Origin: an archaeon
GTDB taxonomy: Archaea > Asgardarchaeota > Thorarchaeia > Thorarchaeales > Thorarchaeaceae
Length of the DNA stretch: 32,000 bases
Direction: 5' to 3'
Assembly (NCBI GenBank): GCA_024275415.1
Contig: JAJRZD010000082.1
Span: 30,001 to 62,000 of the forward strand
Part shown: one piece after another, positions 1-32,000 of the stretch
Numbering within the stretch: the stretch's first letter is position 1
Layout of the letters: each line of letters opens with the position of its first letter
Position numbers and translations under genes: made by a program
The notes under the pieces: model-generated
Seen by the model: only the letters and a program-made list of their open reading frames with translations
Databases searched by the model: none
What the model was told of the DNA's origin: nothing

Positions 1-2
1 TG

Positions 3-1616
3 GCAAGCGATGCCATGTTCAGCATAGCATATACTGGACTGAAGGCTGGATGTGTGGTCATAATGGCTGACGACCCCTATGCACACTCATCCCAGTCTGA
101 GCAAGACTCACGATACTTTGGCGAGGCCGCATATGTCCCGTTGATTGAACCAGCGAACTCGCAAGAAGCCTATGAGATGGTGAAATGGGCCTTTGAGGTT
201 TCCGAGAAATACAGGACTCTCGTGCTTTTGCGGACGACAACACGTGTGAATCATGCCCGTTCTATGACTCAGCTTGGCGACATGAACCGTACACCGTTCG
301 AACGCAAGAAATGGAAAGATGTCAAGGACCAATATTTCACGGTTGGAGCGGTGGCCCGAGAATTGAAGATTAAACTGCTCAAGAAACGAGAAGCGATGAA
401 AGAGCAATTCGAGAACTCCCAGTTCAACAAAATCGACGAGGGTGAGGGGGAAACAGGCATTATCACATCAGGCGTCTGTTATCTCCACACGAAAGAGGCA
501 ATGAGAAACCTCGGTGTGAGCCTACCAGTCCTGAAGATAGGAACCATCAACCCGCTTCCTGAGAGCAAAATATCGAGGTTCATGAAAGACCTAGATACTG
601 TCATCATTGTCGAGGAACTCTCACCATATCTGGAAACGCGGATTACTGCCCTTGCCAAGGATGTGAATCCGTCACTCAGGATCGTCGGCAAACGAGATGG
701 CTCTTTCTCTGAAGCACTGGAATATAATGTGCCAATCGTAGAGAAGGTAATTGCAACGACCCTCGGAGTCGATACGTCAGTTGATTATAATAGGTATCTA
801 GAACGAGCGGCTGAACTGAAAAGGGATCTTCCCGAAAGAGTGCCGGTGTTCTGTCCGGGGTGCCCCCACAGAGGCACACTCTGGGCATTCAGACAGGCAT
901 TGACTAGGCTCCGGATCCGTGATGATATTGTTTTCAACAATGATATCGGGTGCTACTCGATGGCTTTCTTGCCACCAAATGAGTTCAGCGATTCCATGCT
1001 TGCTATGGGCGCTAGCTTGGGTATCTCAGCCGGGATGAGTCTGGTTCTAGAGGACAAGGTCATTGCGATGGTCGGGGACTCGACTCTCTATCATGCAGCA
1101 CTCCCTGGCATCGTCAATCTCATCCATCATAACTCGAACGTGACGTTGTTCGTGCTGGATAACTCAGTCACCGCGATGACAGGGCAGCAATACAATCCGA
1201 ATACGCCATTTGATGCAGGAGGGAGAAGTGCTCGCAAGATCGACATGGACAAATTGTTCGAGGCACTAGGAGCTGACAGCGTCACAGTGATTGACCCTTA
1301 CCAGACAAGAGATTGCATTGACCCTATCAAGGAGGCTATCGGACGTGATGGGTTCAACGTCATCATCTCAAGGCGAGAGTGTGCTCTCTATGGTGATAGG
1401 CTAAAGAAGAGCAGGGGCGAGAGGATCCCTCGCAGTGAGAATGACAAGGAAACGTGCCGAAACATCTACGCGTGTGTGAAGGAGTTCTATTGTCCAGCCA
1501 TAACCATTGATGAGTCGGACTACAAGATCATGATCATGGAAACACTTTGCGATGGGTGTCTTGAATGCAGACAGGTGTGCCCAGTGGACGCACCAAGGCA
1601 CATTGTAGGAAGGTGA
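3..1616 (+). CDS. iorA: Indolepyruvate:ferredoxin oxidoreductase alpha subunit (5'-truncated by window edge)
   Basis: Frame is open from base 3. Motifs ADDPYAHSSQSEQDSR, FCPGCPHR, DIGCY, TPP-binding GDSTLYH...DNSVTAMTG, and a C-terminal ferredoxin-like Cys cluster (CDGCLECRQVCP). iorB follows directly. Confidence 0.93.
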   Translation, partial: ASDAMFSIAYTGLKAGCVVIMADDPYAHSSQSEQDSRYFGEAAYVPLIEPANSQEAYEMVKWAFEVSEKYRTLVLLRTTTRVNHARSMTQLGDMNRTPFERKKWKDVKDQYFTVGAVARELKIKLLKKREAMKEQFENSQFNKIDEGEGETGIITSGVCYLHTKEAMRNLGVSLPVLKIGTINPLPESKISRFMKDLDTVIIVEELSPYLETRITALAKDVNPSLRIVGKRDGSFSEALEYNVPIVEKVIATTLGVDTSVDYNRYLERAAELKRDLPERVPVFCPGCPHRGTLWAFRQALTRLRIRDDIVFNNDIGCYSMAFLPPNEFSDSMLAMGASLGISAGMSLVLEDKVIAMVGDSTLYHAALPGIVNLIHHNSNVTLFVLDNSVTAMTGQQYNPNTPFDAGGRSARKIDMDKLFEALGADSVTVIDPYQTRDCIDPIKEAIGRDGFNVIISRRECALYGDRLKKSRGERIPRSENDKETCRNIYACVKEFYCPAITIDESDYKIMIMETLCDGCLECRQVCPVDAPRHIVGR

Positions 1617-1621
1617 TCACA

Positions 1622-2245
1622 ATGGAAAAGACATACAACATCCTATTTGCAGGCGTTGGTGGACAAGGACTCATGCTTCTGTCAGCAGTGCTGGGGAAAG
1701 CCGCTGTCGATGCAGGTCTTGATGTGATGACTGGAGAAACCCATGGTCTAGCACAACGGAGCGGTTCCATATACGTACACTTCAGGATTGGTAAGCCGAT
1801 TTCACCTTTGATCCCATACGGAAGTGCAGACATGTTGATTGCGATGGAAGCGACCGAGGCACTACGGTACATCGAGTATCTGAAGGATGACGGGGTGGTC
1901 ATCATGAGTAAGAACATCATGCATCCTGTCGCAGAAACAAAAGCAGTCGCCCTTGATAAGACCCGTAAGACGAAATACTACACGCTTTCAGCAGTCGAGG
2001 AACAGTTGAGGAAAGTGACCAGTAGGGTCATAGCTCTTGACTCGCTGGGACTTGCCATTCAGGCTGGGAACGCTCGCACCGAGAATTCTGTTCTCATTGG
2101 TGCTGCTGCCGCATGTCCAGATTTCCCAATCTCATCAGAGGATCTTAAGAACGCAGTTCTTTCATTAGTCCCTCCAAAAACGCGAGATGCAAATGCAAAA
2201 GCCTTCGAACTTGGGACTGAAGCTGGCACGGCATGTCTACAATAG
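1622..2245 (+). CDS. iorB: Indolepyruvate:ferredoxin oxidoreductase beta subunit
   Basis: AGVGGQG, ETHGLAQRSGS, N-V-L-I-G-A and NAKAFELG motifs. ATG at 1622 follows a GGTGA RBS, 5 nt after the iorA stop. Confidence 0.92.
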   Translation: MEKTYNILFAGVGGQGLMLLSAVLGKAAVDAGLDVMTGETHGLAQRSGSIYVHFRIGKPISPLIPYGSADMLIAMEATEALRYIEYLKDDGVVIMSKNIMHPVAETKAVALDKTRKTKYYTLSAVEEQLRKVTSRVIALDSLGLAIQAGNARTENSVLIGAAAACPDFPISSEDLKNAVLSLVPPKTRDANAKAFELGTEAGTACLQ

Positions 2246-2520
2246 ACAGGGACTCCGAACGGATATCCTTCACGACCAAAGCTGTGTGGTACTGCCGCTA
2301 ACACAGTGGGAAACCTCTCTGAAGTATGGCAGCCCACAGGTATCCACAAAGGAGAACCATGCAAGATGACAAATAGAAGTAGGCAAGCTAGATTCAATCT
2401 CTATCAAGGGAAGGAATGGGCTTGCCAATTCTTTGTGGTCTAGTCACAAATTAATATTCATGTTGGAGAGTTGCCCACATTCAGGGGACCTGGGCAAGCA
2501 TGTATTAGTAAGACAAGCGT

Positions 2521-2772
2521 TCACTCATCCGCACTCTGGTCTTTCTCGCCCCATACACGACCAAATACTGCAAGCGTAAGAACCAATTCGGAACCATGTA
2601 CTCTCTGTGCGATGTACTCGATGCTTTCTGAAATCGTATCCTCATGGTCCCATGCTTCATATGCTAGTCTGAGAATGTCCTCGAACCTGTTCTCCGGGAT
2701 CCCGAAGGCGTCCGTAAGCTTCTCCACATCATGATTCACGACAGTTAGGGTGCCAAGATCATATATCGGCAT
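2521..2772 (-). CDS. Small acidic hypothetical protein (83 aa)
   Basis: ATG start, protein-like helical composition, fills an otherwise empty gap, and shares an AT-rich TATA-like spacer (about 2800-2810) with the divergent flavoprotein gene. Confidence 0.6.
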   Translation of the reverse strand: MPIYDLGTLTVVNHDVEKLTDAFGIPENRFEDILRLAYEAWDHEDTISESIEYIAQRVHGSELVLTLAVFGRVWGEKDQSADE

Positions 2773-2899
2773 GGTTATCAGCTACGACTCTACATTGCTG
2801 AATATATAACTTAGTTTACGACAAATCCCTTCGAGGACTCACAACTCGAACAGAGAAGTTATTAGAAACATGATAGGAATCGCTCAGGGCGAAGATCGA

Positions 2900-3964
2900 A
2901 TGCCGGACAAGAAACTCTTTGACACTATCATCATTGGTGGCGGGCCTGCCGGTTGTGCAGCTGCGCTTCACCTTGCATATCACAAAAGAAAGGTGCTCGT
3001 GCTTGACCGCGGCACGAGTCCCATGCACTTCCATACTAACACGATAATGAACTTCCCATCCCTAGCTACATATTCGGAAGGTAGAACACTTCTCAGGCAG
3101 CTTCAAGGTGTGGCAAAATCTGCTGGTGCCCAGTTCAAAGAGGCGAATGTAGTCAGGGTGTCTGGGGCATATCCGGAATTCAAAGTCGAAACGGCTAGGA
3201 GTTATCGCACGAGGGACGAGTCAACCTATCTTGCTAGAACCCTTGTCTTCGCCACGGGCACCTCTAGGAAGCATCCGAGGGTCAAAGGGCAATGGCGGAA
3301 TTGGCTTCCTGTCGCAAATGTCGGGAATGGGGCATTTTACTGCCCTGACTGCGAAGCCCCGCTGTGTAAAGACAAAGAGGTACTGGTGGTCAATGTGGGG
3401 ACAGTCGGAAGTGCTCTGCATGTCGCCAATTCACTGACTCGATTCACTGACAAAATCAAGATCCTGATGACCGAGGATGCATACATACCATTCGAAGGTC
3501 AAGACCTTTCCAGGCTCGAAAACTCTCCTTTTGAGTGGACTCGTGGGAAGATAAAAGAGGTAGAGTTCCCTGTTCCGGGAAGATTGCAACGTGTTGTCCT
3601 TGAGTCAGGGGAAGTCTTACAGGCAGAGGTCTTCTTCGTTGCATTTGTTGCCACACCCCGCTCAGAAGTCGCACAGACTATCGGAGTCGATGTGGACGAT
3701 AAGGGGAACATTATCACCGACCACAGGGGAAAGACGAATATAGAAGGTGTATGGGCAGCTGGGGATTGTAGACCTATCACGCAGCAGATAGCCATGGCCA
3801 CAGGTACTGGGAATTATGCTGCGCTTATGATCAATCAGTTCTTGGGCAATGAGTACGAACACGAGGAAACATTTGACCATCCTGAATGCCGTGCGGCCTT
3901 GCATACAAAAGACATCCCTTCTGCCGAGTCAGAGGATACAGCATCCAAAGTCGAGTTCTCCTAG
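2900..3964 (+). CDS. Thioredoxin-reductase-like FAD-dependent disulfide oxidoreductase (alternative start 2870)
   Basis: IIIGGGPAG FAD motif, ATG motif (FATGT), redox CxxC (YCPDCEA), C-terminal TNIEGVWAAGDC and QQIAMATGTG. The canonical NADPH motif is altered. Confidence 0.85.
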   Translation: MPDKKLFDTIIIGGGPAGCAAALHLAYHKRKVLVLDRGTSPMHFHTNTIMNFPSLATYSEGRTLLRQLQGVAKSAGAQFKEANVVRVSGAYPEFKVETARSYRTRDESTYLARTLVFATGTSRKHPRVKGQWRNWLPVANVGNGAFYCPDCEAPLCKDKEVLVVNVGTVGSALHVANSLTRFTDKIKILMTEDAYIPFEGQDLSRLENSPFEWTRGKIKEVEFPVPGRLQRVVLESGEVLQAEVFFVAFVATPRSEVAQTIGVDVDDKGNIITDHRGKTNIEGVWAAGDCRPITQQIAMATGTGNYAALMINQFLGNEYEHEETFDHPECRAALHTKDIPSAESEDTASKVEFS

Positions 3965-3993
3965 AGCGTTCTGGGAGAAACCTCCGGGAGAAG

Positions 3994-4641
3994 TCACATT
4001 AATGGAAACAGTTGACTTGTTCGACTCATGTACTCCTCATAGACCTCTCCGAATATGACAAGCATTGCGGCCTCTTCAGCTGCTATCTGACGACGGACAG
4101 CCAGCCATCCGAGAGCGACGACCCCAAGGAGCAAGAATCCGGTCGCAAGGAAAAGGGATACGTTCAAGATTATGTATGCAAAGTACATGGGATGCCTGAC
4201 AATTCGATACGGACCTCCCGTAGCCAGTACGTATCTGTTTGGGATGGGGAAACTAAGGGGAATATAATTGACATTATAGTACATGACCGAAATCCCCCAC
4301 ACCATCTGTGCCCAGATGCCTACAAGTCCGACCCAGTTCAACCAAGTCGGCAAGCTGATGGCCAAATAAGGCGCGGTTTCACTCCAGAAACCAAGAAGAA
4401 CCAAGGTGACATACAGTATCCCGACAACGATAGAACCTGACATCGCAAAGACTACACCCACTTTCGCCCATCGGGGACTCGCGAGGTCTATTACAGTACC
4501 CTCTCGTTCTTTGACCACAGAACCATTAGGTAGGCGATCCCCTCTGAAACGAAGTACAACAGGGAGCACGAGTCCGAAAACGAACACGGCTCCCACGAAA
4601 CCAAGTGTGATTGTTTCTGCTTCTAATATGACTCTCACCAA
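3994..4641 (-). CDS. Isoprenylcysteine carboxyl methyltransferase / PEMT family membrane methyltransferase
   Basis: Several TM segments, GPYRIVRHPMY signature, and a C-terminal EE...FGEVYEEY...LFP pattern. TTG start. Confidence 0.85.
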   Translation of the reverse strand: MVRVILEAETITLGFVGAVFVFGLVLPVVLRFRGDRLPNGSVVKEREGTVIDLASPRWAKVGVVFAMSGSIVVGILYVTLVLLGFWSETAPYLAISLPTWLNWVGLVGIWAQMVWGISVMYYNVNYIPLSFPIPNRYVLATGGPYRIVRHPMYFAYIILNVSLFLATGFLLLGVVALGWLAVRRQIAAEEAAMLVIFGEVYEEYMSRTSQLFPLM

Positions 4642-4698
4642 CCTGGGAATTACTCATGAATAGAGCTCATAGTGCTGTGTAGAACAACAAACTGACAT

Positions 4699-6714
4699 TC
4701 ACTTTCCACTTGAAGCCTCTGACGGGGTCTCCGAAATCTCCGGTATTCCTGTACTCACTGAAGACAAACGCATGGCATTCGCAATCACAGCCAGTGTCAG
4801 CCCCATGTCACCCAAAGCGACAGCAAGCCAGAGAGTTATGACACCTGGGAATACAAGGACTGCAAGCGAGAGTTTCAGCACAATCGATGTAATAGTGTTC
4901 TGCTTGACAATTCGCATCGTCTTCTTGCTCAGCTTGATGAGATATGGGATCTTGGAAACATCATCGTTCATGAGAACGATATCAGCAGTTTCAAGTGCCA
5001 CATCGCTACCAATCGCACCCATCGCGATGCCCACACTAGCCTTAGCCAGAGCAGGAGCATCATTGACCCCGTCGCCTACCATCGCCACGGATCCACTCGG
5101 ATTGGACAAAGATTGGATCATGGTCACTTTGTCTTGGGGCAAAAGTTCTGCGCGATACTCGTCCACACCAGTCTGCTCGGCGATTGCCTGTGCAGTCCTC
5201 TGGTTATCACCTGTGAGCATGGCTGTCCTGATTCCCATCTTCCTTAGCTCAGAAACCGTATCCCGTGAATCAGGTCGCACTCGGTCACCCAATGCGACAA
5301 GTCCTATGACACCAGTTTCGTCGCCCACGAAGATGACAGTATTCCCTTTGTTCTCGAGTTCTTGGGCGCGGTTTTCGATTGATGTGCTTATCGGGAAACG
5401 AAGATCCTCAGAGAGAGTCCTGTTGCCTACAAAGAATTGCTTCTCATCAATCGAGCCCACAACTCCTTTACCTCGGACAGCGGAAAAATTGTCAACTTGC
5501 TTGAATGTTATTCCTTTCTCTTGTGCCATCGTAACAATAGCCTTTGCGATCGGGTGTTCAGACATCAACTCTAAAGATGCTGCAACCGTCAGCACATCTT
5601 CAGGAGATGCATCGATTGGGATCACGTCGGTCACCGCAAGCTTTCCTTCGGTCAGTGTCCCAGTCTTATCAAAAGCGAACATCTTCACTCGGCTGACTTC
5701 TTCCACGTAGGTACTCCCTTTGATGAGAACCCCATTCCGAGCACCACTGGTGATTCCAGAAACCATGGCTACGGGAGTCGAGATGACCATGGCACAAGGA
5801 CAGGACACGACCAATAGGACTAATGCCCTATAGATCCACTCCTCAGCAGGTAAACCGAATACCAGAGTTGGCACAGAGGCCACTATGACCGCCAGCACCA
5901 GCACCAAGGGGGTGTAATATCTGGCAAACTTGTCGATGAACTTCTCAGTCGGAGACCTAGCCTTCTGGGATTCTGCTACCAGCTTGACAATCTTTGAGAG
6001 GACGGTCTCATCCGACAGTCTGGTCACGATGACCTCCAAGTACCCTTCGTTGTTGATCGTGCCTGCATATACCTCATCCCCGATCGCTTTGTTTACTGGT
6101 TTCGACTCTCCAGTGATGGGGGCTTGGTTCAACGTCGATGCCCCACTCATGACAGTCCCATCAAGTGGTACTCGCTCTCCCGGCCTGATGATGATGATAT
6201 CGTCAATCTTGACATCATGGACATGAAGGGTCATCTCAGTCCCATTCCTACGTACCACTGCCACATCAGGTGCAAGTTTGAGGAGTGCTGCTATGGAATT
6301 CTTTGCCCTGTCGCTGGAATGATCTTCGAGGAACTCAGCTACGTAGAAAAGGAAGATCACAGCCGCCCCTTCTTCTCCATGACCAATGAGAAAGCTGCCC
6401 ACTGACGCGATGGTCACGAGAAAATTGATGTTCAGTTGTCTTCGAAAGAGGAGTGCCTTCAACCCCGCCTTGGCGATACTGAAACCTGCGATGGCTGCTG
6501 TGACCATGTACACCATCTCAGCCGCAAGCTGCAAATCGAGGACTAGCTCCAAAACCAACCCGATTACGAGAAGAACCGAGGTGACCCCTATCAGCACAAT
6601 CCTCCTGTCTTTTCTTACAGGAGTGGCTTCTTCAGAGTAGTCCACCTGACACGAAGAACAGTAGGGTGTCTGGGTCTCACTGTGTTCATGTGATGACTTG
6701 TCATTGTTCGTCAA
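4699..6714 (-). CDS. Heavy-metal translocating P1B-type ATPase (P1B-2, Zn/Cd/Pb-like)
   Basis: TGES, CPC in the TM helix, DKTGTLT phosphorylation site, SEHP, MLTGD and GDGVNDAP. TM7 Lys and TM8 DMG fit P1B-2. Short N-terminal His/CxxC metal-binding tail. Confidence 0.93.
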   Translation of the reverse strand: MTNNDKSSHEHSETQTPYCSSCQVDYSEEATPVRKDRRIVLIGVTSVLLVIGLVLELVLDLQLAAEMVYMVTAAIAGFSIAKAGLKALLFRRQLNINFLVTIASVGSFLIGHGEEGAAVIFLFYVAEFLEDHSSDRAKNSIAALLKLAPDVAVVRRNGTEMTLHVHDVKIDDIIIIRPGERVPLDGTVMSGASTLNQAPITGESKPVNKAIGDEVYAGTINNEGYLEVIVTRLSDETVLSKIVKLVAESQKARSPTEKFIDKFARYYTPLVLVLAVIVASVPTLVFGLPAEEWIYRALVLLVVSCPCAMVISTPVAMVSGITSGARNGVLIKGSTYVEEVSRVKMFAFDKTGTLTEGKLAVTDVIPIDASPEDVLTVAASLELMSEHPIAKAIVTMAQEKGITFKQVDNFSAVRGKGVVGSIDEKQFFVGNRTLSEDLRFPISTSIENRAQELENKGNTVIFVGDETGVIGLVALGDRVRPDSRDTVSELRKMGIRTAMLTGDNQRTAQAIAEQTGVDEYRAELLPQDKVTMIQSLSNPSGSVAMVGDGVNDAPALAKASVGIAMGAIGSDVALETADIVLMNDDVSKIPYLIKLSKKTMRIVKQNTITSIVLKLSLAVLVFPGVITLWLAVALGDMGLTLAVIANAMRLSSVSTGIPEISETPSEASSGK

Positions 6715-6787
6715 TGGTATTCACTGCTAAGAATATCTAATCCATTGTGTTATTATAGTAGTGCTAGGAAAACCACAGTTCTTAGGA

Positions 6788-6820
6788 ATTGTTATTAACA
6801 ATGTGGCTCTTTCTTAATAA
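6788..6820. promoter_or_regulatory. Candidate operator(s) in the divergent ATPase/nikR promoter
   Basis: 15-bp inverted repeat ATTGTTA-T-TAACAAT (6788-6802), plus TTATTA-N17-TAATAA (6792-6820), a widely spaced dyad reminiscent of NikR operators. Confidence 0.3.
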
Positions 6821-6830
6821 TGGTGACTAC

Positions 6831-7253
6831 ATGCCGATAGTAAGCATCTCTCTCACAAGCGAGTTACTGAAAAAACTGGATGACATCATGGAAGCGAGAG
6901 GGTTCTCAAGTCGGTCGGAGGCAATCCGTGATGCCATCCGGAACTCGATCTCAGAGTTCGAACTAAGCAAATTCGAAGAAGGCAACGTCACATCCACTAT
7001 AACCATCATCTCGAACAACTCATTGCATAATGTGGACGAGCAACTGATGCGGTTCAGGCATGAGAATGACGACATCGTTTCAGGCAATCTTCACATTCAT
7101 CTTGGCTCAATATGCTGCCTTGACATCTTCATCACCGAAGGCGAAGCCACTAGAGTGCTTGACTTCATCAGCAAGATCCGTGCGATGCGAGGAATCCAAC
7201 AGGTGGCCTATACGATCATGCCGTTGACCTCGCCTACTCAGGGATGTAAATGA
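6831..7253 (+). CDS. nikR: Nickel-responsive ribbon-helix-helix regulator NikR
   Basis: N-terminal RHH (MPIVSISL...SRSEAIRDAIR) and an ACT-like domain retaining all four NikR ligands (RHE; HIH; C six residues after the second His). GGTGA RBS before ATG 6831. Confidence 0.88.
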   Translation: MPIVSISLTSELLKKLDDIMEARGFSSRSEAIRDAIRNSISEFELSKFEEGNVTSTITIISNNSLHNVDEQLMRFRHENDDIVSGNLHIHLGSICCLDIFITEGEATRVLDFISKIRAMRGIQQVAYTIMPLTSPTQGCK

Positions 7254-7426
7254 CCAATCCCTAAAACGCGCGTTACATAACTCTTGACCATTCTCTTGTT
7301 TCATGGGACCAGCATGAAAAGTCCCAACTAGGTGTCATAAGATTGATGACAACAAAGACCGAGGTGTTGTGATCCTGATACGCAATCGTTCATGCCTCCT
7401 TCAAACAAACCAACTCTTCGCACAGA

Positions 7427-8880
7427 ACCAGTCCCCTACTTCTAGTCTGATTCAAACCCAACAATCCGCACGGGTTCGAACTCTGCGAACCCTGGTTTCA
7501 ACCCTACTTCTAGTCTGATTCAAACTAGTGATTTCGTCACGTTTGACACGTCGAAGAAGGACTGTTTCAACCCTACTTCTAGTCTGATTCAAACCTGGAA
7601 AAGTTGGAGGACGTTATACGTCCTACCATAGGTTTCAACCCTACTTCTAGTCTGATTCAAACCTTCGTCATAACAAAACTGGGAACGAACCCGTTCCCGT
7701 TTCAACCCTACTTCTAGTCTGATTCAAACGAGAAGTGTTCTGTACAAGACACTTTGGCATGCTATAGTTTCAACCCTACTTCTAGTCTGATTCAAACGGT
7801 CGATTACAGATATTACGTATTCTCACTCGTTTGGTTTCAACCCTACTTCTAGTCTGATTCAAACTCATTCACTTGATGAGGGGGTATTCCCATGTCTGCA
7901 GTTTCAACCCTACTTCTAGTCTGATTCAAACTTCATTTATTCACCTTCTTCTTTCTCCTCCGCTTAGGGGTTTCAACCCTACTTCTAGTCTGATTCAAAC
8001 GGGTACTCGGCCTGGGCTATCGTTCAGAGTTTGAACGATGTTTCAACCCTACTTCTAGTCTGATTCAAACAACGAGCTGGGAACGAACCCGTTCCCAGGC
8101 TGCACCCGTTTCAACCCTACTTCTAGTCTGATTCAAACGAAAGGAGGTCATCGAATACGCAAATGGGCCTCACGGTTTCAACCCTACTTCTAGTCTGATT
8201 CAAACACGTGCTCTGGTAGAGCACTGCTCCCCCATGACGATGTTTCAACCCTACTTCTAGTCTGATTCAAACAACACTAGAAGACAACGAGTCTGTTGTA
8301 TTCGTCATGTTTCAACCCTACTTCTAGTCTGATTCAAACATTCAACGAGGATTATCTAAGAATTCTTAGATTCTTCGTTTCAACCCTACTTCTAGTCTGA
8401 TTCAAACGGGGAGAAGGGCAGGGCACGGTGGCTGAGCGAGATCGTTTCAACCCTACTTCTAGTCTGATTCAAACCTGGCTGAAGATAGGTTTGAACCAGG
8501 TCCCCCAGAAGGTTTCAACCCTACTTCTAGTCTGATTCAAACTATTCGCTATTGCGTTCAACCCTTATCGAGTACGATAGTTTCAACCCTACTTCTAGTC
8601 TGATTCAAACTGGCGGAATCGGTGTATACACCGTCGGTTCTGCTATTGTTTCAACCCTACTTCTAGTCTGATTCAAACTTCTTTCAATGTGTATCACCGT
8701 TTGTCCTTTTTTTAGTTTCAACCCTACTTCTAGTCTGATTCAAACCCATACATCGGAAACTCGGGTCTCAATAAACACTGAGTTTCAACCCTACTTCTAG
8801 TCTGATTCAAACCGAAACTGTGAAGATGAACAATCCTACGAAGAATTCGGTTTCAACCCTACTTCTAGTCTGATTCAAAC
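7427..8880 (-). CRISPR. CRISPR array: 22 repeats (31 bp), 21 spacers (36-39 bp), no cas genes in window
   Basis: Plus-strand repeat GTTTCAACCCTACTTCTAGTCTGATTCAAAC. Exact copies start at 7495, 7564, 7632, 7699, 7767, 7834, 7901, 7970, 8040, 8108, 8175, 8242, 8309, 8377, 8444, 8512, 8580, 8648, 8715, 8782, 8850. The terminal copy at 7427-7457 is degenerate in its first 7 bases. The reverse complement ends in TTGAAAC, a typical 3' handle. Degenerate end at the low coordinate and AT-rich leader at the high coordinate both point to minus-strand transcription. Confidence 0.97.
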
Positions 8881-9000
8881 AGGGCGCATTTTTACTGTTT
8901 TTCTACAAAATAAGTGTTATGGGGGTCGCTTTTTTGACCCATTCCTGGAAACCTCCGGTGATGCAACCCCCATTCAGGATGTAACGAGAATCACGTATTG
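8881..9000 (-). promoter_or_regulatory. CRISPR leader (right boundary approximate)
   Basis: Non-coding, T/A-tract-rich sequence abutting the last perfect repeat. Contains the dyad GGGTC-N8-GACCC (8923-8940). Confidence 0.7.
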
Positions 9001-9289
9001 GCATACAAAACTGGAACTCTTGGTGTCATGAAGGCGGGTGGCCAAGTTGATGGGGAAGGAAGATTGTTGTCGTGCTAGATGATAAACTCAACAACACCAA
9101 CGGCTTTTCGTTCGATAGGTCAGTGTGATTTGGGATGGTATATTATGACAGAGTTTCTGATCGGAGAGCAGTAGGATATCTATGGGGTTTTCTGTGTGGA
9201 ACGGATTCGTGTCCAAAGCTTTGCCCCTTGGTCGAAGCTTATGTCAGTCTTCTTACACCGACTCAGAGTTTGCACACAGTGCCTGTTCC

Positions 9290-10055
9290 CAATCATTCCG
9301 AAAGTAAACAAGATGAGAGTGGAGCTGAGAGGGTCTGAGCTTGTTCAAGGAGTACTTGCTGAGAGACTGATGGTCATAGTTTGATCCTGTAGAGCGATTG
9401 TCTGAAGAAATTGCAGATATCACAGTGCTGTCAGTTTACATATGTCTAGTGGCACCTCTCAGGAAACTATTCGAAGGAGCATCTGGAGTGTCTTGACCAA
9501 CCGCCTCCGGATTCGCCCTTCTATTGTCGGTCGTTGGTTTTCCTTTACATTCACCACTGTGTTTGACAGGGCAATCATGACTGCTGGTAGTCTAGGCGCA
9601 GTACGTGGCGGGCATGCTGACCTGATGAGTCTGAGGAGGAGGATGAGCAGGATGCTATGGACGTTCTTGAGCATGGGAGCTGGTAAGACGAGTTTGAGGT
9701 CTCGGATATCGGTCTCCACTCTCCATCTGTCCCTATAGTTGTCAAAGGAGCCATACTTCCCCACTCCCATCAGGAACCCCTTCCTCCGATCCTTATCCCT
9801 CCCCATCAGCAGACAGCACACATCCACTCGTCTGGCATAGACCACCATCTTGCGGGCCTCTCCTTCTCTCCAGTCATCAGCACTCAGCCCGAGCCATGTG
9901 GGATTCCCCCGCACTATGAGTCCTTCGATCTCGCCCGCGTCCAGCTTGTCATAGAGGCCTTTGACACACTCTTTGGAGGAGTACTCACCATCTCCCAGTA
10001 GCAATCTTGCCGAGGCAAGATACAACAGGCCCACAATCTACTTTCGGAATGATTG
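9290..10055 (-). mobile_element. Internally deleted, non-autonomous IS4-superfamily element (766 bp) with perfect 17-bp TIRs
   Basis: CAATCATTCCGAAAGTA at 9290-9306 and its exact reverse complement at 10039-10055 enclose a truncated DDE transposase ORF. The 9-bp flanks (GCCTGTTCC / ACATGTCCC) match only 6/9, so there is no clean TSD. Confidence 0.8.
9459..10034 (-). pseudogene. Truncated DDE transposase (IS4/ISH3/IS701-like)
   Basis: Exact Y-(2)-R-(3)-E-(6)-K motif (YRDRWRVETDIRDLK) and a second-Asp-like GDGEYSS. The N-terminal region with the first catalytic Asp is missing; the ORF starts 4 nt inside the TIR. Confidence 0.78.
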
Positions 10056-10158
10056 ACATGTCCCATGGCAAACTTTAAAAGCCGTGGTTAATAACAATAG
10101 TTAATTACTGTGATGTAGGCTAAAGTGTAGGTTTGAGATAGACAAGGATTTGGTTTGA

Positions 10159-10644
10159 ATGGGAACGACAGATAGCGAACTAATAGAGATACTCCAAAAG
10201 CAGAGTGAAATTGAGAAGAAGACCCTCACAAAGTTATCTATTGCTGAGGAAGAGGCATCAGAGATAGCAGTGAAACTCATCCTGATGGAATTGCGATTGG
10301 ATTCATGGAAGCACCAGAAGTTCCTTGAGGGTATCGTGGACTTGTTACTGGAGATGCCATGTGATTCGTGGAGTGCCAAGGTGCAGCGGTATGTAGATCG
10401 AGTGAAAGTCGAGAAGACATTGAATGAGCTCATCCGAGCAGAAACGGAGATGATGGAATTAGCTGAGAAGGCAATTGCCTTGACTGACGACCCAATTGCT
10501 ATACGCTTGTTGAACCACCTCAGGGACGACGAAAAATACCACAGAAAAGAGATTGAAGAACTGGTCAGGATAATCCAGACTTCACCATTGCAGTCTAAGA
10601 AGGCTGTTAAAGGATCAGATATAGTGTGTGCAACAGAAGATTGA
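10159..10644 (+). CDS. Ferritin-like / rubrerythrin-like four-helix bundle protein
   Basis: Two-fold helical repeat with carboxylate/His ligands (E..DSWKH and DDEKYH). Confidence 0.7.
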   Translation: MGTTDSELIEILQKQSEIEKKTLTKLSIAEEEASEIAVKLILMELRLDSWKHQKFLEGIVDLLLEMPCDSWSAKVQRYVDRVKVEKTLNELIRAETEMMELAEKAIALTDDPIAIRLLNHLRDDEKYHRKEIEELVRIIQTSPLQSKKAVKGSDIVCATED

Positions 10645-10647
10645 TAG

Positions 10648-11148
10648 ATGAAGCTAGGTAGAAGTGATAGTATGCCATCCTTATCCGATGTGACAGAAGA
10701 ATGCAAGTCCTGTGTGGAATACATCAATGAGATGAACCCGATGTACAAGAGCAGGTGGTTGGACGAGTTTACGAGTTATCGTCCAAATGCAAGCGTACTT
10801 GCCGAGTTAAAACCGCTGATGGACGATTACGAGCTAGTTGTAGTCTTTGCAGACTGGTGTGGTGACGCAAGGAGGATGTTACCAGCCCTGGCGCATCTTG
10901 AGAGTGAGCTTGGGATAAGGATCCGGGCTCTTGGGGGGATGACAAAACCTGGATTTGGGAGTGATAGACACTGGGCAATTCCGCCAAGTCCTATCGAGGT
11001 GGACACATTCGAGATAACAAGCAGTCCAACCGTGATAATATTCGATAAGAAGACAGGGGATGAGATAGCACGCATCAAGACGAGGCCGAAGATGGCTCCT
11101 ACAGTCGAGGAGGAGATCCTGAGGCTGATAAAGGACAGTCGGTCATGA
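10648..11148 (+). CDS. Thioredoxin-fold protein with single-Cys WCGDA site (alternative start 10672)
   Basis: VVVFADWCGDA active-site loop and cis-Pro region (SSPTVIIFD...EIARI). ATG is 3 nt after the ferritin-like stop. Confidence 0.75.
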   Translation: MKLGRSDSMPSLSDVTEECKSCVEYINEMNPMYKSRWLDEFTSYRPNASVLAELKPLMDDYELVVVFADWCGDARRMLPALAHLESELGIRIRALGGMTKPGFGSDRHWAIPPSPIEVDTFEITSSPTVIIFDKKTGDEIARIKTRPKMAPTVEEEILRLIKDSRS

Positions 11149-11571
11149 TCAGGCTGGCTGACGACAACCATTACAATGGGAAAAGCCCTGTCCGATACAT
11201 TTGCCAGCCTTCTCTCCTCCGTGTTTCATTCCCCACTGTTGCATCAGTGTAAGGACACCCCGTAGGTCCTCTCCTTTTCGTGTGAGTTGGTAAGTGACCT
11301 TTGGTGGGATCGTAGAGGAGTCCACAGTTCGAGTGATGATCTGTTCATTCCTTAGCTCACCGAGCCGCTGCGAAAGCATTTTGGATGAGATCCAGCTGAG
11401 GTCTTTCTGGATCTCGTTGAACCTGAGACCATCCTTGGCACGGGGCGACATCAACGTCTGTAGAATGAGTATCGTCCATTTCTTTCCAAGGATAACAGAA
11501 GTGATGTAGACAGGACATCCCTCAACGTCCTCTTTCACACGGGGTGGATACGGCTCTTTGACTTTCGACAT
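11149..11571 (-). CDS. HxlR/DUF24 family winged-helix regulator with N-terminal redox Cys
   Basis: GCPV...ILGKKWT, LRFNEIQKDL..ISSKMLSQRLGEL, PPKVTYQLTRKG and WG motifs. Extra C-terminal CxxC. Confidence 0.88.
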   Translation of the reverse strand: MSKVKEPYPPRVKEDVEGCPVYITSVILGKKWTILILQTLMSPRAKDGLRFNEIQKDLSWISSKMLSQRLGELRNEQIITRTVDSSTIPPKVTYQLTRKGEDLRGVLTLMQQWGMKHGGEKAGKCIGQGFSHCNGCRQPA

Positions 11572-11612
11572 AGGACTCGATTACTTTTTGGTAACGTACC
11601 TATTTATATTTT

Positions 11613-11631
11613 GTTACTTTTATATAGTAAC
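11613..11631. promoter_or_regulatory. Putative HxlR/DUF24 operator GTTACT-N7-AGTAAC
   Basis: Perfect 6-bp dyad with a 7-nt AT spacer (TTTATAT, TATA-like) in the short divergent spacer. A related ATTACT-N4-GGTAAC lies at 11580-11595. Confidence 0.6.
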
Positions 11632-11653
11632 TATAGAATTACTGGTGATTGTG

Positions 11654-12376
11654 TTGACTCTGGTAAAACGATTGATGATCCATATTGATGAAGAGAAATG
11701 CAATGGATGCGGTCTGTGTGTTCCAAGTTGTGAAGAGGGAGCACTGGCAATAATCGATGGGAAAGCGAAGGTCGTGTCTGAAAGCTACTGCGACGGGCTA
11801 GGTGCTTGTATCGGTCATTGTCCTGAAGGGGCGCTGACACTTGAAGAAGTCGAAACTGTCCCGTTCGATGAGGAGGCAGCCATGGAACATGTGAGAAATC
11901 TCAGAGGACAAGAAGAATCGGGTTGCTGCCCGACGGTAGATACCACTGATGTGCAAGAAGGCATACAGGTGAGTGCAGTAGTACATCAAATAAGGTCACG
12001 TCTCAACAATTTCCCAGTCAAATTGAAGCTCATGGCACCGAATCATCCGGCACTACGAAATGCTAGTCTATTGATCTCAGCGGACTGCACTACAATCGCA
12101 TATCCAGCATTACACGAGGACTTCATCAAAGGAAGAACCGTGATTCAGGTATGCCCGAAGTTCGAAGACTATCAGATGAATCTTGAACGACTTACGCAAA
12201 TCTTCGCTCATAATGAAATTCGTGCTATAACAATACTGATAATGGAGGTGCCATGTTGCAGCGGCCTTGTCCGCATGGTGAAACAGGCATTAGTGACCGC
12301 GGAGAAATCACTCCCATTAGAGGTATGTATCATCGGGATAGACGGGGCCATACTAACATCTACCACATTGAGATGA
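11654..12376 (+). CDS. 4Fe-4S dicluster-domain protein
   Basis: CNGCGLCVPSC and CDGLGACIGHCP clusters, ADC...CPK and MEVPCC motifs. TTG start at 11654 chosen from the upstream GGTGA; ATG at 11675 is an alternative. The track's longer N-terminus overlaps the divergent promoter. Confidence 0.82.
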   Translation: MTLVKRLMIHIDEEKCNGCGLCVPSCEEGALAIIDGKAKVVSESYCDGLGACIGHCPEGALTLEEVETVPFDEEAAMEHVRNLRGQEESGCCPTVDTTDVQEGIQVSAVVHQIRSRLNNFPVKLKLMAPNHPALRNASLLISADCTTIAYPALHEDFIKGRTVIQVCPKFEDYQMNLERLTQIFAHNEIRAITILIMEVPCCSGLVRMVKQALVTAEKSLPLEVCIIGIDGAILTSTTLR

Positions 12377-12632
12377 ACAGGCTCGCTCCGGAAAAGCATT
12401 GTATAACAGACACTGAATCGAAGCCCGAGTTACTTCGTTCCGATTGATGACCACTTAATTCATGAAATGTGCTAGAACAATGGATCAACACCGGGATAGA
12501 TGAGCAGCCACCTAACAGAGGTAAGATCCCTATTCGGAGAAACTTATAGGACATGTCACGGAATTATCTAAAGATATAAACACTCACTCCTGTAAGACTC
12601 TATATGCTTGTGGAATGTGGGGAACACCAAAG

Positions 12633-13061
12633 ATGCCTTCCATCACAGAACCAAGAAAAAAACGGTATATGCAGAAGGTCGAACACTGTAGAAATAGAAT
12701 CTCGCATCTTGAGGTTTGGTTGGAGGAGATTGATGCTAACGAGCCTGAAACAAAGACGCTTCTAGCGATTAAAAAAGCGTGTCAAGAGGTAGTCGATGTA
12801 TCAACAGATATGCTGGCAATGATGTTGAAAGATAATTCTATCCCTCCCACTGACGACTATACTAACATTAGGCAGGCATCCGAAAAAGGATTAATCCCGA
12901 ATACGCTGACAAAATCTCTTCGAGAAGCGAATGGACTAAGAAATCGTTTGATTCATGTTTACAACGACATAGACATACCAATGTTAGTGCAGAGCATCGA
13001 AAGAATCATCCCGGGAATTAAAGAACTGCTGTTGGTGGTCGAACATTGGCTGAGCATGTGA
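12633..13061 (+). CDS. hepT: HEPN/DUF86 (HepT-like) RNase toxin (alternative start 12615)
   Basis: RX4H motif followed by Tyr (RNRLIHVY). Overlaps the downstream nucleotidyltransferase gene. Confidence 0.82.
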   Translation: MPSITEPRKKRYMQKVEHCRNRISHLEVWLEEIDANEPETKTLLAIKKACQEVVDVSTDMLAMMLKDNSIPPTDDYTNIRQASEKGLIPNTLTKSLREANGLRNRLIHVYNDIDIPMLVQSIERIIPGIKELLLVVEHWLSM

Positions 13062-13441
13062 TATCAAAAATCAAGAACGAGTTGCAATGGATGATGGAAA
13101 TCGATGATATCATCGGGGTTCTTCTCTTTGGCTCTCAGGTCGAAGGGACTGCCAGTCGAGATAGTGACTTGGATATATGCGTCGTTGCCCCCTCGGTCAA
13201 AACCACATCGCAAAAGGCAGAACTGCTTGGGGAGATATGGCAAAACATCACGAAGAGTGGGTATGATGTCTGGCTCTTCGAGGAACTCCCGCTGTACATG
13301 CAGATTGAGGTCATACTGAACCATGTCGTGATATTCTGCGATGATATCCCAGCACTGTACGAGTACTTCTACTTCTTCCGAAAGATGTGGAGGTCTCAGT
13401 GTCGAAGACAGTCATTGCGTTTCGAATCCACTGCCAAATAG
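13046..13441 (+). CDS. mntA: Minimal nucleotidyltransferase (MntA-like) antitoxin
   Basis: Exact GSX10DXD motif (GSQVEGTASRDSDLD), translationally coupled to the HEPN gene. Confidence 0.85.
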   Translation: MAEHVISKIKNELQWMMEIDDIIGVLLFGSQVEGTASRDSDLDICVVAPSVKTTSQKAELLGEIWQNITKSGYDVWLFEELPLYMQIEVILNHVVIFCDDIPALYEYFYFFRKMWRSQCRRQSLRFESTAK

Positions 13442-13491
13442 CCCGAAATCTTGTAACGTATGCCTATCAGACCACAGTAAAACAGACCCGA

Positions 13492-14373
13492 CTACGCAGA
13501 TGGAATCTCGGACATGCTAGGTTTCATCGTAACGTAAACGACATCACTGTTACGAGCGATGGCAACCGGCATATGAGGTGTGTCGAAGGCGAGTCCAACA
13601 CTGCCTGCGGTATCAAGCATTATGAGACCGGCCTCGCCGCTTGTTTTTTCACGGATAGATCTCATCACGCGCAGGCATGCATCCTCAACAGACAGCCCTT
13701 GCTCAACGTACATCACTGCCTCTCGACCCATCACGACCCGCAGTATCTGCTCTCCTTTTCCGGTACAGCTGGCAGAGGCAATCTCATTGGCATAGACGCC
13801 CGCTCCTATGATAGGAGAGTCGCCGACCCTGCCGGGAAGTTTGCCGGGCCACCCGCTTGTAGAAGCACCGGCAGCCAGCCTGCCGCTTTCGTCCAATGCC
13901 ACACAACCAACGGTATCACATCCCACGGCATGAACCCCACGACTGGTCCGCCCGGGCTCATCCTCTTTGCGGTACCCAAAGGAAACCATCTCGTTGTACA
14001 AGCGAGTCGCTCCTGCACCTGCCACTTGCATCACAGGAGTACGTTCTAACACGTACCTCGCCAGAGAGATTGGATGGATGATGTCCTTTACAGCCATGAC
14101 AGCTCCGCTTTCTAGACGCTGTCCATCCATCAGGATGGCATCGACCTCGATCTCGCCGTCGAGGTTCTCGCACGCTCCTCTACCGGCTGTGAATAGCTCT
14201 GTTTCCTCCAATTGCCAAATGGCAGACTCGACAGCATCTACCGCAGAGCCTCCCTTTTCAAGAACACAGAGTCCGACATGGGCTGCACGCCTGACGGCCT
14301 TCAGGATATCAGTATGAGTTGTTTCGTCAAAGATAGTTGCTCCTCCATGTACAATAATGATTGGTTGGGACAT
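13492..14373 (-). CDS. iaaA: Isoaspartyl peptidase / L-asparaginase (Ntn hydrolase)
   Basis: IIVHGGA, DTVGCVA (Thr nucleophile), STSG, GRVGDSPIIGAG, TGKGE and GEAGLI motifs. Confidence 0.9.
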   Translation of the reverse strand: MSQPIIIVHGGATIFDETTHTDILKAVRRAAHVGLCVLEKGGSAVDAVESAIWQLEETELFTAGRGACENLDGEIEVDAILMDGQRLESGAVMAVKDIIHPISLARYVLERTPVMQVAGAGATRLYNEMVSFGYRKEDEPGRTSRGVHAVGCDTVGCVALDESGRLAAGASTSGWPGKLPGRVGDSPIIGAGVYANEIASASCTGKGEQILRVVMGREAVMYVEQGLSVEDACLRVMRSIREKTSGEAGLIMLDTAGSVGLAFDTPHMPVAIARNSDVVYVTMKPSMSEIPSA

Positions 14374-14456
14374 CTGACATCATCCTGATGTGTGACTGTT
14401 GACCTAAAGCCTAATATTCCATCCTATGAAGGGTTATATAACGTTGGTTCACAATC

Positions 14457-16760
14457 ATGTTCTGGACCAACCACGCAACGGGACCTTCGAAAATGATACA
14501 ATTACCGCGCAAGCTAGGTATGGTACTAGTCCGCTTGGCTCTTGGAATGGCTATAGTTCTCTTAATCTACTCAGTCCTGATTGGCTTAAGCGAATCCGCC
14601 ATGTCATATGTGAGCCTCCATGCCCTACTTGCATTTCTTTCTGTTTTGACTGCTGCAATAATATACTTGGTTGCCCATCGCGAAAGAAACCTCTCGACTT
14701 TCATTTTCCTTCTGGCGTTGTTTTGGAGGGGCATGATTCATTTCGCGATTACAGCTCTGTTTTCATTCGTTGAGCCGGATTTCACTCCATCCTTTGCGCC
14801 TATTAGAGCATTCATGGAACTTCTATCACTAATGATCCTTAGTATTCTGATATTATTAGCCCTGATTACGGCCAATTTGAAGTGGGAGAATAAACCGCGC
14901 TGGGAACTAGGTATGCCGTTTCTGATTTTATTGATCACCTTCAACACATACTTGTACTATGTCGTAGTTCCAACGATGGACATCTCATGGCTTAGAGTCG
15001 GCTCGTTCATCCTTGCGATCATTGCCATTGCAGTCCTTGTAATAAGCATCTATTTATCCATCAGGAACCGCGATAGGTTTTATGATGTCAGATACTTCGT
15101 GTCAGGGCAATCTGTGTTCATTCTTGTCGTAGTCGTTTTTCTCCTCTATGCACAGGGTGATGCGAACTTGTGGATCTTGGCTGCAATTACAGAGGCTTTC
15201 GCTTACATTCTGCTATTCGTCGCTCTTGGGAAATACCTCTATGGTAATGCGAGGATAAGCCGTGATGCTACAAGAGCGATATTGGGATTCTTACTGTCAC
15301 TTGCAACGATTCCATTTGTCCTAAGCTTAGTGTTTGAAGCATATGCGACAGGAGTTGAAATCATAGACACTGGAGCGTATCTGGTATCTCATGGGGCGGC
15401 AGCCCTGTTATCGGGGATGATGACCATCCTACTCTTTGTCTACTTCAGAAAACGGCCCGCGTGGAATTTGCTCCCACTAATTGTGCTGTATCTATCATGG
15501 ACATACATTTACATCATCATCATGCCCGGATATCAAAGATTTGGAGTTGCAGACCTTGGAGAGTCCCTGCTCCCATACAGTGTCGGGGCACTGGTCTCAC
15601 TCGTTGTCATATTCAGAGCGGTTCGATACATCCGAAATCCACCTGATGTGAACCCTACTGATATCGAAAGGGATTGGATTATCAGACGGTTCCTGGCTAT
15701 TGCGGCTGGACTAGTATTGGCGCTCATTTTGGAGAATAAGTACGGGTCACTATCACATTCGGTTGAGAAAATGGTTGTAGAAAGAGTCGTCTTGTTAACG
15801 TTGAATCTATTAGCATTATTCGGGTTCTCAATATTGATATTCATTACCGCAAGGGAATATGGTGATTGGAAGTCCATCGATGTCATCGCGATTCTGATCC
15901 TCGCATTCTACATCATGCCCGGTATCCTGAAAGGAATATACCCTGATTGGACACCAGGATGGTGGTTTGGTGAGATGTTCCTCATAGTCGGGCTTGGGGT
16001 GGGCCCTCCGCTTCTTGGGGCCCTCTATGTGGACTCCATGTCAAAAGCGCAAGAGATACAAAGAAAGGCGACCTTGTATGCGGACCTCCTTGTTCATGAC
16101 ATAACGAACATGCATCAAGCAATTATGGTCGCGTTGTCATTGATGGAAGACGACATGGATAGGAGCCACACTCATTATGATACGATGCAGGATGCGAAGG
16201 CCAGTTTACATAGGGCTGCGGAAATAGTCGCCAGTGTCAGACAGATTGGGATAGCTGATGAAACAGCTCCGGTTGATCTAGAACGAAAAGATATTGTTGA
16301 GGCGGTACTCAATGCTCATGAGCAAGTAAAATCCGAGTATCCCCATGATACTATAAACTTCACTGTGAACAAGGAGATTGGTCAGTGCTATACCCATGCT
16401 AACAGTCTTCTAATAGACCTATTCTATAATCTACTACGGAATTCTGCAAAATACTCTAATGGGGAAATCAAGATAGATGTCCGGATCAGTAAACGAGATG
16501 ATGAAGAAGGACAGTTCTGGGTTGTCCGAATCGAGGATTATGGAAGGGGCATTGATGATGAGCGCAAGAAGATGCTATTCAGACGATATATGAAAGGAGC
16601 TGAAGGTGTCGGGTTAGGGCTTGCTGTTGTATATGCCCTTACGAAATCATACGGCGGGACCATTGCTGTTGAGGATCGGATTCCTGGGAGTTACCGAGCT
16701 GGTTCGGCATTCGTCGTGATGTTGCCGGACGCAAGCTCTCCTCTCAACAATTGGACGTGA
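14457..16760 (+). CDS. Multi-pass membrane sensor histidine kinase (alternative starts 14493, 14520)
   Basis: More than ten hydrophobic segments, then H-box (HDITN), N-box (NLLRNSAKYS), G1 (IEDYGRGI) and G2 (GVGLGL). Confidence 0.88.
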   Translation: MFWTNHATGPSKMIQLPRKLGMVLVRLALGMAIVLLIYSVLIGLSESAMSYVSLHALLAFLSVLTAAIIYLVAHRERNLSTFIFLLALFWRGMIHFAITALFSFVEPDFTPSFAPIRAFMELLSLMILSILILLALITANLKWENKPRWELGMPFLILLITFNTYLYYVVVPTMDISWLRVGSFILAIIAIAVLVISIYLSIRNRDRFYDVRYFVSGQSVFILVVVVFLLYAQGDANLWILAAITEAFAYILLFVALGKYLYGNARISRDATRAILGFLLSLATIPFVLSLVFEAYATGVEIIDTGAYLVSHGAAALLSGMMTILLFVYFRKRPAWNLLPLIVLYLSWTYIYIIIMPGYQRFGVADLGESLLPYSVGALVSLVVIFRAVRYIRNPPDVNPTDIERDWIIRRFLAIAAGLVLALILENKYGSLSHSVEKMVVERVVLLTLNLLALFGFSILIFITAREYGDWKSIDVIAILILAFYIMPGILKGIYPDWTPGWWFGEMFLIVGLGVGPPLLGALYVDSMSKAQEIQRKATLYADLLVHDITNMHQAIMVALSLMEDDMDRSHTHYDTMQDAKASLHRAAEIVASVRQIGIADETAPVDLERKDIVEAVLNAHEQVKSEYPHDTINFTVNKEIGQCYTHANSLLIDLFYNLLRNSAKYSNGEIKIDVRISKRDDEEGQFWVVRIEDYGRGIDDERKKMLFRRYMKGAEGVGLGLAVVYALTKSYGGTIAVEDRIPGSYRAGSAFVVMLPDASSPLNNWT

Positions 16761-16784
16761 GAGATACAACTCCCAGTTTTGTGG

Positions 16785-17666
16785 TCAGAGTCCCATACGG
16801 TGGAGTTCACGTTCTAGGAACTGTTTTGTTTCAGTGAGGTTGTGCCAACGCTCTCCAAAGGTAGCAGCATTGATCCTCTGTTCCTTGTATGCATTCTCTA
16901 AGTCAGCAATCTCAAGCTCTGTTTCTGCCAAGCGGTCTCTGTACATCTGTACTTTCAACGCAGCATTAGCTTCTTCAGAGTCACTGGGCTTCTGAACCGA
17001 GATGATCTTGCCATCCATGATCCGATAGATGCGGTCTGTCTGTCGTGCGATGGCAGGGTCATGGGTGACCATGATGACAGTCTTGCCCATCTCTTTGTTC
17101 ACTCGATGAAGGAACTGGACAATTTTGGCCCCGGTTTCCTGATCGAGGTCTCCGGTCGGCTCGTCGCAAATCAGGATTGGTGGATCATTAGCTAATGCAG
17201 ACGCTATGGCGACTCGTTGTTTCTCGCCGCCACTTAACTCATCAGGCTTGTGATTCATCCTAAACTCCAGACCTACAGTCGTGAGGAGTTCCGTCACACG
17301 TTTCTTCCGTTGAGATGCTGGCATCTTAATGGCAAGCATTGGAAGCTCGACATTCTCATACGCGGTGAGTGTTGGGATGAGGTTGAGAGTCTGAAAGATA
17401 TGTCCAACGACACGCTGCCGAAGCATGCCAAGTTGGGCATTGCTGAAGTTGGTTATCTCTTTCCCTGCGATGAACGTCTGGCCAGCCGTAGCCCTAGTGA
17501 GACCCCCAATGATGTTAAGGAGTGTTGTCTTACCTGACCCACTGGGCCCGATGACGGCGATCATCTCGCCCTCCTCCACCTGCATAGAAAGCCCTCGAAG
17601 GGCCTGGACTTCGACGTTTCCGAGTTTGAAGACCTTGACGAGGTCAATCGTTTCAATGTAACTCAT
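16785..17666 (-). CDS. ABC transporter ATP-binding protein, LolD/MacB type, with helical C-terminal extension
   Basis: GPSGSGKT, LSGGEKQRVAIA, LICDEPTGDLD and VTHD motifs. ATG at 17666 lies just past the permease stop. Confidence 0.93.
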   Translation of the reverse strand: MSYIETIDLVKVFKLGNVEVQALRGLSMQVEEGEMIAVIGPSGSGKTTLLNIIGGLTRATAGQTFIAGKEITNFSNAQLGMLRQRVVGHIFQTLNLIPTLTAYENVELPMLAIKMPASQRKKRVTELLTTVGLEFRMNHKPDELSGGEKQRVAIASALANDPPILICDEPTGDLDQETGAKIVQFLHRVNKEMGKTVIMVTHDPAIARQTDRIYRIMDGKIISVQKPSDSEEANAALKVQMYRDRLAETELEIADLENAYKEQRINAATFGERWHNLTETKQFLERELHRMGL

Positions 17667-17673
17667 TTTTATT

Positions 17674-20439
17674 TCACTCCCTAAGGACATTGATCTTGTT
17701 CTCGTTGAATCGTGTTGTGAGAAGTATCGGAATGATGGCTGAGACCACGATGACCAGTACGACCAGCGCCATCAACGATAGTACAATTGGGTCAAGGATC
17801 ATCCTTGGTCGAACCAGTGCAAGAGTGTTCTGACTGTTATTTGCAATATCTCCAAAGAGCTGGATGAATCCTGTGCCCACTCCAAGCAGGAGCGAGAAGA
17901 AAATCATGACCATCACCTCGGCCACAAGTACCTTGAGTATCTGCGACCTAGTGAAGCCTCTTACTGCAAGCAAGGTGGTTTCATATTCCTTCTCTCGCAG
18001 CGTCAAGGACACTATCAGTCCAGTGCCTGCGATGGCCAACACAACAGCAAATGCAATCCCCAGCCATCTTGCTCTGGTGCCTCCCTGCTCAAAGCTTGCT
18101 TCCTCGCGGTTTGCAGCCCTGCTGGTCATGGAATCAGTACTTTTCACTGTGGGAGCTACCTCGGAGAGGTGCTCCTCGATAACTGTACCGTTCGTAGACG
18201 GTTCCGTATTGAGAAGAACCACAGGCTCGGCGTAACCAAGGAATCCTGTGGACTCCAAGAAGTCTATGGGGACGTAAGAGGGATAGCTGCCTCCGAAGGC
18301 AAATCGACCCATGACCTCCTCGAACGGGCTGACATAGCCTGTCAGTCCAACAATCTCCATCTGATAGGTGGCACCATTGGGCACCCGCAAGGTAAGTGTG
18401 TTTCCTATACGGAGTTCAAGCTGTCGTGCCACTGAAACGGAGAGTATGATCTTTTGGTCTGTGAAATTCGATAGCAATGTGTCAATCGACCCCCCGGTGA
18501 ACCAGTCATCCTCATAGAAGGCTGATTCTAGCCATGTATCGGGGTCTATCGCTCGTGTTTCTAGTTGTCCACGGGTGGTGCTCAAACTGATGTGGTATTC
18601 AGTGGTCACAGAGCTGACACCATCAATCGATTCGATGTCTGAAAGGAATTCCGTGACGTTCTCACCAGGGGCGAAAGTCGCGCTGACATCAGCACCTACA
18701 TTATAAAGATCAGTTCTGTTCCTGAGATCCTGCTCTGAGAAAAGGCTCCCCACGCTGAATATCCCATAGGAAACGATCAGAGCCACAACGAACACTAGTG
18801 CGGCATTGCGTGATGGGTTTCTCTGTACATTTCTAGTGGCAAGTGTGCCAAAGGCTCCAAAGAACCGCTTTCCTGCCTGCACAATCGCAGCTTGGAATTT
18901 CTGAGAGCCGCGCAGCAGTATCTTCGTGGTTCCGTACAAGAAGGCAATAGGCCCTGCAAAGTTGAGGAATGCGTCAACAGGGCTCCACAACGCGACAGCG
19001 ATGAGCATGATGAAGTTCGTACTCATTGCTGTTGCCATGAGGGTGTTCATGTTTATCCCAAGGATCCAGACGACCAATTTGTATGTCCCAAGTACGAAAG
19101 CGATGAGTGGTAGCAATTTCCTATATTCTCTCTGCTCTTCGATGTAGATGTACTGTTTCAATGAGTCCAGTGGGTCAAGTCGTGCAGCTCGGTCGGAAGG
19201 ACCTCGAATGGACCAATATGCAAGGATCACGCCAAACACAATGGTGACTACGATGTTCATCGGGTTCGCAATCAATGTTGCGAATGGTGATTCGACGGCC
19301 ACGCCAACTATATAGTGCGCCAGATACGTGCCAATGAAAATGCCGATGACACTTCCAACGATACCAACGATGATACCCTCGAATTGAAGCATCCGCTTGA
19401 TCGACTTTGGCCCAAACCCTTTTGTCTGAAGGAGCCCGAATTCTCTTCGTCTCAGGTTATAGCTCACATCACTAAGCATAGTGGACGAGTACCACGCCAT
19501 GAAAATGACAGGGACAGCCAGTGCAACGAATGCAAGGACAAGGATAGACGCAATGAGGGAGAGGAACCCTAGAGTTGTCCCAATCGTGTTTGAGGTCTGC
19601 ACATTGTATTGGGCAGTCCTGTCCTCAATCTTTGCTAACGCGTTTTGAACATTAGTCGCCGAACCACCCAAGTCATAAGGATTGATCAAAAGGTCTCGAT
19701 TCAGCTGCACTAGAAACCCTTGCGTTGCAACTAGCCCAGTAGCATTCTCCTGTTGCGAATACCAGTCCATAATTGGGTCAATCGTGTCCGCCCAGTTTAC
19801 GAGCATGATGTTATACTCACGCCAGTCCCCAACCTCGATCTCGATGAATCCATAGTTGATGGTACGAGGGGGATTGAGAAGTCGTGCAGTATTCTCTGAG
19901 ATGTCAACAAACCCTGCGACTGTCAGGTTCACCACAATGGTCTTGGGGAACAGGGAGTCATTGGTGAAATATCGTATTGGTACCGAGATGATCTCACCTA
20001 CTTCCACGTAGGACGCGTTGGTCGAACTTGCAACAACATAGGTCTCGTTCGCGCCAAGTGATGTGGTGGAGTTCAAGAAGTCAAGAGTTTCCCAGACCGT
20101 GCTTGTGTCCTCAAGACCGAACAGGTCGAATGTCTGTCCTGCTGATGCGTTGTAGTCAAAAGAGAACTTGATGTACCTGTCGATATTGGATACTTCAGGT
20201 AAGGACTCGGTGATGTTCTCTATCTTTTCGTAATCAGCATTGGTCCAAGTTATATTATTCGCGACCATCCGAGCCCCATAGTCCATCCCTTCAAGCGCCT
20301 GCGATATTGCAGCTTGCGATTGAAGGTCAGCAGCCATTACCATGCTCGCAAAGAAGGTCGTTGCGATCAGCACTCCAAGAGTAAGGGCGATGAATAGCCT
20401 GTAACCCCTGACGACTCGTTTGAACGCGTACTTGAACAT
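17674..20439 (-). CDS. ABC transporter permease, FtsX/MacB/LolE type (two FtsX domains, large extracellular loops)
   Basis: Two RRREFGLLQTKG / REKEYETTLLAVRG-type FtsX segments with flanking TMs and many N-x-S/T sequons in the loops. Operonic with the ATPase. Confidence 0.88.
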   Translation of the reverse strand: MFKYAFKRVVRGYRLFIALTLGVLIATTFFASMVMAADLQSQAAISQALEGMDYGARMVANNITWTNADYEKIENITESLPEVSNIDRYIKFSFDYNASAGQTFDLFGLEDTSTVWETLDFLNSTTSLGANETYVVASSTNASYVEVGEIISVPIRYFTNDSLFPKTIVVNLTVAGFVDISENTARLLNPPRTINYGFIEIEVGDWREYNIMLVNWADTIDPIMDWYSQQENATGLVATQGFLVQLNRDLLINPYDLGGSATNVQNALAKIEDRTAQYNVQTSNTIGTTLGFLSLIASILVLAFVALAVPVIFMAWYSSTMLSDVSYNLRRREFGLLQTKGFGPKSIKRMLQFEGIIVGIVGSVIGIFIGTYLAHYIVGVAVESPFATLIANPMNIVVTIVFGVILAYWSIRGPSDRAARLDPLDSLKQYIYIEEQREYRKLLPLIAFVLGTYKLVVWILGINMNTLMATAMSTNFIMLIAVALWSPVDAFLNFAGPIAFLYGTTKILLRGSQKFQAAIVQAGKRFFGAFGTLATRNVQRNPSRNAALVFVVALIVSYGIFSVGSLFSEQDLRNRTDLYNVGADVSATFAPGENVTEFLSDIESIDGVSSVTTEYHISLSTTRGQLETRAIDPDTWLESAFYEDDWFTGGSIDTLLSNFTDQKIILSVSVARQLELRIGNTLTLRVPNGATYQMEIVGLTGYVSPFEEVMGRFAFGGSYPSYVPIDFLESTGFLGYAEPVVLLNTEPSTNGTVIEEHLSEVAPTVKSTDSMTSRAANREEASFEQGGTRARWLGIAFAVVLAIAGTGLIVSLTLREKEYETTLLAVRGFTRSQILKVLVAEVMVMIFFSLLLGVGTGFIQLFGDIANNSQNTLALVRPRMILDPIVLSLMALVVLVIVVSAIIPILLTTRFNENKINVLRE

Positions 20440-20614
20440 GATTCTCTACTCCTGTAAACGCTGAACCGAGGTCACTTAAATGTTTGGAATTAATCAATCG
20501 TTGGGCGTGTATCAAATGTTGTGTGGGGGATGTACGGTCGGTTGTGCAAGCAACCCCAGCCCACGACGTCACAGGGTTCCTTGAGTGTGGAAACTTAAGA
20601 GGATTTGCCTCGCA

Positions 20615-20730
20615 GGGACTCTGAAAATCCACCGCCCATCTCACTCCAAGAAGTCCAGACGGTGGATGTTGTAAAGCAGTACCTTGGTCAACACCTCTCG
20701 TCGTTGTTCCTTGTACCTCCGTGGGCTAAA
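20615..20730 (-). mobile_element. Remnant of an IS5-like transposase C-terminus and right end
   Basis: Minus-strand frame 20730-20641 reads FSPRRYKEQRREVLTKVLLYNIHRLDFLE*, matching the Q..E...K...YNI.R tail I recall for IS5-family transposases. It is followed by GGATTTTCAGAGTCCC, which resembles IS5-type ends. Confidence 0.45.
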
Positions 20731-20845
20731 ATGGAGATCCGGGATGCCAAGACTTGAACAGAGTGTCTAACCATTGATGGTCTAGCACTAGAAAAAAGAA
20801 AGGGATTCCTGGGTTGTCGACCCAGGAACATACTCCACAAGGTGC

Positions 20846-21424
20846 TTAAGGCTCGACGAGTCTTGCATCTTTTCGCTTATGGTATAGAACAGAGAGTAAC
20901 ACGGCGACCAAAAGTGTAAGGAAGCTTCCTGACACCACATAAGGAAACGTGACTGTAGGGTCAAGAACAGTATCGGATACTTGATGGAGGTCAACCTGTT
21001 TCTTGTTACTCAAGGCACGGTTGAGAGCATTGTCATATACCTCGACCCAAATTGAATAAGTCCGGTTCACCACTAGTGAGAATGCCTCGGTATGATAGAC
21101 GGTGCCATTGAATGACATGAGAAAGCGGTTGGTGGTGACTGTGGGGATTTCCTGTCGAACCACCCCTGATACATTCAGGATACCAGAGTCAGGATCAGTG
21201 ACGTTAGCCCAGATGATGAAAGACATGGCACTACTGCTTTCATAATCTATACCCCAACCGTATATCTCAGGTCTGAGCGTATCTTGGGCGAGGACCGGAG
21301 CTGTGCTCCGGTTTATCGGTATATTGTCATGAGTTGTCACAGGAGGCACGAGGATTGCACTTGTTGTCAAGAATAGTAAGAAGAGGCTCACATGGTGAAA
21401 CATTGCAACCTTCATAATGACCAT
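20846..21424 (-). CDS. Secreted, C-terminally anchored surface protein with a probable Ig-like domain
   Basis: N-terminal hydrophobic signal, beta-rich core (NVTDPDSGILNV, VYDNALN), five N-glycosylation sequons, C-terminal TM followed by a basic tail. Confidence 0.7.
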   Translation of the reverse strand: MVIMKVAMFHHVSLFLLFLTTSAILVPPVTTHDNIPINRSTAPVLAQDTLRPEIYGWGIDYESSSAMSFIIWANVTDPDSGILNVSGVVRQEIPTVTTNRFLMSFNGTVYHTEAFSLVVNRTYSIWVEVYDNALNRALSNKKQVDLHQVSDTVLDPTVTFPYVVSGSFLTLLVAVLLSVLYHKRKDARLVEP

Positions 21425-21537
21425 TCATCCTTTTGGATAATGAGCATATTATAATCTCTGTAAGCGCATTATGAGCAATGTGAGAGTCAAGGCTTCTTTC
21501 TGAGATTCGGGTGGAAGCAGTGTAGGAAGTAGGACTG

Positions 21538-22605
21538 CTATCGGTCGAAGACATCAAGCAGCTCCTTATGCCTCTCAAAGTACTCCCTGACAGGGTCAAG
21601 CAGTTGGTTCAGTGCATCAGCCACACCAATCTTCAGGTCAAGAGGGTGTATACCTTTAGGACCCTTCGGGTTCAAAAAGCCTTCCTCCAACTCGGCATAG
21701 CTCTCGAATTGAATGTCGCCGCCGAACTTCGGTTTTCGCTGGATCTCTAACACATCCATGTTCCTGAAAATGATGTACTTCGCAATCTCTAGGATTGGGT
21801 TTCCTTCGACCTCGCCAGCAGGACAGTACGCTTTCTTTATCTTCCGAGTGACCTCATCAGGCGAATCATGGATGAATATTGCAGAGTCAGCCTTGCTTTT
21901 CGACATCTTCGCGTCGAACTCAATATCATGTCCCGGTACATCCATCCGTGATGGGCCTTGGAGCCCAGGCATGATGTGATGGTGTACTGCTGTGGGTTTC
22001 CACCATCCCAACTTCTCGCCAATCTCACGAGCAAGCATGTTTGCCTTACGCTGATCCATGCCAAGCTGCGGGATGTTGACTTCGAGATGGAAAATGTCTG
22101 CGACTTGCATCATTGGATAAAAGAGCTGTGCAGTTTCTTGGGATGCTGTTTCTTTGCGCCCCATGATCTGGAGACATCTATTGGTTCGGGCAACCGTGGT
22201 GTTTTTTGCTATCCGGATGACCTTCTCCCAGTAGTCAGAGCTCTCGACCAGATCACTTGCCCAGACGATCTCGATCTTGTCCACTGGAACACCGCACGCT
22301 TCCCAAGCCTTGATCAAGTACCGGCCGACTGCCTTGATCTTGTCAAGATCACCTCCCAGCTTGTCGTTGATCCATGCATGCCAGTCAGCAACAAGGATCT
22401 TGAAATGAACTCCGGCTTCGATCATGTCATTGACCTTGATGGTACGAAGGAGCCCTGTCGCTATGTGAGCCATCCCAGACGGTTCGAACCCATCATATGC
22501 TATCAATGGAACACCTGTTTCGATGAGGTTCCTCAATTCCTCCGGCGTCACGATTTCCTCAGTGGGAGGAGCTGCTATCAGTTCGAATCTTCGTTCTGTG
22601 TCCAT
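21538..22605 (-). CDS. tyrS: Tyrosine--tRNA ligase (archaeal type)
   Basis: YDGFEPSGMAH (HIGH-like), ADWHA, YPMMQVAD, GMDQRK, KMSKS, HPLDLK. ATG 22605 follows a GGTG-type RBS. Confidence 0.95.
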   Translation of the reverse strand: MDTERRFELIAAPPTEEIVTPEELRNLIETGVPLIAYDGFEPSGMAHIATGLLRTIKVNDMIEAGVHFKILVADWHAWINDKLGGDLDKIKAVGRYLIKAWEACGVPVDKIEIVWASDLVESSDYWEKVIRIAKNTTVARTNRCLQIMGRKETASQETAQLFYPMMQVADIFHLEVNIPQLGMDQRKANMLAREIGEKLGWWKPTAVHHHIMPGLQGPSRMDVPGHDIEFDAKMSKSKADSAIFIHDSPDEVTRKIKKAYCPAGEVEGNPILEIAKYIIFRNMDVLEIQRKPKFGGDIQFESYAELEEGFLNPKGPKGIHPLDLKIGVADALNQLLDPVREYFERHKELLDVFDR

Positions 22606-23251
22606 TGATATCACACCATATCGGGGGCTCTGTTCAGTAAAAAACACTATCGTTTCCAAAGAGGGTGTTTCCGACGATAGTTGCTGATAATCTAACACCT
22701 ATCTGACATTCTGTTGCTGGTAGTCTGAACAGAAGAAAAGGTGGGCGCAATAACGAGGGTAACACTTGGCTGCCGCGCCACCACCTTTAACATTTTTTCG
22801 CCAAGTATTCCACTCGACCTGTTTTGAGGTCGGTGCAAGATACATTGCCGCACGCCATAGCAACGTATACGACCCTGCGAAGTTACTGCGCCCTTGATTC
22901 CTTGATTTCCATTGGGTCATGAACCAAGATATAGCTTGTGGTCAGGGTCATGAGCCCCAATCAGAAGTGAGGAAAGTGGTTTGGCACGAGGTTCTTTGTG
23001 TTTTTTCGTTGCTGTATATACCATGCTTTTTGTCCTTAAAAAGAATGCTGGTTTAGTTTTATGGTTCACAATACAGAATAGAACTGTATCAGAAGAGGAG
23101 CCCTGTTTCAAGTATCATTCTGATGAACCATGACCGGTTTCTCGTAGAGAGTTGAATTCTGATGCCTGATAGATATGGAATTGTACCTCAATACCTTTTA
23201 GACAGGTCTTGGAATATCTTCAGAAGACGAGCGTAGTCAATCCCAGCACCA

Positions 23252-23770
23252 TCACACAGGACAACACAACTCTTTGGGATTTCGTTCTGTTTCGGGATTT
23301 CCCGAGTATAGAATGCTTGGGTGTATTCTAGGAGCTCCTCCACTAAGACGAGCCCCAGATATACTGCTCATACTAGCTAAAAGCCAAGCTTCATACATTT
23401 CTTTCGCACATACAATTGCTATGGGAGTTGATGGATTCAATGCCTGGATCTGTCTTGCAAACGAAGGCGCCTTTGTGTAGGGACAATCGCCATCAGCATC
23501 AAGAAGAATCAAGATGCAGTCCGCCTCGTGTTCAAAGATGGCTAATTTTATGAGCTTGCGGATTCGCTCGACTCTTGTGATGCCACCTCGTCGTCTAATC
23601 GCGTGACTCAAACCATTTGATAGCGCATCGGCAGTAAAGTTGAAAATATCAAGGAAATTGCTCTTGCCTGAGCCATTTAATCCAACAAGGATTGTAATAC
23701 TTCACAAGGACTGGTTCACTGACCTATAGCTCCTGAAGTTCGAAACGCGGATTCGCGTGATTCTCATCAT
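23252..23770 (-). pseudogene. In-frame chimera: ABC/AAA_21 ATPase N-terminus joined to a DUF4276 (TOPRIM-like) C-terminal part, with an internal stop
   Basis: From ATG 23770: MMRITRIRVSNFRSYRSVNQSL*SITILVGLNGSGKSNFLD...AIRRRGG, then directly ERIRKLIKLA...ILLDADGDCP...AKEMYEAWLLAS. Confidence 0.75.
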
Positions 23771-24091
23771 ATCAACCCGGATGGATGCCTTCAAAATGAT
23801 AGTATCTATTCTTCATTTTATAGGATGAGGTACTAGGCTCCACGAAGGGTTGTTGTTCTTGACGCAGATTCCAAGTATCCGTGAGTTTCCCGGTGCTGTG
23901 CAAAGGCTCACTGGAGATTCTCAGGCACATAGCACCAGTGAGGAGGCACACTCAGACTTCTTAAACGAGCACTTCACAATTCTCTCTATGAGTCATGAAT
24001 ATCATGATCAAGATTCGCGTCATCCATGTGACAATCCCTTATAAACACAGCCTGCCCTAAACCTCATTACTCACAACGACCGGTGACATGA

Positions 24092-26197
24092 ATGAAACAA
24101 ACAGCAACCGAAACTTGGTTGTCAGTTCTACTCGTCCTCGTATTGCTTCTTTCGATGGCAGTAAACACTCGAGATGTTTCTCCTGATTTGAGGATTGAGA
24201 CAAATCCCCCTCAACCAGAAGAGTCAACAATGGATGGATTAGTCAAACAGGCCACAGCCCCCTCTCTTTGGCTAGAAAACGCCACTGTCAAGGTTTTCCG
24301 TGCCACTGATCCCAGCATTTCTTTGCACACCATACCAAGAATTGCCAGCACGATGCAACTGGCTGTTGCCAGAAATGGAGTGGACTTCTTTCAGGCAGTT
24401 GTCACAGCTGGGGCATCCTCTCTCACGAGTGTGTCCATATCAGTCAGTGATCTAAAGGGTTCAGGAACGAACCAAATCGGCTCAAATAACGTTCGTATCT
24501 TTCTTGAATACTATATCAACGTACGTTCGAATACTTGGTACGAAAGCGTCATCAATTATGAGCTGGGATATTACCCTGACGCGCTAGTTCCCTTGAGTTC
24601 GCCATTCGATGTTGCTGCGGGCCAGAATCAACCATTATGGATTGAGATCAAGATCCCTAGTAGCGCCATCTCAGACACCTACACAGGCACACTTACTTTC
24701 TCAGGGGGGATCTCAGGTACTCTAACTTTCAGTGTCAAAGTTCTGGATTTCGTTATTCCATCCAAGACAGGGTTATTCAACCCAGCGTATGCAGACTTCT
24801 GGGAACTTGACCCTAATGGTGCCATGTCAGAATCAGAATTCGACAGCCTAGTTCAAACCTACACAGAATTCTTCGCAGACCGTGATATCTGCGTAACTGA
24901 CTCGATTGATTTTGCCGATGCGCCCATGGAAACAGGAGGCACTTGGGAGTTCAGCAGTTGGCTAGATGGTATGCGCCCTCTCTTGGACGGGGGTCTTCGA
25001 AATGCCTTTCAACCCCCCGTGCTCAGAGTGCCAGTTGACTTCGTTATTCTTGGTGAAGATGAAACCACGGCACATTCAACAAGTGCTCAAAACAAGTATG
25101 TCGATTTTCTCATCGAGTTCAAGACATTCATCACGTCTCAAGCAGTCATCTCACCTGACACGAAATGGTACGTTTGGATTGATGAACTGGACGAACCCGA
25201 TTCTGACAACATGGCTTCGCTAATAGCACTATACTCAAATCTGACAGAACAGGTCAATGACGAAGACTTCCAGTTTCACTATCGTGTGGATGGATCCATC
25301 GATTGGCAGAGTGAGTCAATCGCAATCGACTTGAAGACAGACCCTACAGATTGGACTGACCTTTCTGACAAGTTTACAATTTGGCTGACCCCTATAGAAG
25401 ATTTCGAGTTTGATTTACAGTATGTTCAGGAGAGGCTAGGTGAGAACAGAAAGATTCTGATTTACCAACAGGCGTGGACTGCTCTAGATGTAGGAGATGA
25501 AGATATTCCTCCCGGTTTTCCAAATCGCATCTACGAATTTCCATCGTTGCCAGGAATTGTCAACCCAGCTCTCTTTCATCGAATTCTTCCGTGGTTTGCG
25601 TGGAAGTATCATGCTGCAGGTATTGGCTTTTGGGCCACGATGGCTTGGTACAATGCATTGACAGACACAATGGTCGATGTCTGGACGGCTGACCCAGCGT
25701 TATGGATCATAGGCGGCGAGAATCCTCTTCAATCACAGAATGGAGATGGGTTCCTAGTCTACCCGGGCGACAAGGTGCAGCAACACACAGGACAAGATGA
25801 TGTTAAGGGTCCTGTGTCATCTATTCGGCTGGAGTTGTTCCGAAAAGGGTTAGAAGACTACAAGTATCTTAGCCTTCTTACTAACAACCAAGACGCACTT
25901 GGGAATCCAGCAGAGCAGCTGATCATAGACACACAAACCGTATTGGCTTCAATAAGCTCCTTTGAGCGCGATTACACGAAGTATGACAATCTGATATACC
26001 AAATCAAAGAGTTGCTTCACAAAAACTCGTTGTTATTGGAAACAGCACTGCCACTAATAGACTGGAATCTGCCTAGTGAATCTTCAACACCAGCTTTCAC
26101 AAGTGGCAACGAAGTGACTCTTGTGTTGTATATCACATTTGGGGCAATCGGAGTGACCACCGTTGTGATCTGGATAATCAGGTACAAGAAAAGATAG
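24092..26197 (+). CDS. Membrane-anchored extracellular glycoside hydrolase-like protein (GH123 / DUF4091 type)
   Basis: Signal/TM at the N-terminus, YPDALVP and NQPLWIEI N-domain motifs, acidic DELDEP motif, C-terminal GDGFLVYPG...SSIRLELFRKGLEDYKYL (DUF4091), and a C-terminal TM with a KKR tail. Confidence 0.75.
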   Translation: MKQTATETWLSVLLVLVLLLSMAVNTRDVSPDLRIETNPPQPEESTMDGLVKQATAPSLWLENATVKVFRATDPSISLHTIPRIASTMQLAVARNGVDFFQAVVTAGASSLTSVSISVSDLKGSGTNQIGSNNVRIFLEYYINVRSNTWYESVINYELGYYPDALVPLSSPFDVAAGQNQPLWIEIKIPSSAISDTYTGTLTFSGGISGTLTFSVKVLDFVIPSKTGLFNPAYADFWELDPNGAMSESEFDSLVQTYTEFFADRDICVTDSIDFADAPMETGGTWEFSSWLDGMRPLLDGGLRNAFQPPVLRVPVDFVILGEDETTAHSTSAQNKYVDFLIEFKTFITSQAVISPDTKWYVWIDELDEPDSDNMASLIALYSNLTEQVNDEDFQFHYRVDGSIDWQSESIAIDLKTDPTDWTDLSDKFTIWLTPIEDFEFDLQYVQERLGENRKILIYQQAWTALDVGDEDIPPGFPNRIYEFPSLPGIVNPALFHRILPWFAWKYHAAGIGFWATMAWYNALTDTMVDVWTADPALWIIGGENPLQSQNGDGFLVYPGDKVQQHTGQDDVKGPVSSIRLELFRKGLEDYKYLSLLTNNQDALGNPAEQLIIDTQTVLASISSFERDYTKYDNLIYQIKELLHKNSLLLETALPLIDWNLPSESSTPAFTSGNEVTLVLYITFGAIGVTTVVIWIIRYKKR

Positions 26198-26255
26198 AAT
26201 GTGAATGACATTCATTGGATTCGTCCGTCTGCACTGTGTGACATAGCATAAATCA

Positions 26256-26519
26256 TCAGAGTTTGTTCAACTTGCGATGAACAGTGGAACATGGAAGTTT
26301 CGCCGTCCATTGTATGGCGATCTCTCCTTCTCCAATTACACAGATGTCTGCCTTGGTCTTTTCTAATATGATGTCTGGAATAGAAGTTGCATGGGCACCA
26401 CCAATGATTATTTTGGCATTGTGATTGACATCCTTTAAGATACGACTAAATCATTTCACGCACGTATAACTGGATATTATCCCTCCGATTCCCACAACAT
26501 CAAAATCGCTTAGACGACA
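26256..26519 (-). pseudogene. Fragment of a B12-binding-domain radical SAM protein
   Basis: Minus-strand translation FDVVGIGGIISSYTCVK*FSRILKDVNHNAKIIIGGAHATSIPDIILEKTKADICVIGEGE. It has an internal TGA, no start and no CxxxCxxC domain, and is not in the ORF track. Confidence 0.72.
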
Positions 26520-26552
26520 TCAGCAGCAAGAAGAATTAGAATGCAATTGGGA

Positions 26553-26744
26553 TTATGCTCCAAGATTGGCAATGTGATTAGCTTGTAGATATTTTTCGAT
26601 TCGTAGGATATCACCTCTACCTTGTGCTTTTAGAACAGTTTCGGTACTGATTGAATCAAAATTCAAATAATTTATGACCTTTGGGAGAAGAACTCTCATT
26701 GTATCGGGCTCTCCATGTCCTTCAACAATTGAAACTAAGTTCAT
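26553..26744 (-). pseudogene. DUF4276 (TOPRIM-like) N-terminal fragment
   Basis: IVEGHGE TOPRIM glutamate motif and KAQGRGDIL. Truncated before the DxD motif. Starts 5 nt after the ATPase fragment stop. Confidence 0.7.
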
Positions 26745-26749
26745 GAGTG

Positions 26750-27112
26750 CTACTCCTGTGAAGCAATTCGCAATCCTTCAATCTTGAGGAGTCCTCCAGT
26801 CGTGAAGAGTTTCGTCCTTACTACTTCAATTTGCTTCCTGTCAGGAGTGCTTATCCTGCTAATCCCATTTGACATTTCTACAATACGTAAATGTTCCACA
26901 TTGAAGAGAACGATGAGATATGGACTGTGTGTTGTAACGAGTGCCAGTGAATGGTCTGACGCTTCTATCAAAGATTCTGCGATGATTGGAAGTACTTCAG
27001 GATGCACAGTCAGTTCTGGCTCTTCAATTCCAATGATTGAGAGGGCAGGACCCGAATGGATTGTAGTAAAAATGGCCAGGAAACGGAGAGATCCATCCGA
27101 AACCTGAACCAA
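26750..27112 (-). pseudogene. ABC/AAA_21 ATPase C-terminal fragment
   Basis: Signature SDGSLRFL, Walker B IIGIEEPE, VHP and H-loop VTTHSPYL. No Walker A; an in-frame stop lies a few codons upstream. Confidence 0.78.
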
Positions 27113-27184
27113 TTGATATTGTGAGTTTTAGAGTCTGCAGCGTAGTCATTCTACAAGACTGGCGAAATCCCAGAGAATAGAAGA

Positions 27185-28183
27185 TTACCTCATCTTCTCC
27201 TCGTAGAAGATGTTAGGGTCGTAGGTCTTTGGCCATTCTGGAGCATTGTCGAGGATTACCTCTATCTCGTCCAGAGTTGATGCTGTGAGGTTCACATCTG
27301 ACGCCTTCACATTCTCTATCACATGCTCAGGCTTGGTCGCACCAATAAGGACAGCAGATATCTCAGGGCGCCTGAGAATCCAAGCCAGTGCAAGCTGCGT
27401 CATGGTGATGTCCATCGACTTTGCAATATCGGTTAATTTCACAATTTTCTGTCGTACCTCTTCGGTGAGGTACTTGAGGAACCCCTCGGACCGGCTACCG
27501 CGACTGCCTTCTGGAATCCCATCGTTGTACTTCCCGGTAAGGATTCCCTGATAGAGAGGACTCCAGACTGTGAAGCCCATTCCATGGCTCTGTGCCACAG
27601 GCATGATCTCCAGCTCGATGTGACGGAAGAGCATGTTGTACATCGGCTGCTCCACGATGGGTCTCTGAAGACCGTGTTCCTTCGCAATAGCATGGACGCG
27701 TTCCAGTTGAGCGGCTGTCCAGACCGATGTTCCCCAATACCTGATCTTACCGGAATGCACGAGGTCGTCCATCGTTTCAACGGTTTCTCGTAACGGCGTG
27801 GTGTGGTCGAACCTATGAAGATAGTAGATGTCTAAATGGTCAGTTCCCAGCCGTCCAAGCGTTCCCTCTATCGCATTCATGATATTCTTCCGACTGTTCC
27901 CCCAGTCAGTTATTGCATCGCTTGTGGGCCAGAAGACCTTGCTTGATATCACTATGTTCTTGCGGTCAATGGTTTCGTCGCGCAACCACTCGCCGATGAC
28001 CTGCTCTGCCTTCCCTCGGGCATAGATTTCGGCCGAGTCGATGAAGTTTATTCCTTCGTCAAGAGCTGTAGTCATGCACTGTTTTGCTATCTCGTTCTCT
28101 ACGGTGCCACCATAGGTCAACCAAGACCCTAGCGATAGCTCAGATATCTTCAATCCGCTTTTTCCAACACGTCGGTATCTCAT
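27185..28183 (-). CDS. Aldo/keto reductase (Kv-beta/Tas-like)
   Basis: LGSWLT, catalytic D..Y (FIDSAEIY), K (SSKVF), H (YLHRFD), WSPLYQG.LTGKY and QLALAW motifs. Confidence 0.92.
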   Translation of the reverse strand: MRYRRVGKSGLKISELSLGSWLTYGGTVENEIAKQCMTTALDEGINFIDSAEIYARGKAEQVIGEWLRDETIDRKNIVISSKVFWPTSDAITDWGNSRKNIMNAIEGTLGRLGTDHLDIYYLHRFDHTTPLRETVETMDDLVHSGKIRYWGTSVWTAAQLERVHAIAKEHGLQRPIVEQPMYNMLFRHIELEIMPVAQSHGMGFTVWSPLYQGILTGKYNDGIPEGSRGSRSEGFLKYLTEEVRQKIVKLTDIAKSMDITMTQLALAWILRRPEISAVLIGATKPEHVIENVKASDVNLTASTLDEIEVILDNAPEWPKTYDPNIFYEEKMR

Positions 28184-28564
28184 AGTATCTCCCACTCCAA
28201 ACCAACCGGTTAACTATATATAACTCATAGCTTGTGGTCTTTGCAGTAAGTGTCGAATGGCTCTTCAAAAATTGTAGATGGATTGAGTGATACAGGTAAC
28301 CGCATGGTAGGAATTAAGCACATATCTAAGGAGTCTTCTCAAAGAATTTGTGACTGTAATAGAAGGATTGTCAACATGTACACAAAACTAGGCAATCCTA
28401 GGTATCCTCTTGCAGTGGCTTGAATATCTTCGAAGGTATCAGCTGATGAGGTTATCGATACGTGAAGCAATACTCTGGAGTCATTCCTACTGCGGTTCAT
28501 CAAGGAGAAAACGATACTTTGGAACTTGCTGTTAACGGGTACAAAAAGGATAGAGAGAAAGAAT

Positions 28565-29374
28565 CTACTCAATAATAGATTGAATAACTTTTTTTGAAGT
28601 TCCTTTTCTCGCAATCCTCTGTTTTGCACCCCACCTAGTGATATTAAGACGTCTTTCGACTAGTTGGACATACTCCTCTTCCAGATCGCATAGGATTACT
28701 TTGCGTCCTAGACTCTCACAAACGACACCTGTTGTTCCAGAACCGCACATGGGATCCAAGACGACGTCGCCTTCCTTTGTGGTCATCTTTATTAAAGGTT
28801 CAAAAACTCTAGTAGGTTTTTGGGCGGGGTGACCAGTTTGTTCATGCTTGCGAACAAAACCTATTTCCAATGGGGCTTCTAATACAGACGTTGGTCCTGG
28901 TATATAACGAAGTTTTCCTTCAGCCTGTTTTCTCAGCTGTTTTTCATTTAGAAAGTGTTCGGGATATATCATTGCATTAGGCTTAGAAAAATGAAGACAA
29001 GCATTCTGTGCAGACCGCCACCCTCTTTGGACACTTGGACAGTTCTTATAGTACCATGTCAGCCATGTATTGAATACAAGTCCTTCTGGAATATGATTCA
29101 ACACTCGGTAGACGATTTCTGGAAATCCCCACAAGAAAATATGGTCGCTTATTCGTGCTGATTCGGTTAGAATAAGCACTAGCCATTCAATGTAATCATT
29201 CCGAACGCCTCCTACTCCGGAATTGTACCAAGGATCCAGAATTGTAGTAGTAATGGGCCTGTCAATCATCCTAAGAGTTTCGAGTACATCACCTGGGGGA
29301 AGAAGAAGAACGCCCTCATCTTGTAGTGCATCCCAAAATGATTCATCGATGAGTGACATGAAATTATCTCCCAT
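28565..29374 (-). CDS. Beta-class amino (N6-A/N4-C) DNA methyltransferase (alternative start 29359)
   Basis: Motif IV variant ILDPWY near the N-terminus, HPAQKP, and motif I VLDPMCGSGTT near the C-terminus (beta order). Divergent from the regulator and endonuclease genes. Confidence 0.87.
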   Translation of the reverse strand: MGDNFMSLIDESFWDALQDEGVLLLPPGDVLETLRMIDRPITTTILDPWYNSGVGGVRNDYIEWLVLILTESARISDHIFLWGFPEIVYRVLNHIPEGLVFNTWLTWYYKNCPSVQRGWRSAQNACLHFSKPNAMIYPEHFLNEKQLRKQAEGKLRYIPGPTSVLEAPLEIGFVRKHEQTGHPAQKPTRVFEPLIKMTTKEGDVVLDPMCGSGTTGVVCESLGRKVILCDLEEEYVQLVERRLNITRWGAKQRIARKGTSKKVIQSIIE

Positions 29375-29429
29375 GGTAGTGGCATATTGTCTAGTATTAT
29401 ATAAGTATAATGGTTGGAGGTTCAAATTT

Positions 29430-29705
29430 GTGCAAAAACTTTGTCGGGCACTGGGTAAAAAAAATGCCATCATATTAATGGAACTCCTAGAGAAAAGACA
29501 GGAAATACATTTCAATGAATTGACACGAGTTCTTGAAACTGACCCGAAAACAATTTCCCGTCGGCTGAATGAACAGATGGAGCTAGGTCTTATTCGCAAA
29601 CGAATAGAGGGAATTAATTCATATTATTCGCTAAGCGAAAAGGGATCAAAGGTTTTATCGATTCTTGAACAGCTTAAATCTCTGGATAGGAGGTTGAAAA
29701 GCTGA
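29430..29705 (+). CDS. Small winged-helix (HxlR/ArsR-like) regulator in the R-M locus
   Basis: GGAGG RBS at 29416-29420, then GTG 29430. HFNELTRVL..DPKTISRRLNE..ELGLIRK...YYSLSEKG wHTH pattern. Confidence 0.75.
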   Translation: MQKLCRALGKKNAIILMELLEKRQEIHFNELTRVLETDPKTISRRLNEQMELGLIRKRIEGINSYYSLSEKGSKVLSILEQLKSLDRRLKS

Positions 29706-29740
29706 ACAAGCCAGATATCGGAGAGATCAAAGGATCTTAT

Positions 29741-30358
29741 TTGCAAAGTAGTGTGAAAAAAAGGATTGAAGCATTGTTCCTTGATAACATTGGCAAAATT
29801 GTGACACGTGAAATGATAATTGAAGTTGCTAGAGATCCTAACTCGGGCGTAAATCCTGAGAATTGGCATCAGCGACTTTCTGAACTTAGAACGAACGATG
29901 GCTATGAGATACTTTCCTACAGGGATCGTAACTGGTTAAAAACAGGCCAATATCTAATGGAAACATCTGAGAAAAACGAACGTGCATCGTCACGGGTAAT
30001 AATTGACCCCGAAACATGGAAAGAAGTGCTGAAACGTGCTGGATATAGTTGTCAATGGAAAGATGGTAATACTGAATGCGGGCTAAAACAAGGGGATACA
30101 GATCCTGTTGGTGGTGGAACTGTAAGACTGACACCTGACCATCTTACACCACATTCAGTCGATCCAAAAATCGATCCTAAAGATCCTAACAAATGGCAAG
30201 CTTTGTGTGGAAGACATCAAATCATGAAAAAGAATTACTGGGATGACCAGACTGGGAAATTAAATACATATGCAATCGTTCAGTCTGCATCAATAGATGA
30301 GAAAAGGGAAATCTACAGGTTTCTGCAGCAGTTTTTTGGCGATGAAAATACTGAATGA
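29741..30358 (+). CDS. KpnI-like HNH type II restriction endonuclease
   Basis: RIEALFLDNIGK, PENWHQRLSELRT, DPVGGGTVRLTPDHLTPHS and WQALCGRHQIMKKNYWD closely follow the R.KpnI sequence as I recall it (from memory, not searched). Paired with a beta-class MTase. Confidence 0.82.
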   Translation: MQSSVKKRIEALFLDNIGKIVTREMIIEVARDPNSGVNPENWHQRLSELRTNDGYEILSYRDRNWLKTGQYLMETSEKNERASSRVIIDPETWKEVLKRAGYSCQWKDGNTECGLKQGDTDPVGGGTVRLTPDHLTPHSVDPKIDPKDPNKWQALCGRHQIMKKNYWDDQTGKLNTYAIVQSASIDEKREIYRFLQQFFGDENTE

Positions 30359-30613
30359 ATACTTGACTGTGGATGTATCCCGCAACTAAGGTTGCCAACA
30401 GTTGCACAAAACCTGTGGAGGAATATCTACCACTTAGTTCACTTGAAAATTGATGTGGATTTTCATATTTCCTAGATTATGAACAGTATTTTGATCGATA
30501 ATGCATATCCTTGCAATAACCTATTAGCATCAATGCTACATTTACCTCGAATAAATGATAAGACTGAGGCTCCAATAAGACTAAAATAAGTGTATATGAA
30601 ACTAATAGGCGAA

Positions 30614-32000
30614 ATGGTTTGCAGGGGATTTGTTGTGAAATCTCTCGATGACAGTGCAGAACGACTTGCCGAGTTTGGGCTGACGCAATATGAGGCAAAG
30701 GTCTATCTTGCAACGCTCAAGAGCGGACCTTCATCTGCAAGTCAGATCAGCAAGTTAGCTGGGATAAGAAGGGAAGAGGTCTATCGCACACTACCGAAAC
30801 TAGAGGAGTCCGGACTTGTTGAACGGGTGTTGGGACGCCCTGTGAGGTTCCAGGCTATCCCTCTCAGGGATGCTATCTCATTGCTTTTGAAGCGTAAAGA
30901 GGAAGAAACGCTCACAGAGCTACAAGAACTCGTTGGGAAAAAGAACGAACTGATTTCTGACATAGAATCGGAAGTCACGGTTGCCGAAAAAGAGGACGAG
31001 GACCAGCTCCTCCTGATTCCGAAAAAGGAGAGCGTTGCCCTTCGGATCGAGTCCCTCATGGAGTCGGCTCAGAACAACGTGGACATCATCGATTCTCCAC
31101 AGAATGTAGCGAGGCTCCTGTTGGACTTTGAGAGAGTCATAAAGGACGCACTTGACAGGAATGTCTCATTTAGGATCCTGACAGAATATCCTAGTGAAGA
31201 GGTCTTGCGACGGGTACTGGAGAACGGTCTTCCAGAGGGAGAGGTGCGACTTCGCTACATAGATGATATTCCTAGCAGGTACATTCATGTTGACGAGACA
31301 TCGGTCTTGCTTTCAACCTCACCCAAGGGCGATTTCACAGAGGGACAGGCCCTCCTGAGTCGAGATGTGAACCTTATTTCGATAATCAGACGGGACTTTG
31401 AAGAGCAGTTCAACAGGGCTGCTGACTGGTTCACATATATATCTAGACCCGAAGAAGACACACTGAGAGCATTAAAGCGTCTGAAACCTCGGGATCATGC
31501 CATCTTCTTTTACGATACTCTCGAACTGAAGCATAAGGTGTTGTTCGAGTACATCAAGTCGGTTCTTGACAGAGGGGAAGCAATCGGGTATATCTATTCT
31601 GAGGAGAATGAATCAGATATCATCAATACGCTACGGGAAACAGGAGTCAATGTGGATGCCAGTAGAAATAGCTCTGCATTGATGTTGATCCAGTATCAAA
31701 AGGTGTACCTGAATGATGGCATGTTCAACGCGCAGAATGTACTGGATTGTTGGAAACAACTCCATTCTGACGCAAGGAGCGCAGGGTTTGAGCGTTTCCA
31801 AGTCATCACTGAGATGGCGTATTTCACAACAAAGGATCTCATCGAAGGTCTCCTGACGTTCGAAAGATCGCTGCATCACACCATCGAAACTCCGATTGTA
31901 TCTGTCTGTGCTTACAATGCCTCGCTCTTGGGACAGATGGGAAATCCCATCAATCTGTTCTACGAATTGGCCAAGGTTCATGGCACGCTCCTGTATGCGG
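30614..32000 (+). CDS. TrmB-family regulator with C-terminal MEDS domain (3'-truncated by window edge; alternative GTG start 30635)
   Basis: FGLTQYEAKVYL...SQISKLAGIRREEVYRTLPKLEESGLV (TrmB wHTH), a coiled coil, a middle effector-like domain, then LKPRDHAIFFY...RGE (MEDS) in the same frame. Runs off the window, so it is absent from the ORF track. Confidence 0.82.
   Translation, partial: MVCRGFVVKSLDDSAERLAEFGLTQYEAKVYLATLKSGPSSASQISKLAGIRREEVYRTLPKLEESGLVERVLGRPVRFQAIPLRDAISLLLKRKEEETLTELQELVGKKNELISDIESEVTVAEKEDEDQLLLIPKKESVALRIESLMESAQNNVDIIDSPQNVARLLLDFERVIKDALDRNVSFRILTEYPSEEVLRRVLENGLPEGEVRLRYIDDIPSRYIHVDETSVLLSTSPKGDFTEGQALLSRDVNLISIIRRDFEEQFNRAADWFTYISRPEEDTLRALKRLKPRDHAIFFYDTLELKHKVLFEYIKSVLDRGEAIGYIYSEENESDIINTLRETGVNVDASRNSSALMLIQYQKVYLNDGMFNAQNVLDCWKQLHSDARSAGFERFQVITEMAYFTTKDLIEGLLTFERSLHHTIETPIVSVCAYNASLLGQMGNPINLFYELAKVHGTLLYA

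Follow-up and report, generated by a model that had tools for sequence, protein, structure and literature searches.

An archaeal orphan type I-B CRISPR array with an excess of short perfect palindromes in its spacers

The window, i.e. the whole stretch of 32,000 nt that was analysed, carries a CRISPR array on the minus strand (7427-8880), in which 22 repeats (31 nt each) are interspersed with 21 spacers (36-39 nt). All repeats but one are identical (21/22), the remaining one is degenerate, and the period is 67-70 nt; regular repeats thus alternate with unique spacers in the manner by which CRISPR arrays are recognized. The degenerate copy is the terminal repeat of the trailer end (7427-7457, minus strand), and comparison with the consensus revealed deviations in its outer 7 nt. 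Arrays of related genomes which possess the same repeat (A-type arrays) are degenerate at the same end. The opposite end is occupied by a leader of about 115 nt (8881-8995, minus strand) with a TATA-like CTTATTTTG inside. This leader was delimited by alignment with leaders of same-repeat arrays, and it aligns well with those from G004 (two arrays) and G013, i.e. from genomes of other genera. As the degenerate repeat marks the trailer end and the conserved leader lies at the other one, the array is read on the minus strand, and its repeat in crRNA sense is GTTTGAATCAGACTAGAAGTAGGGTTGAAAC. No cas genes were found in the 32,000-nt window, where the neighbours of the array encode pyruvate:ferredoxin oxidoreductase subunits, a P-type ATPase and NikR.

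The repeat is also present in eight other genomes of the family, among them G013, where it is identical to that of the studied array. In relatives it flanks a Cst/Tneap-type I-B operon with the composition cas6-cas8b1(Cst1)-cas7(Cst2)-cas5t-cas3-cas4-cas1-cas2 (G004:C29, G013:C72, G012:C139 and G019:C174). The array is thus a genuine type I-B array, orphaned, whose repeat belongs to the Cst/Tneap-type family, and it represents an already known class of objects. It resembles archaeal I-B arrays with Cas4-Cas1-Cas2, such as those of Pyrococcus furiosus and Haloferax volcanii, in its repeat (30-31 nt, with TTGAAAC at the end), in spacer length (36-39 nt) and in the possession of a conserved leader, and differs from them in that no cognate operon was detected in the studied genome, while the relatives have one beside the array. 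An earlier note on this DNA had expected the cognate cas locus elsewhere in the genome; however, the Cst-type I-B operon was not found in the host assembly (G000). Cst1, Cst2 and Cas5t gave no match in this assembly, which is 92.9% complete, so that the genes may lie in unassembled DNA, and queries with the cognate Cas1-4 led to nothing but the Csh-type operon, which is a different one (26-40% identity). A stand-alone Cas6 homologue (C83:1329-2075) is 49% identical to Cas6 of the relatives' Cst-type operon and may process the orphan array; its neighbours are housekeeping genes, for an MFS transporter, a RuBisCO-like large chain, an FGGY kinase and formate-tetrahydrofolate ligase. The A-type leader recurs at two more loci (C56:9107-9200 and C62:40830-40944), in each case with a single degenerate repeat behind it and zero spacers, and both loci look like collapsed arrays. 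A 22-nt fragment of the repeat also occurs at C119:43406-43427. As far as can be judged from an assembly that is about 93% complete, the studied array is an orphan in a lineage where the Cst-type system seems to be decaying.

Six CRISPR arrays were detected in the host genome in total. Array B (C63:102-1266; 30-nt repeat, 17 spacers) is found 36 kb from the studied array and directly follows cas2 of a complete Csh-type I-B operon on C26, the end of which overlaps the start of C63. Four further arrays share a 37-nt repeat that is confined to the host genome within the family, and one of them adjoins a second module, cas6-cas4-cas2-cas1. A 255-aa gene without an NCBIfam match (C113:4000-4767) is located between the leader of a 37-nt-repeat array and cas1-cas2-cas4. 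A Pfam search of the host for Cas1 returned two genes, of 336 and 341 aa, each beside cas2 and cas4 and without an extra domain, and no reverse transcriptase fused to or located beside Cas1 was found in the host genome. The nearest relatives of Cas1b are archaeal, and a contig scan gave just seven distant archaeal loci.

Perfect inverted repeats with stems of 7-9 bp and loops of 0-7 nt are present in eight of the 21 spacers of the studied array. The earlier note had listed eight inverted repeats of at least 7 bp, and every one was recovered at the position assigned to it: GGGTTCG-7-CGAACCC in spacer 1 (7472-7492; 7 bp, loop 7), AGGACGT-3-ACGTCCT in spacer 3 (7608-7624; 7 bp, loop 3), GGGAACG-4-CGTTCCC in spacer 4, flush with the spacer end (7681-7698; 7 bp, loop 4), ATCGTTCA-5-TGAACGAT in spacer 9, also flush with the spacer end (8019-8039; 8 bp, loop 5), CTGGGAACG-4-CGTTCCCAG in spacer 10 (8077-8098; 9 bp, loop 4), GTGCTCT-3-AGAGCAC in spacer 12 (8208-8224; 7 bp, loop 3), the perfect 18-bp palindrome ATCTAAGAATTCTTAGAT in spacer 14 (8354-8371; loop 0) and the perfect 14-bp palindrome CGGTGTATACACCG in spacer 18 (8620-8633; loop 0). 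Of the weaker stems that had been suggested in addition, the one in spacer 5 (7733-7754; 6 bp, loop 10) stands, while the spacers starting at 7526, 8273 and 8543 hold just 4-5 bp, which is chance level.

Spacers 4 and 10 carry an identical 20-nt hairpin, loop included, within unrelated flanks, from which it follows that the source DNA had that hairpin at least twice. The eight palindromes therefore amount to seven different sequences, with total lengths of 14-22 bp and stems that end abruptly. Apart from a possible resemblance of spacer 1 to spacers 4 and 10 (GGG-WW-CGAAC), no consensus is apparent among them; the six palindromes other than the hairpin of spacers 4 and 10 are unrelated by eye, and their common 5- or 6-mers are within chance. 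Families of hairpin motifs were likewise discarded, because the recurring GGGTT/AACCC and AACGAG occur at chance level. Hairpin spacers are confined to the older two thirds of the array, and the newest three, leader-proximal spacers have none.

The excess of palindromes over chance, which is about 20 to 35-fold, is real. In dinucleotide-preserving shuffles (n=2000), stems of at least 7 bp appeared in a mean of 0.42 spacers per array. This bears out the rough expectation of about 0.4 given in the earlier note, which had also proposed the shuffle control; the maximum reached by any shuffle was 5, as against 8 observed. Relative to the same shuffles, the z-score was 6.9 for the mean longest inverted repeat and -5.4 for the mean RNA folding energy. 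Among random 37-mers of the host genome (n=20,000), 1.9% had a stem of at least 7 bp with any loop and 1.2% with a loop of at most 8 nt. The binomial P is 8e-11, or 4e-9 when the hairpin of spacers 4 and 10 is counted once. No other kilobase of the 3.5-Mb assembly reaches the hairpin density of the array; the genome-wide mean is 0.55 hairpins per kb, and the value for the richest contig is 1.7 per kb.

The palindromes look like dyad symmetry at the level of DNA and not like RNA hairpins. Both of the perfect palindromes of the studied array have a loop of 0, and in the same-repeat spacers of relatives, stems of at least 7 bp with loops of 0-2 nt were present in 7 cases, with 1.3 expected. Furthermore, the RNA folding energies of the array, when summed for each strand separately, are alike (-157 vs -144). 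Loops of 0-2 nt and folding that is equally strong in either strand are what one expects of palindromes in DNA. No Rfam match was obtained for the studied array at E <=0.1. As to their placement, palindromes are neither centred nor phased within spacers (mean off-centre fraction 0.6 vs 0.5 under uniform placement). Arms flush with the spacer end numbered 14 of 43, while 5.6 were expected; however, random windows truncating longer palindromes would produce the same surplus, and flush-ended hairpins were for this reason not accepted as proof of a mechanism. Several other candidate origins were rejected. Intrinsic terminators are disfavoured by a T-tract at spacer 4 only and by a scan that found 3 vs 1.7 expected, and the T-arm of tRNA as the origin of spacer 1 fails on account of a stem that does not match it. 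Copying of spacers from other CRISPR repeats is not compatible with a common unit of just 20 nt, and with foreign rRNA genes as the source, an rRNA 20-mer would match many metagenome sequences.

We then compared the studied array (8/21 spacers with stems of at least 7 bp, 0.42 expected) with other arrays. Array B had 3/17 such spacers (0.24 expected), just one of them short-looped, and the four 37-nt-repeat arrays had 1/83 (1.4 expected), which differs from the studied array with a Fisher P of 6e-6. Same-repeat arrays of relatives from eight genomes contained 14/223 (about 5 expected), and I-B arrays beside the distant relatives of Cas1b (Thermococci, Heimdallarchaeota) contained 1/54. When stems of at least 6 bp were counted, the same-repeat arrays of relatives gave 40/223, compared to about 19 expected from the summed per-genome shuffle means. 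This value comprises 12/30 A-type spacers of G013 (3.6 expected) and 11/100 spacers of G004 (7.9 expected), both of which have an intact operon; the Csh-type array of G013 had 0/7, too few to weigh. In the comparison with same-repeat arrays, which the earlier note had named as a possible refutation, the studied array is six-fold above its own repeat family (P 1e-4), and the relatives as a group are enriched as well, 2-3 fold. Decay of the cas system was rejected as the cause of the excess, since the enriched G013 has an intact operon. With G004 not enriched and G013 enriched in spite of intact operons in both, the excess tracks genome history more than machinery. The palindrome load of the studied array is unusual, and the signal comes from this one strong array together with a single relative in which the enrichment is moderate.

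The search for targets, likewise proposed earlier, yielded no protospacer in any of the collections, the scans of which were mostly exact-match. For the studied array, blastn retrieved none from GenBank phages or PLSDB plasmids, and neither did an exact-match scan of JGI metagenome contigs or BLAST against the rest of the order, which comprises 86 genomes, 85 of which belong to the family of the host. Exact 20-24-mers gave no match in IMG/VR, where the queries were six from hairpin spacers, the newest spacer and a degenerate target pattern shared with G013. The host genome was not matched by its own spacers or by those of relatives, and the two large arrays of G004 had no match to phages. Exact matches of the 20-mer of spacers 4 and 10 were dismissed as targets, as their flanks are unrelated and they appear at roughly the chance rate for the collection size. 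Spacer 11 (8139-8174) contains a 14-nt core (TTCGATGACCTCCT on the opposite strand) which is common to two spacers of G013, indicating that the host and G013 share a target family. These two spacers (C19 spacer 2 and C71 spacer 8) overlap and display a few differences, like variants of one gene, and this overlap suggests a candidate CCN-like PAM.

Spacer choice depends on PAMs, free DNA ends and hotspots of replication or transcription, and self-complementary guides are expected to work poorly. We know of no established determinant of spacer choice at the level of sequence structure, dyad symmetry for example, nor, for these archaea, of invader DNA made largely of distinct hairpins. A share of 38% palindromic spacers would point to one or the other, i.e. 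either i) a class of invader DNA that consists largely of distinct hairpins, or ii) a preference for palindromes in archaeal I-B adaptation. In both cases the biology would be new. If ii) is true, palindromes would constitute a previously unrecognised determinant of spacer choice, and the reading of spacer catalogues would be affected. The studied array is also relevant to the question of what share of an array serves as functional memory.

We tentatively favour i), that is, ordinary DNA-derived spacers, a large share of which may well have been cut from invader DNA unusually dense in short perfect palindromes. Spacer borders would be set independently of the palindromes, presumably by the PAM and Cas4-Cas1-Cas2, which would leave palindromes at random positions and at times truncated at the spacer edge. 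As the source, we infer non-coding hairpin clusters, which could stem from small rolling-circle replicons or ssDNA viruses, namely from the regions of their replication or single-strand origins, or alternatively from blocks of REP/PATE-like hairpin repeats. We also infer a role of acquisition hotspots: those at nicked archaeal origins may have focused the sampling on hairpin regions. In Pyrococcus furiosus, spacers are preferentially derived from rolling-circle origins, oriC, rRNA genes and transposons (PMC5737086), and such hotspots at rolling-circle origins, oriC and rRNA genes could favour repeat-rich DNA.

A palindrome-dense invader, which was also among the options of the earlier note, fits best with the random placement of palindromes, their truncated copies at spacer edges and the occurrence of one hairpin in two contexts. 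It also fits best with the contrast between G004 and G013 despite intact operons and with the target family common to the two enriched genomes. The low count in other I-B arrays (1/54) was taken as further support. On the other side, no target was found in the collections or the host, and the four 37-nt-repeat arrays of the same host show just 1/83, although their history may differ. Under unbiased sampling, moreover, the source would need about 12-45 palindromes per kb by a simple Poisson estimate, far above ordinary genomes. Finally, all palindromes are different save one repeated pair, unlike REP/PATE families. The one hairpin present in two flanks is reminiscent of mobile palindromes such as REP/BIME, PATE and MJRE elements; REP/BIME and PATE elements, however, form families of related hairpins, while the palindromes of the studied spacers have no consensus. 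To our knowledge, REP/BIME, PATE and archaeal hairpin-repeat blocks are the sole kinds of DNA to attain the 10 or more hairpins per kb which unbiased sampling would call for. No REP/PATE-like block of hairpin repeats was found in the host genome. An RNA replicon sampled through RT-Cas1, also suggested earlier, is not sustained. Structured RNA sources of RT-Cas1-linked arrays would give fold-prone spacers as well, but both Cas1 genes of the host are ordinary and of standard size, the palindromes look to be of DNA type, and the loops of 0-2 nt in many of them cannot be those of RNA hairpins.

A bias of acquisition is possible, though we regard it as doubtful. Here, palindrome-containing fragments would be delivered preferentially by the adaptation module of the Cst-type I-B system or by host nucleases that feed it, with Cas3 during priming and the hairpin-cutting Mre11-Rad50 as candidate nucleases. 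Hairpins or bound dimeric proteins might shield DNA from degradation, or replication might stall and break at such sites. The joint 2-3 fold enrichment of same-repeat arrays in eight other genomes speaks for this bias, as does the lack of an excess in the 37-nt-repeat arrays of the same cell. The difference between A-type and Csh-type spacers of G013 (12/30 vs 0/7) hints weakly at an effect of machinery, and hairpin-cleaving Mre11-Rad50 enhances I-B acquisition in Haloferax volcanii (bioRxiv 10.64898/2026.05.08.723854). However, G004 possesses the same type of operon in intact form and shows no excess in 100 spacers, and the studied array is six-fold above arrays of its own repeat family. The palindromes, being neither centred nor phased, also do not agree with centred capture by the two-fold symmetric Cas1-Cas2 complex, which we rejected. 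Nuclease cutting of hairpins should place spacers beside palindromes; it should not leave palindromes intact and uniquely flanked to the left and right. Acquisition studies of the I-B systems of P. furiosus (PMC5737086) and H. volcanii (bioRxiv 10.64898/2026.05.08.723854) do not mention an excess of palindromes or hairpins in spacers. Preferential capture of hairpin or cruciform DNA, as considered in the earlier note, is not favoured, in view of the off-centre palindromes and of G004. In a further version, which we consider unlikely, Cst-type adaptation or the feeding nucleases would prefer cruciform-prone palindromes or those bound by dimeric proteins; active systems would later purge most of the resulting poor guides, and orphan or lightly selected arrays would show the raw bias.

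It is improbable that the excess arose by retention, in that poor, self-folding guides were tolerated against elements which the host keeps, or piled up after the loss of interference, and so became over-represented in an old orphan array. Cognate effector genes were indeed not found in the host, two sister arrays are collapsed to a leader and one repeat, and the hairpin spacers occupy the older two thirds of the array, with none among the three leader-proximal ones. Nevertheless, no spacer matches the host genome, and G013 is enriched despite its intact operon. Palindromes between direct repeats are expected to promote slippage deletion rather than to prevent it. Raising the share of palindromic spacers from 1-2% to 38% by filtering alone would further require that more than 90% of acquisitions were lost.

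A non-guide function, with the array kept for Cas6-processed structured small RNAs in a regulatory or decoy role, is very improbable. It could account for an orphan array in which 21 repeats are perfectly identical and the conserved leader is intact, and for the persistence of a stand-alone Cas6 homologue. Positive evidence for this option of the earlier note did not emerge, though: the palindromes are of seven unrelated sequences at differing positions, several with a loop of 0 nt, their folding has no strand bias and Rfam gave no match. A comparison of 12-mers found no spacers common to relatives, which implies a turnover of spacer content as in immune memory. That the palindromes are due to chance or to faulty assembly, for which one could invoke the draft state of the genome (127 contigs), is hardly credible, given a P of about 1e-10 under two independent null models, the position of the palindromes between perfectly phased repeats, the same tendency in a second genome (G013), and the fact that the inverted duplications produced by De Bruijn fold-back are long and located at contig ends, unlike palindromes of 14-22 bp in unique spacers.

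Two minor observations were made elsewhere in the host genome. Contigs C8, C9, C53, C80 and C125 harbour tandem repeats with a period of 60-70 nt, which are coding, have coiled-coil-like RFEAMQKQMDKRF motifs and are not CRISPR. The densest non-CRISPR cluster of palindromes in the genome lies at C119:25990-26225, where genes that encode small proteins of unknown function meet, and comprises five different perfect palindromes (7-bp arms, loops of 0-4) in 235 nt, where about 0.02 such clusters would be expected in the genome by chance.
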